From the IMG/VR virus record IMGVR_UViG_3300045988_068230, positions 1 to 48,682 of that record: a stretch of 48,682 nt of DNA. One strand, written 5' to 3'. The notes beneath the pieces were generated by a model. That model was given only the letters and a program-made list of their open reading frames with translations, made no database searches and was not told the DNA's origin. This DNA comes from a virus. Below, one piece after another: positions 1-48,682 of the stretch. How positions within the stretch are numbered: position 1 is the first letter of the stretch; every line of letters begins with the position of its first letter. Both the position numbers and the translations under genes were made by a program.

Positions 1-55
1 GAATGTGGGGACAAATGTTTCTGCCATGTATGGTAATATAGTATATATCTATAAC
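1..55. repeat. Terminal direct repeat, copy 1 (identical to 48628..48682)
   Basis: Bases 1-55 (gaatgtggggacaaatg...tatatctataac) recur exactly as the last 55 bases of the window. This implies a closed or circularly permuted genome. Confidence 0.95.
2..39 (+). promoter_or_regulatory. Putative phage late promoter 1: box AATGTGGGGACAAAT plus extended -10 TGgTAATAT
   Basis: Aligns 32/43 with 12947..12989, with the same 32-nt distance from box start to -10. It lies directly upstream of terS and, on the circle, directly downstream of the regulator-like gene 48309..48608. Confidence 0.55.
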
Positions 56-95
56 TATGTACCGTATGTGGCAGATTTTGTTTGGAGGTGAGAAC

Positions 96-545
96 GTGGG
101 AATGCCAATGGGAAAACCACCCATGTATAAAACGGTGGGTGAAATTGAAAAAAAAATCGAAAAATATTTTGAGGATTGCAAGGGATATCCTTTAACTGAT
201 AGTAAAGGCAAACAAATGTTTAATAAATTTGGGTCTCCCGTTTTTGTAGACGTTCACCCTCCGACCGTTACAGGACTTGCTCTGGCCCTTGGATTTACAA
301 GCAGACAGGCTCTTTTAAACTATCAAGCAAAACCAGAGTTTGTTGACACGATTACGCGCGCGAAAGCCAGAGTAGAACAGTATGCAGAAGAACGACTGTT
401 TGATCGTGATGGTTCCAATGGCGCTCAATTTAGTCTCAGAAACAACTTCAAGGGATGGGACGCTGATAAGAAAAATGATGATTTCGGAGACGGAAAGATT
501 ACGATCGTGAACAATATTCCAAGGCCGGAGAAACAGGATGGATAG
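96..545 (+). CDS. terS: Terminase small subunit
   Basis: ORF 57..545. GGAGG at 84-88 favours the GTG at 96 (ATG at 57, 102 or 108 are alternatives). The PTVTGLALALGFTSRQALLNY helix-turn-helix is typical of Terminase_2-type TerS, and the gene overlaps terL. Confidence 0.85.
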   Translation: MGMPMGKPPMYKTVGEIEKKIEKYFEDCKGYPLTDSKGKQMFNKFGSPVFVDVHPPTVTGLALALGFTSRQALLNYQAKPEFVDTITRAKARVEQYAEERLFDRDGSNGAQFSLRNNFKGWDADKKNDDFGDGKITIVNNIPRPEKQDG

Positions 546-1794
546 TAATTCTGTAAAATTGGATGAGATTGTAGGACCAGCCTTTTACGATGTATTTTGG
601 GACATTTTGGACGGAAAACACACCTATTATGATTTGTATGGTGGACGTGGATCCACTAAATCATCTTTTGTGGGTGTTATGATTCCTTTCCTGATGATGC
701 AGGACGCAGAGAACGGTATAATGTCAAATACTGTTATTTTCCGTAAGGTTGGAAATACACTTCGAGAATCAGTATATGAACAGATAGCATGGGGAATTGA
801 CGCACTTGGAGTTAATGACTTGTGGGACACCAGTGTAAGTCCTATGCAGTACACATACAAGCGAACAGGTCAGAAGATTATATTTAGAGGACTGGACAAG
901 GCAAAAAAGACTAAATCTATTAAAGCAAGCAAGGGATATTTCAAGTATCTCTGGTTCGAGGAACTTGACGAATTTTCGGGCATTGAAGAAATTCGTACAG
1001 TGCAGCAGTCAGTCCTTCGAGGTGGTAATAAATTTGTGGTATTTAAAACATTCAATCCACCAATCAGCCGGAGCAACTGGGCGAATGTGTATGTAGAAGA
1101 GCCGAGAGCTGATAGCTATAGGCATAAGAGCGATTATAGAGCAGTCCCTGTTGAATGGCTTGGACAGCAATTCATTGATGATGCAGAGCATCTGAAAAAG
1201 ACAAATAAGAGAGCTTACGACCATGAATATCTTGGACTTCCTGTTGGACTTGGCACGAATATTTTTGAACTGCTGGAAATTCGAACAATTACAGGTGAAG
1301 AGATTCAGAGTTTTCAAAGTATCTACCAGGGACAGGACTGGGGATGGTATCCGGATCCCAAAGCATTTATTCGTGTGGCTTATGTACCTAATCAAGACAA
1401 AGTTATCCTACTGGATGAGCTTGGAGGATGTAAAATTCGAAATACAGCAATGGCTGACCAGATAAAACAAAAGGGATATGACGATTATTCAATATCTTGC
1501 GGAGTTGATGAAGAGGAAAGCATCATTGATTTTCGGGACGCAGGACTTCCGGCACGAAGAGCAATCGTTACTCCTGGTAGCCGTAAATATACTTTTGAGT
1601 GGCTGCAATGTCGAACGCTAGTTATTGATCCAGCAAGAACGCCAAAAGCATATAAAGAAATCATTAATTATGAGCATGAAGTTGACAGCAATGGAGAAGT
1701 GATTGCGGACTATCCAGATGGTAACGATCATTATATAGATGCTCTCAGGTACGCCACCAGTCCATTGTCTATGAGAAGGGGGAACAGTGCATAA
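538..1794 (+). CDS. terL: Terminase large subunit, PBSX/Terminase_3 type (headful packaging)
   Basis: Walker A-like LYGGRGSTKS and WFEELDE (Walker B-like). The C-terminal nuclease part ends in DGNDHYIDALRYA. Confidence 0.93.
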   Translation: MDSNSVKLDEIVGPAFYDVFWDILDGKHTYYDLYGGRGSTKSSFVGVMIPFLMMQDAENGIMSNTVIFRKVGNTLRESVYEQIAWGIDALGVNDLWDTSVSPMQYTYKRTGQKIIFRGLDKAKKTKSIKASKGYFKYLWFEELDEFSGIEEIRTVQQSVLRGGNKFVVFKTFNPPISRSNWANVYVEEPRADSYRHKSDYRAVPVEWLGQQFIDDAEHLKKTNKRAYDHEYLGLPVGLGTNIFELLEIRTITGEEIQSFQSIYQGQDWGWYPDPKAFIRVAYVPNQDKVILLDELGGCKIRNTAMADQIKQKGYDDYSISCGVDEEESIIDFRDAGLPARRAIVTPGSRKYTFEWLQCRTLVIDPARTPKAYKEIINYEHEVDSNGEVIADYPDGNDHYIDALRYATSPLSMRRGNSA

Positions 1795-1985
1795 TGTGTA
1801 AATTTTGTGATGAATTAGCTTCTTGGAAAGAATGCCATGATAATCCAGAATGCAAGAAGAGAAAATATATATACGGCTGTATGTTGTACGTGTACATGAA
1901 AGACCGAAAAGGAAGCATTACTTCCAGACCGTTTGACCTTAATTATTGTCCGATGTGCGGAAAGAAAATAGCGACAGGTGACTAA
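1794..1985 (+). CDS. Small zinc-ribbon protein
   Basis: 63 aa with CxxC at both ends (CKFC...CPMC), translationally coupled to terL. Confidence 0.6.
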   Translation: MCKFCDELASWKECHDNPECKKRKYIYGCMLYVYMKDRKGSITSRPFDLNYCPMCGKKIATGD

Positions 1986-3437
1986 ATGGGACTTATAACA
2001 ACACTAAAAAGGTGGATAGGGATGTTATTTAAAACTCAAGCAGAGCAGGACTTTCGCACAGAGGTAATAGAGTCTCCCGTGATGGAAGCAATGGTGCAGA
2101 AATGTGCGAATATTTACAGGGGTACGCCGTACTGGGTGGATGAGGATAACGGGATCAAGACAATTAATTTTGCAAAGTCTGTATGCTCAGAGACTGCAAG
2201 ACTAGCAACATTAGCTATCGGTATCCAGATTGACGGATCTGCAAGGGCAACATGGCTACAGGGGCAGATTGACAAGGTATATTTTCAAATCCGCCACTGG
2301 GTGGAGTATGGATGCGCCTATGGAACGGTATTTATCAAACCAAATGGAGATGGATTTGATGTATTTACTCCGCTGGATGTTCTTTTGACGGACTGCGATA
2401 ATCAGGAAATTAGGGGAATTATATTTAAAGATCAGTACGCAGAGGGAGATAAGTTTTATACAAGGCTTGAGTATCACCGGTTCGTAGATAGTATGGTTGA
2501 TGGAGCAAAGGTTTCCCCGTATTACATCAGTAATCGCACTTATGTATCATCCAGCTCTGATAGTATCGGAAATCCGATCGAGATGAGTAAAACAAAATGG
2601 GCTGGATTACTGAGGGATACACCGCCAATTTTAAAAGGGAATAATGAGAGCCTTGACGGCCCTATGTTTGGAGTATTCCGAACACCACAGGCAAACAATA
2701 TTGATCTTAATACAGTCCTAGGGTTGCCAATCTTTGCGGAAGCGATTGAGGAATTGAAAGATCTGGATATAGCATACAGCAGAAATGCCGGAGAGATTTT
2801 CGATTCTGAAAAGATCATTTTAGCGGATGATAGACTGCTGATGCCAGATGGGATGCCCGTGAACATGAAAACACCTGATGGACTGGAGCGAAAGCGAAAA
2901 CAAATGAAGTTACCGCACTATGTAAAAAATGTGTTTGGCAACGATCAAAAAGAATTCTACCAGGAAATCAATCCGGTACTCAACACAGATACCCGTATAA
3001 GCGGCATAAATGCCCTTTTAAGCCAGTTAGGATACAAGATTGGATTCTCCAATGGATATTTTGTTTTTAACGAATCTAGCGGCATTCAGACAGCCACAGG
3101 GGTAGAAGCGGAACAGCAGAGGACAATACAGTTTATCAAGGACGCGAGAGACAAACTGGAATCCTGCCTTGACGGGGCTATCTATGCGATGAATGTGTAT
3201 GCTGATCTGTACGGACTTGCACCGGTTGGGGCTTATAAAGTCAATTATGATTTTGGAGATATCACTTATAATTACCAGGAGGATAAACAAATCTGGCTAG
3301 GCTATGTAAATACCGGCAGGGTGCCGTTTTGGTATTACCTTGTTAAATTTGAGGGATTTAGTGAGGAGGATGCCAAGGCTCTATCGGAAGAAGCGAATAA
3401 GGCAAATAAGGATAGCGGATTGTTTGGAGAGGAGTAA
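1986..3437 (+). CDS. Portal protein (SPP1 gp6-like)
   Basis: 483 aa immediately after the terminase genes. Size, position and overall composition fit a siphovirus portal. Confidence 0.85.
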   Translation: MGLITTLKRWIGMLFKTQAEQDFRTEVIESPVMEAMVQKCANIYRGTPYWVDEDNGIKTINFAKSVCSETARLATLAIGIQIDGSARATWLQGQIDKVYFQIRHWVEYGCAYGTVFIKPNGDGFDVFTPLDVLLTDCDNQEIRGIIFKDQYAEGDKFYTRLEYHRFVDSMVDGAKVSPYYISNRTYVSSSSDSIGNPIEMSKTKWAGLLRDTPPILKGNNESLDGPMFGVFRTPQANNIDLNTVLGLPIFAEAIEELKDLDIAYSRNAGEIFDSEKIILADDRLLMPDGMPVNMKTPDGLERKRKQMKLPHYVKNVFGNDQKEFYQEINPVLNTDTRISGINALLSQLGYKIGFSNGYFVFNESSGIQTATGVEAEQQRTIQFIKDARDKLESCLDGAIYAMNVYADLYGLAPVGAYKVNYDFGDITYNYQEDKQIWLGYVNTGRVPFWYYLVKFEGFSEEDAKALSEEANKANKDSGLFGEE

Positions 3438-3440
3438 GCT

Positions 3441-4778
3441 ATGAGCTATATACCGGAACCAGTTACGAGAACTGATAAATACCTTGCTTATATTGCTGGA
3501 AACATGGACGTTGTTCTTCCAGATCATCCGATAACCAGAAAAGAGCATTATCTTGCGGCGTGGGCTGAGAAAAGTGGATTTGAGGATGTGGATGTTACAG
3601 GCGAACCGCCACTGACACTTGAGAATGCTATCGGCAAGCCGTTGAAGGGGCTGAGGATATATGGGAAGAGTAAGCAAAAAACGACTACAGGGGCGCAGCT
3701 ATTTCCACCCCCAATGCTAGGAAGCCAAGAAAAAAATGGCATAACTATTGATTGCATGGAGGATGGAAAAATACGTATCAGCGGAACGGCTGAAATATTA
3801 ACGGATTTTTACGTATCGAGGCTACAGTTGTCTGCTGGGACCTATACTTCTTCTGCGGGAGTTAATATTGATGAAAGTACGTTAAGATATGCGCTTGTTG
3901 ATGATATTGGAGTGCTATATTACGATGTGGACGTTGACTATACAACAGATACGATAGCTGAAACTATTGATGTATCATTGTTGTTGAGAGTGTACGCTGG
4001 AAAAACAATAGATCTTACCGTCCAGCCAATGCTCAACGCTGGTTCCACCCCTCTCCCATGGGAGCCGTACACCGGCGGCGTACCGAGTCCGTCCCCGGAG
4101 TATCCACAGGAGATTGAGAGTGCAGGTGATGATGGAAATCTCAGTGTCATTGTAAAAAATCCTAATAATGAGCAGATGCAATCTGTGCCTTTCTCAACAC
4201 CCAATGGTCTTCCCGGTATTCCAATCACCTCCGGCGGCAACTACACAGATGCATCCGGCCGACAATGGATTTGTGATGAGGTTGATTTTGGCCGTGGGAT
4301 GTATGTGCAGAACATTAAAGTGAGCAAGAGTCTAAACGACCTGTCGTGGCATACCTGGGGAGTTAATAAGGGTGCTAATGGCATAACTGGCTTTTATACA
4401 TATGATATTGATATACCCAAAATAGACAAGGCCGTTTCCAATATTGCCCGCTATAATGAAGATATACATGGCGGGAAAAGGGAAGGCATCTGTGCATCGA
4501 TAATACAGCCAACGTCTATGACACCATATATGATACTATGTGTCCGCAACGATACAATATCGGATATTTCAAGCGATAATGCGGCGATACAATCATTTAA
4601 GGAGATGCTGGCCAAAACAGATGCTTATATGATGTATGTTCTCGCCACGCCCATCGAAACGACCCTCACCTCTGACCAACTCGCCGCCTATAAGCAACTC
4701 CATACCTACAAAGGCACCACCATTATAGATAATGATGCCGGGGCATATATGAGCGTAAGATACGAAAAAATGAAATAA
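3441..4778 (+). CDS. Fibre/receptor-binding-like structural protein encoded inside the head module
   Basis: 445 aa with SD GGAGAGGAG. The motifs PLKGLRIYGKSKQ and PSPSPEYPQEIESAG resemble Firmicutes phage fibre proteins. Its N-terminal 21 aa are shared with ORF 4792. Confidence 0.6.
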   Translation: MSYIPEPVTRTDKYLAYIAGNMDVVLPDHPITRKEHYLAAWAEKSGFEDVDVTGEPPLTLENAIGKPLKGLRIYGKSKQKTTTGAQLFPPPMLGSQEKNGITIDCMEDGKIRISGTAEILTDFYVSRLQLSAGTYTSSAGVNIDESTLRYALVDDIGVLYYDVDVDYTTDTIAETIDVSLLLRVYAGKTIDLTVQPMLNAGSTPLPWEPYTGGVPSPSPEYPQEIESAGDDGNLSVIVKNPNNEQMQSVPFSTPNGLPGIPITSGGNYTDASGRQWICDEVDFGRGMYVQNIKVSKSLNDLSWHTWGVNKGANGITGFYTYDIDIPKIDKAVSNIARYNEDIHGGKREGICASIIQPTSMTPYMILCVRNDTISDISSDNAAIQSFKEMLAKTDAYMMYVLATPIETTLTSDQLAAYKQLHTYKGTTIIDNDAGAYMSVRYEKMK

Positions 4779-4791
4779 AGGAGATGATAAT

Positions 4792-5022
4792 ATGGCATAC
4801 TTACCGGATCCTGTAACGAGGGAAGAACAATACTTATATGCTATTGCTAAAAATGATGAAGAAATCCAGAAACAGGCACTTTTAACCCAGTATGTAGCCG
4901 CTATGGCTGATGTATATATTCCAGAGGAGGATGCAGATGTACAAAATATTACTACAGCTCCAGAAGTTTTATCCACCGGAAACGTGGAGGAAAATGGTGG
5001 AACATGCGAAGAAAGCAGGTAA
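4792..5022 (+). CDS. Small acidic protein sharing its N-terminal peptide with 3441..4778
   Basis: SD AAAGGAG. MAYLPDPVTREEQYLYAIAKN versus MSYIPEPVTRTDKYLAYIAGN gives 12/21 identical. Confidence 0.6.
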   Translation: MAYLPDPVTREEQYLYAIAKNDEEIQKQALLTQYVAAMADVYIPEEDADVQNITTAPEVLSTGNVEENGGTCEESR

Positions 5023-5067
5023 GCTGACTGATGCAGAGTATAAACTCCTGATTGAGTAGGTGGCCGA

Positions 5068-5517
5068 ATGGAGATTAACAATCATGTCGGAAATGTGCAT
5101 ATCAAATTCGATACGAAGCGGATTGACAGCAATTTAGAAGAAGCGCAGAAGAAGCTGAATGAGCAAATCGTAGAAGACTGCATCCCACTTATGCCATTCC
5201 AACAGGGAGCATTGGTGGAAAGTGTATCATTCCCACAGGGTATTGATGGCGGAGAAATCAAGTGGGGGAATAGAAACGTGCCTTATGCTCATTATCTGTA
5301 CATGGGTGAGGTGTACGGCCCAAATATCCCAAAGAAAGATGCACAGGGAAATATCATTGGATGGATGTCTCCGCCAAGTAAAAGACCAACCGGAAGAAGA
5401 TTGCAATATAGCAAAGCACCGCATCCAGAAGCAGGGGCAGAATGGTTCGAAAGAGCAAAAGCACAGCATTTACCGGATTGGACAAGGCTGGTAAAAAGAA
5501 CGGTAGGTGATAGATAA
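5068..5517 (+). CDS. Putative minor capsid / head-associated protein
   Basis: 149 aa with SD AGGTGG. Lies in the head-morphogenesis block; the VPYAHYLYMGEVYG motif resembles minor capsid families. Confidence 0.6.
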   Translation: MEINNHVGNVHIKFDTKRIDSNLEEAQKKLNEQIVEDCIPLMPFQQGALVESVSFPQGIDGGEIKWGNRNVPYAHYLYMGEVYGPNIPKKDAQGNIIGWMSPPSKRPTGRRLQYSKAPHPEAGAEWFERAKAQHLPDWTRLVKRTVGDR

Positions 5518-6767
5518 TGCTTCCACCAGAGTATTTTTACGGCAAAGAGCAACGGATCCTTGCGATTTATCAGGAATTGGAAGATTTTATAATGACGGAC
5601 ATCTCCAGACGAATCCTCCAGACAGGCGGCATGACTGCTACAGCTGATCGGCTCATCTGGAAACTCACACAGATGGGAGAAAGCAGAGCGGAGATTGAAC
5701 AGAAGTTGCAGAAGCTTACAAAAATGACACAGTCAGAGCTTAGACGGATCCTGCAAAATGCCGTGATGACTTCTTGGAACAATGATAAAGAAATCCTTTT
5801 AGGGATTGATGAGAATATAAGTTCACCATTGGAAAATCCAGAAGTAATCGCCGTGATGGATGCAGAATTTAAAAAGACATTGGGAGAGCTTAATAACTTG
5901 AGCAGAACCACTATAAATCAATCTCAGCGTGATCTAATTAATCTGCTGGATAGAGCCGAGATCCATGTTGTTTCCGGTGCGCAATCCTACACCTCTGCAA
6001 TTTGTGATGTGCTGGATCAGTATGCAGGAAAGGGAATTATGGTGGATTATCCAACAAGTAACACAAAAAGAACCCTTGAAGCAGCTGTGAGGTGTTGTGT
6101 GGTAACCTCCATGAATCAAACAGCGGCGCAGGTAACAAATCAGTACATTGTGCAAGCAAAGACAAATTATGTCCTTGTATCAGCCCATCTGGGAGCCAGA
6201 ACAGCACAGAAAGGACAACCACCTTGCGGAGATCATTCGTCCTGGCAGGGAAAGCCTTACTCAATAGTTGGATCGGAACCAGGATATCCAAACCTTTTGG
6301 AGAGTACTGGATATGATATAAGCCCAAAGACCGGACAGGGAACCGTGGTGGATCCACACGGACTACACGGGTGGAATTGTCGCCACAGTCACCAGCCATG
6401 GGCGAAAGGCTTACGAAATCCCTGGGCGGACGAACATAAGATTGATTCCGAGGAGAATAGAAAGATCTACGAAGATACCCAGAAACAGCGAGCTATGGAA
6501 CGTTCTATTAGAGCAACCAAACGTAAGCTGATAATGAAGAACGAAGAAATAAACTCAGACGATATACCGGATTCCGAAAAAGAAAAACTAATATCAGAAT
6601 ATGATCGGATGGCTTTCCGGCTGACTGAGCAGAATAAAGCATATAATAAATTCTGCCAGGACAACAATCTTGCGGCTCAATATGATCGCAACAAGGTTGC
6701 AGATTTCGGGTACAAGCAGCAGTCTAAAGCAAATGCCGGAGCAAAACGATACATGAAAGGACATTGA
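5517..6767 (+). CDS. Head morphogenesis / minor capsid protein (Phage_min_cap2 N-terminus, SPP1 gp7/Mu F-like core)
   Basis: The N-terminus LAIYQELEDFIMTDISRRI is typical of minor capsid protein 2. The GWNCRHS motif resembles gp7/Mu F. Confidence 0.8.
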   Translation: MLPPEYFYGKEQRILAIYQELEDFIMTDISRRILQTGGMTATADRLIWKLTQMGESRAEIEQKLQKLTKMTQSELRRILQNAVMTSWNNDKEILLGIDENISSPLENPEVIAVMDAEFKKTLGELNNLSRTTINQSQRDLINLLDRAEIHVVSGAQSYTSAICDVLDQYAGKGIMVDYPTSNTKRTLEAAVRCCVVTSMNQTAAQVTNQYIVQAKTNYVLVSAHLGARTAQKGQPPCGDHSSWQGKPYSIVGSEPGYPNLLESTGYDISPKTGQGTVVDPHGLHGWNCRHSHQPWAKGLRNPWADEHKIDSEENRKIYEDTQKQRAMERSIRATKRKLIMKNEEINSDDIPDSEKEKLISEYDRMAFRLTEQNKAYNKFCQDNNLAAQYDRNKVADFGYKQQSKANAGAKRYMKGH

Positions 6768-6770
6768 CGC

Positions 6771-7076
6771 ATGAGCATATCAGAATTCATTCAATTTTTT
6801 CTTTCTATCTGCGGAGGGGTATCCATTTTCGGAGGTGCAGCGGCTGTAATTGTTAAGTGGATTACTCCAGCGTTTCGGCTTAATAAGCGAGTGGAGACGC
6901 TGGAAGAACACGATAGACGAGACTATGAAAGTCTTCGAAGAATCGCAGAACGAGATTCGTTAATTCTGGAAGTGTTATCAACTATGTTGGACAGCCAGAT
7001 TAGTGGGGATAACGCCGAGGAATTAAAAAAAACAAAGCAGAAACTTACAAATTATCTTGCACAGAATCAGCGTTAA
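6771..7076 (+). CDS. Small membrane protein (one N-terminal TM plus charged helix; BhlA/UviB-like architecture)
   Basis: TM segment FFLSICGGVSIFGGAAAVIV is followed by a charged coiled region. Any holin-like role is a guess. Confidence 0.55.
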   Translation: MSISEFIQFFLSICGGVSIFGGAAAVIVKWITPAFRLNKRVETLEEHDRRDYESLRRIAERDSLILEVLSTMLDSQISGDNAEELKKTKQKLTNYLAQNQR

Positions 7077-7099
7077 TTGCATTAATAAGAGGTATGCTC

Positions 7100-7300
7100 A
7101 TGAAATTATATGTATTCACAAAGAAAGATATAGACAGATTCTTGGCAGAGTGTAATTTCACGCCGGATGAGGAAAGACTATTCCGGCTGAGGTGCAAAGA
7201 ATATACACTTGAATACTGCGCTGAACAGATGAATGTGAGTATATCCACGGCGAAACGATTAAGCCGGAGAGTAAACAATAAAATAATTAAAGTGTGCTGA
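7100..7300 (+). CDS. Sigma-70 region-4-like small HTH regulator
   Basis: SD AAGAGG is 7 nt before ATG 7100. TPDEERLFRLRCKEYTLEYCAEQMNVSISTAKRLSRRV resembles sigma region 4 / positive-control factors. Confidence 0.65.
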   Translation: MKLYVFTKKDIDRFLAECNFTPDEERLFRLRCKEYTLEYCAEQMNVSISTAKRLSRRVNNKIIKVC

Positions 7301-7307
7301 TACGATA

Positions 7308-7347
7308 AAAGTCCCGGGATTAACTTTCCAGGGGCTTTACTTTTTTA
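7308..7347 (+). terminator. Rho-independent terminator of the packaging/head-morphogenesis operon
   Basis: aaagtcccgg / ccaggggcttt stem followed by acttttttatt. Confidence 0.7.
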
Positions 7348-7376
7348 TTGATAAATATAGCAATCCGTGATATTAT
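7348..7376 (+). promoter_or_regulatory. Sigma-A-type promoter for RNA unit A
   Basis: TTGATA (7348-7353), 17-nt spacer, extended -10 TGaTATTAT (7368-7376). The predicted start at about 7383/7384 is the first base of unit A. Confidence 0.7.
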
Positions 7377-7383
7377 AATCCTA

Positions 7384-7449
7384 GTCGCTACAGATGGACG
7401 CTTCTGTTAGTGGCCTCTGGCAGCTATCCGCCAGGGCAAGGATTGAAAT
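7384..7449 (+). ncRNA. Structured RNA unit A (66 nt) with type I-C CRISPR-repeat-like termini
   Basis: Layout: GTCGCT, hairpin 1 (7388-7394/7403-7410, 1-nt bulge), TGG, hairpin 2 (7415-7421/7430-7436, loop AGCTATCC), CAAGGATTGAAAT. It has no ORF. Its paralog is unit B, with compensatory pair changes. Confidence 0.7.
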
Positions 7450-7491
7450 ATTAGAGTTCTTTTTAAAAAAAAGCTTTTAATAGCTTTTTTA

Positions 7492-7556
7492 GTCGCTCCG
7501 GGTGGTTGCTCCCGAGAGTGGTTCCAGTAGCAATCCACTGGGACAGGGATTAAAAC
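7492..7556 (+). ncRNA. Structured RNA unit B (65 nt), tandem paralog of unit A
   Basis: GTCGCTCC..., the same two hairpins (loops TGGTTGCT and AGCAATCC), ending CAGGGATTAAAAC. The ~40 nt downstream also resemble the sequence after unit A (attag..ttct..ttttaa..aaaaaag). Confidence 0.65.
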
Positions 7557-7576
7557 ATTAGTTCTATTTTTAACTC

Positions 7577-7618
7577 CAAAAAAAAGAAAGCCACATTTAT
7601 TTTTTGAGTGTGACTTTC
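7577..7618 (-). terminator. Terminator of the minus-strand cassette (probably bidirectional)
   Basis: 10-bp stem 7586-7595/7609-7618. The single mismatch becomes a G-U pair on the minus strand, where a run of 8 U follows. On the plus strand tttttatttt follows. Confidence 0.7.
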
Positions 7619-7629
7619 TTTTTATTTTA

Positions 7630-7917
7630 TTATGCGATTTTTCCGTCCCCATAGCATTTATAAACCGCTTCTACCAGCTCCGCCAGTTCTTCCGGCGTAA
7701 GCTTTTCCTTTAAGCTGTCCGGGATGCGGCTATAATTTGCTCGGAATGCATCAGAGCATCTACCGATGTTACAAACCTTCTTGACTTGTTCGAGTTTGTA
7801 CATTGTTCCAAGTTCTTCCATGCTGATTTCTCCAGCATTAACGGCTTCCCGTCCTTCTTTTGTTAAAATAGACATTGCCTCTTTCTTATTAATAACTCCG
7901 ATTCCATTAATTTTCAT
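7630..7917 (-). CDS. Hypothetical small protein (95 aa), third gene of the minus-strand cassette
   Basis: ORF 7630..7953; SD AAGGAAGG lies 8 nt before ATG 7917. No family recognised. Confidence 0.6.
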   Translation of the reverse strand: MKINGIGVINKKEAMSILTKEGREAVNAGEISMEELGTMYKLEQVKKVCNIGRCSDAFRANYSRIPDSLKEKLTPEELAELVEAVYKCYGDGKIA

Positions 7918-7939
7918 GTTCTTTTCCTTCCTTTCACAA

Positions 7940-8194
7940 TTAGTCAGCGTCAATTATTCTTACGGTTGTTTTTAATATTTGAGATTTGTTCTTTATTATT
8001 TCAAAAAATAATACATATTCTTCTCCATCCTCGTCCTGCACCGAGATTTTTCCGCTTCTCAAAATTTCAGAAATATTTCCTTTCCCATTCCAAAGTTTTT
8101 CAATTGGATAGGTATCTCCGATATGTATATCATGCCCCAGTTGGATGCAATATGCATATTCCGAAAGAATTCCACTTGTATATTCATCATACAT
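7940..8194 (-). CDS. Hypothetical small acidic protein (84 aa), second gene of the cassette
   Basis: ORF 7940..8218; SD GAGGGG lies 7 nt before ATG 8194. D/E-rich, no family recognised. Confidence 0.6.
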   Translation of the reverse strand: MYDEYTSGILSEYAYCIQLGHDIHIGDTYPIEKLWNGKGNISEILRSGKISVQDEDGEEYVLFFEIIKNKSQILKTTVRIIDAD

Positions 8195-8207
8195 TCTTTT
8201 TCCCCTC

Positions 8208-8393
8208 TTATCTTTCATTCTCTTCCAGCTGATCGAGTGCTGTTAGTACGGTATCCCTAATAAAAGCAGTATTGCTTTTCCCGAGACTTAATTTTTCTAT
8301 TCTTTCTTTCGTTCCCCTTGGGAATACGATATTTAGGCGATAGTTATTGTTTTCGTATTTTCTAATCGCTCTTTTCTGAGCTTCTGTTGCCAT
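8208..8393 (-). CDS. Ribbon-helix-helix (Arc/CopG-like) DNA-binding protein, first gene of the cassette
   Basis: SD AGAGGA lies 7 nt before ATG 8393. MATEAQKRAIRKYENNNYRLNIVFPRGTKERIEKL... has the beta-strand plus two-helix RHH pattern. Confidence 0.7.
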   Translation of the reverse strand: MATEAQKRAIRKYENNNYRLNIVFPRGTKERIEKLSLGKSNTAFIRDTVLTALDQLEENER

Positions 8394-8442
8394 AATCATT
8401 TCCTCTTGATTTTCTATTATTTTTGATGTATTATACATATAT

Positions 8443-8454
8443 CAGCAATTGCTG
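8443..8454. promoter_or_regulatory. Perfect 12-bp palindrome CAGCAATTGCTG (candidate RHH operator)
   Basis: Lies 8-19 nt upstream of the minus-strand TATAAT (8435-8430) of the RHH operon. It also overlaps the -35-like TTGCTG of the plus-strand unit C. Confidence 0.5.
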
Positions 8455-8479
8455 ATACTCAGTATTTATTTATACTGAG

Positions 8480-8511
8480 GTTCGCTCTATTCGTGGGGCG
8501 CGGATTGAAAT
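8480..8511 (+). ncRNA. Solitary 32-nt type I-C CRISPR-repeat-like unit (unit C); not an array
   Basis: GTTCGCTCTATTCGTGGGGCGCGGATTGAAAT. Stem 8483-8488/8495-8500 (6 bp, 2 G-U), 6-nt loop, and exactly 11 nt of tail CGGATTGAAAT. An intrinsic terminator lies 20 nt downstream. Confidence 0.6.
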
Positions 8512-8530
8512 ATATAATTATTTTTCAAGG

Positions 8531-8558
8531 AAAAGCAGCTGTTATAGCTGCTTTTTTC
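8531..8558. terminator. Bidirectional intrinsic terminator
   Basis: aaaagcagct / agctgctttt stem. A T-run follows on the plus strand (after unit C) and an A-run/T-run on the minus strand (after CDS 8560..8760). Confidence 0.75.
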
Positions 8559-8559
8559 G

Positions 8560-8760
8560 TTATACTTCCATAGCGTTTTCCACAGCTTTCTTACCAGCGA
8601 GTTTGATTGCCGCCGTCTTGCTCATAATCTCTCTTTCACGGAAATCACGTTCTTCTGTGTTTAGCCATTTTTCAGCCTGTTCTTTTGTTTCAAACGGGCC
8701 GTACACTCTGTGAGACCATTCTCCGAAACTGTATTTACTACTTATTCCATATCTGATCAT
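8560..8760 (-). CDS. Hypothetical 66-aa protein expressed from a consensus promoter
   Basis: ORF 8560..8832, but SD AAGGAGG precedes ATG 8760 (MIRYGISSKYSFGEW...). The longer ORF would run over its own promoter. Confidence 0.65.
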   Translation of the reverse strand: MIRYGISSKYSFGEWSHRVYGPFETKEQAEKWLNTEERDFREREIMSKTAAIKLAGKKAVENAMEV

Positions 8761-8803
8761 TTTTTTCTTCCTCCTTATGTGCTGTTCTTCTTTAACTGTC
8801 TTT

Positions 8804-8850
8804 ATTATACATCTATGTGCGTAATATGTCAAGATGTATGTGCGTAATAT
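8804..8850 (-). promoter_or_regulatory. Consensus sigma-A promoter plus two 14-bp direct repeats
   Basis: Minus strand: TTGACA (8832-8827), 17 nt, TGtTATAAT (-10 at 8809-8804). TATGTGCGTAATAT occurs at 8814-8827 and 8837-8850, flanking the -35. Confidence 0.7.
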
Positions 8851-8866
8851 TTGAAAAAAAACTTTT

Positions 8867-8896
8867 TTGATACTTTGATGAACTGTTTCCTATTAT
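8867..8896 (+). promoter_or_regulatory. Sigma-A-type promoter of the 8.9-12.9 kb accessory island
   Basis: TTGATA (8867-8872), 18 nt, TATTAT (8891-8896). Divergent from the promoter at 8804-8832. Confidence 0.5.
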
Positions 8897-8943
8897 TTTC
8901 CTATGGCAAAATATAGGTACAAAGAAACATAGGAGGTATGCTT

Positions 8944-9387
8944 ATGTATCCGTATATGGTAGATCCACAGCAGTTTGCGAATGAGCAGGCTATGTTACAG
9001 AACCGAATCAATCAGCTCGAACAGCAGAGAAATCAGCAAATGGGAATGTACTCTGGACAGTCTCAGCCTGTACAGCAGCCAGTACCGACATCCAACGTGA
9101 ACTGGATACAGGTAGCCGGAATTGAGGGTGCAAGAAACCAGATAGTACAGCCGGGGCACACTGCATGGATGATGGATAACAACAGCCCGGTGTTTTACGT
9201 TAAGTCTGTTGATGGAATGGGAAGTGCAACATTCAAGGTGTTTCAATTTTCTGAGATATCCCCGGAAGCTCCAAATCTAGCTCATAACCAGCAGAATACA
9301 CCAAACGCTGACTATGTTACACGGGCAGAATTTAACGCCTTATTGGAGCGATTAGGGGATGTACCGAAAAAGGAGGAATCTGAATGA
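8944..9387 (+). CDS. Hypothetical protein, Gln-rich N-terminus
   Basis: AGGAGG lies 7 nt before ATG 8944 (the ORF-track start 8938 is too close to the SD). No family recognised. Confidence 0.65.
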   Translation: MYPYMVDPQQFANEQAMLQNRINQLEQQRNQQMGMYSGQSQPVQQPVPTSNVNWIQVAGIEGARNQIVQPGHTAWMMDNNSPVFYVKSVDGMGSATFKVFQFSEISPEAPNLAHNQQNTPNADYVTRAEFNALLERLGDVPKKEESE

Positions 9388-9644
9388 ATCCATTAATGAG
9401 TTTGATCGGAAGCGTGGGTGGCAGTAAAAATCCGATGTCTGCAATGATGCAGGCAATGCAGGTAATTAATCAGATTAGGAAATCTGGAAACCCACAGGCA
9501 GCGTTTAACCAGATAGCACAGTCTAACCCGGATGTTAAACAAGCAATGGATATGTGCAAGGGGAAGAATCCGCAGCAGATTTTTGAAAGCAGATGCAGAC
9601 AAAATGGAATTGATCCTGCACAGTTTACCGGGTTGATTAAATAA
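9384..9644 (+). CDS. Hypothetical small protein (Q/N/M-rich)
   Basis: 86 aa, start overlaps the upstream stop (ATGA). Confidence 0.6.
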   Translation: MNPLMSLIGSVGGSKNPMSAMMQAMQVINQIRKSGNPQAAFNQIAQSNPDVKQAMDMCKGKNPQQIFESRCRQNGIDPAQFTGLIK

Positions 9645-9656
9645 AAAAAAGAGCGA

Positions 9657-10337
9657 CTAATGTCGCCCTTTAAATCCGTTATTCCCTGTTTGATTTGGCA
9701 AAAACATATCTTCTTCACTCCACCCGCGATTATAGCGGTTATACATGGCTTGGTCACTAATACCGATTATTTTAGCCCATGTTGCAAGAGTTTCTGTTTT
9801 GCCATTATGCGTTAAAAGAATGGAAGATGATTTATTCATTGCTTGGACATGATTATTAGCCCATCTACAATTTGATGGTTCGTAATCTCCATTGTAGTCT
9901 ATTCGATCAAGCGTAAATCCCTTAGAACGCCCGCCTATCGAGTCAGACCATTCAACAAATTTCCAGAAATCATGCCATTCTTTACATACCGAAATACCTT
10001 TTGCACCATATCTTTTATAATTTGGGACATTTGGCTTTTCACAACGAGAAATCATTTGATTCCATGTTCCATAAAGAGGATGTTTGCTTCTTCCGTCATT
10101 ATTAAAACCATATCGCAAATGACGGGTTTTACATCCTTGCGTTATAGAAGAATCACTTTTTCTCAAACACCCACAAGAACGAGTATGACCGCTTTGCAAA
10201 TCATTTGTCGGAACAGAAGTAAATTTTCCACAATCGCATTTGCAATTCCAGCGGTAGACACCATGTTTTGTTTTCTCACCACGAGAAATAACAATGAGAT
10301 TTCCAAAACGTTTGCCAGATAAATCTAATTTTGGCAT
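9657..10337 (-). CDS. HNH-family-like nuclease / DNA-binding protein (free-standing, homing-endonuclease-like)
   Basis: Probable start MPKLDLSGKRFG at 10337. The Cys cluster CKCDCG...CGC and the motif LDRIDYNGDYEPSNCRWA are typical of phage proteins annotated as HNH endonuclease. It is the only minus-strand gene in the island. Confidence 0.6.
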   Translation of the reverse strand: MPKLDLSGKRFGNLIVISRGEKTKHGVYRWNCKCDCGKFTSVPTNDLQSGHTRSCGCLRKSDSSITQGCKTRHLRYGFNNDGRSKHPLYGTWNQMISRCEKPNVPNYKRYGAKGISVCKEWHDFWKFVEWSDSIGGRSKGFTLDRIDYNGDYEPSNCRWANNHVQAMNKSSSILLTHNGKTETLATWAKIIGISDQAMYNRYNRGWSEEDMFLPNQTGNNGFKGRH

Positions 10338-10523
10338 AAAAATAACACCTTGCCTTTCTGATGTACACCTTAAATGGAATGTGGGAAAATCACTAAGGCA
10401 TGTGACTTTCGGGTCGCGAATCCCTATTCCCACACAAATATTATACCATAAATTTGATTATTAAACAACGATATTTAGGTGCGCGCCTTAAATATAAATT
10501 TTATGAAAAGGAGACTACTTACT

Positions 10524-11204
10524 ATGAACGAAGGCTTAGGTCTTACAGCAGCGGATGTTGCGGCTGTTACAAGAAATGATAATGACGATATGTGGGGAGG
10601 AAATTGCTGGATTTGGATTATTTTCATAGCATTCTTATTTCCTATGATGGGCGGCTGGAATCGTAGCGGCGTTGAAACAGGCGTACAGGACAACTTCATT
10701 AGTGATGAGTTCGTAAAACGTGACATTTTCAATACCAATCAGAATGTTTCCAATACCGCTTGTCAGACCCAGAGAGACGTGTTAGAAAGCCGGTACACAA
10801 ACCAGCTTGGTTTGCAGCAGTTACAGGCAGCCCAGCAGAGTTGCTGCTGTGAAACGCAGAAAGAAATCTTGCAGAGCCGATATGATGCCGCTCTGGCAGC
10901 ACAGAATATGCAGGCACAGTTAGCATCCTGCTGCTGCGATATCAAAGAGGCAGTTCTTGCGGACGGCAACGCAACCCGTCAGCTTATGCAGGATAATACT
11001 ATCCAGAATCTACGTGATAAACTGGCAGACCGTGACAGAGATCTCCAGACTGCATACTGGCAGATTTCCCAGGTCAACCAGACCAAAAACATCGTGGATG
11101 CGGTAAGACCTACACCGAAACCGACCTATCTTACCTGTTCCCCGTACTTTGCGTACAACATGAATGGGTTAGGCGGATATTGTGGGAATGGTAACGTACT
11201 TTGA
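10524..11204 (+). CDS. Membrane-anchored coiled-coil protein with repeated Cys-triplet modules
   Basis: SD AAAGGAG before ATG 10524. TM segment CWIWIIFIAFLFPMMGGW. Modules ACQTQRDVLESRY / SCCCETQKEILQSRY / SCCCDIKEAVLADG. Confidence 0.65.
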   Translation: MNEGLGLTAADVAAVTRNDNDDMWGGNCWIWIIFIAFLFPMMGGWNRSGVETGVQDNFISDEFVKRDIFNTNQNVSNTACQTQRDVLESRYTNQLGLQQLQAAQQSCCCETQKEILQSRYDAALAAQNMQAQLASCCCDIKEAVLADGNATRQLMQDNTIQNLRDKLADRDRDLQTAYWQISQVNQTKNIVDAVRPTPKPTYLTCSPYFAYNMNGLGGYCGNGNVL

Positions 11205-11410
11205 CAGACAATAACTTAACTGCTCTGGATATGCTTAATCTGTTTGGCGTATTTTTGCAGGTGATGAATTACGAAAGTGATTTATCGCAGGCCAGTAATG
11301 CCGACATTGCAAAGCATCTCCAGGAGCAGGACAGGAAGTACCTGGATAAGATCATTGAGAATCAAAACCGAATAATCAGCATGTTGGAAGATTCCATTGC
11401 TACAAAGTAG
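11201..11410 (+). CDS. Hypothetical small protein
   Basis: TTG start overlaps the upstream stop; weak SD, so the start is uncertain. Confidence 0.45.
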   Translation: MTDNNLTALDMLNLFGVFLQVMNYESDLSQASNADIAKHLQEQDRKYLDKIIENQNRIISMLEDSIATK

Positions 11411-11425
11411 TATTGCAAATATCAC

Positions 11426-11457
11426 AGGGGTAGACATGGAGTTTACCCCTAATTTTA
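11426..11457 (+). terminator. Intrinsic terminator-like hairpin
   Basis: aggggta / tacccct stem followed by aatttta. Confidence 0.55.
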
Positions 11458-11478
11458 TTAGAAAAGGAGAATATTGTT

Positions 11479-11907
11479 ATGCTAAATGTAATTAATATAC
11501 CAGCTCAAGAAGTAGCAGCTAATCAGAATATCATTTTTAACAACACCCGTGTAAAATCTCGCAGATGTGGTTGCCAGAGTGGATGGCTCAATCATATTGA
11601 GGGAAGTGGGCTGTTTACAATCACAAACAGGAGCAATCAGCCGATGGCTGTAGAATTACAGTTCAATGCAAATGTAACAGCGGCAGCCGCAGGAGCAACA
11701 GCACTGGCCCTTAAACTAAATGGAGAGGTTATTGGTGGAACAGAGATGGATTATACGGTTGTTACAGCAGATGTATACCAGAATGTGAGTGCCGTCACCC
11801 TTATCCCAGTGCCTGCCGGAATGTCCCTGACTGTATCCGCCGGAAACATCTCTGCCGGAGCCGTTCTGGTGAAAGATGCAAACCTTATAATTAAAAAGGT
11901 AGCATGA
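11479..11907 (+). CDS. BclA C-terminal-domain-like (C1q/TNF-like jelly roll) protein without a collagen region
   Basis: SD AAAGGAG. Alternating beta pattern; the C-terminus ...VKDANLIIKKVA resembles the BclA end ...ASIIIEKVA, as I remember it. Confidence 0.6.
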   Translation: MLNVINIPAQEVAANQNIIFNNTRVKSRRCGCQSGWLNHIEGSGLFTITNRSNQPMAVELQFNANVTAAAAGATALALKLNGEVIGGTEMDYTVVTADVYQNVSAVTLIPVPAGMSLTVSAGNISAGAVLVKDANLIIKKVA

Positions 11908-11921
11908 GGGAGGTGATCTGA

Positions 11922-12512
11922 ATGATTACCTTCGAGAGCAATAGAGATGTAAGCAGTGTAGAATCTATCTTTTCAGAGATTAATGCTCGGATGATTGCGG
12001 CTCTTATGTTTCATGATCAGATGTCAGACTATTTTGACTTCCTTGGCATGAAAGGCTATAAGCGATTACACGAATACCAGTATTTCGCGGAATCTATGGA
12101 AAGAAAGAAAATCAATCAATACTACATTAACCATCATAATAAATTGATGCCGAATACCTATTCTGGGCAGGTTGCCATGATACCGGAGAACTGGCAGACA
12201 GCGAACCGGATTAGTGTAGGGAAGTCAACCAAACAGAAAGGTATTGAAGATGGCTTTAACCAATATCATGAGTGGGAATCTGAGACTAAGGGCCTGTATG
12301 AACATTATTCCTCACGACTTCGTGAAATGGGAGCTGTAGCAGACGCTATCATGGTAGAAAAACTTGTGGAAGATGTGGATAATGAATTGAAAAAGTTAGA
12401 AAAAATCGTTGTTGATCTGATTTCATCCGGCTACGACATGGTGTACATCACAGAATCCCAGCAGCGCATCCATGATAAATACAAATCAAAAATGTGTGAG
12501 ATATTCAGGTAG
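11922..12512 (+). CDS. Ferritin-like four-helix-bundle protein (divergent)
   Basis: SD GGGAGGTGA. INARMIAALMFHDQMSDYFDFLGMKGYKRLHEYQYFAESME follows the ferritin/Dps helix A-B pattern, but the metal ligands are only partly kept. Confidence 0.5.
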   Translation: MITFESNRDVSSVESIFSEINARMIAALMFHDQMSDYFDFLGMKGYKRLHEYQYFAESMERKKINQYYINHHNKLMPNTYSGQVAMIPENWQTANRISVGKSTKQKGIEDGFNQYHEWESETKGLYEHYSSRLREMGAVADAIMVEKLVEDVDNELKKLEKIVVDLISSGYDMVYITESQQRIHDKYKSKMCEIFR

Positions 12513-12523
12513 GTGGTGATGAT

Positions 12524-12946
12524 ATGAAAGATATGATTAAAATTTTAGAAAATCAACTGAAAATCGAGGAAGAAAATGTAAAGAAACAGCTCACAAACAG
12601 CAATCTTGACGTGATTTTTAAACTTACCACAACTATCTGCAATCTTAAAAGGATATGTGGCGACTGGGAAACTTCCGGGACCGTTGCGGAAGTGGCAGAG
12701 GATGTGATCAAAAAGTACAGTAACGGACGGTATGATCATAATATTGATGCCTTGTATGATGACTATATCGCTGCAAAACAGGCGTATCAAACCAATGGCG
12801 ATCAGCAGCATAAAGATAAGCTAATGGAAGCTCTTGGACGACTCATGGTAGAAATCTACGATATGCTTTCCGCAATGATGGTGGACTCTGATTTTCGCGA
12901 TGAAAAAGAAGAGATAATGCGAAGAATCAAGATGCTTTCAGACTAA
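12524..12946 (+). CDS. Hypothetical helical protein
   Basis: SD AGGTGGTGA; 140 aa, last gene of the island. Confidence 0.6.
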   Translation: MKDMIKILENQLKIEEENVKKQLTNSNLDVIFKLTTTICNLKRICGDWETSGTVAEVAEDVIKKYSNGRYDHNIDALYDDYIAAKQAYQTNGDQQHKDKLMEALGRLMVEIYDMLSAMMVDSDFRDEKEEIMRRIKMLSD

Positions 12947-12984
12947 AATGTGAGGACAAATTTTTCTCCACTATATGATACTAT
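12947..12984 (+). promoter_or_regulatory. Putative phage late promoter 2: box AATGTGAGGACAAAT plus extended -10 TGaTACTAT
   Basis: Same box and same spacing as 2..39. It sits upstream of the leader, tRNAs, and scaffold/capsid/tail genes. Confidence 0.55.
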
Positions 12985-12986
12985 AA

Positions 12987-13275
12987 TCCTGCAAGGAGTA
13001 GCGACCTTGCAAGGACTTTCTGACTGAGAGTTTTTGCTTTCTTTTTTCATCATTTCCTCCTTTCTCTGGATGTGCCCTTAAGCAGAAACAGGCTTTGAGC
13101 GGCCTGGAGGTTGAAAAGCGGATGCAATTTCCGGCACATCCCTTTACCAGTAATGGCAGGCTGGTAACACCTCCTTGTGAGACGGGTAATAAAAACAGGT
13201 GGAACCTTCCGTGAAAGTCGGATAGTGGCAGGCATAACACGATAAACACCTTGCTAACCCGGGAATCCGGGTTAT
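12987..13275 (+). ncRNA. Structured non-coding leader of the late structural operon
   Basis: No credible plus-strand ORF. Contains a 5'-proximal 10-bp hairpin (12987-13015), a 9-bp long-range helix (13068-13076/13133-13141), and hairpins at 13089-13106, 13144-13167 and 13256-13273. Confidence 0.5.
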
Positions 13276-13365
13276 GGGAAAGCGGCAACGATTGGCGGTG
13301 TTGCGGCGGACTGTAAATCCGTTCCCTTGTGGTAAACAATATAGGTTCAATTCCTATCTTTCCCA
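13276..13365 (+). tRNA. tRNA-Tyr (anticodon GTA), class II with long variable arm
   Basis: Acceptor GGGAAAG/CTTTCCC, anticodon arm GCGGA-CTGTAAA-TCCGT, variable stem TTGT/ACAA, T arm ATAGG-TTCAATT-CCTAT, discriminator A. C at position 8 is atypical. Confidence 0.75.
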
Positions 13366-13434
13366 CGATTCAACATGTTGAAAAGGTTATGTCTTATCCT
13401 GTTATCTGCTGGGCGGATCAAAAAGACAATACGA

Positions 13435-13506
13435 TGGAATATGGCTCAGTGGTAGAGCAGTAGCCTTATAGGCTATGTGTCGCAAGTTCGATTCTTGCTA
13501 TTCCGA
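13435..13506 (+). tRNA. tRNA-Ile (anticodon TAT)
   Basis: Canonical cloverleaf: D arm GCTC-AGTGGTA-GAGC, anticodon arm GTAGC-CTTATAG-GCTAT, T arm GCAAG-TTCGATT-CTTGC. The 1-72 pair is U-G and no CCA is encoded. Confidence 0.8.
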
Positions 13507-13582
13507 TTACCTCGCCAGTGGTTTAACTGGCTCAATCCATTACCGTTGACGGACGGTTAAAAATCACGTTTAGGAGGATATT

Positions 13583-14251
13583 ATGCAGAATTATGAACAG
13601 ATTTTACAGGAGCTTGGTATTGAGGTTCCAGAGGGTAAGAAAAGCGATCTAAAAAAGAAAATGGACGAGAACTATCGTACAAAATCAGATTACGATAAGG
13701 TTACCCAGAAAAGGGATGAGTACAAAACATCTCTTGATGATGTCCAGGCAAAACTGGACGGATTTAAAAATGTTGATGTGGACGATCTGAAAGGACAGAT
13801 TGCTACTCTTACCACCCAGCTTAATGATGAGAAAACAGCACGTGCCGCTGATGCTCGAAAAATTGAGCTTGAGAAAACGATAAATGAATTCCTTACATCT
13901 ACGGATGATAAAGGAGTAAAGTTATATGAGTTCCTCAACGATATTACTGAGAGCCATTACCGGGAAGAACTGACAAAGGCATTGGATTCTGATTCTGCAA
14001 AAGGAAGATCTGTTGAGGACATTTTTAAAGGAATGATTACTGACAAAGATGGAAATACAAAAACAGGAATTTTTGTCGATAAACAGCAGGCACAGGCGCA
14101 GCAGAATGCAGCTAGGTTCACGACCTCCGTTCAGAATGGTAGTGGAACCGGCGGCACTATTACAAAAGAAGATTTTAAAAAGATGAGTCTTGACGCTCGT
14201 ATCAAGCTTAAACAGAGTGATCCAGATCTTTATACGGCACTCAGTAAGTAA
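13583..14251 (+). CDS. Scaffolding protein (GP20-like)
   Basis: SD AGGAGG. Charged coiled-coil protein immediately upstream of the capsid gene. The N-terminus MQNYEQILQELGIEVPEGK and KSDYDKV are typical of GP20 scaffolds. Confidence 0.8.
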   Translation: MQNYEQILQELGIEVPEGKKSDLKKKMDENYRTKSDYDKVTQKRDEYKTSLDDVQAKLDGFKNVDVDDLKGQIATLTTQLNDEKTARAADARKIELEKTINEFLTSTDDKGVKLYEFLNDITESHYREELTKALDSDSAKGRSVEDIFKGMITDKDGNTKTGIFVDKQQAQAQQNAARFTTSVQNGSGTGGTITKEDFKKMSLDARIKLKQSDPDLYTALSK

Positions 14252-14258
14252 GTAGTAA

Positions 14259-14295
14259 CCGGCTATGCAATTGGAGTGTAGCTGCTAACCTGACA
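14259..14295 (+). promoter_or_regulatory. Conserved leader element upstream of the capsid gene (hairpin plus TAGCTGCTAACCT)
   Basis: Stem ccggcta/tagctg followed by GCTAACCT. The same element occurs at 18816..18849 upstream of the major tail gene. Confidence 0.45.
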
Positions 14296-14367
14296 CCCAA
14301 ACAATTACAGGTAGATGGGACTTTTTGATTTTCTAAATAGTCCTACTCTACGGAAAGGACTATATCT

Positions 14368-15390
14368 ATGGCAATGACCGGAACATTTGGCGGCTTTAAT
14401 TTTGACCCGGAAGTATTCTCCGGATATATGGCGGAGCAGCCAACATGGAATGATGCTATTCTTGCATCAGGAATCCTCATACAAAATAAAGAAATCATGG
14501 ATTTGATTGGAACGAAAGGCAATGTATGTACACTTCCTTTTTACATCCCAATTGATGAAAACGATGATCCAGCCCTGAACAACGATGGTGAGACGAACAA
14601 CGTTCCGTCTGAGATCTCAGGCAAGAAACAGACAGCTATGCTTATCCAGAGGATGAAAGCATGGAAAGCACAGGATTTTACGAAAGAGCTGACCGGAGCG
14701 GATCCGATGACTCATGTTGCAAACTCCGTGGCTGGATACTACAGGCAGGTTCGTACAAGAGAGCTTATGACTATTGTGGATGCGATTCTTTCTCTTGATG
14801 CAATGATAAATCATATCACTGATATCTCAGAGCCTACCGGAACCGGATCCGTAACAGATGCAAACAAAGTTGATGAAACTACACTGATTTTTGCGCAGCA
14901 GAAAGCGCTTGGAGATTCTTCAGAGAAGATGGGGCTTCTGTTCCTGCACTCTTACATGTATGCAAAGTATAAAGCGCTTGGATTAGTAGACTATAATAAG
15001 TACACTGTGGAAAATGCTATTGCGAAGGAGGTCGATCTTCCTTCTATCGGCGGTTTCATTCCAGTTGTGTCCGATCGTTTCACAGTGGATACTTCCAAGA
15101 CAAATCTGGTATATAAAACCTATATGATCGGATCTGGAACCGTTCTGACTTGCGACAAAAATAACTACGAAGATCCGTATTACACAGATTATGATCCAGA
15201 AACAAAAGCCGGTATCAGAAAGCTGTATACTAAGCAGGGTTTTGTGCTGCATCCTAACGGATTTAGCCTGGATACAAATAAGATCGCAAAGGAATCTCCT
15301 ACCAATACGGAACTTGGAAAAAAGAGCAACTGGTCTCTGGTTTACAACGAAAAGAACATCCGTATGGGTATGATTAAATCAAATGGCTGA
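14368..15390 (+). CDS. Major capsid protein
   Basis: 340 aa directly after the scaffold gene. Size and position fit an HK97-fold siphovirus capsid protein. Confidence 0.85.
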   Translation: MAMTGTFGGFNFDPEVFSGYMAEQPTWNDAILASGILIQNKEIMDLIGTKGNVCTLPFYIPIDENDDPALNNDGETNNVPSEISGKKQTAMLIQRMKAWKAQDFTKELTGADPMTHVANSVAGYYRQVRTRELMTIVDAILSLDAMINHITDISEPTGTGSVTDANKVDETTLIFAQQKALGDSSEKMGLLFLHSYMYAKYKALGLVDYNKYTVENAIAKEVDLPSIGGFIPVVSDRFTVDTSKTNLVYKTYMIGSGTVLTCDKNNYEDPYYTDYDPETKAGIRKLYTKQGFVLHPNGFSLDTNKIAKESPTNTELGKKSNWSLVYNEKNIRMGMIKSNG

Positions 15391-15405
15391 TCGGAGGTAA
15401 CTGGC

Positions 15406-15903
15406 ATGGCTTATGCAGATTATGAATTTTACACAACTTCATACTTCGGTTCAGCTGTGCCAGAAACCGACTTCCCACGACTGGCAGAGAGGGCCAGTGA
15501 TTTTGTGGATTTAATGACATCCGACAGGTTGGTGGATGGGCTGCCGACAGATGAACGCTCGCAGAAGCGTATCAAAAAGGCGGTCTGTTCACTGGCTGAA
15601 AAAATGTATCAGATTGAGCTTGCTGAAAAGAATGCTACCAATGCCGCTGTGAGTGGTGCATCAACCGCAATCGGGTCCGGTGGTAGCACGACAGGCATTG
15701 TAACATCTGTATCATCTGGCAGTGAATCCATCTCTTACGCAACACCTCAGCAGAAAGCATCGGGCGCAAAGGAATGGAGTGCGGTGTATGCCGCTGTTGG
15801 AGATGTACAGAAAACGAACGACTTGCTCTTAAAGACAGCTTTACCACTTTTGATGGGAGTAAGGACGGATGATGGAATACCAATTTTATATGCAGGAGTG
15901 TGA
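15406..15903 (+). CDS. Head-tail connector / DNA-packaging adaptor (gp6-like)
   Basis: SD GGAGGT. The N-terminus YADYEFYTTSYFGSAVPETDFPRLAERASDFVD is typical of head-tail connectors. Confidence 0.7.
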   Translation: MAYADYEFYTTSYFGSAVPETDFPRLAERASDFVDLMTSDRLVDGLPTDERSQKRIKKAVCSLAEKMYQIELAEKNATNAAVSGASTAIGSGGSTTGIVTSVSSGSESISYATPQQKASGAKEWSAVYAAVGDVQKTNDLLLKTALPLLMGVRTDDGIPILYAGV

Positions 15904-15905
15904 AT

Positions 15906-16109
15906 ATGAATAATCAGATTGAGAACAACTTTATGTACCATAGCCCGAAAGACGGGCAGGCAGAAAAATATGAAGAAATCAGAGCAAAAGGAAAAGAACT
16001 GGCGTATCTGATCGATGGTATTTGCCCGAATAGCAGAGAGAAATCTCTTGCCATGACAAAACTTGAAGAATCCGTCATGTGGGCAAACGCTTCTATTGCA
16101 AGAAATTGA
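15906..16109 (+). CDS. Hypothetical small helical protein
   Basis: AGGAG lies 7 nt before ATG 15906 (the track start 15900 is a GTG). First gene of the island inside the connector module. Confidence 0.6.
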   Translation: MNNQIENNFMYHSPKDGQAEKYEEIRAKGKELAYLIDGICPNSREKSLAMTKLEESVMWANASIARN

Positions 16110-16120
16110 GGTGAAAAATA

Positions 16121-16435
16121 ATGAAAAAGTTATTTATTTCTCAGCCCATGAGGGGGAAAACAGACGAGGAAATCCTTGCAGTAAGAGAAAAGGCAATTAA
16201 AAGTGCAGAGAAACAGGTTGGCGAGCCTGTAGAAGTAATTGATTCTTTCTTCCAGTCGGCACCAGTTGACGCAAAGCCACTCTGGTATACTGGTGAATCC
16301 ATCAAACTTCTGGCAGAAGCTGATGTGGCGTATTTTGCTAAAGGCTGGGACGAAGCCAGAGGGTGCAAGATTGAGAACACTTGCGCCATCGAATATGGCA
16401 TTGAGACCATTATTGAAGATTATACGGAGGGCTAA
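16121..16435 (+). CDS. DUF4406-like (nucleoside 2-deoxyribosyltransferase-like fold) protein
   Basis: MKKLFISQPMRG...LLAEADVAYFAKGWDEARGCKIENTCAIEYGIE matches the DUF4406 pattern (YISGPMTG...GWe.S.G...E) as I remember it. Confidence 0.65.
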   Translation: MKKLFISQPMRGKTDEEILAVREKAIKSAEKQVGEPVEVIDSFFQSAPVDAKPLWYTGESIKLLAEADVAYFAKGWDEARGCKIENTCAIEYGIETIIEDYTEG

Positions 16436-16437
16436 AA

Positions 16438-16773
16438 ATGGAAGCATTATTTACAAATGTAACACTGATTCTAGCAGTAATCAGTGTTTTGGCGTTTTGC
16501 GTGTCTGTGATTACACAGGTAATTAAAAATGTTGGGTTCCTGTCGAAAATTCCGACAGATGCCTTGGTGTTTGTACTGTCTATCGGAATTACTGTAGCCG
16601 CTTTTGTAGCGTATATGCAGTATATCCACATGGTGATCTTGTGGTATATGATTTTAGCAGCTATCATGGCTGGGTTTATCGTGGCGTTTATTTCCATGTT
16701 CGGGTGGGAGAAAATTACGGAATTATGGAAACGAACGTCCAAGGTTGACGTGGATAAGCTGAATAGTAAATAA
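16438..16773 (+). CDS. Holin-like membrane protein (3-4 TM segments)
   Basis: 111 aa with SD GGAGGG. Consecutive hydrophobic helices and a charged C-terminus (WKRTSKVDVDK). Confidence 0.6.
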   Translation: MEALFTNVTLILAVISVLAFCVSVITQVIKNVGFLSKIPTDALVFVLSIGITVAAFVAYMQYIHMVILWYMILAAIMAGFIVAFISMFGWEKITELWKRTSKVDVDKLNSK

Positions 16774-16775
16774 CT

Positions 16776-17420
16776 ATGGCAAATCGGGAAACCAGTATAG
16801 CTTTCGAAAACTTAAACCGCCGCATTTTTAACGGCGTTGGTGAATATGGCATACCACAGATAGAACCCGAGACATTCGAGGGCAACTGCGAATTTGTCGG
16901 ATTCAATTACGCCAGAGGAAAATGCAGTAATCCAGAAGAGAAAGCTGTTCATTTCTTTTTGGACGATTATCAGTTTAATGCACTATGGAGGAATCCAGAC
17001 AGATATGTGGATAAGCTGATCCGATTCCGGTACGTCCTAACACCAGATTTCAGCACCTACACCGACTTTCCTAAAGCCATCCAGATATACAACCATTACC
17101 GCAAACACTGGATAGGCGCATATCTGCAAGAGTATGGTTGCCGTGTGATTCCAACAATATCATGGAGTACACCGGATTCTTACGATTGGTGTTTTGATGG
17201 GGAGCCAGAGGGTGGAACAGTTGCAGTATCTTCTGTTGGTTGCATGAATGGAAAATCAAAGAAAGAGCTGTTTCTGTCCGGATACAATGCCATGATTGAC
17301 CGGCTACATCCAGAAAGTATTATCTTTTACGGGAAAGTTCCGGAAGAGTGTAAGGGAAACATCGTCAGAATCAAGGCATTTTCCGACAAATTTAACGAGG
17401 TGAAATGTAATGGGTGGTAG
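16776..17420 (+). CDS. DUF4417 domain protein
   Basis: HFFLDDYQFNALW...VLTPDFSTYTDFPKAIQIYNHYRKHWIGAYLQEYGCRVIPTISW matches the DUF4417 signature. Confidence 0.7.
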   Translation: MANRETSIAFENLNRRIFNGVGEYGIPQIEPETFEGNCEFVGFNYARGKCSNPEEKAVHFFLDDYQFNALWRNPDRYVDKLIRFRYVLTPDFSTYTDFPKAIQIYNHYRKHWIGAYLQEYGCRVIPTISWSTPDSYDWCFDGEPEGGTVAVSSVGCMNGKSKKELFLSGYNAMIDRLHPESIIFYGKVPEECKGNIVRIKAFSDKFNEVKCNGW

Positions 17421-17799
17421 AGGTGGAACAAGCGGATTTGGCAAAAACTCGGTATTTGAAAAAAATGCTAAGGTTCAAACAATCGAAACGATTTATAGAA
17501 AACCAAAAGGCTATTCTCCTGGATATTATACGGAAACTGTATTGAGCGCAAGGGCCGGTAAAGATGGTGAAATTGAATTTGTGTATGCGACACCGGTTAA
17601 AAAAGAGCAAACAGCACCGACAAATAGAACTGTATATCTGACATACAAGGAAAAGGCTGGTGCGAACGGAGATACAGTCTTTGGAATTAACTGGAAAAAT
17701 GTAAAATCTGTATCTGGGCAGACATTTGTTATAAAGGATACTATTAAAGAAAATGGTTTTCGGTGGGATGGAAAATCAAAAAAATGGATAAGAAAATAG
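17410..17799 (+). CDS. Hypothetical protein (N-terminal GGRGG; C-terminal GFRWDGKSKKW motif)
   Basis: SD GAGGTGA; no confident family. Confidence 0.55.
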   Translation: MGGRGGTSGFGKNSVFEKNAKVQTIETIYRKPKGYSPGYYTETVLSARAGKDGEIEFVYATPVKKEQTAPTNRTVYLTYKEKAGANGDTVFGINWKNVKSVSGQTFVIKDTIKENGFRWDGKSKKWIRK

Positions 17800-17809
17800 G
17801 GAGGATATC

Positions 17810-18277
17810 ATGTATAGCAAAACAGTAACAGTTTTCAACTATTACGAAAGTGCCACAACAGGAGATGCGTACTGGTATCCTCATATACTATCTGGCGTTG
17901 ACCTGAACACTGATAGAGGGGCGATCATTAAGAAATACGGACCAGATACCGCCGACAATGCACAGTTGCATATTTTGTACGGAGTTAATCAGTCCGGGCA
18001 GAAAGTAATTGCAGACAAGGACGGCAATGCTATACCGTGGCTGCCACCAAAAGAATGGCAAAAACAGACCAACGATCTTTTATCCGAAACTCTCACATTC
18101 TCGCCAGAAGATGACTTTTTCTGGGAGGGTGAATGGGATAAGGGTATCGTGAATGATAATGATTACCCTGGTGGATTTTATCAACACATGAACCAAAACA
18201 AGGATAATGTGTTCAGGATTACCAGTGTGGGCGGCCCGTATACATTAATCCCACACTTTGAGATCTTGGCAAAATAA
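17810..18277 (+). CDS. Putative head-closure / head-tail joining protein
   Basis: SD GGGAGGA. Lies between the connector and tail genes; MYSKTVTVFNYY-type N-terminus. Confidence 0.55.
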   Translation: MYSKTVTVFNYYESATTGDAYWYPHILSGVDLNTDRGAIIKKYGPDTADNAQLHILYGVNQSGQKVIADKDGNAIPWLPPKEWQKQTNDLLSETLTFSPEDDFFWEGEWDKGIVNDNDYPGGFYQHMNQNKDNVFRITSVGGPYTLIPHFEILAK

Positions 18278-18286
18278 GGAGCAGTT

Positions 18287-18790
18287 ATGGAAGATAATAA
18301 GCCAATAGGAAAAGATGCAGATGGAAAGGATATTCTGGCAGATGCCATGAAATCACTGCTTAATCAGTATCCCGGTTTGCATGATGGTGAAAAAATCAAA
18401 TATGAGGAGCTGGGAACAGACAGCGGAATTGCCTTTTATGCGGATGCCGGGGCGCTGATTTATTCCGAAAAAGAGGATGTTTGCGGCACGATGCACCAAG
18501 TGTGCCAGTATCCGTTTATCGTGGTGTACCGCACAGCTTCAGATAAGGAACGGCAGAAGCTTTCTGTACAGAGGTTCCTGGATAATCTAGGCAAGTGGAT
18601 ATGCCGTGAACCGGTTGCCGTAAATGGCGTTGAGACACGCTTATCCAGCTTTCCAGAGCTTTCCAGAGGGAGAGTGATAAAACGTATCACCCGTGATAAT
18701 TCCTATGGTACAGAGCCGCAGGAGAACGGCGTACAGGACTGGCTACTTCCTATTACCGTGAAATATGAGTACGAGTGGGAGAAATGGTGA
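18287..18790 (+). CDS. Putative tail-completion / tail-terminator protein
   Basis: SD AAGGAG; immediately upstream of the major tail protein gene. Confidence 0.5.
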   Translation: MEDNKPIGKDADGKDILADAMKSLLNQYPGLHDGEKIKYEELGTDSGIAFYADAGALIYSEKEDVCGTMHQVCQYPFIVVYRTASDKERQKLSVQRFLDNLGKWICREPVAVNGVETRLSSFPELSRGRVIKRITRDNSYGTEPQENGVQDWLLPITVKYEYEWEKW

Positions 18791-18815
18791 TTCCGCTCAA
18801 ACATAACAACTAACC

Positions 18816-18849
18816 CGACTATCGCTTGAAGATAGCCGCTAACCTACAA
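18816..18849 (+). promoter_or_regulatory. Conserved leader element upstream of the major tail gene (hairpin plus TAGCCGCTAACCT)
   Basis: Stem cgactatc/gatagccg followed by GCTAACCT. Paralog of 14259..14295. Confidence 0.45.
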
Positions 18850-18885
18850 AGCCTTTTAAAAGTTATAGGCAGAAAGGAAATTATT

Positions 18886-19392
18886 ATGATTGAAAGAAAA
18901 TATCTTGCGCACTATATTGATGCAGCATTTAGTTCTTCCACTCCAACCTATGTAAGGCTTGGAAAAACACTTGAAGAGTACAGCGAAGAGCTTAATCCGG
19001 ACGTGGAAATCCAGGAAAATATTTTGAATGAACAGTCCGTAAAACATTCTGGATATAAGGCACAGGCAGATGTAAGCTCCTACTACTACGAAGATTATGA
19101 CGATTCACTCTCCAACAAAATTATGGATCTGGCAAACAACAGATCTACGGGAGATAAATGTAAAACCACTATGGTCGATGTGCTTCTTAAGCCTGGTGAA
19201 TCAGAAAGTGTGGCACCTACGGTAGTATGGGCATGGAGAGAGGATGTATACCTGATTCCTAACAGTGTAGGCGGTGACACTTCCGGCGTACAGACTCCAT
19301 TCACACTGTATAAAGCTGGTAATCGTGTAAAAGGCACCTGGGATATGAGTAAGAAAACATTTACCCCATCCGCTTCCAGCTTGGCAGAGTAA
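18886..19392 (+). CDS. Major tail protein
   Basis: SD GAAAGGA before ATG 18886. MIERKYLAHYIDA...YVRLGKTLEEYSEELNPDVE is typical of Firmicutes siphovirus major tail proteins. Confidence 0.8.
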   Translation: MIERKYLAHYIDAAFSSSTPTYVRLGKTLEEYSEELNPDVEIQENILNEQSVKHSGYKAQADVSSYYYEDYDDSLSNKIMDLANNRSTGDKCKTTMVDVLLKPGESESVAPTVVWAWREDVYLIPNSVGGDTSGVQTPFTLYKAGNRVKGTWDMSKKTFTPSASSLAE

Positions 19393-19419
19393 TAAGTTAT
19401 TAGAGAAAGGAGAAAATAA

Positions 19420-19830
19420 ATGGCAAAGCAGATACAGACCAGCGTAAAGCAGGCCGAATACGAGTTTCTTGATTCTGATGGAGGAATCCTTTTTACTCTC
19501 CGCTTCAACCCGGATCTCGATATCGCAAGGAGATACGAGAAAACAGTTGACTTTCTGAACAACATGTTTGAGGGGCAGGACGAGAAAGATGTTGACGCTT
19601 TTTTTGCGAAGAGTGATGAACTGAAAGAGCAATTAAATGAGATGTTTGGCTCAGATATTTCCACACCAATTTTCTCAGTAATGAATCCGTTTACGCCACT
19701 TGAAAACGGAAAATTCTACGTAGAAGAGATCATTGAAAAGCTGGGGCAGATCGTAGAATCAGAACTTGATGTGCGTGTTAAAAGGGTACAGAGCCGACAG
19801 AGCAAGTATACGGCAAAGTACCATAATTAA
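19420..19830 (+). CDS. Tail assembly chaperone
   Basis: 136-aa acidic protein between the major tail protein and the tape measure. Confidence 0.65.
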   Translation: MAKQIQTSVKQAEYEFLDSDGGILFTLRFNPDLDIARRYEKTVDFLNNMFEGQDEKDVDAFFAKSDELKEQLNEMFGSDISTPIFSVMNPFTPLENGKFYVEEIIEKLGQIVESELDVRVKRVQSRQSKYTAKYHN

Positions 19831-20414
19831 TGAACCCGTGGGAGCTTCCCACTTCGATTAATGTTGATGGAACTGAATATGCTATAAGAACGGATTTCCG
19901 GGCTGTTTTGGACGTGCTGACGGCCACAAGCGACCCGGATTTGTTTTTGCTAGATGCTTCCGAAAGAGAAAAAACATGGGTAAAAATGGACACCATCTTG
20001 AAGATCATGGTGATTGATTATGATAATCTCCCAGTAGAAAAATACGGGGAAGCATGTGAGAAAATCATAGAATTTATCGACTGCGGAATGCGTGATGATG
20101 GAGTTAAGAAACCGCATACTATGGACTGGCAACAAGATGCACAGATCATCATTCCAGCAATCAATAGGGTGCAGGGAACAGAGATCCGTTCTTTAAAATA
20201 CCTGCACTGGTGGACTTTCTTCGGGGCATATATGGAGATCGGAGAGTGCCTATTTTCACAGGTGATACATATCCGGCAAAAAAAGATGAAGCATCAAAAG
20301 TTAGAGAAGTGGGAAAACGATTTTTACAATTCAAACAAAAATATCATAGATCTCAAAAAGCAACTCAGTGAAGAACAAAGAGAGGAAATTGCAAACCTTG
20401 AAAAGTGGCTGTAG
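19830..20414 (+). CDS. Gp15-family tail assembly protein
   Basis: PTSINVDGTEYAIRTDFRAVLDVL is typical of the Phage_Gp15 family. The start overlaps the upstream stop (TAATG). Confidence 0.7.
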   Translation: MNPWELPTSINVDGTEYAIRTDFRAVLDVLTATSDPDLFLLDASEREKTWVKMDTILKIMVIDYDNLPVEKYGEACEKIIEFIDCGMRDDGVKKPHTMDWQQDAQIIIPAINRVQGTEIRSLKYLHWWTFFGAYMEIGECLFSQVIHIRQKKMKHQKLEKWENDFYNSNKNIIDLKKQLSEEQREEIANLEKWL

Positions 20415-20425
20415 GAGGTGATTAC

Positions 20426-23400
20426 ATGGCCGACGGAAGCGTTGTTATTGATACCAAGATTGATACAAGCGGTGTAGAAAAGGGAATGGAGGACATTGAA
20501 AAAACCTTAGTAAGCATAGCAGAGAATGTAAAATCCATTTCTGAAAATTTTGAAAAAATGATAAATGGATTAACAAGCGGATCGGGAACCGCAAATAATT
20601 CCGTATCAAATCTTAATAAAAATCTTGAGAAAACAGCAGAATCCGGAAAAAAAGCAGCCAAAGAAGTAAAAAAAGCTTTTGATCCAAAAGATATATCCAG
20701 ATTAAAAATCCACAGATGGAACGATGAGTCAAACCTGGTAGGCGATACCAGCGAAATATCAGATGAAGAAAGACAGGCGTTACACGAAAGAACAAAAGAT
20801 GCAATAAAAGCGGCGCAAGAAGAGGCCGAAGCTTTTAATGCGGAAAAAGAAAAGGTAAATGAACTGTATGAGTCAATCAAAAAAACAAAAGAAGAATTAA
20901 AATCTCTGGAAAAATCTGGTAAGTGGTGGGGGGATGATGAATATGATGAAGCTGCGATAAAACTCCAAGATCTTACAGATAAGGTAAAGCAGTATAAAAC
21001 TGTGACATTATTTCCGAAAGAAGAATCGGGCGAAGTAGAAAAAATTTCGGGATCTGTAAGCAGGCTCGGGCAAAAAATGGAAGTCCTTGCAAAAAAACTC
21101 AGAGCATCCGGTATTGCTGGATTAAAGAAAAAAATCCGTGATATCGGCAATGCTATATCGGCTCTGTACAGAAAACTTGCCCAGCTTGCAGCCGTGGCAA
21201 TAGTGGCAGGATTAAAGAAAATATCAAGCGGTATTTTTGGAATCCATAAATCAGCCAATAAAAGCACGATATCACTTAAAAATATGCTCAGGTATGCGTT
21301 CGGTATCCGTTCTTTATTTGCGCTGCTTAATAGATTGCGTAGTGCCGCAGCAGAGGGAATGCAAAATCTTGCCAAGTATGATCTGGCTACTGGTGCTGAT
21401 AACATCAATCGGAGTATTTCCGAGTTACAATCTGCGCTTACCCAGCTTAAGAACAGTTTTGCAACAGCATTTGCGCCGATTCTCACAGTAGTATCACCTA
21501 TTCTGGTGCGCTTTATCAATTTGATTTCTCAGGCAGTGACCCGTGTAGGTATGTTAATTGCAGCACTTACCGGGCAAAAAACATTTACCAAGGCAATTGC
21601 AGTGCAGGAAAATTATGCAGCCAGTCTGGATAATACGGCGGATAGTGCCAAGAAAGCTGCCAAAGCATTACAGGGGTATCTCAGCCCGATCGATGAAATC
21701 AACCGGTATGATGATGGCAGCAGCTCTGATTCTGGAATTGGATCCGGTGGAAAGTATACTGGCCCATCTGCAGGAGATATGTTTGAGGAGGTTCCAATCG
21801 AAAGCTCTCTTAAGGGGATTGCAGACAAGATTAAGGAACTAATCAAGGATGAGGACTGGGAAGGCCTTGGTGCCTATATGGCAGATGGTATCAATAAAGG
21901 ACTGCAGAAAGTATACGATGTAATCAGCTGGAATAATGTAGGGCCGAAGGTTACGGAATTTATTACGGCATTTACTACGGTCTTTAACAGTTTGGTAGAT
22001 CATATCGACTGGGATCTGATGGGACGTACCCTTGGTACAGGAATCAACACAGCGGTAAATACCCTTAATCTCCTGATCGGAAACGGCGGTATTGATTTTA
22101 TCCAGATAGGATCCAGCATTGCGAAATCCTTAAAGGGGGCGATCCGAGAAATCAATTGGACATCCCTTGGACAGTTGCTTGGAAACAAGTTTATGATTTC
22201 CTGGAAAATGCTTTCCGGATTCGTGCAGGAAATGTCCAAGAAAAATGATGCCGGGATTACAGGCTGGACAGAGCTTGGAAAATCCATTGGTACGGCAATG
22301 ACTGGAATGTTTGATGTAATAAACCTTACGGACATTGCTGATGCAATCGTAGGAGTTATCAATGGCGCATTCGATATTCTGGCAGGATTTGACGAGGAAT
22401 TTGATTGGGATTCTTTTCAGGAAAATCTAAAAAGTGGAATTGAAAGCACAATAAACGGGATTGAATGGAAGAAGAACGGAGAAGCATTCGGAAGTTTTCT
22501 TAAGAATTTATGTCGCACTCTCCGAAAATCTCTTACAAAAGATACATTTTATGAATTTGGTGAGGGTGTAGGAGAATTTCTAGGAAGACTTCCATGGGGG
22601 GATATTTTACTAACAGCAGCTGACTTAATCATTGGTGGATTATCAAGCGCTTTTGATGGACTGATTAGTGGTATAAAGGAAAATCATCCTCTTGTCGGAT
22701 CCATCGTTGATATTTTAACCAAGGCTTTCCTTGTAGTGAAGATTGCAAACATATCAGGAATATCAGATTTGGCAACTCTTATCATTGGCAAAATTGCAGA
22801 GAAAATTGCTGCAGAAGAAAATGCAAAGGTAATTGGAGCAGCACTAGAAGATGTTGTTGGAGATGGAACTACAGAAGCGACAGGATCATTGAAAAATCTG
22901 GGAGATGCAGCAGAAAAGTCAGGCGGACAGTTTGATGGGTTCTGGGGAAAAGTGATCAATATAGGGGCAACAGCCTTTATGTATGATGGCTTTACTCACC
23001 TCAAAGAAACTATGGATATGAAAGAATCTACATCTGATGCATTTAACGATTTCGAGATTGTACGTAAGGCATTGAAACTTCTGCAGGAACAAACAGGTAT
23101 TTCAGGAGATAAACTTATAGGGCTCGGCGGAGACCTTTCCCAGATACGAGATAACTCTTTTAATTTTGATGAACAGTTAAAAAAAGTGGCAACTACTCTT
23201 GAAAATGCTGGAATATCAACAGATACGTTTAAACAAGCACTAAAAACTGCAATGGAAGAATCAGATACTTCATCCAATACCCATATAAGTAACATCAAAG
23301 AATACATCGGGACAATGGGTGAAGAATTTGATAATGCTAAATCTGCTTTGGAACGTCTTGCTGAGCAGGGAGCTATAACTCCGTCTCAGTTTAGCGAGTT

Positions 23401-24388
23401 GAGTACAGTGTTGCAGGAACAGGAAACATCTGGTGCTACAGCATGGAAAGCATTTGAAGCATTAAGAACCAAAATGGAAGAACTTGGAATTGATACAAGC
23501 GCTATCGTAAAAGCGTTTTCTGAAGATGTTCCAGAAGCTTCAAGTGCTACAAGTACCGCTATAGGAAAAACTTCTGATACAATATCGCAAAAAGCTAAGA
23601 CAGGATTTGGCGCCGTATCGGCAGCTGTAGGAACGTCAATGGAAGCTGTGCAAAAATCCACAGAAGATGCCATGAGTGCAGCCAGCAAATCCGTTACAGA
23701 CAATTCTGAAGATATTGCAACTGCATCAAAAGATAACTGGGAAGATTCTGCAAGCTCTGTATCAACGGCACTAGGTACTATGGACACTGATACCAAAGAC
23801 ATAATGAGTAAGGTTATGACTACTATTCAAAGTTATTGGTCTTCCGTTCTTATCAACACCAATCAGATATGGGAGGCAGTCGCAAAGAAGATCGAGAAAG
23901 AACTTGGAAATGCCCTTACTGCAGCTGAAAGAATCAGCTCTGAGATCATTGGTACCATGAATAATGTGATTTCAAAGGTTAATGGATCTATTGGAAACAT
24001 TAATAATGCATTATCTGGAATTGAAAGGAGCTTTACGTTCACGTACAAATACACGAACCCAATCACAAAAAGGTCGGGTACGTATCGATCATGGTTGAAC
24101 CTTCCAAGCGTAAATACAGTGCCTTATCTGGCAACCGGAGCCGTTATCCCACCACGGAGCGAGTTCCTGGCAGTACTGGGGGATCAGAAGAATGGCAGAA
24201 ACCTGGAGGCACCGGAAAGTTTGCTTAGACAGATTGCCCGGGAAGAATCTGGTGGTAAACAGGGAAACAATATCTACAATATATCCGTATCCGCTTCCGG
24301 AAGGAATCTCCTGGACATCGTTCTGGAAGAAGGGGAGTTGAGGAGAAATCGTAATGGTGGGAGAAACCCGTTTAAACTTGATGAGTAG
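20426..24388 (+). CDS. Tape measure protein
   Basis: About 1320 aa, helical and low-complexity, in the canonical position. AGGAGG lies 7 nt before ATG 20426. Confidence 0.9.
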   Translation: MADGSVVIDTKIDTSGVEKGMEDIEKTLVSIAENVKSISENFEKMINGLTSGSGTANNSVSNLNKNLEKTAESGKKAAKEVKKAFDPKDISRLKIHRWNDESNLVGDTSEISDEERQALHERTKDAIKAAQEEAEAFNAEKEKVNELYESIKKTKEELKSLEKSGKWWGDDEYDEAAIKLQDLTDKVKQYKTVTLFPKEESGEVEKISGSVSRLGQKMEVLAKKLRASGIAGLKKKIRDIGNAISALYRKLAQLAAVAIVAGLKKISSGIFGIHKSANKSTISLKNMLRYAFGIRSLFALLNRLRSAAAEGMQNLAKYDLATGADNINRSISELQSALTQLKNSFATAFAPILTVVSPILVRFINLISQAVTRVGMLIAALTGQKTFTKAIAVQENYAASLDNTADSAKKAAKALQGYLSPIDEINRYDDGSSSDSGIGSGGKYTGPSAGDMFEEVPIESSLKGIADKIKELIKDEDWEGLGAYMADGINKGLQKVYDVISWNNVGPKVTEFITAFTTVFNSLVDHIDWDLMGRTLGTGINTAVNTLNLLIGNGGIDFIQIGSSIAKSLKGAIREINWTSLGQLLGNKFMISWKMLSGFVQEMSKKNDAGITGWTELGKSIGTAMTGMFDVINLTDIADAIVGVINGAFDILAGFDEEFDWDSFQENLKSGIESTINGIEWKKNGEAFGSFLKNLCRTLRKSLTKDTFYEFGEGVGEFLGRLPWGDILLTAADLIIGGLSSAFDGLISGIKENHPLVGSIVDILTKAFLVVKIANISGISDLATLIIGKIAEKIAAEENAKVIGAALEDVVGDGTTEATGSLKNLGDAAEKSGGQFDGFWGKVINIGATAFMYDGFTHLKETMDMKESTSDAFNDFEIVRKALKLLQEQTGISGDKLIGLGGDLSQIRDNSFNFDEQLKKVATTLENAGISTDTFKQALKTAMEESDTSSNTHISNIKEYIGTMGEEFDNAKSALERLAEQGAITPSQFSELSTVLQEQETSGATAWKAFEALRTKMEELGIDTSAIVKAFSEDVPEASSATSTAIGKTSDTISQKAKTGFGAVSAAVGTSMEAVQKSTEDAMSAASKSVTDNSEDIATASKDNWEDSASSVSTALGTMDTDTKDIMSKVMTTIQSYWSSVLINTNQIWEAVAKKIEKELGNALTAAERISSEIIGTMNNVISKVNGSIGNINNALSGIERSFTFTYKYTNPITKRSGTYRSWLNLPSVNTVPYLATGAVIPPRSEFLAVLGDQKNGRNLEAPESLLRQIAREESGGKQGNNIYNISVSASGRNLLDIVLEEGELRRNRNGGRNPFKLDE

Positions 24389-24399
24389 GAGGTGATTTT

Positions 24400-24777
24400 A
24401 CGAAGCAGGAACAGTTTAAAATTGATGGGGTCGCTATAGCGGCTCCTAGCACCTATAAACCTACACTTTCAACCACCAGTACAAAAAGTACGAAGCGAGA
24501 TCAAGCTCTTACCATGCACAATTCTGTTATGGGTACGATTTCTGGGTATGATCTTACTTGGGGAGAGCTTACATGGGAAGAAATTTCGGTTATCCTGAAT
24601 GCTCTTATTGATAAGAAGAGTTTTATGTTCCACCATAAGGATCCACGCATTCCGGGAAAATGGATCGATGCAGAATTCTATTGCTCCAACTATACCATGG
24701 CGGCTCAGTCGCTGAAAGACGGATACGAGAAATGGACAGACTTATCTATTAATATCAGGAGGAAAAGAAAACTGTGA
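24400..24777 (+). CDS. Distal-tail-protein-like small tail protein; canonical start codon missing
   Basis: The frame is open from 24385 and encodes ...FKIDGVAIAAPSTYKP... upstream of the first ATG (24514). AGGAGG (24387-24392) lies 7 nt before ACG 24400. Confidence 0.5.
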   Translation, partial: TKQEQFKIDGVAIAAPSTYKPTLSTTSTKSTKRDQALTMHNSVMGTISGYDLTWGELTWEEISVILNALIDKKSFMFHHKDPRIPGKWIDAEFYCSNYTMAAQSLKDGYEKWTDLSINIRRKRKL

Positions 24778-27700
24778 TAAATGTATCAGATCAGCTCCTG
24801 GAGGAATCGAAGGAAAACCAGGACTACTATGTAACAGCTAATGTCGTCCTGGCGGACGGGACAAAGCTTAAACTGGAAAAAGAGGATTTCTATCTGGATG
24901 GGAACGGAATTGTAGATTCTGCTGATAGCAGCGACTTTCCTGTTGGTGTAGCCATTGAAAAAACAGCATCTATATCCCTTGTAAATGATGAAAACCAGTT
25001 TTCCAGCTATAGTTTTAACCGGGCCGTGTTTGAAATTTACATGAACTTAGAGTTATCTGGTGGGAAAATAGAATCATTTAAAAGAGGTTCCTTTGTGGTA
25101 GCAAAGAAACCGGCGATTGATGATGAGATAACTCTTACATTGTTGGATGGTATGTGTAAAACAGATCGGGATTATGATACCAACATCACATTCCCGTGTA
25201 CAGCTGGAGAACTTCTTCGGGATTCCTGCCAGTCCTGTGGAATTGTTTTGGGGGATGCAGCGTTTCCAAATGACGACTTCCAGATAATGAAAAAGCCAAC
25301 TGGTACCACACACAGGGCTGTGATTGGAATGATTGCGGCTCTGGCTGGTGGGAATGCCAGACTTGATGAAAATGATATGCTGCGGATCGTTACCTACCAA
25401 AAGATTGATAAGGATAACTTTTCCGGTGTTGAGCTGATTGGTGTAGATGATGTCGAGACGGATGTGGATACGATCGTAGTAACTGGTGTGAAATACACGG
25501 CCGATAAGCAGGATTATATATACGGCACAGACGGATACATGATCAACTTAAAAAACAATCAGCTGCTATCCGGTAACGAGCAGGATGGAGTGAACCGGAT
25601 TGGAGAGATCCTTACCGGTTTTGAAATCCTTCCGTTTTCTGCCAGTGCGGTTCCAATGGGATATGTAACTTTTGGTGATGCAGTGAAGTTTGAGGATTAT
25701 CGTGGAAATACGTACTATTCCTATGCAACAGATGTGGACTTTACGTTTGCAGATTCTACAGGATTTTCCTGTCGAGCCAAAAGCGTTGAGAATCAGAATG
25801 CCATGTATCCAAGCGAGAGTCGTGTACTGGTAGAGCAAGCCAAGCGAGAAATTTTGGAGAATATGAGCGCCTATGATGCCAAACTGAAACAGCTGAATGA
25901 TATGGCTGCCAACACTCTGGGGTTTTATTCTACCCAGGAAACCTTGGCTGATGGTTCTGTAATCACTTACCGGCACGATAAGCCGACGCTGGCAGAGTCT
26001 AAGATCATATACAAGACGGGGATTGATGGTTTCTTTTTATCCGTCGATGGTGGAGAAACTTGGAAATCAGGGTTTGATTCCAATGGTGATGCCGTACTGA
26101 ATATCTTGTATGCCATTGGAATCCAGGCCGAGTGGATCAACACCAGGGGGCTCACAGCCAAGGGCAATGATGGGAATATTACCTTCCGGGTGAATGCGGA
26201 TACCGGGGAAGTGGAAATTGATCCAGAACATTTTCGACTGGGATCAAAAAATCTATCAGAAGCACTGGAATCTATAAAAAATATAGCCCTGCAGCTATCC
26301 AACGAATATCAAGGAATCCCTGTAGATCACGATGGAAACTATACTGAGTTTCCGGCCGGAATATCTACTACAGCTACAGTGCTGTACGGATCCAATGATA
26401 TCTCAGCAGATTGCACTTACACCGTATCTCAGTCGGCAGCAGTAACAGGAAACTGGGATGCAGATAAGCGCACCTATACAGTTACAGGATTATCGGCAGA
26501 TACTGGAGAGATAGTGATCCGGGCTACGTATTTATCAACCATGTCAGTGAGTAAGAAATTCACGATTTCCAAGGTGTATGCCGGAGAAAAAGGAGATATC
26601 GGAGAGCCGGGAGAACTGTACTCTATGGAATGCTCCAACTTGATAGTTAAGAAAGAATCCGGTGGATATCTATATCCTTACTGCCTGGAATTCCACGGAT
26701 ACCGGAGCGGATCGCAGAAAAGATTACCATATTCCGGCCGATTTGTGATTGAGGAAACAGCAGACGGAACTACCTGGAACACAGTATACATATCCGCAGA
26801 AGATGAGCAGGAAGTAATCCACAGCCTGTATACAGCTATCGGCACAGAAAGCGGAAAGCTTATTGCTACAGCGGATGGGAATATGCTGGTTACATCCAGG
26901 AATATCACGGAGATAAGAGTATCCCTGTATGCAGCCGGAGGTACCACAGAATTGATCGATAGGCAGACGATTCCAGTAGTGGTAGATATGTCTGCACTTA
27001 CTCATGAGGACATCTTTAATTTGCTTACAGATGATGGTCGTATCAAGGGAATCTACAAGGAGGGGGACCAGCTCTATATCAACGCCACTTACCTTAGATC
27101 CCTGCATGTAACTGGTGATCAGGTAGATGCTAAGAAACTTAAGGTAACAAGTGCGGATGGTACCGTTACGCTGTATATCAGTGATGATGGCGAGGTGGAT
27201 CTGAAAGTCCGGAGCTTTTCACTTGCTGGAAAATCTGTAGGAGATATCGCACAGGCGGCAGTGGACGGGCAGACACAGGAGGATATTTTCAATAAACTCT
27301 CCAAGAACGGTACCATCAAGGGCATTAAGTTGATTAATGGAGAATTGTATTTCTCATTTTCTTATGCATCTGGCGGCACGCTGACGCTCGGCGGTGCCAA
27401 TAATGGTGATGGACTGTTACGTATCATGGACGCCTCCGGAAATCAGATTGGGTATATTGATAATACCGGTGTTAATTTCGGACAGGGATCCTTTTCAGGA
27501 AATGTTACTGCTGGTGATGGTGCTATAGCTGGTTGGAAAATCCGTACAGACTACCTGGAATCAGAGGATGGAGCGATCCGACTGTACAAGAGCGGAAGAA
27601 TTGTTTTTGGCGGAGATTCCGGTGCGACATTATCAGCCAATGGAAAAAATATTGATATTAAAAATGGCCTTGTATTACATACCAAGCGCCCTGATTCCGG

Positions 27701-28118
27701 ATTCTCTGATTTCACAGGAGAATTTCAGCTACTCAATCTCGGAAAAGTTACATCCACGAAAGCTCTGGCTGTTGATTCCAACGGCGTTGTGGGATATATT
27801 GCCAGTTCTTCCAGGAGATATAAGGATCATGTTAGAGAAGCTACGGACCAGGAAGCGCAGAAACTCCTTGACTTGCCTGTGATTTGGTACCAGTACAAGA
27901 AAGGATACTTGAATGCCGGAGATCCGATGGAAGATAAGGCAATGCCCGGATTCTATGCGGAGGATGTGGCAGAAGCTATTCCGGAGCTTGCTATCTATGA
28001 TGGAGAACTGGCGGATGACTGGAATTATCGAACCATGATCCCGATGCTCCTGAAACTTATCCAGAGCCAGGAGAAGCGGATTCGAAAACTTGAAGATCAG
28101 ATAGGAGGCAGATTATGA
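24774..28118 (+). CDS. Tail fibre / tail-associated protein with C-terminal intramolecular-chaperone (peptidase S74) domain
   Basis: 1114 aa, GTG start. The C-terminus SSSRRYKDHV...LPVIWYQYKK...DWNYRTMIPMLLKLIQSQEKRIRKLE is typical of self-cleaving chaperone domains. Confidence 0.8.
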   Translation: MINVSDQLLEESKENQDYYVTANVVLADGTKLKLEKEDFYLDGNGIVDSADSSDFPVGVAIEKTASISLVNDENQFSSYSFNRAVFEIYMNLELSGGKIESFKRGSFVVAKKPAIDDEITLTLLDGMCKTDRDYDTNITFPCTAGELLRDSCQSCGIVLGDAAFPNDDFQIMKKPTGTTHRAVIGMIAALAGGNARLDENDMLRIVTYQKIDKDNFSGVELIGVDDVETDVDTIVVTGVKYTADKQDYIYGTDGYMINLKNNQLLSGNEQDGVNRIGEILTGFEILPFSASAVPMGYVTFGDAVKFEDYRGNTYYSYATDVDFTFADSTGFSCRAKSVENQNAMYPSESRVLVEQAKREILENMSAYDAKLKQLNDMAANTLGFYSTQETLADGSVITYRHDKPTLAESKIIYKTGIDGFFLSVDGGETWKSGFDSNGDAVLNILYAIGIQAEWINTRGLTAKGNDGNITFRVNADTGEVEIDPEHFRLGSKNLSEALESIKNIALQLSNEYQGIPVDHDGNYTEFPAGISTTATVLYGSNDISADCTYTVSQSAAVTGNWDADKRTYTVTGLSADTGEIVIRATYLSTMSVSKKFTISKVYAGEKGDIGEPGELYSMECSNLIVKKESGGYLYPYCLEFHGYRSGSQKRLPYSGRFVIEETADGTTWNTVYISAEDEQEVIHSLYTAIGTESGKLIATADGNMLVTSRNITEIRVSLYAAGGTTELIDRQTIPVVVDMSALTHEDIFNLLTDDGRIKGIYKEGDQLYINATYLRSLHVTGDQVDAKKLKVTSADGTVTLYISDDGEVDLKVRSFSLAGKSVGDIAQAAVDGQTQEDIFNKLSKNGTIKGIKLINGELYFSFSYASGGTLTLGGANNGDGLLRIMDASGNQIGYIDNTGVNFGQGSFSGNVTAGDGAIAGWKIRTDYLESEDGAIRLYKSGRIVFGGDSGATLSANGKNIDIKNGLVLHTKRPDSGFSDFTGEFQLLNLGKVTSTKALAVDSNGVVGYIASSSRRYKDHVREATDQEAQKLLDLPVIWYQYKKGYLNAGDPMEDKAMPGFYAEDVAEAIPELAIYDGELADDWNYRTMIPMLLKLIQSQEKRIRKLEDQIGGRL

Positions 28119-28603
28119 GTACAAACTTACCAATGGTACATGTATCGGATTTGGATAATCACGATACCGTAAGTGATAGTGATTATATCGTATTAGGGCA
28201 GGGGATAGATGCCAAGAAAATCACGGTGGCAGAACTGAAGCAGGCGCTTGGGATTAATACTGAGCAGAAAATTCTTTCGGACTCACCAGCTTATATGAAT
28301 GCATCACAATCCATAACATTGAGGGAAAAAATAAGTGATCAGAAAAATGGAATTGTCTTGGTGTTTTCTGAGTATGGAGATGGGGAGGTAAAAAACGCTC
28401 AAAAATCTTGCTTTTTTGTTCCAAAAACTGCCGTTTCACTTCTATCAGGAATGGGCTTTGTTTTTTCTCTTCGATCACCATTTGATGCATCAGTATACAT
28501 GAACAAATATCTGTATATTACAGATACAACTATAAAAGGTAATGATTTAAATACATTTAACGGAAATCTAAAATATGTGCTGCAATACGTCATCGGTTGT
28601 TGA
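28115..28603 (+). CDS. Hypothetical tail-associated protein
   Basis: SD AGGAGG; coupled to the fibre gene. Confidence 0.6.
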   Translation: MSTNLPMVHVSDLDNHDTVSDSDYIVLGQGIDAKKITVAELKQALGINTEQKILSDSPAYMNASQSITLREKISDQKNGIVLVFSEYGDGEVKNAQKSCFFVPKTAVSLLSGMGFVFSLRSPFDASVYMNKYLYITDTTIKGNDLNTFNGNLKYVLQYVIGC

Positions 28604-28628
28604 TTATTTTGATTAAAGGAGATTATAA

Positions 28629-29645
28629 ATGAGTAAATTACAAAAATTTTTAGAACTTGGAAACTACTATGCAAGCAATAATGGGTACCTGGAAAAGAAA
28701 AGTAATGCCTATCTGGATGATTTTAAAAAGAATGCAGGATATAATAATTACACTAAATTTGCACGTGACGTAAACTCATGGGGGCAGCCAGGATGCCAGG
28801 CACAGCCTTGGTGTGCGGAGTACCAGTTTTGGAAGCTGGTAAAAATCCTTGGAATTACTAAGGCTTTGCAGATTATGGGCGGCGGATTCTACAACTGTGT
28901 ATCTATCACCAATCATGCCAAAGCAAGTGGTATATGGCATAGTTCTCCAAAGGTGGGTGCGCTGGTTATTTTCCGAAAAGGCTCTCATGTTGGGGATGTG
29001 CAGAAAATTGATAGCTCCAGAATTTACACTAACGAGGGAAACACTTCCAGTGTAGCTGGGGTTGTGGCAAATGGTGGAGCAGTCCGCAATAAATCCTATG
29101 CGATCAATGATCCAGCGATTGATGGCTATGTATGGATTGATTGGGAATCCTATGAGGATACCGTAACCTGGAAAAAAACAGGAACCAGAGTGGCAACCGT
29201 GAATGATCTGTACGTCCGTGAGACACCGAACGGCTACATCATGGGATCAATCAACAAGGGGACTGTTGTTGAGGTTGACGGGCGGACAAGCGGTAAATGG
29301 ACACATGTAAAAGTTTCTGGTATTGGCATTGGCTGGATCTGGACTGGATATCTTGCAAAGGAATCGGTTAATAAACCGGTTAGTAAACCAGTTGTAATTT
29401 CAAACAAGCAGGATAAAACACAGGTGCTTTTCAAGGGAAATGTTACCGCCACAGTGCTTAATGTGCGTACCTGGGCAGGAACTGAGTACCCGAACATCAA
29501 AAAATATCCAACTCTTAACCAGGGAAATGAAGTGGAAGTTATGAATTATACTCAGAAAGCCAATGACGGTGGCAAGTGGTATTACATCCGCATTGCTGGA
29601 AAATATTATGGCTTTGTATCTGCAAAATATGTTAAGAAACAGTAA
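28629..29645 (+). CDS. Endolysin: CHAP-type N-terminal domain plus two SH3b-like repeats
   Basis: QPWCAEYQ (Cys) and GSHVGDV...NEGNTSS (His) form a CHAP-like core. Two C-terminal SH3b-like segments (VNDLYVRETPNG..., VLNVRTWAGTEYP...). Confidence 0.85.
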   Translation: MSKLQKFLELGNYYASNNGYLEKKSNAYLDDFKKNAGYNNYTKFARDVNSWGQPGCQAQPWCAEYQFWKLVKILGITKALQIMGGGFYNCVSITNHAKASGIWHSSPKVGALVIFRKGSHVGDVQKIDSSRIYTNEGNTSSVAGVVANGGAVRNKSYAINDPAIDGYVWIDWESYEDTVTWKKTGTRVATVNDLYVRETPNGYIMGSINKGTVVEVDGRTSGKWTHVKVSGIGIGWIWTGYLAKESVNKPVSKPVVISNKQDKTQVLFKGNVTATVLNVRTWAGTEYPNIKKYPTLNQGNEVEVMNYTQKANDGGKWYYIRIAGKYYGFVSAKYVKKQ

Positions 29646-29651
29646 AAAATT

Positions 29652-29687
29652 CCCCCAGGAGTCACAGCCTGGGGGATGCTTTTGTTA
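29652..29687 (+). terminator. Intrinsic terminator after the lysin gene
   Basis: cccccagg / cctggggg stem followed by atgcttttg. Confidence 0.75.
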
Positions 29688-29725
29688 AGAATATTGTATC
29701 TTTTTCGGGTTTTAGATTGATTTAA

Positions 29726-29746
29726 GTAGTCACAAGGTAGTCACAA
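29726..29746 (+). repeat. Tandem GTAGTCACAA x2, 11-bp phasing (candidate integrase arm-type sites)
   Basis: GTAGTCACAA at 29726-29735 and 29737-29746. The same motif pair recurs at 29972-29990. Confidence 0.6.
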
Positions 29747-29971
29747 ATTGATTTATTTTGTGTTTTTCCGAATCCTTGCAAACCATTGATTTTACTTGAT
29801 TTTTTATAAAATATCAGTATTATTTCCTATTAATAAGACATACAATTAAAGTATTAACTTTGAGATAGCGCAAAGCCTTGTAAAATCGTGGAAACACTTG
29901 ATTTTACTTGGTTTGCGGCACTTTTATATTAAGTTTTATTTTGTTTTATTTGTGACTTTTTACGGTTCAAT
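29747..29971. other. Candidate attP region
   Basis: AT-rich non-coding stretch next to int, bracketed by the TAGTCACAA pairs. It contains CCTTG.AAA...TTGATTTTACTTG twice (about 29773-29798 and 29875-29910). Confidence 0.45.
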
Positions 29972-31149
29972 TAGTCACAAGTAGTCACAAATGGAACTTT
30001 TATCTTTTCGATTTCAGTCCGCAATTCTTCCAATGTTCTGTGCCCGTATACGGCGTTAGTAACGTCTCCAGCAAATGAATGTCCTAACATCCTTTTTCGG
30101 TCGTTCTCCCGGACACCGTACCGCTCACACAGCATTGAAAATGTGTGTCTGCAATCGTGAGGGGTATGTTTTGGGTTTCCGACTATATTAAGCCTTTCCA
30201 GTGTAGGGTAGAAGAATTTGTCCCGGTGGTACTTCTGGGTGTACATCAGCAGCTTGCCTTGTGATTCCATTTTTGATCGAACAAAATCATACACGACCGG
30301 ATGGATGGGGACAATCCTGTCTTTTCCTGCTTTTGTCTTGGATCCGCCCTGGTAAGACTTTTGCTTAAGATTGACTACCAAATTGGCAACCTCTCCGATT
30401 CTCCATCCAGAGTAACACATGATAAGGATCAGCTGCACTTCTGGATCTTCTGTATTATCCCACAGGATCTGAAGCTCTCGATCAGAAAATGGAGTTCCAT
30501 GCTCGGTATCATCCGGTGTGTTGATCCGAACGTGCAGAGCTTTATTTTCCGTTACAATCTCTGCATAGATCGCATATTTGTACATCTGTTTAAAAAGCGT
30601 CAGAATGCCCGTTAAACTCTCTTTTTTAAGCGGACAATCATCAATAACCTTTTGCAGGTCAGGAGCCTTTAAATCCTCAAATACGCAGTTATAGAGAGAT
30701 TTACTGTTAACGTATGCAGAGTGGTAGGATTGCCTCGAACTTTTTGAAAGGGTGCTTCCATCTGGAAATTTCCATTCCATAAACTGCTCATATACCTCTG
30801 AGAACGTCAATTTCTTGATTTCCGGGTGTTTATCCTCTACGCCCTTAATTGTATTGTAGTCTGCAATTATGCGGCTTAAAATGGTATCTGCGTCCATTGT
30901 GGGGGCAATCTCTAATTCTCGCTCCATTCCAGGTTGATACGTTCCGGCTTTGTAAGCTGTGAGGACTGCAAAGCCCTTTACATAGTCGTCCACGTAGCAG
31001 ATTGCAGGTGGACGGACAGTTTTGCCAAGCTCATCGACTGTTGCTGGTGGATGTACGGCATAGCAGTTCCTCCTGCCGGATCCTAAATATCTGATTGTGC
31101 CGAAACCTGCTGGTAGATTGGGGTATTTCTTTCTTTTCTTCTTCGCCAT
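29971..31149 (-). CDS. int: Tyrosine integrase
   Basis: SD AAGGAA before ATG 31149 (the longer ORF to 31305 has no support). Catalytic signatures WRIGE, HDCRHTF, LGH and Y in AVYGHRT. Confidence 0.9.
   Translation of the reverse strand: MAKKKRKKYPNLPAGFGTIRYLGSGRRNCYAVHPPATVDELGKTVRPPAICYVDDYVKGFAVLTAYKAGTYQPGMERELEIAPTMDADTILSRIIADYNTIKGVEDKHPEIKKLTFSEVYEQFMEWKFPDGSTLSKSSRQSYHSAYVNSKSLYNCVFEDLKAPDLQKVIDDCPLKKESLTGILTLFKQMYKYAIYAEIVTENKALHVRINTPDDTEHGTPFSDRELQILWDNTEDPEVQLILIMCYSGWRIGEVANLVVNLKQKSYQGGSKTKAGKDRIVPIHPVVYDFVRSKMESQGKLLMYTQKYHRDKFFYPTLERLNIVGNPKHTPHDCRHTFSMLCERYGVRENDRKRMLGHSFAGDVTNAVYGHRTLEELRTEIEKIKVPFVTTCD
29972..29990 (+). repeat. Tandem (G)TAGTCACAA x2 overlapping the 3' end of int
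   Basis: TAGTCACAA at 29972-29980 and GTAGTCACAA at 29981-29990, in the same orientation as the pair at 29726-29746. Confidence 0.6.
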
Positions 31150-31321
31150 TTCTATTCCTTCTTCCTTGAGTGATAAAGTGTAGGTATAAAAATAACAGTC
31201 GAACAAATTTTCTGACTTGCCGACCGTCCCCGAAGATGATACAATATTCTTCGTCAAAAGATAATATCTCTTCAGAGGTATTCGTCGTCCCGGTGTTGGT
31301 AGCACTGGGGCGGTTTTTTAT

Positions 31322-32221
31322 TCACATATTTGCATTTTGAATTAATTTTTCTAATGCATCTCTGTCCCACAGAAAGACCTGCGTTTTTTCCGCTAATTCC
31401 TTAGCTGATTGAGTGAAATACCTGTTAGTCAATACAACGCCAACATGACATCCGTAATATGATTTACCTGCAAAAACTTCCTGTACAGCTTTGTTTCCAA
31501 CATCAGAAGAATAACGTTTGCATTGAACCGCATACTTAACTCCAAGTTTTTCCGCCAAAACATCAATTCCCTGATCGTTGCTTTCTTGTGTTACGTACAC
31601 ATTGGAAAAACCATTCGCCGCAAGAAGTTCGGCGCAAAATTTTTCAAAATCGTGTCCTTCCATGTAATCATATTTTCCATTGTATAATTGCACTCTATCA
31701 GATTTCGGAAGCGTCGATGATTCTTTATTTGATTGTGGTTCTATAATATTTGTTGTATTCAAAAATCGTTGAAAACTATCCATTGACATTAGAGACTTTC
31801 TCTTCTTCTCTCTATTTTCAGCACCAACGACACCAGTAATGTAAAGCTGCTCCATAATTCGATCTGCTCTATTAAATCCTATCTTGAAGAGGACTTGTAA
31901 TTTTCCAACAGTAATCTCTCCTTTCTGTATGGCAAAAATAGCTGCCTCAACAAAATGTGGATCAACTTCATAAGTTTTTCTTTCTGGATTTGGTTGAAAA
32001 GTATTATTTTTATATGTTTCCTCTATTTCTTTTGCTAATTGGATTGAGCGTTTTTTCTTTCTTTGCTTGTAAAATATGTATATCACAATTATTGCGATAA
32101 TAATCCCTAAAGTTATACATATTTTTTCATAATTTTCCTTTATCCAGTCCTCTATTGCACATAACACGGCAAACAATAGGAGTAGTGCGCCACATCCACC
32201 AGAATCTTTTTGCTTAGCCAT
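31322..32221 (-). CDS. Membrane-anchored protein with FtsK-gamma-like winged helix and C-terminal Mrr-cat restriction-endonuclease domain
   Basis: Two N-terminal TM segments. GEITVGKLQVLFKIGFNRADRIMEQLYITGVVG resembles the FtsK gamma domain. GHDFEKFCAELL...GIDVLAEK...YAVQCKRY is the Mrr-cat D...QxK core. Confidence 0.7.
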   Translation of the reverse strand: MAKQKDSGGCGALLLLFAVLCAIEDWIKENYEKICITLGIIIAIIVIYIFYKQRKKKRSIQLAKEIEETYKNNTFQPNPERKTYEVDPHFVEAAIFAIQKGEITVGKLQVLFKIGFNRADRIMEQLYITGVVGAENREKKRKSLMSMDSFQRFLNTTNIIEPQSNKESSTLPKSDRVQLYNGKYDYMEGHDFEKFCAELLAANGFSNVYVTQESNDQGIDVLAEKLGVKYAVQCKRYSSDVGNKAVQEVFAGKSYYGCHVGVVLTNRYFTQSAKELAEKTQVFLWDRDALEKLIQNANM

Positions 32222-32325
32222 TATTTAATTCCTCCCTGTTGTTTAAAAACAATTGTACCACAGCACAAAACAAAATAAAACATAATAATTTATAACAACT
32301 TGACAGATTTCGACAAAAATAATAC

Positions 32326-32379
32326 TTGACTTCTAAATGACTTCATGCTATATTGAACATAAGAAGTCAATACGACTTC
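32326..32379 (+). promoter_or_regulatory. Promoter plus GACTTC operator-like repeats upstream of the RHH gene
   Basis: TTGACT (32326-32331), 17 nt, TATATT (32349-32354). GACTTC at 32328, 32339 and 32374; inverted GAAGTC at 32363. Confidence 0.5.
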
Positions 32380-32400
32380 ACAAAAGGAAAGGAGAAACCA

Positions 32401-32598
32401 ATGAGTATCAAAACATTTACGTTAAGACTCACAGAGGAACAAATTGATTTTGTTGGTGAAAAGGCAAAGGAAATGGGGGTGAGCAAAAACGACTATATCC
32501 GAAGATTAATTGATGGAGACATTCGTGCAGATAAGGAAGATAGAATTTTGCAGGAAATTATCGAAATCAAGAATATGCTTGAAAAGAGCATGAAATAA
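32401..32598 (+). CDS. Ribbon-helix-helix protein
   Basis: SD AAAGGAGA before ATG 32401. MSIKTFTLRLTEEQIDFVGEKAKEMGVSKNDYIRRLI follows the RHH pattern. Confidence 0.7.
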   Translation: MSIKTFTLRLTEEQIDFVGEKAKEMGVSKNDYIRRLIDGDIRADKEDRILQEIIEIKNMLEKSMK

Positions 32599-32717
32599 GA
32601 AAATGGTGCCTGCATAAAAGCGGGCACCTAACCAATTACAATAATTTATATACTTAGAGTAAATTGACATTTAGTTGTCATTACAATAAAATGGAATTTA
32701 CGACAGAAAGGAGAACT

Positions 32718-32882
32718 ATGGGTAGACCTAAAAAAGAGATTACAAAAAACACATACTTCCAAATCAGAATGGAACAGGAAATTTATGATTTGCTTGTTAC
32801 CACAGCGCGCAAACATGGCGTATCTAAAGCCGAAATTGTGCGCCGTGGAATTGTCGAACAAGCAAAACTTACCAAGGCATAG
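32718..32882 (+). CDS. Ribbon-helix-helix protein
   Basis: SD AAAGGAG before ATG 32718. YFQIRMEQEIYDLLVTTARKHGVSKAEIVRRGI follows the RHH pattern. Confidence 0.65.
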   Translation: MGRPKKEITKNTYFQIRMEQEIYDLLVTTARKHGVSKAEIVRRGIVEQAKLTKA

Positions 32883-33000
32883 ACCCAATATGCCACTATG
32901 GAAAGTTGTGTTATTTTATACATTGCTTTTCGGAAGCGTGTACATGATAACACACTTTCTGTAAAAAATCAATATTTTTTTATAGAAAGGATAAAAAATT

Positions 33001-33723
33001 ATGAACGAAATTATTGAAAAGACAAATATTATCACATCTATGGAAGTGGCTGAAATGATTGGAAAAGACCACAGCAAATTACTTAGAGACATCAGAAATT
33101 ATGCTGCACAATTATCCGAAGCCAAAATTGGATTGGGCGACTTTTTCACAGAAAACACATATCTTGACGCAAATAATCAAAGCAGACCTTGTTTTGATGT
33201 TACAAAGAAAGGCTGTGAATTTATCGCAAATAAGCTGACAGGTGCTAAAGGTGCCGTTTTTACAGCTAGATATATCAACCGTTTTCACGACATGGAGGAC
33301 GCAATCGAGAATCCTCTTTCTGGCATTTCCAAGGAATTACAGGCTGTTATCGTAGTAGACAAGAGAGTAACCCAGGTTGAAAAGAAAGTGGATATTGTAC
33401 GCCAGGAACTTGAACGCCTGGAATTTGACTTGCCAATCCTCCCGATCGAAGCTGATCGTATCACGGAAGCAGTCCGCAAGCGTGGCGTTGACATCCTGGG
33501 CGGAAAAGGCTCGAACGCATACCAGGACAGGTCAATGAGACAGCGTGTGTACAGTAATATCTATGCAGACTTGAAAGCAAATTTCCGTGTGCGCTCCTAC
33601 AAGTCAATCAAGCGAAACCAGTGTGACTCTGCCTTGAACGTGATCGCACGATATGACGCACCACTGTATCTCCAGGACGAAATCTATATGATAAACGGAC
33701 AGCGATCAATCTGGGACGACTGA
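33001..33723 (+). CDS. Rha-family phage regulatory protein / antirepressor
   Basis: ITSMEVAEMIGKDHSKLLRDIRNY is the Rha N-terminal signature. A coiled C-terminal domain follows. Confidence 0.8.
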   Translation: MNEIIEKTNIITSMEVAEMIGKDHSKLLRDIRNYAAQLSEAKIGLGDFFTENTYLDANNQSRPCFDVTKKGCEFIANKLTGAKGAVFTARYINRFHDMEDAIENPLSGISKELQAVIVVDKRVTQVEKKVDIVRQELERLEFDLPILPIEADRITEAVRKRGVDILGGKGSNAYQDRSMRQRVYSNIYADLKANFRVRSYKSIKRNQCDSALNVIARYDAPLYLQDEIYMINGQRSIWDD

Positions 33724-33851
33724 ACGAAAAATGTAGAATTTTCTCGACTTTCGTCAAATATCGTATTAATGTAAGAAAATTTGTGCAAGATTGAGATATT
33801 GTATGACTGTTATATTTGGAGTATAATATAAACTAATTTTGGAGGGATTCT

Positions 33852-34175
33852 ATGAAAGGAATAAAAAAGCTGGTTATATTTTTTCTGTTTGGGATAATGC
33901 TCACATTTTCTGTGCGTGCGCCGCTATGTGAGAGCATTGATTTAACAGATTCCGAAGCGATTATTAAGACAAGTGCCAATAATCAATACGTAATACATAA
34001 TTATACACAGGCGGTTGCATCTGAAGCAAAGCAGCAGCCATTTGTTGTGAATAAAAGCAATAATATTTCTGCGGAATGTACATGCCATTTCTTTTTTAAT
34101 CGTTCAAGGCAAAGGGAGGGAGCGCTGTTTAAGCAGAGGGCAAGAAGTATGATCCAGTCCGTTCTATGTCGCTGA
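33852..34175 (+). CDS. Small secreted protein (signal peptide)
   Basis: SD GGAGGG. MKGIKKLVIFFLFGIMLTFSVRA signal-like N-terminus. Moron-like position in the lysogeny region. Confidence 0.5.
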   Translation: MKGIKKLVIFFLFGIMLTFSVRAPLCESIDLTDSEAIIKTSANNQYVIHNYTQAVASEAKQQPFVVNKSNNISAECTCHFFFNRSRQREGALFKQRARSMIQSVLCR

Positions 34176-34245
34176 GATGGTGGTATAATGAGAAAAAAAA
34201 GAGAACGAATGTTCTTATTTGCATGATATTGGAGGGGACGGATAT

Positions 34246-34362
34246 ATGGATTACAAAAAAGAAATTATTGAAATGATAGAGAATACTGAAAATGAGGGCA
34301 AGTTAAAATTTGTCTATACGATTCTTATTAAATATCTGAAATCAAAGAAGCAAGGGGATTAA
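34246..34362 (+). CDS. Hypothetical 38-aa protein (below the ORF-track cutoff)
   Basis: SD GGAGGGGA lies 6 nt before ATG 34246. MDYKKEIIEMIENTENEGKLKFVYTILIKYLKSKKQGD. Confidence 0.45.
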   Translation: MDYKKEIIEMIENTENEGKLKFVYTILIKYLKSKKQGD

Positions 34363-34374
34363 CCCTTGCTTCTT
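34345..34374. terminator. 12-bp bidirectional hairpin at the convergent gene ends
   Basis: aagaagcaaggg / cccttgcttctt perfect stem, followed by ttgttt. Confidence 0.6.
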
Positions 34375-34703
34375 TTGTTTAGCGATGAAACTATTTGTTT
34401 TATTGCTTTCTTATCTTCTTTATCGAGTGTTTTATATTCCTCGATAAAGTCTAAGATGTCAGGCTCTGACATAAGATTTCCAATTATGGTTGCATAATCG
34501 TCATCGCTTTTAGAACCCATGAGGTATGTCGGTGTTACTTCCAGAACGCCGCATAGAAGTTCGATAGTATCCATATCTGGCTTACACTTGTCTTTTTCCC
34601 AGTCGCTAATTGAATTGTGCTTTGCGTTAATTCTTTCTGCGAGTTGTTTCTGAGTCAACTTCTTTGCTGTTCTGGCTTGCTTGATTTTCTCGCCAAATGT
34701 CAT
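34359..34703 (-). CDS. CI-like repressor (XRE-family HTH)
   Basis: SD GGGAGGA. KIKQARTAKKLTQKQLAERINAKHNSISDWEKDK is an XRE HTH. Divergent from the cro-like gene. Confidence 0.85.
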   Translation of the reverse strand: MTFGEKIKQARTAKKLTQKQLAERINAKHNSISDWEKDKCKPDMDTIELLCGVLEVTPTYLMGSKSDDDYATIIGNLMSEPDILDFIEEYKTLDKEDKKAIKQIVSSLNKRSKG

Positions 34704-34740
34704 TATCGTTTCCTCCCTTCATAACTAATAATAATATAAA

Positions 34741-34842
34741 AATTTCGGACTGTCAATAAAATAATTTCGACTTCCTCGAAATTTCTTCTTGACATTCGGA
34801 TAAATCGAAGCTATACTGTAATTGTTCGATGGGAACGAAATT
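34741..34842. promoter_or_regulatory. Genetic-switch region: AATTTCGA/TCGAAATT operator half-sites and the cro promoter
   Basis: Palindrome AATTTCGA-cttcc-TCGAAATT (34763-34783). Further half-sites at 34741-34747 and 34825-34842. TTGACA (34789-34794), 17 nt, TATACT (34812-34817). Confidence 0.65.
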
Positions 34843-34864
34843 AAATAGAAAGGAGAAATGAAGA

Positions 34865-35071
34865 ATGTGCGTTGGTAAAAAAATTAAGTCATACCTTGAA
34901 AGCAACGGCATAACGCAGACATTTGTTGCCAACAGAACTGGTATTCCTGTTCAGAAGCTCAATCTTTCTCTCAATGGAAATCGCAGATTAGATTTCGATG
35001 AATATGAATTAATTTGTGGAGCGTTATCTGTTGGGACTGACAAGTTTCTTGAACCAAAGCTACCGGAATAG
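34865..35071 (+). CDS. Cro-like XRE-family HTH protein
   Basis: KIKSYLESNGITQTFVANRTGIPVQKLNLSLNG is an HTH motif. Divergent from the CI-like gene. Confidence 0.75.
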   Translation: MCVGKKIKSYLESNGITQTFVANRTGIPVQKLNLSLNGNRRLDFDEYELICGALSVGTDKFLEPKLPE

Positions 35072-35099
35072 GAGATGAAGAATATGAAACGCCATCCGA

Positions 35100-35477
35100 T
35101 TATGGAATATGTGATTCCAGCAATTGTAGCAAGTGTGGCAACAGTTTTAATCCGTTTAGTGCTAGGGTGGTAAGAATCGAAACAATAATCGGAATAGCCA
35201 CGTCTTTCAATAACAACTTTTTAAATTCATGTTTTCTTTCAGCAATATAAGATTTCCCCTGTTCAGAAATCGTAATAGAAAGAGTTTTTCCTTTTACATA
35301 TCTGACCTGACCGTCTTGATTGATTCTAGGAAAAGATTCTCTATTAACAGAAATTAATTTTTCTTCTTCAAGAAAACTGGAGATTTTGATTTCATTTTCC
35401 AAAAGAGAAGAATATTCAATTTTTTCTTTGCTTGAAAGATATTTCAAGAAATTAAATTGTTCCTTATTGAGATACAT
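35100..35477 (-). CDS. Hypothetical protein with C-terminal TM segment
   Basis: SD GGGAGGTGA before ATG 35477. C-terminal segment VAIPIIVSILTTLALNGL. Opposite-strand moron in the early region. Confidence 0.6.
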   Translation of the reverse strand: MYLNKEQFNFLKYLSSKEKIEYSSLLENEIKISSFLEEEKLISVNRESFPRINQDGQVRYVKGKTLSITISEQGKSYIAERKHEFKKLLLKDVAIPIIVSILTTLALNGLKLLPHLLQLLESHIP

Positions 35478-35527
35478 AATATCACCTCCCATCTACTGGG
35501 AGTATACCACAAGAAAGGAGTGAGTGC

Positions 35528-35680
35528 ATGTCAGAAGAAAAGAAAAATCTTATCAGAGACGTGACAACACGCATTGATAAGCTTCCAGAAGATAAGAAAC
35601 ATTATATTCTGGGATATATGGACGGAGTTATTGATTGCAGTAATGATGATTCTGAACAGAAGCCGGAAAAGAGTTCATAA
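35528..35680 (+). CDS. Hypothetical 50-aa protein (below the ORF-track cutoff)
   Basis: SD AAAGGAG lies 8 nt before ATG 35528. MSEEKKNLIRDVTTRIDKLPEDKKHYILGYMDGVIDCS... Confidence 0.5.
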   Translation: MSEEKKNLIRDVTTRIDKLPEDKKHYILGYMDGVIDCSNDDSEQKPEKSS

Positions 35681-35693
35681 GAAAGGAGCATAA

Positions 35694-35954
35694 ATGGACG
35701 CAAAACCAATTATTTCAATTGAAAATTCCGGTAACATGACAAGAGTAAAATTCTTGGGAATCGACATTAGCAAGGCATTAACAGATGTTTCATACAGGAC
35801 TGCGAAATTAAATAATTCGATCACCCTCGATATTAATATTGTCAGTTTAATTGATGTTCTGTGCGAGATCACGCCGGAAGATTTGGAAAAGGCACAGGAA
35901 ATCCTTGCCCCATACAAGGAATCCCGTGCACATCTCAAAGAAATCATTTCATAG
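35694..35954 (+). CDS. Hypothetical protein
   Basis: SD AAAGGAG; 86 aa. Confidence 0.6.
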   Translation: MDAKPIISIENSGNMTRVKFLGIDISKALTDVSYRTAKLNNSITLDINIVSLIDVLCEITPEDLEKAQEILAPYKESRAHLKEIIS

Positions 35955-36153
35955 AAATTTCGTGAAGAATTTCGTCGGTTAAGGAAACGATTTCAAGGAT
36001 ATCGGAACTGATGGAAATATATCCTTTAGCTGCAAGTTCTCTCATAGCTATATTCTCGATGGCAGAGAATTGCGTGCTATCAAATGAATTTTGACCTGTT
36101 TCTTTATAGTGAGAAATGATTCTCTTTAAAAGATCTTCCTGAACAATATCCAT
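35944..36153 (-). CDS. Hypothetical protein
   Basis: SD AAAGGAG lies 6 nt before ATG 36153 (track start 36171). Confidence 0.55.
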   Translation of the reverse strand: MDIVQEDLLKRIISHYKETGQNSFDSTQFSAIENIAMRELAAKGYISISSDILEIVSLTDEILHEISMK

Positions 36154-36311
36154 AATATTCTCCTTTCTCAATACTCAGCATGCCAGTGCCTGTAAATGCA
36201 TTATAGGTAGAAGGGTAAGGAAATACAATAGGTTGACGGGAAGGTGGAAAGTTTTTTTGAAAATAAGCCAGATGATTCTGGCCAGAAGAAAAATCATAAG
36301 GAGGGGAAACT

Positions 36312-36650
36312 ATGGAACAGACAAATATGGATGCTGATACTTATGTAGAAAAGACTGCGGAAATTCATAATTTTGCCTATGAAATTGCTCGGATCCTGGC
36401 AGACACTTCAGTCCCGGAGTTTTCCAGTGAGCCGATCAATGTTGAGGACGCTGCTAAACTGATCGGAATGAAACCGGCTCAGGTCCGTGCTGGAATCCAG
36501 TACGGATGGCTGCCAATCGGTATTGCTACAAACAATGGGAAAATAATCAAAGGTAAATCTAACCTGAGATTAAACTTTACAATCTTTCCAAGAAAAATCT
36601 GGGAAGTTACCGGACATATCTGGAAGGGAAAAGAAGCATTAGAAAAGTGA
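36312..36650 (+). CDS. Hypothetical protein, possible HTH (excisionase-like)
   Basis: SD AAGGAGGGG. INVEDAAKLIGMKPAQVRAGIQYGWLP resembles MerR/Xis-type HTH. Confidence 0.55.
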   Translation: MEQTNMDADTYVEKTAEIHNFAYEIARILADTSVPEFSSEPINVEDAAKLIGMKPAQVRAGIQYGWLPIGIATNNGKIIKGKSNLRLNFTIFPRKIWEVTGHIWKGKEALEK

Positions 36651-36779
36651 AGTGCCCCGGTGGTGTTGACGGCACCAACCGGAGCGGTGAACCCACTAAT
36701 CACACCTTAGTGGATACGGTTATATTATAATCCTCTGTCCGCTAAATATCAATATTACGAGAGGAAAAAGTATAACAAA

Positions 36780-36965
36780 ATGAAAGAAAATACAACAAAA
36801 CAGAACAACGAAAAGATTACATGGAACGATTTGGAAACAATGCTAGCTACCGAAATCGTAAAAAAAGCAAAGAGAGAGACTAAGAAGTGGTTCAGTGCAT
36901 GGCTTTTGACTGCCGCGCTGTTAATCATTACTAATATCTTTTGGTGTATTGCTTACAGTTTGTAA
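36780..36965 (+). CDS. Small membrane protein
   Basis: C-terminal TM segment WFSAWLLTAALLIITNIFWCIAY; weak SD. Confidence 0.45.
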   Translation: MKENTTKQNNEKITWNDLETMLATEIVKKAKRETKKWFSAWLLTAALLIITNIFWCIAYSL

Positions 36966-36990
36966 TCTTTTTTCTTTTGGAGGGAAAAGA

Positions 36991-37146
36991 ATGAAATCAC
37001 CTAGACAAAACAGAAAGGATATCGTAGTCAGTGTGATTATCGGGATCCTGCTTACTTTTCTTCCGGTGTGGATGTGGGAGAAGAGCTTGCAGCAGATCCT
37101 GGCAGGTATTGTATTTGCACTGCTTACGTATTTAGCACTGCTTTAA
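36991..37146 (+). CDS. Small membrane protein (2 TM segments)
   Basis: SD GGAGGGAAAAG before ATG 36991. Confidence 0.5.
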   Translation: MKSPRQNRKDIVVSVIIGILLTFLPVWMWEKSLQQILAGIVFALLTYLALL

Positions 37147-37161
37147 GAAAGGAGAACGGAA

Positions 37162-37431
37162 ATGTTTGAAAAAGAAATCAAAGAACTTTTTGAATTAGCG
37201 TGGAGAGTTTCGAACGAGACGGACTACTTCGCTTCTTTCAGAATTGCTTCGCACGTTCACTCTTGCGAAATTTGCGTCATGAATTCCAAATGGGAGCCGG
37301 GAAAGAAGAGCGATAACATCTATACGATCTACTTTGACAACGAACTGTTAGAAGAGGAATCAGCTGAGCAGTACAAACTTGCAAAAGCACATCTTCTTAG
37401 ACTCTTAATAGATGGGAGGTGCCCTAATTGA
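37162..37431 (+). CDS. Hypothetical protein
   Basis: SD AAAGGAG; 89 aa. Confidence 0.6.
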   Translation: MFEKEIKELFELAWRVSNETDYFASFRIASHVHSCEICVMNSKWEPGKKSDNIYTIYFDNELLEEESAEQYKLAKAHLLRLLIDGRCPN

Positions 37432-37667
37432 TGTATGAGACATCAACAATCAGAATACTTCCCACACTCACCCTGGCACAGGTTATTAATGATCTTCTTC
37501 GAGAAATGCAGAGCCGTGGGGATTATATCCTTGACTATGAAAATTCTGACATGTACCTGGATAGAATTGAATACCACGCCGCAGATGGAAAGAGTGGTAT
37601 CGGAATGATTGAGCCAGGTGTTGGAGATAGAACAGACAACCTGTATTGCTTTTTTGAGGAGGTATAG
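37428..37667 (+). CDS. Hypothetical protein
   Basis: SD GGGAGGTG; start overlaps the upstream stop. Confidence 0.6.
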   Translation: MMYETSTIRILPTLTLAQVINDLLREMQSRGDYILDYENSDMYLDRIEYHAADGKSGIGMIEPGVGDRTDNLYCFFEEV

Positions 37668-37669
37668 AG

Positions 37670-37843
37670 ATGAGTGATCGCATCCAGGAGGTATTGAGAT
37701 TAATCGATATGCAACTTGCTACAGTGGTAGATAATCCCATAAACGAAAGTTACAAGGCAAGAACGCTGGCAAGTTATGTGCAGGCTTTGAATGGACTTTT
37801 AGCGGCTCAGAAATCATATAAGGAGGAAAGTATTAGTGAGTGA
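37670..37843 (+). CDS. Hypothetical 57-aa protein (below the ORF-track cutoff)
   Basis: SD GAGGAGG before ATG 37670. Fills the gap between 37667 and 37836. Confidence 0.5.
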   Translation: MSDRIQEVLRLIDMQLATVVDNPINESYKARTLASYVQALNGLLAAQKSYKEESISE

Positions 37844-38036
37844 TTTTGAAATTCGTATTCCGGCGAGGAAGAAACAGCCTGCAACTGATAAGGACAACCC
37901 TGTCGTGAAAGTTTCGCCGGAAGCATACAACGCACTGGTCGAGATCTATAACGAATCAACCATATCAATGAAAGATATCGCAAGTTTGCTGATTATTGAA
38001 GGAAGTAAACATGTGGTTTATGACAAGGAGGAATAA
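37836..38036 (+). CDS. Hypothetical protein
   Basis: GTG start after AAGGAGGAAAG; 66 aa. Confidence 0.55.
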   Translation: MSDFEIRIPARKKQPATDKDNPVVKVSPEAYNALVEIYNESTISMKDIASLLIIEGSKHVVYDKEE

Positions 38037-38040
38037 GAAA

Positions 38041-38253
38041 ATGCAGGCAAGAACAGAAGAAAACTATGTTCTCTTTCAAAAAACAGGACGTATTGAACAG
38101 GCATGTGCGCGATATGGCGTTGGGCGAAGCACTATGAGAAACATAGCTAAAGAAGCAGGTGCCGAGGTGAAAATAGGCAAGTGCTATTTGATAAATTTCT
38201 CAAAAGTAGATGATTATATGGATTCTTTATCCGGGACTTATGGGGAGGAATAG
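38041..38253 (+). CDS. Small HTH DNA-binding protein
   Basis: SD GGAGG before ATG 38041. IEQACARYGVGRSTMRNIAKEAG is an HTH motif. Confidence 0.6.
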   Translation: MQARTEENYVLFQKTGRIEQACARYGVGRSTMRNIAKEAGAEVKIGKCYLINFSKVDDYMDSLSGTYGEE

Positions 38254-38255
38254 TA

Positions 38256-38906
38256 ATGGCAACACCAGTATTAATTATTGGAAAATCTGGTTCTGGCAAG
38301 AGTACCAGTCTTAGAAACTGCCAGAATGAACACTGGAATCTTATTAGAGTATTGAATAAACCACTTCCGTTTAAAGGCAAGATTGACGGATGGTTTACAG
38401 ATGATTACCAGCAGGTAATGAAGTGCCTGATCGCATCAAAAGCAGAGTCAATTGTGATTGATGATGCAGGATATCTTATCACAAATCATTTCATGAAAGG
38501 ACACGCTTCTGCTGGAAAAGGCAATGCAGTGTTCTCACTATACAATGATATTGGAGACTATTTCTGGAATCTTATCCAGTTTATTGTCACAAAAGTACCG
38601 CAGAATAAAATTGTTTACCTTATGATGCACGAAGAAAAAGATGATTCTGGAGAGGTAAAGCCTAAGACTATCGGGAAGCTTCTGGATGAAAAGGTTTGTA
38701 TTGAAGGAATGTTTACCATTGTTCTTAGGTGTATTGAAGAGAGTGGTAAACACTTATTCGTCACTCAGTCCAGTCAGGGGGCAGTAAGCAAATCCCCGAT
38801 TGGGATGTTTGACAGTTTAACTATTGATAATGACCTTGCAGAAGTTGACAAGGTTATCAGAGATTATTATGAATTAGGAGGAACAGACAATGCAGAAACC
38901 AAATAA
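38256..38906 (+). CDS. P-loop ATPase (Sak4/AAA_24-like recombination-replication ATPase)
   Basis: Walker A LIIGKSGSGKST and Walker B-like SIVIDDAGY. Followed by a DUF669-like gene, as in Sak4 modules. Confidence 0.7.
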   Translation: MATPVLIIGKSGSGKSTSLRNCQNEHWNLIRVLNKPLPFKGKIDGWFTDDYQQVMKCLIASKAESIVIDDAGYLITNHFMKGHASAGKGNAVFSLYNDIGDYFWNLIQFIVTKVPQNKIVYLMMHEEKDDSGEVKPKTIGKLLDEKVCIEGMFTIVLRCIEESGKHLFVTQSSQGAVSKSPIGMFDSLTIDNDLAEVDKVIRDYYELGGTDNAETK

Positions 38907-39498
38907 TTACGATACAACACAGGCGGCAGGAGAATTTGAGCCGATTAAACTTGGCGGTCACAAGATGATTATTAAGCAGGTGTCAGAGAAAAAATCCCAG
39001 GGCGGACTTGATATGCTCGTTATCTTGTTTGATTTCGCGGAAGGCGACGAACAGGCTGGATATTTTATGAAACAGTTCGAGAATGATATACGTCCAGACA
39101 AGAAATATCCGAATGCCGGTACTAACTATATGGTTATTGACGAGAGTGTAGATTATGGTGTCCGCAACCTTAAAACATTTATCACATGCGTAGAAAAGTC
39201 AAATCCGGGATTTGCTGTTAAGTGGGGCGATAACTTCGGTCAGCAGTTCAAAGGTAAGCTGATTGGCGGCATCTTCCGTCTGGAGAAAGACTGGTACGAC
39301 AACAAAGAAGTAAAACGTCACAAGCTTGCACGGTTTCGCAGTGTCGAAGGAATTAGGGATGCAGATATCCCAGAAGAGCGCACCACAAAAGCCTATGACG
39401 ATCATCTGAAAGGAGAAGCTATCATGGGATCGAATCTGGCGGGTACGGACTTTATGAGTATTCCAGACAGCGTACAGGAAGAACTTCCATTCAATTAA
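38890..39498 (+). CDS. DUF669-like (putative ssDNA-binding) protein
   Basis: GEFEPIKLGGHKMIIKQVSEKKSQGGLDMLVILFDFAEGD matches the DUF669 pattern; acidic C-terminal tail. Confidence 0.6.
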   Translation: MQKPNNYDTTQAAGEFEPIKLGGHKMIIKQVSEKKSQGGLDMLVILFDFAEGDEQAGYFMKQFENDIRPDKKYPNAGTNYMVIDESVDYGVRNLKTFITCVEKSNPGFAVKWGDNFGQQFKGKLIGGIFRLEKDWYDNKEVKRHKLARFRSVEGIRDADIPEERTTKAYDDHLKGEAIMGSNLAGTDFMSIPDSVQEELPFN

Positions 39499-39513
39499 AA
39501 GGATGTGTTTTTA

Positions 39514-40011
39514 ATGGTTATACAAGTAGACACAAGGGAGCATAAATCAGAATGGGAACGGATTCAGAATCAGTTTGACGGACTTGGAGTACAGTATTTT
39601 CGCTCCAAACTATATTGCGGAGATTATCAGTCGCTGGATAATGCAAAGCTCTGTATTGACCGCAAAAAGGATTTACAAGAGCTTGTAAATAATGTCTGCC
39701 AGCAGCATGAAAGATTCAAAGCGGAGCTGATTAGGGCACGTGAAGCAGGTATTCAGCTAATTATCCTATGCGAACATGGACCAGATATTAAATCAGTTGG
39801 TGATGTATATTTCTGGGAGAATCCACGAAAACATAAAGTTATCTGGAGGACAACAAACGGCAAAAGAGTAAAAACTGTAATATCCGATAAAGCTGTTGAC
39901 GGCTGTCAATTATATAAATCTCTTTGCACGATCAGAGATAAATACGGCGTCCGATTTGAATTCTGTACAAAAGAAGAAACCGGGCGGCGAATCGTGGAGC
40001 TGCTATCATGA
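39514..40011 (+). CDS. ERCC4-type nuclease
   Basis: VDTRE, CGDY and IDRKKDLQEL motifs. SD AAAAGGA is 10 nt before ATG 39514. Confidence 0.7.
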   Translation: MVIQVDTREHKSEWERIQNQFDGLGVQYFRSKLYCGDYQSLDNAKLCIDRKKDLQELVNNVCQQHERFKAELIRAREAGIQLIILCEHGPDIKSVGDVYFWENPRKHKVIWRTTNGKRVKTVISDKAVDGCQLYKSLCTIRDKYGVRFEFCTKEETGRRIVELLS

Positions 40012-40505
40012 CAAAAGAAGAAATCAAACAGTCAGTGAAAATGTCGGAGATACTTTCCAGGTATGGACTAAAACCGAACAGAGCAGGATTTATATGTTGC
40101 CCTTTTCACAAGGAAAAGTCAGCGTCATGTAAGATTTACGATGATTCCTTTTATTGTTTCGGCTGCGGAATCGGTGGTGATGTGTTTGATTTCGTGATGC
40201 AATACGAATCCGTTCCTTTTAGCACTGCATTTATTGAGCTGGGCGGTACTTATGTATCAAAAAAAGGTAAAAGCCGCAACCAGATTAGACATGAAGTGCG
40301 AGATATCAAATCAAAAAAATGTAATCCCGCTCAGGATCCTAATGAGCTTGATCAGGTAGAAAAGAACATACTTATGTACGAAACAGCGCTAAAAACCTTC
40401 CCTCCTGGTTCAGAAGAGTGGTATATGTGCCAGTTCAACCTTGAAAAAGAAAGAAGCAGATATGAAATATTGTCAGCTAAGGCAGGAGGTGAGAAGCATT
40501 CTTGA
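40008..40505 (+). CDS. CHC2 zinc-finger protein (DnaG-primase zinc-binding domain)
   Basis: CCPFHKEKSASCKIYDDSFYCFGCGIGGDVFDF is the CHC2 finger. Confidence 0.8.
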   Translation: MTKEEIKQSVKMSEILSRYGLKPNRAGFICCPFHKEKSASCKIYDDSFYCFGCGIGGDVFDFVMQYESVPFSTAFIELGGTYVSKKGKSRNQIRHEVRDIKSKKCNPAQDPNELDQVEKNILMYETALKTFPPGSEEWYMCQFNLEKERSRYEILSAKAGGEKHS

Positions 40506-42420
40506 AAATATTGAAAATTTGCAAGCAAATGATTTTATGCAGAAGCAACTGTATGAAGAACTTTTTTCAATAAAAAGTAAAATCGACCGTTCGGAAGCTA
40601 AATTTAAGTTAATGGACAGGGCGAAGAGTGTAAGAGCAAAAAGCATAGCCGAGGAATTCATAAAAGAATTCCAGAAAGCAGAACAGGACAAGGAAAAAGA
40701 AGAAAAAGTAAATCGTTCCATGCAGTTAGTTGAAAATATCACGAACTTTTATGAGGATAATATTGGAAAAGAATATCCCAACATGGCTTGTGGCAGCTGG
40801 ATAGCTACAGAAAACGGAATATTTTCTTCTGAAACATCCAAGGCGAGAGAACTTGTATGCCACCATCCGATCATGCCGATATGTCGACTGAAAAATATTG
40901 AGACAGGCGAAGAACAGATCACAGTGGCTTTTAAAAGAGATGGACACTGGACAGAAATAACTGTTCCAAAAATCGACATTGTGACTTCCAGGGCGATAAC
41001 TAATCTTGCAAGGTTCGGTGTGCAGGTCAACTCGGAGAATGCAAGGCTTCTTGTGAAGTATCTGGCGGATGTTGAAATGTACAATGCCGATATGATCGAC
41101 ATACAGCACTCTACGAGCAAGTTAGGGTGGCATGGCAATGTATTTGTGCCTTACGACCTTTCAATCGTCTTTGACGGCGAATACCGCTTTAAAACACTAT
41201 TCCAGAGTATACAGGAAAGTGGAGACTACTTCAAGTGGGTGACTCTGGCCAAACAGTTACGGTCGTGCGGACGATTAGAGCCACGAATAGCACTAGCGGC
41301 ATCTTTCGCAAGTGTGCTTGTGCAACCACTTGACGCGCTGCCATTCATTGTGGATTTCTACGGACAGACAGGCGGCGGAAAGACGGTGACTATCAACATA
41401 GCTGCTTCCGTCTGGGGAAACCCGTCACCGGGAGCCTATGTTGGAAATTTCCGGTCAACAGATGCATCGTTAGAGACAAGAGCGGACATGCTCAATAACT
41501 TTCCAATGATTCTGGACGACTCGAAGAACGCTTCTCAGTATATTCGGGACAACTACGAAACATTGATTTACAATCTCTGTTCCGGTAAAGGGAAAGGAAG
41601 ATCAAATAAGGACCTCGGAACAGCTAAGGAGAATACATGGAGTAATGTAACCATTTGCAACGGCGAGAATCCTATTTCAGAATTTGCAGATTCCGGTGGA
41701 GCAATCAACAGAATTATTGAAATTGAGTGCTGCGAAGATATTTATGAGAATCCAGCAGAAATTAATAGCACTGTAATGAAAAATTATGGTTTTGCCGGAA
41801 GAGTATTTGTTGGAAATCTAAAAAAATTTACACCAGATGAGCTGAAAGAAATGAAATCTGATATTGAAAAGGGCTTTGATGGATATAATTTTCCAGCAAA
41901 ACAGGTAATGGCTATATCTACTCTTCTACTAGCGGATAAATTAGCTACAGATTTCATATTTAAGGATGGACGTGAGCTGACAGTCGAGGACGTTGTGGAC
42001 ATACCTACACACAAGAAAGATGTATCGGAGGGTCAACGATGCTATGAATTTATCATTGAAAGCCTTTCAGTATACGGACAGCACTTTGATGCGCAATTCA
42101 GCTGTGATCAGTGGGGGTTCAAAGAGACACCAGATGAGTATGGAGATGTATATGTGTATTTTTATCCAAAGCCTCTTGAGAACCTTTTGAAGAACAACGG
42201 ATTCTCCAGAAAAGCCTTTTCAGCATGGGCGATTAATCGAGAATTAATTAAACATACGGGAAAAAGGGATACGGTAATAAAAAGAGATGGGGGAAGCGTA
42301 ATGAGACTTGTTGCTGTAAAGATTATTGATATAAAAGATCTTGAAGACGAACAAGAAAATGAGCATGTTGAAGCTGATTTTATACCTGCCAATACCAGAA
42401 CAAGTGTTCCGTTTTCGTGA
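40462..42420 (+). CDS. DUF927-type replicative helicase / primase-associated P-loop protein
   Basis: Walker A GQTGGGKT and Walker B ILDDSKN. The start is uncertain (TTG 40441, ATG 40462); overlaps the upstream gene. Confidence 0.75.
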   Translation: MKYCQLRQEVRSILENIENLQANDFMQKQLYEELFSIKSKIDRSEAKFKLMDRAKSVRAKSIAEEFIKEFQKAEQDKEKEEKVNRSMQLVENITNFYEDNIGKEYPNMACGSWIATENGIFSSETSKARELVCHHPIMPICRLKNIETGEEQITVAFKRDGHWTEITVPKIDIVTSRAITNLARFGVQVNSENARLLVKYLADVEMYNADMIDIQHSTSKLGWHGNVFVPYDLSIVFDGEYRFKTLFQSIQESGDYFKWVTLAKQLRSCGRLEPRIALAASFASVLVQPLDALPFIVDFYGQTGGGKTVTINIAASVWGNPSPGAYVGNFRSTDASLETRADMLNNFPMILDDSKNASQYIRDNYETLIYNLCSGKGKGRSNKDLGTAKENTWSNVTICNGENPISEFADSGGAINRIIEIECCEDIYENPAEINSTVMKNYGFAGRVFVGNLKKFTPDELKEMKSDIEKGFDGYNFPAKQVMAISTLLLADKLATDFIFKDGRELTVEDVVDIPTHKKDVSEGQRCYEFIIESLSVYGQHFDAQFSCDQWGFKETPDEYGDVYVYFYPKPLENLLKNNGFSRKAFSAWAINRELIKHTGKRDTVIKRDGGSVMRLVAVKIIDIKDLEDEQENEHVEADFIPANTRTSVPFS

Positions 42421-42422
42421 TT

Positions 42423-42723
42423 TGTAACCATGTAACCATGTAACCAGCGGAAAAGCATGTGTATAGGGAATAAAAAAATATATAAAAAAATCATATATAC
42501 ATTGCAATCTCCTATAGGAAAACCTTGGTTACATTGGTTACACGGTTACACACCTCTGAAACCCGCATAAAATAAGAGTTTGAAGTGTAACCAAGGTAGC
42601 TGAAAGGTTGGTTACACGTTGGTTACAAAAATAAAATGATTACACAAATTAAAAAAATAAAATTAAATTGTATGAAAATTCAGATTGTTACAATTGGTTA
42701 CTAAGGCATAAGGAGTGGTTACA
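42423..42723. repeat. Iteron array (GGTTACA/TGTAACC, at least 12 copies) with AT-rich core: candidate replication origin
   Basis: TGTAACC at 42423, 42431, 42439 and 42586. GGTTACA at 42527, 42536, 42544, 42610, 42621 and 42717. Variants at 42639, 42686 and 42696. AT-rich stretch at 42466-42500. Confidence 0.7.
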
Positions 42724-42726
42724 AAA

Positions 42727-44127
42727 ATGGAAAAAGAGAAACTTAATAAAAAACAGCGGTACGCATTGGACACAATGCTGTCTGGCAGTAATGTTTTTCT
42801 GACAGGTGATGCAGGAACAGGCAAGACAACGGTTATTCAGACATTCATTGATGAGGCGGAAAAAGCTGGTAAAAGTGTTCTGGTATCTGCTACTACCGGA
42901 ATAGCTGCGGACAATATCGGATACGGAGCGACTACCGTACATCGCGCACTGAATATTTCAATCAAATTTGAGGATTACAAGAAAAAAGTGAAATCCAGAG
43001 CTGAACTGTTGGAGGAAGCGGATATCCTTATTATTGACGAAATCAGTATGTGCCGGTTTGACCTGTTTAATATGATTGCCAAGACAATCATCACGGAGAA
43101 CGAAGAAAGAGCCGTTGGCAGACTTCTGGGCGGAGAGGATAAAGAAGACATTCAGCTTATCGTAATCGGGGATTTCTACCAGCTTCCACCAGTTATCACA
43201 ACAGATGATCGTAAAATTCTCTGCCGGATGTATGGATCTGATTATGGAAAGGGTGGAAAGTACGAACACGGATATGCTTTCATGTCTGAATATTGGAAAG
43301 AAATGGGATTTGAATATATCAAACTTGATGAGGTATGCAGGCAGAATGATGAGGGATTTAAGTATGTGCTGAATGATATTAAATATGGCAACAATATTAG
43401 AAAATCAATTGCATATCTGGAGAATAACGAATCGGACAAGGTTATACCGGAAGCACCGTTTCTAGTCGGAACAAACGCTGAAGCTGATCGGATTAATAAT
43501 ACTTTCCTTGACAAGTTGGATAAAAAGACCGAAAAAGTGTTTCATGCAGCAGTTGACGGAGAATTAACGTCTGCTGATATTAAGAACATTGCATTTGCCA
43601 GAGAGGACTTAATTCTTAACATCGGTGCAAAAGTAATGATTACAGTCAATGATCTGTCCGGAAATTACGTAAATGGAACAATCGGCATTATCCAGAAAAT
43701 TGTGGACAACGGAGAATTTGAAGAATCTTATCTGGTTATCAAGACTGATAAGGGTAAAACAGTTAACTTGTACAGATACAGTAAAGACATTGAGAAACAG
43801 GTTATTAAGGAATCCGAACAAGAAAAGGATGGTCAGAAGATCGTGAAAGAGAAGATTGTCCGTAAGAAAGTAGGCTCTTTCTCTCAGTTCCCGGTAAAAC
43901 TTGCATGGGCGATTAGTATTCATAAATCACAGGGACAGACATTTGAAAAAATCAACATTGATCCTTGTTGTTGGGATCCTGGACAGTTCTACGTGGCTGT
44001 TTCCCGGGCTAAATCAGCTAACGGCATACATTTTATCAGACCGATAAAACAGAGCTATATAAAGGCGTTTAGCAAGGATAACGAGCGACTTCTCGAACAG
44101 AGTTTTGAGGTAGAAGAAGGTGTATAA
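42727..44127 (+). CDS. Pif1/RecD-like SF1 helicase
   Basis: Walker A GDAGTGKTT, Walker B IIDEISM, plus GDFYQLPPV and SIHKSQGQTF motifs. Confidence 0.85.
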   Translation: MEKEKLNKKQRYALDTMLSGSNVFLTGDAGTGKTTVIQTFIDEAEKAGKSVLVSATTGIAADNIGYGATTVHRALNISIKFEDYKKKVKSRAELLEEADILIIDEISMCRFDLFNMIAKTIITENEERAVGRLLGGEDKEDIQLIVIGDFYQLPPVITTDDRKILCRMYGSDYGKGGKYEHGYAFMSEYWKEMGFEYIKLDEVCRQNDEGFKYVLNDIKYGNNIRKSIAYLENNESDKVIPEAPFLVGTNAEADRINNTFLDKLDKKTEKVFHAAVDGELTSADIKNIAFAREDLILNIGAKVMITVNDLSGNYVNGTIGIIQKIVDNGEFEESYLVIKTDKGKTVNLYRYSKDIEKQVIKESEQEKDGQKIVKEKIVRKKVGSFSQFPVKLAWAISIHKSQGQTFEKINIDPCCWDPGQFYVAVSRAKSANGIHFIRPIKQSYIKAFSKDNERLLEQSFEVEEGV

Positions 44128-44129
44128 GT

Positions 44130-44399
44130 ATGAGAGTGACGCGTGAGCAGATACCGAACACCATAAAGTTTTTACAAATCGACTTTCCGGCACTGGTTCT
44201 CCAGACTGCCGGAATAGAAGAAAGGGACGAATACTGGCAGCAGGTAGTTGAGCAGATACACGTTGTATCAGACAAATATAATAAAAACGGCTTTGTGGAT
44301 CACATGCTTACGGCCTATGCGGATTATCTGGACAAGATGTATAAAAAAGCTAAAAATCTGAACAAGGAGAAAACCAATGAGCAAAATGAGAGAGTATGA
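44130..44399 (+). CDS. Hypothetical protein
   Basis: SD GAAGGTG; 89 aa. Confidence 0.6.
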   Translation: MRVTREQIPNTIKFLQIDFPALVLQTAGIEERDEYWQQVVEQIHVVSDKYNKNGFVDHMLTAYADYLDKMYKKAKNLNKEKTNEQNERV

Positions 44400-44760
44400 G
44401 CGTGGCAGAGAAGACGGCCTTGATTTGGCGCTCAGAATTGTTAGAGATGGTGGTATAGAAGCGCTTGAGAGGGAAATAAAATTTCGGGGCATTACAGGAG
44501 TACATACCTCCTTGGCCAGTAAGGACCTAGATAAGGCAGCGCAGAAAATCAAAGAAATGACACTTGATACATTTACAATCCTTGGAATCGCCGTTTTGCA
44601 TGATGATTTCGGATTCGGACAGAAGCGCTGCCAGAAATTCATGGACGGCATGGATAGAGGGGCTGATTATCTGATGGATGATATGGCAACCTGGGAGGAT
44701 TATAGAAAATCAATCAAAGAGGAACTGAATCTTGATTTGAGATTCCGAATTAACGATTAA
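44377..44760 (+). CDS. Hypothetical protein
   Basis: SD AAGGAG lies 7 nt before ATG 44377. Confidence 0.6.
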   Translation: MSKMREYERGREDGLDLALRIVRDGGIEALEREIKFRGITGVHTSLASKDLDKAAQKIKEMTLDTFTILGIAVLHDDFGFGQKRCQKFMDGMDRGADYLMDDMATWEDYRKSIKEELNLDLRFRIND

Positions 44761-44774
44761 GCGAGGTGTTATTG

Positions 44775-45035
44775 ATGGGAAAATACAATACAGAGTGCAA
44801 ACATAAAGAGGGACAGGAAATGTATAAAGCGGTATATCACTTTATTCTGAAATATTACCGTAAACACCACTATATGCCGTCCACAAGAAATATTGCAGAT
44901 GGATTAGACATTTCAATGGCTACTGCCAGAAAACACTTTAATTTGCTCTTGGACAACGGATTGCTCGTTAGCGAGGATCTGACAGAGCAGAGGGCGTATA
45001 GATTGAGTTATTCAAAGGTAGAGACTGGTGTATAA
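44775..45035 (+). CDS. Winged-helix DNA-binding protein
   Basis: SD GAGGTG before ATG 44775. MPSTRNIADGLDISMATARKHFNLLLDNGLL is a wHTH motif. Confidence 0.6.
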   Translation: MGKYNTECKHKEGQEMYKAVYHFILKYYRKHHYMPSTRNIADGLDISMATARKHFNLLLDNGLLVSEDLTEQRAYRLSYSKVETGV

Positions 45036-45114
45036 AGAATTGGTCAGAAGATTTGGAACGTAAATATTATGGATTTAGAACAAAAAAACAATCAAGATAT
45101 TGTGTATTAAAATC

Positions 45115-45357
45115 ATGTACCAACTGCACAATAGCGTGTCAGTTGCTTACATGGGGAAAGCGAGGATGGAAACGGATTATAAACACTGTAGTTGTGGATG
45201 CGGTGGAATTATAGGGCAATACAGTAAAGCAAGTGGATTTAGCTGCGAAAGATGCAATAAAGAGTATCAATTATCAGAGCTAAATTTTGATTGGATTGCA
45301 TTGAATGAAAAGACAGGATGGCTGTTTCCAATGTTGAAAAAGGAGGACACAAAATGA
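45115..45357 (+). CDS. Zinc-ribbon protein; start uncertain
   Basis: CSCGCG...CERC motif. Possible starts at 45100 (TTG), 45115, 45151 and 45166; none has a good SD. Confidence 0.4.
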   Translation: MYQLHNSVSVAYMGKARMETDYKHCSCGCGGIIGQYSKASGFSCERCNKEYQLSELNFDWIALNEKTGWLFPMLKKEDTK

Positions 45358-45641
45358 AATTCAAAAGTAATGCCAAGTACAAAGAGGAGCCCAAAACCGG
45401 GAGTATTTTCGCCTTGAAATACAATTCTTTAGGAATCGTTATCCACAAATACGTTGGTTGTGGAGATGCACTGTTTCTCAACTGTAGTGCATTGGATATT
45501 TTCAACCACAATCTCGGAACAGAGGATTTTGAGGAAGCCGTCAGCAAAGCGAAAGAAGTTGTTATGTGCGAGGTTGAGAAAATCAGAGAAGATTCGTATA
45601 AATTCTATTCGGACACAAACATTGAATTTGATAGATATTAG
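45354..45641 (+). CDS. Hypothetical protein
   Basis: SD AGGAGGA before ATG 45354 (track start 45318). Confidence 0.6.
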   Translation: MKFKSNAKYKEEPKTGSIFALKYNSLGIVIHKYVGCGDALFLNCSALDIFNHNLGTEDFEEAVSKAKEVVMCEVEKIREDSYKFYSDTNIEFDRY

Positions 45642-45650
45642 GAGGACGTA

Positions 45651-46010
45651 ATGACAGAGCAGGAAAAGAAAGAACTTCTGGACGAACTTGAAAAGCGCAT
45701 GGATGAGAAATACAAAGGTTGCCTTACCAGAGAAGATATCGCAACCACACTAAAAGTGCCGAGAGAAAAGTGGTTCAGAGATGAAAACGGAAATGGAAGG
45801 AATTCTCTTATGACAGATGCTTTTGATTCTTCCATTATCTCATGGCAGGTTTGGGAAACGATTAGAAAGTTGACTTGCGTTATCTGTGGCAAGCAGTATG
45901 TTAGACAGCTTGCAAATGTAGAGAATGCGGATGAGATTGCAGAGAAGCTTTGCCAGTTCGTTTATGATTTGAAGATGGATTTTAAGAAACAGGAGGACGA
46001 AAAATGTTAA
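45651..46010 (+). CDS. Hypothetical protein
   Basis: SD AGGAGGA; 119 aa. Confidence 0.6.
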   Translation: MTEQEKKELLDELEKRMDEKYKGCLTREDIATTLKVPREKWFRDENGNGRNSLMTDAFDSSIISWQVWETIRKLTCVICGKQYVRQLANVENADEIAEKLCQFVYDLKMDFKKQEDEKC

Positions 46011-46243
46011 TCAGAAGTCAGGATAAAACAATATTAGTAAATGTTGATAATGCTTTTAATATTGTAATTCGAGATATCAACGGAGCAGCGGCAATTTACG
46101 CTGGAAGTTCAAGCAGTTGCTGCAATATCGCAGAATATTCCACCAAAGCAAAAGCCATGAAGGTACTGGACATGATTCAGGAAGCATATATAAACGGACA
46201 TGTGGATTATCAGATGCCAGAGGACAGTGAGGTGGTTGTATGA
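46004..46243 (+). CDS. Hypothetical protein
   Basis: SD AGGAGGA; 79 aa. Confidence 0.6.
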   Translation: MLIRSQDKTILVNVDNAFNIVIRDINGAAAIYAGSSSSCCNIAEYSTKAKAMKVLDMIQEAYINGHVDYQMPEDSEVVV

Positions 46244-46341
46244 TTGCATTTTTATTAGGATTCACCCTTGGAATCATATTCGGAGTGGTTGGTATTATAT
46301 GTATAGCGATCATGTACGACAAGCACCACCCAGACGATTAG
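46240..46341 (+). CDS. 33-aa single-TM peptide (below the ORF-track cutoff)
   Basis: ATGA overlap with the upstream stop. MIAFLLGFTLGIIFGVVGIICIAIMYDKHHPDD. Confidence 0.45.
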   Translation: MIAFLLGFTLGIIFGVVGIICIAIMYDKHHPDD

Positions 46342-46354
46342 AAAGGAGAACGGC

Positions 46355-46669
46355 ATGCTGACAAGGAATAAAAAGCTGAAAGACTACGGTATTCCGGCTG
46401 AAGACATTGAAAAACTGAATACGATGCTGAAAGACTTCCCGGCAGAGTACGGCTACCTGCTTTCCAGTGCCGCCTTGTCAGCTTGCCCGAAGAACACGGT
46501 GATAGCGGATATGGTTATTGAGAATATCCTACACCGGAAAAGTTACAGGAAAATCAGTAAAGAAAGATATATCCCAATGAACCCGAAAGATTTTTATGGA
46601 TACAGGCGCAAGACCGTCGCTGTACTGTATGAGAGGATGAGGCTGTTGGGAGTGTGGGAGGATGAATAA
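46355..46669 (+). CDS. Putative transcriptional regulator, paralog of 48309..48608
   Basis: SD AAAGGAG. Shares L.D(Y/F)G..PEDI..L and (K/R)ERYIP....DFY.YRRK with the gene upstream of terS. Confidence 0.55.
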   Translation: MLTRNKKLKDYGIPAEDIEKLNTMLKDFPAEYGYLLSSAALSACPKNTVIADMVIENILHRKSYRKISKERYIPMNPKDFYGYRRKTVAVLYERMRLLGVWEDE

Positions 46670-46897
46670 ATGCGGTTAATAGATGCAGACGAATTGAAAC
46701 ATGTAATACATTGTGCGTATTCTGATGATTTAGAAATTCTTGAAAAGATTGATGAGCAGCCGACGATATTTGACGTGGATAAGGTTGTAGAATCACTTAT
46801 GAACAGATTTCGTGTTGTTTCCAATGATGAGGACTTGGAATGGAACAGAGCTATAGATTACGCTATTAAAATCGTAGAAGGTGGTGGAGTTGAATGA
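46670..46897 (+). CDS. Hypothetical protein
   Basis: SD GGGAGGA; MRLIDADELK N-terminus. Confidence 0.6.
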   Translation: MRLIDADELKHVIHCAYSDDLEILEKIDEQPTIFDVDKVVESLMNRFRVVSNDEDLEWNRAIDYAIKIVEGGGVE

Positions 46898-47169
46898 GTA
46901 AATCAGTATTAGTGATTGATACACCTAAAAAATGTGATTCGTGCATGTATATTGGTACATTCCATTCTTTCTGTAGAATAAATTGCAGAGATATTAAGGA
47001 TATAAGTGTTAAGCCAGATTGGTGTCCATTGAAGCCATTGCCGGAGAAGATGAAACTTACTGGGAATTATAACGGTGAGTATTCCAAAACAGGAGGAAAA
47101 ACGCTAGGCTATAAGGTTGGCTGGAATGCTTGCATTAATGAGATTACAGGAGGTGAGGCAGATGATTGA
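46894..47169 (+). CDS. Hypothetical Cys-rich protein
   Basis: SD GGTGGAG; contains CDSC...C...C...CPL. Confidence 0.6.
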   Translation: MSKSVLVIDTPKKCDSCMYIGTFHSFCRINCRDIKDISVKPDWCPLKPLPEKMKLTGNYNGEYSKTGGKTLGYKVGWNACINEITGGEADD

Positions 47170-47560
47170 TCTGGCAAATAAATGCGTATTAGTCATAACA
47201 CATGAAGAGTATGAAAATGTTCTAAAAGTAGCAAAGAAACAAGGATATAGATGGTACGGCGGAAAAGAAGCGTATCCATATCCCTTTGAAGAACAGCAGA
47301 TCCCGGATATATTAAAGTTCTATAGCAATAAAGAACTAACAAGAAACGCCAGCCTTGCACCGGGATATGAATTAGTAGAAGCATCAGATGTAATGGAAGA
47401 TGAAAAGAAACTTAGAGAAGCAATAGCTCACGTTAAGTATTTTGCGAATAACAAAAACAGAATGTCATTAACAGATAAGATTATCGAATCAATGTTATTG
47501 CTTGCAAATGCCACAGAAAGCCAATTGGAGGAGATGAAGAAGAATGCCATACAACATTGA
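47162..47560 (+). CDS. Hypothetical protein
   Basis: SD AGGAGGTGA before ATG 47162 (track start 47117). Confidence 0.6.
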   Translation: MIDLANKCVLVITHEEYENVLKVAKKQGYRWYGGKEAYPYPFEEQQIPDILKFYSNKELTRNASLAPGYELVEASDVMEDEKKLREAIAHVKYFANNKNRMSLTDKIIESMLLLANATESQLEEMKKNAIQH

Positions 47561-47828
47561 TAAAGGTATTATCGCAGATAGCATTCAGCACTACGGCAAA
47601 AACAATCAAAGTACAGTCTGCATGGAAGAATGCGCAGAACTTATTCAGGCAATCAGTAAGGCAAAGCGCGGAAAAATCAACCGTGATAACATAATAGAAG
47701 AAATTGCAGATGTGTTAATCTGCATCGAAATGCTAAAGCAAATGTATATGATTTCCGATGAGAAAATTAATAAGTGGATTGAGAAGAAACAGGCAAGAGA
47801 AGTAGAAAGGATGAAGAAGAATGAATGA
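47544..47828 (+). CDS. MazG-like nucleotide pyrophosphohydrolase
   Basis: MEECAELIQAISK...IIEEIADVLICIEML is the EExxE...EexxD MazG core. Confidence 0.75.
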   Translation: MPYNIDKGIIADSIQHYGKNNQSTVCMEECAELIQAISKAKRGKINRDNIIEEIADVLICIEMLKQMYMISDEKINKWIEKKQAREVERMKKNE

Positions 47829-48135
47829 AAAAGAAGCAATTAAATTCTTGCAGAGCCGTGCCGATCTAATCAAAAATGATTATCCAGCAGATCAAAAAGA
47901 AGAAATTCAGAAATATTATCAATCTCTAAAGATGGCAATTAGAGCATTAGGAAAACAGATCCCTAAAAAGCCTATAGATGAGTGTGGATTTGATTATAGT
48001 AAACCTTCTGATGGATTCATACAGTGCAGGTGTGGCGCAATGTCGCATGTTAATCTCTATTACTCAAAAACAACAACATACTGCTGGAGATGTGGGCAGG
48101 CACTTGGTTATTGGGGAGTGGGTGATGGCAAATGA
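47821..48135 (+). CDS. Zinc-ribbon protein
   Basis: Contains CRCG...CWRCG; 104 aa. Confidence 0.6.
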   Translation: MNEKEAIKFLQSRADLIKNDYPADQKEEIQKYYQSLKMAIRALGKQIPKKPIDECGFDYSKPSDGFIQCRCGAMSHVNLYYSKTTTYCWRCGQALGYWGVGDGK

Positions 48136-48284
48136 GTGCGATAAGAATAGTAGAAATAGTTACTCAATTCATGTTCTGTATATATGCGATATACAAGGCT
48201 CATGAATCAGCCAGATGCAACAATGTATCATTCACGGTATTTTATTACACATGGTGGGCGTTATGCCTTATGTCTTTATGGTAA
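48132..48284 (+). CDS. 50-aa hydrophobic peptide (below the ORF-track cutoff)
   Basis: ATGA overlap with the upstream stop. Hydrophobic segments IVTQFMFCIYAIY and FYYTWWALCLMSLW. Confidence 0.4.
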   Translation: MSAIRIVEIVTQFMFCIYAIYKAHESARCNNVSFTVFYYTWWALCLMSLW

Positions 48285-48308
48285 TACTTAGCTAGAAAGG
48301 GTGATAAT

Positions 48309-48608
48309 ATGCGAACCAGGCAAAAGTCACTTGTTGATTTTGGCGTATATCCGGAGGATATTAACCGCTTAAAGGATATATGCCACAAAGCCACACCGGA
48401 TCAGCGCCACACTATCTTGCATTGTTGTATAGATTCCTGTCCCCCGGGACTCGAACTCTTGGTGTATGAATCAATAGTTTTGGATCGCTCCTATGATCGG
48501 ATCGGGAAACGGGAGTATATACCGGCAAAGCGAGATGATTTCTATGCATACCGGCGCAAGGCGATGAGCCGTTTTTATAACATCTTAAGACTATCTCAAG
48601 AAATATAA
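48309..48608 (+). CDS. Putative late-gene transcriptional regulator (paralog of 46355..46669)
   Basis: SD AAAGGGTGA. This is the last gene before late promoter box 1 and terS on the circular map, the usual place for a late activator. Confidence 0.55.
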   Translation: MRTRQKSLVDFGVYPEDINRLKDICHKATPDQRHTILHCCIDSCPPGLELLVYESIVLDRSYDRIGKREYIPAKRDDFYAYRRKAMSRFYNILRLSQEI

Positions 48609-48627
48609 TTATTACAATTAATATTTT

Positions 48628-48682
48628 GAATGTGGGGACAAATGTTTCTGCCATGTATGGTAATATAGTATATATCTATAAC
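48628..48682. repeat. Terminal direct repeat, copy 2
   Basis: Exact 55/55 match to bases 1-55. Confidence 0.95.

Follow-up and report, generated by a model that had tools for sequence, protein, structure and literature searches.

RNA anti-CRISPRs (Racrs) are small non-coding RNAs of phages and prophages that lie outside arrays, have their own promoters and copy features of the repeats of hosts with the cognate CRISPR-Cas subtype; the type I-C representative, RacrIC1, copies one repeat almost from end to end, agreeing with the model repeat at 29 of 34 positions, and has AcrIC5 as a neighbour (PMC10651486). Cracrs (crlRNAs) are also repeat-derived phage RNAs, sometimes found as tandem divergent copies and often beside an Acr, which require pairing of a pseudo-spacer with a host promoter (bioRxiv 10.1101/2024.10.29.618823). 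The phage sRNA rAcrIIA1, which targets Cas9 (type II), mimics a whole sgRNA (bioRxiv 10.64898/2026.06.03.729762), and at the protein level AcrIB3 is a viral Cas5 homolog that serves as a faulty Cascade subunit (bioRxiv 10.1101/2023.06.24.545427). The type I-C repeat itself consists of 32-33 nt with a 2-nt 5' overhang, a 7-bp stem, a 4-6-nt loop and an 11-nt 3' overhang UGGAUUGAAAY; BhaCas5c reads U22 of the repeat, and the loops are irrelevant to Cas5c recognition of normal repeats (PMC8524198). The repeat of Roseburia hominis, for example, is GTCGCTCCCTGTGAGGGGAGCGTGGATTGAAAT (PMC4645204).

The window analysed here is a stretch of 48,682 nucleotides of viral DNA (IMG/VR record IMGVR_UViG_3300045988_068230). 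It carries two RNA units with ends like those of I-C repeats (units A and B), a convergent gene for a protein that we call p96 and, 0.9 kb from units A and B in the same 1.2-kb accessory region, a simpler solitary repeat (unit X). The features are as follows.

7348-7379, plus strand: promoter-like site of units A and B (-35 TTGATA at 7348-7353, 17 nt, -10 TATTAT at 7371-7376)
7384-7449, plus strand: unit A, 66 nt (fold; model R1 80.5 bits, E 4e-22; covariation)
7386-7412, plus strand: unit A hairpin 1, with loop 1 UGGACGCU at 7395-7402
7410-7413, plus strand: unit A linker GUGG
7415-7436, plus strand: unit A hairpin 2, with loop 2 AGCUAUCC at 7422-7429
7440-7449, plus strand: unit A tail GGAUUGAAAU
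7467-7490 (about), plus strand: weak AT-rich hairpin and T-run between units A and B (fold)
7492-7556, plus strand: unit B, 65 nt (fold; model R1 83.4 bits)
7494-7520, plus strand: unit B hairpin 1, with loop 1 UGGUUGCU at 7503-7510
7522-7543, plus strand: unit B hairpin 2, with loop 2 AGCAAUCC at 7529-7536
7547-7556, plus strand: unit B tail GGAUUAAAAC
7581-7623, no strand assigned: strong hairpin followed by a U-run after unit B (-18.2 kcal/mol, z -4.8)
7630-7917, minus strand: p96 gene, convergent with the RNA, protein of 95-96 aa (MKINGIGVINKKEAMSILTKEGREAV...)
8406-8434, plus strand: promoter-like site of unit X (TTGATT, 17 nt, TATTAT)
8441-8511, plus strand: unit X RNA (folds with z -4.3 and -5.6; model R1 17.2 bits)
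8441-8456 and 8458-8479, plus strand: 5' hairpins of unit X
8480-8511, plus strand: I-C-shaped solitary repeat of unit X, 32 nt, GTTCGCUCUAUUCGUGGGGCGCGGAUUGAAAU
8529-8557, plus strand: intrinsic terminator of unit X (13-bp stem and T-run)

Units A and B align end to end with a single gap, and both fold into two adjacent hairpins followed by a free tail of 12-13 nt (unit A, -24.1 kcal/mol, z = -2.0; unit B, -26.0 kcal/mol, z = -2.5), which agrees with the architecture described in an earlier note on this DNA. The seven double compensatory differences between the units that it listed are real (three in hairpin 1, at 7390/7408, 7392/7405 and 7394/7403, and the other four in hairpin 2). By contrast, GTCGCT had been taken for a free 5' flank, and this was wrong: its positions 3-6 pair with AGUG and therefore belong to stem 1. 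The remark that the region has no ORF is also literally incorrect, as a mechanical ORF of 81 aa lies on the minus strand (7407-7652); since no reading frame is kept across the RNA family, a coding reading of the units was rejected.

The promoter proposed ahead of unit A was recovered in a consensus scan, in which the site has 10 of 12 consensus matches and ranks at the top within 6800-8300; its -10 box is TG-extended, and a second TATAAT overlaps it at 7374-7379. A transcript start at or beside G7384 is plausible because GTCGCT begins at 7384. The segment between the units (7450-7491; -8.5 kcal/mol, z -1.4) is conserved, not variable, among related phages, and its hairpin at about 7467-7490, which was not called by a terminator scan, is probably a leaky terminator that would allow transcription of unit B through read-through. 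The hairpin at 7581-7623 is predicted to be a bidirectional terminator common to unit B on the plus strand and the p96 gene on the minus strand.

These units are real, conserved, structured non-coding RNAs carried by phages. A covariance-model search in related loci returned 34 copies, 21 of them distinct (E 1e-14 to 1e-23), and the whole family comprises at least 24 distinct sequences in phages and prophages of gut Clostridia. The selection on RNA structure that had been proposed from the two copies extends to the family, in which 14 of 16 stem pairs are changed on both sides (7 of 9 pairs in hairpin 1 and 7 of 7 in hairpin 2) and pairing is kept in 89.7% of cells, as against 70.7% in shuffles and 27-47% with the partners slid. 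The two loops are the best-conserved parts of the units. They are complementary to each other and, in the case of loop 2, to the 3' tail too; the loop 1-loop 2 and loop 2-tail pairings have 1-2 compensatory pairs each and were not distinguishable. The tail is invariant except for its last base in 21 of the 24 distinct units, the exceptions being GGGUUG, GAGAUUG and GGAUUA variants. Note that the conserved complementary loops, unit X and the p96 gene had all three been missed in the earlier note.

Every other type in the family has a -10-like TAtAAT box 5-8 nt before GTC, and the predicted promoters directly 5' of GUC and terminators 3' in all types suggest independent transcription units; in three loci (L009, L018 and L020) single units stand behind the same promoter as that of units A and B. 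The RNA module moves as a cassette; five loci (L005, L008, L013, L015 and L020) have only 7306-7633 in common with the window. BLAST against GenBank phages found only MT839401 and its relatives, in which the RNA is unannotated. A genome-wide pattern scan gave two true bacterial matches, both in prophage-like places, and the hosts belong to the Clostridia (a Ruminococcus MAG and Ca. Cottocaccamicrobium, Lachnospiraceae). With a loose viral pattern (GTGG..WATCC..GGATTGAAA), chance matches in coding sequence dominated among the matches listed, and a tighter pattern was effective. Rfam 15 contains no family for the units, either at the gathering score or at E up to 10; the best CRISPR-DR match reached 11.7 bits, where the gathering score is 45.

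The likeness of the units to I-C repeats, which the earlier note saw in their two ends, was partly sustained. Gut I-C arrays read GTCGCTCC...GGAGCGTGGATTGAAAT, and the termini GTCGCTCC... and ...GGATTGAAAT equal those of gut I-C repeats, so that units A and B share GUCGC... and ...GGAUUGAAAY with them. The features in common are the 5' GUCGCU(CC), a G/C-rich stem from C3, G|UGG after the stem and the 3' GGAUUGAAAY. However, the model for the whole repeat was not significant: a covariance model of 23 gut I-C repeats (R2), applied to the window without filters, gave 12.6 bits (E 0.77) for the 3' half of unit A. Its best two matches in the window were unit X and unit A, and in these only the tail aligns. 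This covariance model was too sequence-specific. The likeness of units A and B is confined to some 6-8 nt at the 5' terminus, some 10 nt at the 3' terminus and a hairpin, and with two hairpins and 8-nt loops they fail the canonical anatomy. Whereas the I-C repeat is 32-33 nt, the units are 65-66 nt with the handle split by the second hairpin, and whereas an I-C array has variable spacers and cas genes, the window has two copies with neither. At the position that corresponds to U22, ahead of GGAUUGAAA, 17 of 18 variants have A, G or C. An attP or array-integration mimic was rejected on the ground that just 6-10 nt are common with repeats.

A second hairpin inserted into the handle, as had been proposed, is only one possible reading of this anatomy. 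Equally like is a parse in which hairpin 2 and the tail would be the repeat-like part, and hairpin 1 and GUGG a truncated second copy.

Unit X roughly fits the canonical anatomy of a 32-33-nt I-C repeat. Nothing else in the window scores as well with the I-C repeat model (14.5 bits, E 0.25), and with Rfam CRISPR-DR9 unit X reaches 12.8 bits (E 2). No homologs of unit X were found in an IMG/VR pattern scan, which returned other I-C-like solitary repeats only, with C at position 22, as the pattern required.

Our preferred reading, held with a probability of roughly 0.55, is that units A and B act as RNA anti-CRISPRs directed at type I-C, in a structured form that is new; the simpler unit X would also be a phage RNA anti-CRISPR of the repeat-mimic kind. 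The proposed targets are the I-C systems of Lachnospiraceae and Ruminococcus hosts. The units agree with Racrs in the traits given above, the promoter here being predicted; acr-like neighbours occur in some related loci, but none in the window. Racrs are defined by location in a phage or other MGE outside an array, in one or few copies, with a promoter within 250 bp upstream; the units lie in such a place and number, and the consensus scans put promoter-like sites within that distance. They differ from RacrIC1 in that they are twice as long, have two hairpins with complementary conserved 8-nt loops and resemble the repeat at the termini only. Whole-length repeat similarity of the Racr type is lacking and only unit X is Racr-shaped, so that units A and B would probably escape a detector that demands repeat identity over nearly the whole length. 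The earlier note knew of no description of the two-hairpin architecture, and we also found none, nor any such unit in the part of the Racr paper's SRUFinder table that we consulted. rAcrIIA1 is a precedent for a composite structured mimic, although its architecture and sequence are unrelated to those of the units.

In the proposed mechanism, each RNA would be abundantly transcribed from an extended -10 promoter of its own, with the G of GUC as its first base, and its two side-by-side hairpins would be joined by loop-loop pairing or, alternatively, by pairing of loop 2 with the tail. Hairpin 1 and its flanks (GUC...AG|UGG) would mimic the I-C repeat hairpin and the context of the Cas5c cleavage site, and the free tail GGAUUGAAAY would mimic nucleotides 2-11 of the crRNA 5' handle gripped by Cas5c; through this double mimicry the RNA may compete with pre-crRNA and crRNA, first for Cas5c and afterwards for Cas7 and Cas8c. 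The Cas proteins would be drawn into dead-end particles, by analogy with RacrIF1 and its Cas6f and Cas7f. Neither half would be a complete substrate, as hairpin 1 is without AUUGAAAU and the U22-equivalent is almost never U, and tight binding with poor or aberrant cleavage is therefore predicted. That Cas5c, Cas7 or Cas8c may be trapped is purely inferred. Points against an I-C-directed RNA anti-CRISPR are the limited likeness to repeats, the insignificant scores of the I-C model and the non-U base at the U22-equivalent. Another is that crRNAs of I-B and type III carry an AUUGAAAY handle too. Further points are that the best-conserved parts of the units are their loops, which do not matter when Cas5c recognises normal repeats, that the linked viral Cas5 most resembles I-B Cas5, and that the window lacks a recognisable acr or cas gene.

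Comparison with the I-C systems of hosts gave a divided result: I-C systems target family-bearing phages and the termini agree, but the I-C repeat model gave no significant score. Human-gut I-C arrays carry spacers against family-bearing phages: 10 of 41 family loci are hit, as compared with none of the 145 control viral loci, the controls not being host-matched and the search being confined to I-C arrays. A 5'-TTC PAM is present at 6 of 8 protospacers, and one such array lies beside a full cas3-cas5c-cas8c-cas7-cas4-cas1-cas2 operon (L199). These spacers with TTC PAMs indicate, indirectly, that the hosts carry the cognate I-C subtype. In fact, one I-C spacer (sp1117) matches unit B itself (7525-7551, 26/27), and its TTC PAM is abolished in the window by the unique tail variant GGATTAAAAC.

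A more specific version can be offered only tentatively. The RNAs, as kissing loops or pseudoknots, would present a split I-C repeat as a non-turnover trap for Cas5c or Cascade, often in a two-gene module with p96, and would make up a class of RNA anti-CRISPR with a new structure, which might act on several systems with an AUUGAAAY handle (I-C and I-B). On this version the handle mimic would create a TTC PAM on the opposite strand and the RNA gene would therefore itself be a CRISPR target, so that the PAM-destroying GGAUUAAAAC variant in the window would be an escape mutation.

The window contains no recognisable acr or cas gene. Among related loci, one (L300) has a Pfam AcrIC5 match about 2 kb from the RNA (E 2.4e-10), and phages of the L021/L309 type have a 230-aa viral Cas5 homolog two genes from the RNA (TIGR01895, E 3e-21). 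The latter recalls AcrIB3, although it is a protein and is not in the window, and by analogy a viral Cas5 near the RNA points to sabotage of Cascade assembly as a theme of the locus. These two neighbours, and a Tad2-like gene in one set of related loci, count in favour of an anti-CRISPR role.

The RNA is usually accompanied by p96, which lies beside it in most family lineages. We regard it as unlikely that the RNA is instead a partner of p96 (an RNP component, a regulator or a shared 3'-end module) in a role other than against I-C, its repeat-like ends reflecting ancestry. The p96 gene lies directly downstream and convergent in the window and in many loci (L003, L011, L014, L021-23, L024, L031/L158, L159, L167 and L168), and the loci retrieved through three of the four p96 clusters all have the RNA 25-60 nt downstream (21/21). 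The protein is all-helical and well folded in the AF2 model (pLDDT 93.8), with no fold match in PDB or BFVD and no Pfam or PHROG family, and one set of related loci has a Tad2-like (anti-Thoeris) neighbour. However, the RNA also occurs without p96 (L005, L008, L013, L015, L009, L018, L020 and L062/66/88), the P0101 loci have p96 but not the RNA (0/5), the transcripts would overlap in the terminator hairpin only, and neither the invariant GGAUUGAAAY tail nor unit X is explained.

It is rather improbable that the mimicry is directed at other types with an AUUGAAAY handle (I-B, III) or at several, perhaps alongside the phage Cas5 homologs. The viral Cas5 beside the type-C units most resembles I-B Cas5t (E 3e-21, vs E 2e-5 for Pfam Cas5d), but it is confined to one lineage. 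The nearest Rfam model to the units is the 37-nt CRISPR-DR9, and the genome scan also yielded an I-B-like CRISPR array whose 37-nt repeat shares AGCTATCC-N10-(CAA)GGATTGAAAC with unit A, although the search pattern itself imposed most of this likeness. The base ahead of GGAUUGAAA varies, unlike in I-C repeats; on the other hand, the 5' GUCGCU(CC) and the stem-GUGG context are both characteristic of I-C, and the spacers come from I-C arrays beside an I-C operon, with the reservation on the arrays searched given above.

There is little to recommend a crRNA-like guide of the Cracr (crlRNA) kind, in which a handle cut by Cas5c and the 35-42 nt downstream would be taken up by host Cascade and, through partial pairing, silence cas genes or safeguard genes. 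The tandem order of tail, 35-42 nt and next hairpin does imitate handle, spacer and hairpin (42 nt separate the units in the window, 35 nt in L054), and viral I-C Cracr arrays exist (bioRxiv 10.1101/2024.10.29.618823). However, many loci have a single unit, the 'spacer' is a terminator rich in A and T, and no seed is conserved across types. A Cracr should have a pseudo-spacer with at least 9 PAM-proximal matches to a cas or toxin promoter; when 13 post-tail sequences were searched as TTC with their first 9-12 nt, just two sporadic matches turned up among 120 I-C loci (650 kb), a weakly negative result as many cas promoters lay outside the DNA searched.

We give hardly any credence to a ToxIN/CptIN-like pseudo-antitoxin that would neutralise a host type III toxin-antitoxin or abortive-infection endoribonuclease: the RNA units are tandem, pseudoknot-prone, phage-borne and behind one promoter, and CptIN systems occur in Lachnospiraceae, but the copies are divergent with a terminator each, where antitoxin RNAs of type III are near-identical tandem repeats placed directly before a co-oriented endoribonuclease toxin gene, the downstream gene is convergent with no known fold in place of a same-strand toxin gene, and the genome-wide scan gave its two prophage-like places and no host antitoxin array.

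RNA anti-CRISPRs have to date been found through near-exact copies of solitary repeats. If an RNA anti-CRISPR aimed at type I-C is the correct reading, phages also evolve elaborated structured mimics that are overlooked by such searches. A natural RNA that may bind Cas5c or Cascade unprocessed could serve as an off-switch for I-C genome editing, and p96, a new protein family with a confident fold, is a candidate Acr or RNA partner. The host spacers against the putative inhibitor gene and the loss of the PAM would be the signature of an arms race, and as the setting is human-gut Clostridia, with I-C common among the arrays sampled, the finding would bear on phage-host dynamics in the microbiome.

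The pair of tandem structured units behind a promoter, which the earlier note had described from this human-gut phage, was confirmed by a promoter scan, alignment and folding. Units A and B can be aligned over their whole length with a single gap; the predicted fold of each is a pair of neighbouring hairpins and an unpaired tail of 12-13 nt, and the seven double compensatory differences reported between them are present at the coordinates given. The statement that the region has no ORF stood in part: a mechanical 81-aa minus-strand ORF exists, but neither this nor any other frame is conserved in relatives. No Rfam family was found for units A and B. The features of the window are as follows.

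Within 7348-7626, 5' of unit A: strong promoter-like site (TTGATA, 17 nt, TG-TATTAT; 10/12 matches)
7384-7449: unit A
About 7467-7490: weak AT-rich hairpin with a T-run, between units A and B
7492-7556: unit B
7581-7623: strong hairpin with a U-run after unit B (-18.2 kcal/mol, z -4.8)
7630-7917, minus strand: gene of p96 (95 aa), convergent with the RNA
8406-8434, plus strand: promoter-like site of unit X, a third I-C-like RNA
8441-8479, plus strand: two hairpins 5' of the unit X repeat
8480-8511, plus strand: unit X solitary repeat GTTCGCTCTATTCGTGGGGCGCGGATTGAAAT (32 nt: 6-bp stem, tetraloop, G-CGGAUUGAAAU)
8529-8557, plus strand: intrinsic terminator of unit X
13067-13142, 13276-13366 and 13435-13506, plus strand: RAGATH-21 RNA and two tRNA calls, adjacent

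The RAGATH-21 RNA (Rfam RF03097) scored 75.4 bits, above the gathering threshold; the tRNA calls beside it are one for tRNA-Ile (anticodon tat) and one, made by ARAGORN only, for a tRNA-Tyr of unusual length (91 nt).

Relatives of units A and B were gathered by IMG/VR pattern scans, one GTDB genome scan and the fetching of loci via the neighbouring protein. The covariance model that the earlier note had proposed was built (R1), and the related loci searched with it gave relatives at 43-85 bits, with additional covariation in 24 distinct sequences. The family comprises at least 24 distinct sequences of about ten types, as single units or tandem pairs of divergent copies (A and B in the window, two further types in locus L054). 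The 5' ends are GUCGCU, GUCGCA/G, GUCAC, AUCAC or GUCC, and all types have a -10-like box 5-8 nt 5' of GUC and a terminator on the 3' side. Five loci (L005, L008, L013, L015 and L020) have only 7306-7633 in common with the window, indicating that the module moves as a cassette. Of the two bacterial matches, one is in a Ruminococcus MAG and one in Ca. Cottocaccamicrobium (a Lachnospiraceae genus), both in regions that resemble prophages. Positions 2975-3010 of L023 (MT839401) hold a copy of the unit promoter, ttattgataaacatagtaatctgcgatattataaat, with no RNA unit behind it, which may be a promoter type used elsewhere in these phages or the remnant of a lost unit.

Pairing was counted on the 24 distinct sequences. 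Pairs changed on both sides number 7/9 in hairpin 1 and 7/7 in hairpin 2, and 89.7% of cells were paired, against 70.7% after shuffling and 27-47% with the partners slid. GUCGCU lies partly within stem 1 (C3-G; G4.U or A4-U; C5-G; U6-A, A-U or G-C). In a variant of type-C, one sequence type of the units (L308:3331-3394), the G4.U28 of this stem is replaced by A4/C28 (GTCACT...AAGCGG), which is either an isosteric A+.C wobble or a sign that this 'pair' is in fact recognized by its sequence (G|UGG to G|CGG). Among internal elements, conservation is highest in the hairpin loops, a point missed in the earlier note; the consensus is UGGAUGCU in loop 1 and AGCAAUCC in loop 2. The loops can pair with each other over 7 bp (88% of cells paired), with compensatory changes at two pairs (C-G to U-A in four sequences; G-C to U-A in L321). 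Loop 2 can pair just as well with the tail GGAUUG (92% of cells paired), with one series C-G to U.G to U-A. Mean duplex energies were -5.3 kcal/mol for loop 1/loop 2 and -4.9 for loop 2/tail, against about -2.5 and -1.9 with shuffled loop 2. A tertiary fold is likely, as a kissing loop or a pseudoknot.

The repeats of human-gut I-C arrays have the form GTCGCTCC-loop-GGAGCGTGGATTGAAAT, the Roseburia hominis repeat being an example (PMC4645204). Unit B starts with the same GTCGCTCC; in every unit a G/C-rich stem begins at C3 and is followed by (A)GUGG, and the 3' end is GGAUUGAAAY. Recognition by BhaCas5c depends mainly on U22-G23-G24 and the 3' overhang rather than on the loop or the 5' overhang (PMC8524198). 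Hairpin 1 with G|UGG corresponds to this cleavage context and the tail to nt 2-11 of the handle; the likeness ends there. Of 18 variants, one has U immediately 5' of GGAUUGAAA. The reading of the units as I-C repeat derivatives held for the termini and the hairpin-UGG context, but a model built from 23 gut I-C repeats and run on the whole window, in which unit X and unit A were the two top hits, gave them only 14.5 bits (E 0.25) and 12.6 bits (E 0.77) and aligned only the tail. Unit X (8406-8557) sits between minus-strand small genes, is shaped like the solitary repeat of an RNA anti-CRISPR (Racr) and had no identical copy in IMG/VR; with units A and B, it makes a 1.2-kb accessory region with three I-C-like RNA genes. 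Solitary I-C-like repeats in six environmental viral contigs of IMG/VR (L292, L293, L295 and L297-L299; ...GGGCGCGGATTGAAA) share with unit X a C, not U, at position 22, which the search pattern itself required. In four GTDB MAG contigs (L160, L164, L166 and L169) there are CRISPR arrays of great length, with 51-109 repeats in each fetched locus. Their 37-nt repeat, GTTTGAGTCAGCTATCCATTAAAACAAGGATTGAAAC, has AGCTATCC-N10-CAAGGATTGAAAC in common with unit A in its 3' half. This repeat recurs unchanged in MAGs from one sample set that were placed in three phyla, which suggests mis-binning.

A metagenome scan for the I-C repeat-spacer-repeat junction yielded 120 loci, mostly from human gut, and 2,489 unique spacers. 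Near full-length matches fell in 10 of 41 family-bearing loci (333 kb) and in 0 of 145 other viral loci (1.34 Mb; controls not host-matched), and 6 of 8 protospacers had the I-C PAM 5'-TTC. In L199, cas3-cas5c-cas8c-cas7-cas4-cas1c-cas2 adjoins an I-C array. By these matches, the hosts would appear to use I-C against family-bearing phages. One gut spacer (L223:416-449) is antisense to unit B itself, at 32/34 positions in L003 (2804-2837) and 26/27 at 7525-7551 of the window; its TTC PAM is supplied by the GAA of the GAAAC tail, read on the complementary strand. Window unit B (tail 7547-7556) is the sole family member with GGAUUAAAAC (GGATTAAAAC), which turns the PAM into TTT, possibly a CRISPR escape mutation in a putative anti-CRISPR gene.

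A rival explanation is that the RNA and p96 form a functional pair unrelated to CRISPR. The convergent arrangement is kept in most lineages, and the RNA lies just downstream in all fetched loci of p96 clusters P0111 (8/8), P0026 (8/8) and P0120 (5/5), in none of P0101 (0/5); units also occur without p96. At 90% identity the p96 family splits into more than 169 clusters, each with the label hypothetical; its AF2 model is a confident all-helical domain (pLDDT 93.8), with no structural relative in PDB or BFVD and no Pfam or PHROG family. Alternatively, the target of the units may be another or a wider one, for example the handles of I-B or III. Three kinds of anti-defence gene surround the module in related elements. 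AcrIC5-family genes (PF22147, E 2.4e-10; L300:5134-5391, also L303, L305 and L307) and Tad2-like genes (PF11195; L321:5947-6462, also L322 and L324) lie within 2 kb of the p96+RNA module, in islands of small genes on gut mobile elements or at prophage ends. The third is a solo viral Cas5 homolog of 230-236 aa (L309:3622-4314, plus strand; L021:1229-1939, minus strand; L022, L308-L315), nearest to I-B Cas5t (230-aa protein: TIGR01895, E 3e-21; PF09704, E 2e-5) and two genes from a type-C unit. It is reminiscent of AcrIB3, the precedent for a viral Cas5 with Acr activity, which poisons Cascade (bioRxiv 10.1101/2023.06.24.545427). The window itself lacks cas, AcrIC5 and viral Cas5 genes. Directly 3' of the Cas5 gene in L309 (4320-4570, plus strand), within about 900 nt without a called gene, are a promoter-like site, a tandem of two repeats (about 77 nt; each with a small hairpin and AATGTAAARTTRGA...ATTAAGCTAA...CCCATTKTGGAA) and a terminator, apparently an undescribed pair of RNAs of unrelated kind.

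Two further rivals are a guide like the crRNA-like regulatory RNAs (Cracr), for which a search of 650 kb of I-C loci revealed neither a conserved seed nor a target, and a type III antitoxin mimic, with which the architecture is at odds. On the best-supported, though functionally unproven, reading, the family consists of RNA anti-CRISPRs that mimic the repeat and act against I-C, and tertiary pairing holds their two-hairpin architecture. The units would bind Cas5c/Cascade via the handle copy and the hairpin-UGG context, all Cas contacts being inferred, with little productive cleavage predicted; such action would be akin to the way in which RacrIF1 sequesters subunits and to the known RacrIC1 activity (PMC10651486). 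Neither Rfam nor the part of the SRUFinder table examined contains this elaborated family, and a search demanding near full-length repeat identity would be expected to miss it. RNA anti-CRISPRs and I-C solitary repeats are already known; the two-hairpin architecture of this putative repeat mimic appears to be new.

Follow-up and report, generated by a model that had tools for sequence, protein, structure and literature searches.

Genome and accessory island

The window, that is, the whole stretch of 48,682 nt analysed here (IMG/VR record IMGVR_UViG_3300045988_068230), is a complete-looking 48.7-kb genome of a temperate siphovirus-type phage from a human-gut metagenome, with a G+C content of about 41%; the same sequence is present in ENA as ERZ894308 NODE_211_length_48682. 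Recognised genes encode a large terminase, a CHAP lysin and minor capsid protein 2, besides a primase/helicase module, and a tyrosine integrase gene lies at 29971-31305. The nearest cultured relative is Blautia phage Montmirail, whose large terminase is 49% identical.

A variable accessory island lies at about 7300-8900, between a sigma-region-4-like 68-aa gene on one side and a conserved 149-aa gene on the other. The sister phage MT835739 lacks the island entirely. Within it, a short element here called unit C occupies the intergenic region between two ORFs on the minus strand (8208-8438 and 8560-8832), and two more repeat-ended structured RNAs, units A and B, are found about 1 kb upstream. 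The initial annotation had described unit C as a solitary repeat unit of CRISPR type I-C, and all the sequence features it listed are present. We likewise found a solitary I-C-like unit in an accessory island, with no array and with no cas gene among about 20 ORFs of the window that were scanned.

Next to unit C, three small proteins are encoded by a divergent operon on the minus strand (7630-8393, from gene calls). One, of 61 aa (8208-8393), resembles ribbon-helix-helix (RHH) proteins, a fold that was recognised only by eye; another, of 84 aa (7940-8194), is acidic, and the third, of 95 aa (7630-7917), is helical. Searches of Pfam, PHROGs and PDB sequences with the three proteins gave no informative match.

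Unit C resembles a type I-C repeat

Unit C (GTTCGCTCTATTCGTGGGGCGCGGATTGAAAT, 8480-8511, plus strand; psi-R) is exactly 32 nt long. Its 6-bp stem pairs 8483-8488 with 8495-8500 (C-G, G-C, C-G, U-G, C-G, U-G) and thus includes two G-U pairs; RNAfold adds A8489-U8494, which gives a 7-bp hairpin (8483-8489/8494-8500) with a UUCG loop. The 11 nt that follow the stem (CGGATTGAAAT, 8501-8511) have the length and position of the I-C 5' handle. The resulting geometry of 21 nt + 11 nt matches the split of I-C repeats, and a Cas5c cut is predicted between 8500 and 8501.

Some of these features say little when taken singly. The 10-mer GGATTGAAAT, which the initial annotation had reported to occur only twice, does have just two exact copies in the window, at 7440 and 8502, both on the plus strand. 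Shuffled windows contained 0.41 copies on average and 5 of 100 reached two, and the count alone is only marginal evidence. The folding energy of the 32-mer is unremarkable (z = -0.64). By themselves, the hairpin energy and the 10-mer count are weak evidence.

A covariance model was more informative. We searched genome contigs for type I-C repeats with the pattern GTCGCTC-N13-17-GGATTGAAAT, obtained 120 stretches, of which about 80 were arrays with several repeats, and built the model R1 from 25 genuine type I-C repeats out of those arrays. The genes upstream of the two arrays that were checked are cas8c, cas7c, cas4, cas1c and cas2, each of which scores higher than its curated NCBIfam cut-off. 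R1 matched unit C (8481-8511) over model positions 1-32 with 26.3 bits (E ~2e-4), the sole significant match in the 97 kb searched for the window. The runner-up in the window was unit A, which scored 12.8 bits from its handle alone, and no other match exceeded 13 bits. In about 1.1 Mb of related phage DNA no match exceeded 18 bits; loci L149-L167 were left out of this comparison because they had been fetched using a 16-mer from unit C itself. In the calibration, genuine repeats scored about 40 bits and a clean solitary unit of another phage (L164) 41.4 bits. A score equal to that of unit C, 26.1 bits, was obtained for a degenerate repeat at the end of a real array.

Pairwise comparisons pointed the same way. 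The best global alignment of unit C with a real repeat has 27 of 33 positions identical, and the alignment score of 19 exceeds the maximum of 12 across 500 shuffles. The best BLAST match among 138 I-C repeats scored 34.2 bits, with 17 nt exact (GGGGCGCGGATTGAAAT); the cut-off of SRUFinder is 41.1 bits, and its published database holds 17,823 repeats against the 138 compared here. A search of 7300-8600 against Rfam, at the gathering thresholds and at E values up to 10, gave no CRISPR-DR family or other relevant family. The proposed similarity of the 32-mer to I-C repeats is thus upheld by a significant match to the I-C model, while BLAST reached 34.2 bits among the repeats compared.

Like unit C, genuine type I-C repeats (e.g., GTCGCTCCCCACGCGGGAGCGTGGATTGAAAT) are 32 nt long, and both have a TCGC start, a stem of 6-7 bp and, on the 3' side, 11 nt that end in GGATTGAAAT. 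They differ in that genuine repeats begin with GTCGC and unit C with GTTCGC, a T being inserted behind the initial GT. The two G-U pairs weaken the stem of unit C, and its loop differs. The first handle position is C in unit C and T in genuine repeats, a C variant being known in some real repeats. Unlike genuine repeats, unit C is single and has no spacers: neither a sequence search nor the I-C model revealed a second repeat at spacer distance (33-36 nt spacers), in agreement with the initial annotation, and unit C is not a CRISPR array. The word "canonical" in that annotation was an overstatement. Since the R1 score of 26 bits is far under the roughly 40 bits of real repeats, unit C is a significant but degenerate look-alike of an I-C repeat.

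A degenerate repeat could be what is left of a CRISPR array or mini-array that was captured, is decaying and has no function now. Drift from C to T relative to repeats of the GTCGCCCC...GGGGCGCGGATTGAAAT type, which left G-U pairs in the stem, would agree with decay, as would the score shared with a degenerate terminal repeat. We regard decay as very unlikely nonetheless, given that no second repeat or spacer trace is present, that unit C is unchanged in five contigs from different samples, and that the module around it runs from promoter to terminator and has a diverged copy in which compensatory changes preserve the hairpins (see below).

The literature has also raised the idea that viral solitary repeats are sites for integration into, or recombination with, CRISPR arrays of the host, here of type I-C. 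The window phage is temperate and has the tyrosine integrase mentioned above. The integrase gene is 21 kb away from unit C, no real repeat is identical to it over more than 17 contiguous bases, and a promoter, leader hairpins and a terminator point to an RNA product; we consider a recombination site extremely unlikely. A role of unit C as attP was rejected.

Unit C is the predicted core of a small-RNA gene

We predict a phage small-RNA gene of about 118 nt, located at roughly 8441-8558 on the plus strand, with unit C at its core. The elements of the module are, in order, a promoter, two leader hairpins (L1 and L2), the repeat-like hairpin, the 11-nt handle, an AT-rich tail and a terminator. 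The window RNA from 8438 to 8560 folds with z = -6.4.

The probable promoter (8406-8434, plus strand) consists of TTGATT, a 17-nt spacer and TATTAT. It agrees with the consensus at 9 of 12 positions and aligns with the promoter of a diverged copy of the module in contig L324 (TTGACT-17-TATAAT, 11 of 12 positions). Leader hairpin L1 (ATCAGCAATTGCTGAT, 8441-8456, plus strand) folds as a 7-bp hairpin; its counterpart in L324 is ATCAGCAAggaaTTGTTGAT, with a 4-nt insertion in the loop or centre. Leader hairpin L2 (8458-8479, plus strand) is an 8-bp hairpin formed by CTCAGTAT/ATACTGAG. In L324 its place is taken by another 8-bp hairpin, TCTTGAGA/TCTCAAGA, and the change is fully compensatory.

The initial annotation had placed the promoter elsewhere, at TTGCTG (8449-8454) and TATACT (8471-8476) with a 16-nt spacer, so that transcription would start at the base of the repeat-like stem. 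Both hexamers are present with that spacing, but a promoter role is unlikely and was rejected, as TTGCTG is part of L1 and TATACT of L2, and both are missing in L324. Because these hexamers lie in conserved leader hairpins and the L324 promoter aligns with 8406-8434, the RNA probably starts near A8441 and not at the stem base. A 12-bp palindrome, which had been suggested as a control site shared with the RHH operon, is likewise contained in L1 and is more likely this hairpin. The operator was rejected: L324 keeps the palindrome with an insertion at its centre and has no RHH operon beside it, and homologues of the RHH-like protein in other phages adjoin ATGTGCGT(T/A)AT iterons.

Downstream of the repeat-like part (8480-8511), the spacer-like, AT-rich tail (ATATAATTATTTTTCAA, psi-S, plus strand) extends from 8512 to 8528 and contains TATAAT at 8513-8518. 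It is followed by an intrinsic terminator (8529-8563, plus strand), identified by a terminator scan and by folding, with a 13-bp stem at 8529-8557 and then a T run. A terminator had been noted here as the unit's own; it is probably common to unit C and the convergent 66-aa gene that ends at 8560.

Module variants and an exchangeable slot

A metagenome scan for the handle plus tail revealed, among the matches listed, a variant module in L324, L374, L384 and L402. In L324, L384 and L402 it is a diverged homologue of the whole module. L324 and L402 keep L1, L2 and the repeat-like hairpin by compensatory changes. For example, the repeat-like hairpin is CGCTCT/GGGGCG in the window and CGCTCTG/CAGGGTG in L324, with pairing kept, and the L324 unit scores 17.9 bits on the I-C model. 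GGATTGAAAT is invariant among the window, L324 and L402 variants, all three of which also share the initial 14 nt of the tail, although the hairpin and the terminator differ, the latter coming in two versions. The handle plus these 14 nt is the best-conserved stretch over the three diverged variants. In L324, units A, B and C2 follow each other directly.

The exact 61-aa neighbour protein was found in ten contigs. Upstream of this identical gene, five independent contigs from different samples have an identical unit C. In L133, L299 and L302 the slot is taken instead by a different unit, which has an AT-rich hairpin and ends in GGGAATTGAAAT; in the part of the SRUFinder table compared here, GGAATTGAAAT ends are annotated as I-B. 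A third occupant is a gene for a 77-aa protein, without an RNA unit. The slot beside the identical neighbour is thus swappable between unit C, an I-B-like unit and a protein gene. No copy of unit C turned up when IMG/VR was scanned for exact 16-mer and 21-mer matches. These scans returned unrelated genes, a real I-C array (L163) and solitary units of other phages (L158 and L164).

Sister units A and B

Units A and B were delimited on the plus strand by scans, folds and a family alignment. Unit A (7348-7490) has a promoter at 7348-7376 with a TG-extended -10 box, a two-hairpin RNA at 7384-7449 that ends in GGATTGAAAT, an AT-rich tail and a terminator. Unit B (7492-7626) consists of a two-hairpin RNA at 7492-7556 that ends in GGATTAAAAC, a tail and a terminator at 7578-7626. 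Each of the two units has a strong promoter or a directly preceding terminator, an AT-rich tail and a terminator of its own.

The two-hairpin RNAs belong to a family of 64-67 nt, members of which were found in at least 14 contigs of gut phages (31-83 kb) from IMG/VR. We collected 17 distinct copies, and their alignment has compensatory changes at 11 of the 17 predicted pairs. The family resembles I-C repeats only in a GTCGC start and a GG(A/G)TT(G/A)AAA(C/T) end, and units A and B score 10-13 bits on the I-C model. The 3' end variants GGATTGAAAT, GGGTTGAAAT and GGATTAAAAC are all annotated as natural I-C repeat ends in the part of the SRUFinder table compared.

Proteins of the island

None of the adjacent small proteins resembles a known anti-CRISPR protein (Acr) or its associated regulator (Aca). 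The AlphaFold model of the 95-aa protein is all-helical (pLDDT 93) and had no match among PDB folds (best E = 1.9). Homologues with 82% identity are located two genes from a solitary 230-aa Cas5b-like gene, in phage contigs of 53-147 kb. This gene matches TIGR01895 over the full length of the model with E = 1e-19, under the curated cut-off, and Pfam Cas_Cas5d with 25.9 bits (cut-off 23). The 230-aa gene of L169 was considered as a Cas5 and rejected. Homologues of the 95-aa protein with 63% identity are found in long islands of small genes with AcrIC5 homologues within 2 kb, which score 40.8 bits (cut-off 27). The I-C model detected no repeat-like unit in the islands bearing AcrIC5 or the Cas5b-like gene. 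By this context only, the proteins of the divergent operon are candidates for anti-defence proteins.

The units and their neighbours also bear on whether CRISPR is involved at all. The module might encode a regulatory small RNA of the phage that acts on phage or host mRNAs or binds another protein, and its repeat look might be a coincidence or an old relic. In favour of this, many small RNAs typically have a conserved multi-hairpin leader and a terminator, and unit C resembles repeats only in degenerate form, with a marginally enriched 10-mer count. Units A and B are like I-C repeats at their ends only, and we could link unit C to no host, no target and, among the roughly 20 ORFs scanned, no cas gene. 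Several observations argue against a small RNA unconnected with CRISPR: the full-length I-C match, unique in more than 1 Mb of related DNA with L149-L167 set aside, the geometry of exactly 21 + 11 nt, and the association of the island's protein relatives with AcrIC5 and a Cas5-like gene. As far as the compared part of the SRUFinder table goes, the I-B-type repeat end of the alternative slot occupant and the coincidence of all A/B 3' end variants with natural I-C ends argue against it too. We consider a small RNA unrelated to CRISPR unlikely.

A possible RNA anti-CRISPR

The initial annotation had suggested a Cas-protein decoy or a handle fused to a tail and loaded as a non-functional crRNA. 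Both ideas fit published classes, namely the solitary repeat units (SRUs) and RNA anti-CRISPRs (Racrs) that include RacrIC1 (PMC10651486) and the viral crRNA-like RNAs (bioRxiv 10.1101/2024.10.29.618823). SRUs were first listed by Faure et al. 2019. SRUFinder takes as candidates intergenic units that are associated with no other full or partial repeat and whose host has a CRISPR-Cas system of the same subtype; unit C is intergenic, and no neighbouring repeat was found. Viral SRUs directly follow promoters and form clusters with acr genes. Nine of them were tested and inhibit CRISPR-Cas (PMC10651486); one of the nine, RacrIC1, inhibits an I-C system (PMC10651486, Camara-Wilpert et al. 2023).

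Our tentatively favoured reading, which we hold to be quite possible and still short of an even chance, is that the unit C RNA is a Racr-type anti-CRISPR that captures Cas5c or other subunits of the I-C Cascade. The RNA would be made in excess, be it from the prophage or in the course of infection. Cas5c, the I-C endoribonuclease of the host, would bind the hairpin and handle and cut between 8500 and 8501. The 3' product of about 58 nt, comprising the 11-nt handle, the 17-nt AT-rich tail and the terminator hairpin, would then nucleate a short, useless Cascade-like particle, and the 5' product of 60 nt, with the structured leader and the hairpin, may hold a Cas protein too. In this way Cas5c, Cas8c and Cas7 would be titrated off the real crRNAs of the host, which would weaken interference against the phage.

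In favour of an RNA anti-CRISPR are the full-length match to the I-C model, the 21 + 11 geometry and the flanking promoter and terminator. The compensatory conservation of L1, L2 and the repeat-like hairpin, with an invariant handle, also argues for it, and so may the swappable slot, the I-C-type ends of units A and B, and the relatives of the 95-aa protein near AcrIC5 or a Cas5b-like gene. On the other side, none of 1353 spacers from 120 I-C arrays has a credible match to the phage, the only matches being chance ones of 16-17 nt. The unit is degenerate, at 34.2 BLAST bits among 138 repeats, and has no Rfam CRISPR-DR match. Its five copies are identical and thus offer no within-unit variation that would show selection, and the neighbouring proteins are unlike known Acr or Aca. 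Moreover, the structured leader may be unable to support a Cas7 filament.

Unit C and RacrIC1 or other SRUs are alike in being phage-encoded, intergenic, solitary and I-C repeat-like (hairpin + 11-nt handle), without an array or cas genes, with a promoter upstream and in an island of small accessory genes. Unit C is much more degenerate than the published SRUs (34.2 BLAST bits among 138 repeats, compared with the 41.1-bit cut-off), and it is absent from the part of the SRU survey table that was compared. RacrIC1 is co-transcribed 11 nt after acrIC5, whereas unit C has its own predicted promoter, a two-hairpin leader and a terminator. Unit C is most likely a fresh, unusually degenerate example of the described class of RNA anti-CRISPRs, which would involve no new principle.

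If functional, it would be an example of RNA-based anti-CRISPR against type I-C from a gut phage that probably infects Lachnospiraceae. It would also mean that such units can be too degenerate for the published BLAST cut-off, and RNA anti-CRISPRs may then be under-counted. Should it prove to be no more than a decoy such as those already described, the result is a useful annotation rather than a conceptual advance. The module is a compact natural system for studying recognition by Cas5c and Cascade, with a conserved handle and tail, exchangeable I-C-like and I-B-like heads, exchangeable terminators and sister two-hairpin RNAs.

A possible guide role and target searches

In RacrIF1, the hairpin and the upstream leader are active and the handle is dispensable (PMC10651486). 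The most conserved part of unit C is instead the handle plus tail, and for this reason a guide role fits at least as well as a decoy. Across the module variants, the conservation of the handle and the first 14 nt of the tail is the strongest pointer towards a guide.

The main rival to an RNA anti-CRISPR is accordingly a regulatory crRNA-like RNA, or viral Cracr, that would be loaded into the I-C Cascade of the host after processing by Cas5c. Pairing of about 10-16 nt of its tail with a site flanked by TTC in a promoter of the host would repress that promoter without cleavage of the DNA. The target could be the promoter of the cas operon or that of a CRISPR-supervised toxin or defence gene. The anatomy of unit C equals that of known single-repeat crRNA-like RNAs, namely a host I-C regulator and viral V-A Cracrs, and by analogy it fits both the Racr class and the crRNA-like class. 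In the host, the I-C regulator of Nezha has an 11-nt handle, pairs over 16 bp next to a TTC PAM and ends in a 3' hairpin, with a length of 48-50 nt (bioRxiv 10.1101/2024.12.27.630466). The Nezha/Gabija regulators have a single repeat-like unit, a Cas5c cut 3' of the hairpin and an 11-nt handle, an anatomy that is predicted for unit C as well. Their 3' end in a downstream hairpin and overall length of about 48-50 nt also resemble its layout, the predicted 3' product of which is 43-58 nt. These regulators are chromosomal, located between cas genes, and have a proven TTC-flanked promoter target, with 16 bp paired, whereas unit C is phage-borne.

The viral counterparts are those of Liu et al. (bioRxiv 10.1101/2024.10.29.618823). 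In viral V-A Cracrs a spacer-like part lies between a repeat-like part and a terminator. Cracr arrays of type I-C are reported as well, and Cracrs are defined by at least nine PAM-proximal matches to a host CreA/CreR target. As in Cracrs, the one repeat-like part of unit C is followed by a short, spacer-like tail and then by a rho-independent terminator, and the window phage shares with Cracr-bearing viruses several units side by side and co-encoded small proteins of anti-defence-like character. The three such RNAs in a row in L324 resemble the reported multiplexed units, and the perfect TATAAT in the tail would be expected if the target were a -10 box. The reported I-C Cracrs are arrays of repeat-like units, whereas unit C is a separately terminated gene, and Cracrs have a host CreA/CreR target, whereas for unit C none was found in 0.8 Mb of I-C loci, in the phage or among the metagenome matches listed. 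Conservation of an AT-rich tail may stem from recent common descent only, and the tails of A and B differ by indels, which would shift the guide register. Overall, we find a guide role for unit C possible but doubtful.

A broader reading takes the three units together. The island would carry a set of three small RNAs (A, B and C), each transcribed on its own, that share an I-C 5' handle and a short tail on unrelated structured scaffolds and hijack Cascade through the handle, with unit C as an I-C Cracr and with swappable heads. Such a handle-centred mode would be distinct from the hairpin-centred RacrIF1. The terminator hairpin of unit C would serve as the Cracr 3' handle, and unit C would silence a host cas promoter or the promoter of a CRISPR-supervised defence gene at the -10 box. 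Exchange of I-C-like and I-B-like heads on the same backbone would retarget the RNA to other host systems. We judge this combined proposal rather unlikely, and an RNA anti-CRISPR of the Racr kind is still the reading we prefer.

Targets were sought with the criterion of at least nine PAM-proximal matches. No credible TTC-flanked match to the tails of units C, A or B was found in 0.8 Mb around I-C arrays, in the window or in the phage loci. Exact protein look-ups for a host gave metagenome contigs only, and the 0.8-Mb sample probably does not contain the true host. I-C arrays are common among the Lachnospiraceae genomes sampled, but none of these arrays has a spacer against the phage. The failed target search is the strongest pointer against a guide role and at the same time a weak test. 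When the metagenome was scanned for a host RNA with the handle plus tail, the matches listed were chance matches and phage copies only, with at least about 110 chance matches in AT-rich DNA. In the search for TTC-flanked targets, the one 9-nt match to the tails lies inside a CRISPR array, on the other strand.

Occupants of the unit C slot and related units

Unit C, a degenerate type I-C repeat-like unit (window 8480-8511, plus strand), lies beside the gene of a 61-aa RHH-like protein, and the equivalent of this slot (window 8440-8560) has other occupants in related contigs. L133 (about 2440-2470, minus strand), L299, and L302 carry an alternative repeat-like unit, in which the hairpin CCTA(A/T)TAATTTAGG is followed by TGGGAATTGAAAT; this unit differs from unit C, and the gene beside it is identical. 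Its end corresponds to repeat ends listed as type I-B in the published SRUFinder table, and the L299 copy shares homology with unit C in both tail and terminator. A gene for a 77-aa protein occupies the slot in place of the RNA unit in L297, L300, and L303.

Solitary or two-repeat I-C units were also found in bacterial genome contigs (L186, L190, L205, and L192). They have either short spacers (16-27 nt) or a tail and terminator, and the 16-nt spacer of L186, ATTGTTGTCAAGGTTG, matches TGTTGTCAAGG about 50 nt upstream. These units apparently share the design of unit C and are candidates for host crRNA-like regulators.

Units A and B (window 7348-7626, plus strand) belong to a family of two-hairpin RNAs of 64-67 nt, each member with a separate promoter and terminator. 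Relatives are present in L001, L029, L133, L324, and L426-L446, the family extends across gut-phage contigs of 31-83 kb, and 11 of the 17 predicted pairs show compensatory changes. No Rfam family was found for these RNAs, and their likeness to I-C repeats is limited to the GTCGC start and a GGATTGAAAT-like end. In L294, an IS110-family transposase gene (4347-5567) adjoins the unit A/B island region, the contig being otherwise near-identical.

Cas5b-like and AcrIC5-family genes near homologues of the 95-aa protein

The 95-aa helical protein of the window (7630-7917, minus strand) is encoded in the same divergent operon as the RHH-like protein. Two genes after its homologue, larger gut-phage contigs (L447-L454) carry a solitary Cas5b-like gene (about 4616-5308, plus strand). 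The 230-aa product matches TIGR01895 over its full length (E = 1e-19) and scores above the cut-off for Pfam Cas_Cas5d; the gene calls nearby include no further cas genes. This protein could be a viral Cas5 decoy. Long small-gene islands in L455, L458, and L460 hold an 85-aa AcrIC5-family gene (PF22147, 40.8 bits; cut-off 27). This gene lies about 2 kb from a relative that shares 63% identity with the 95-aa protein, and DarA_C and DUF4121 genes also occur in these islands.

Other features of the window

At window 8804-8855, two 22-nt direct repeats with ATGTGCGTAAT overlap a sigma-70 promoter of perfect consensus (TTGACA-17-TATAAT, 8832-8804, minus strand). Many related phages have two to five of these iterons flanking their homologues of the RHH-like gene, and the arrangement is probably an operator system.

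A RAGATH-21 RNA (13067-13142; Rfam RF03097, 75.4 bits, above gathering) is followed downstream by an unusually long tRNA-Tyr(GTA) call (13276-13366, 91 nt) and then by tRNA-Ile(TAT) (13435-13506). Adjoining the integrase, a gene at 31322-32221 (minus strand) has a 299-aa product that combines an FtsK-gamma winged helix with an Mrr-type restriction endonuclease domain. This prophage gene could act in defence or exclusion.
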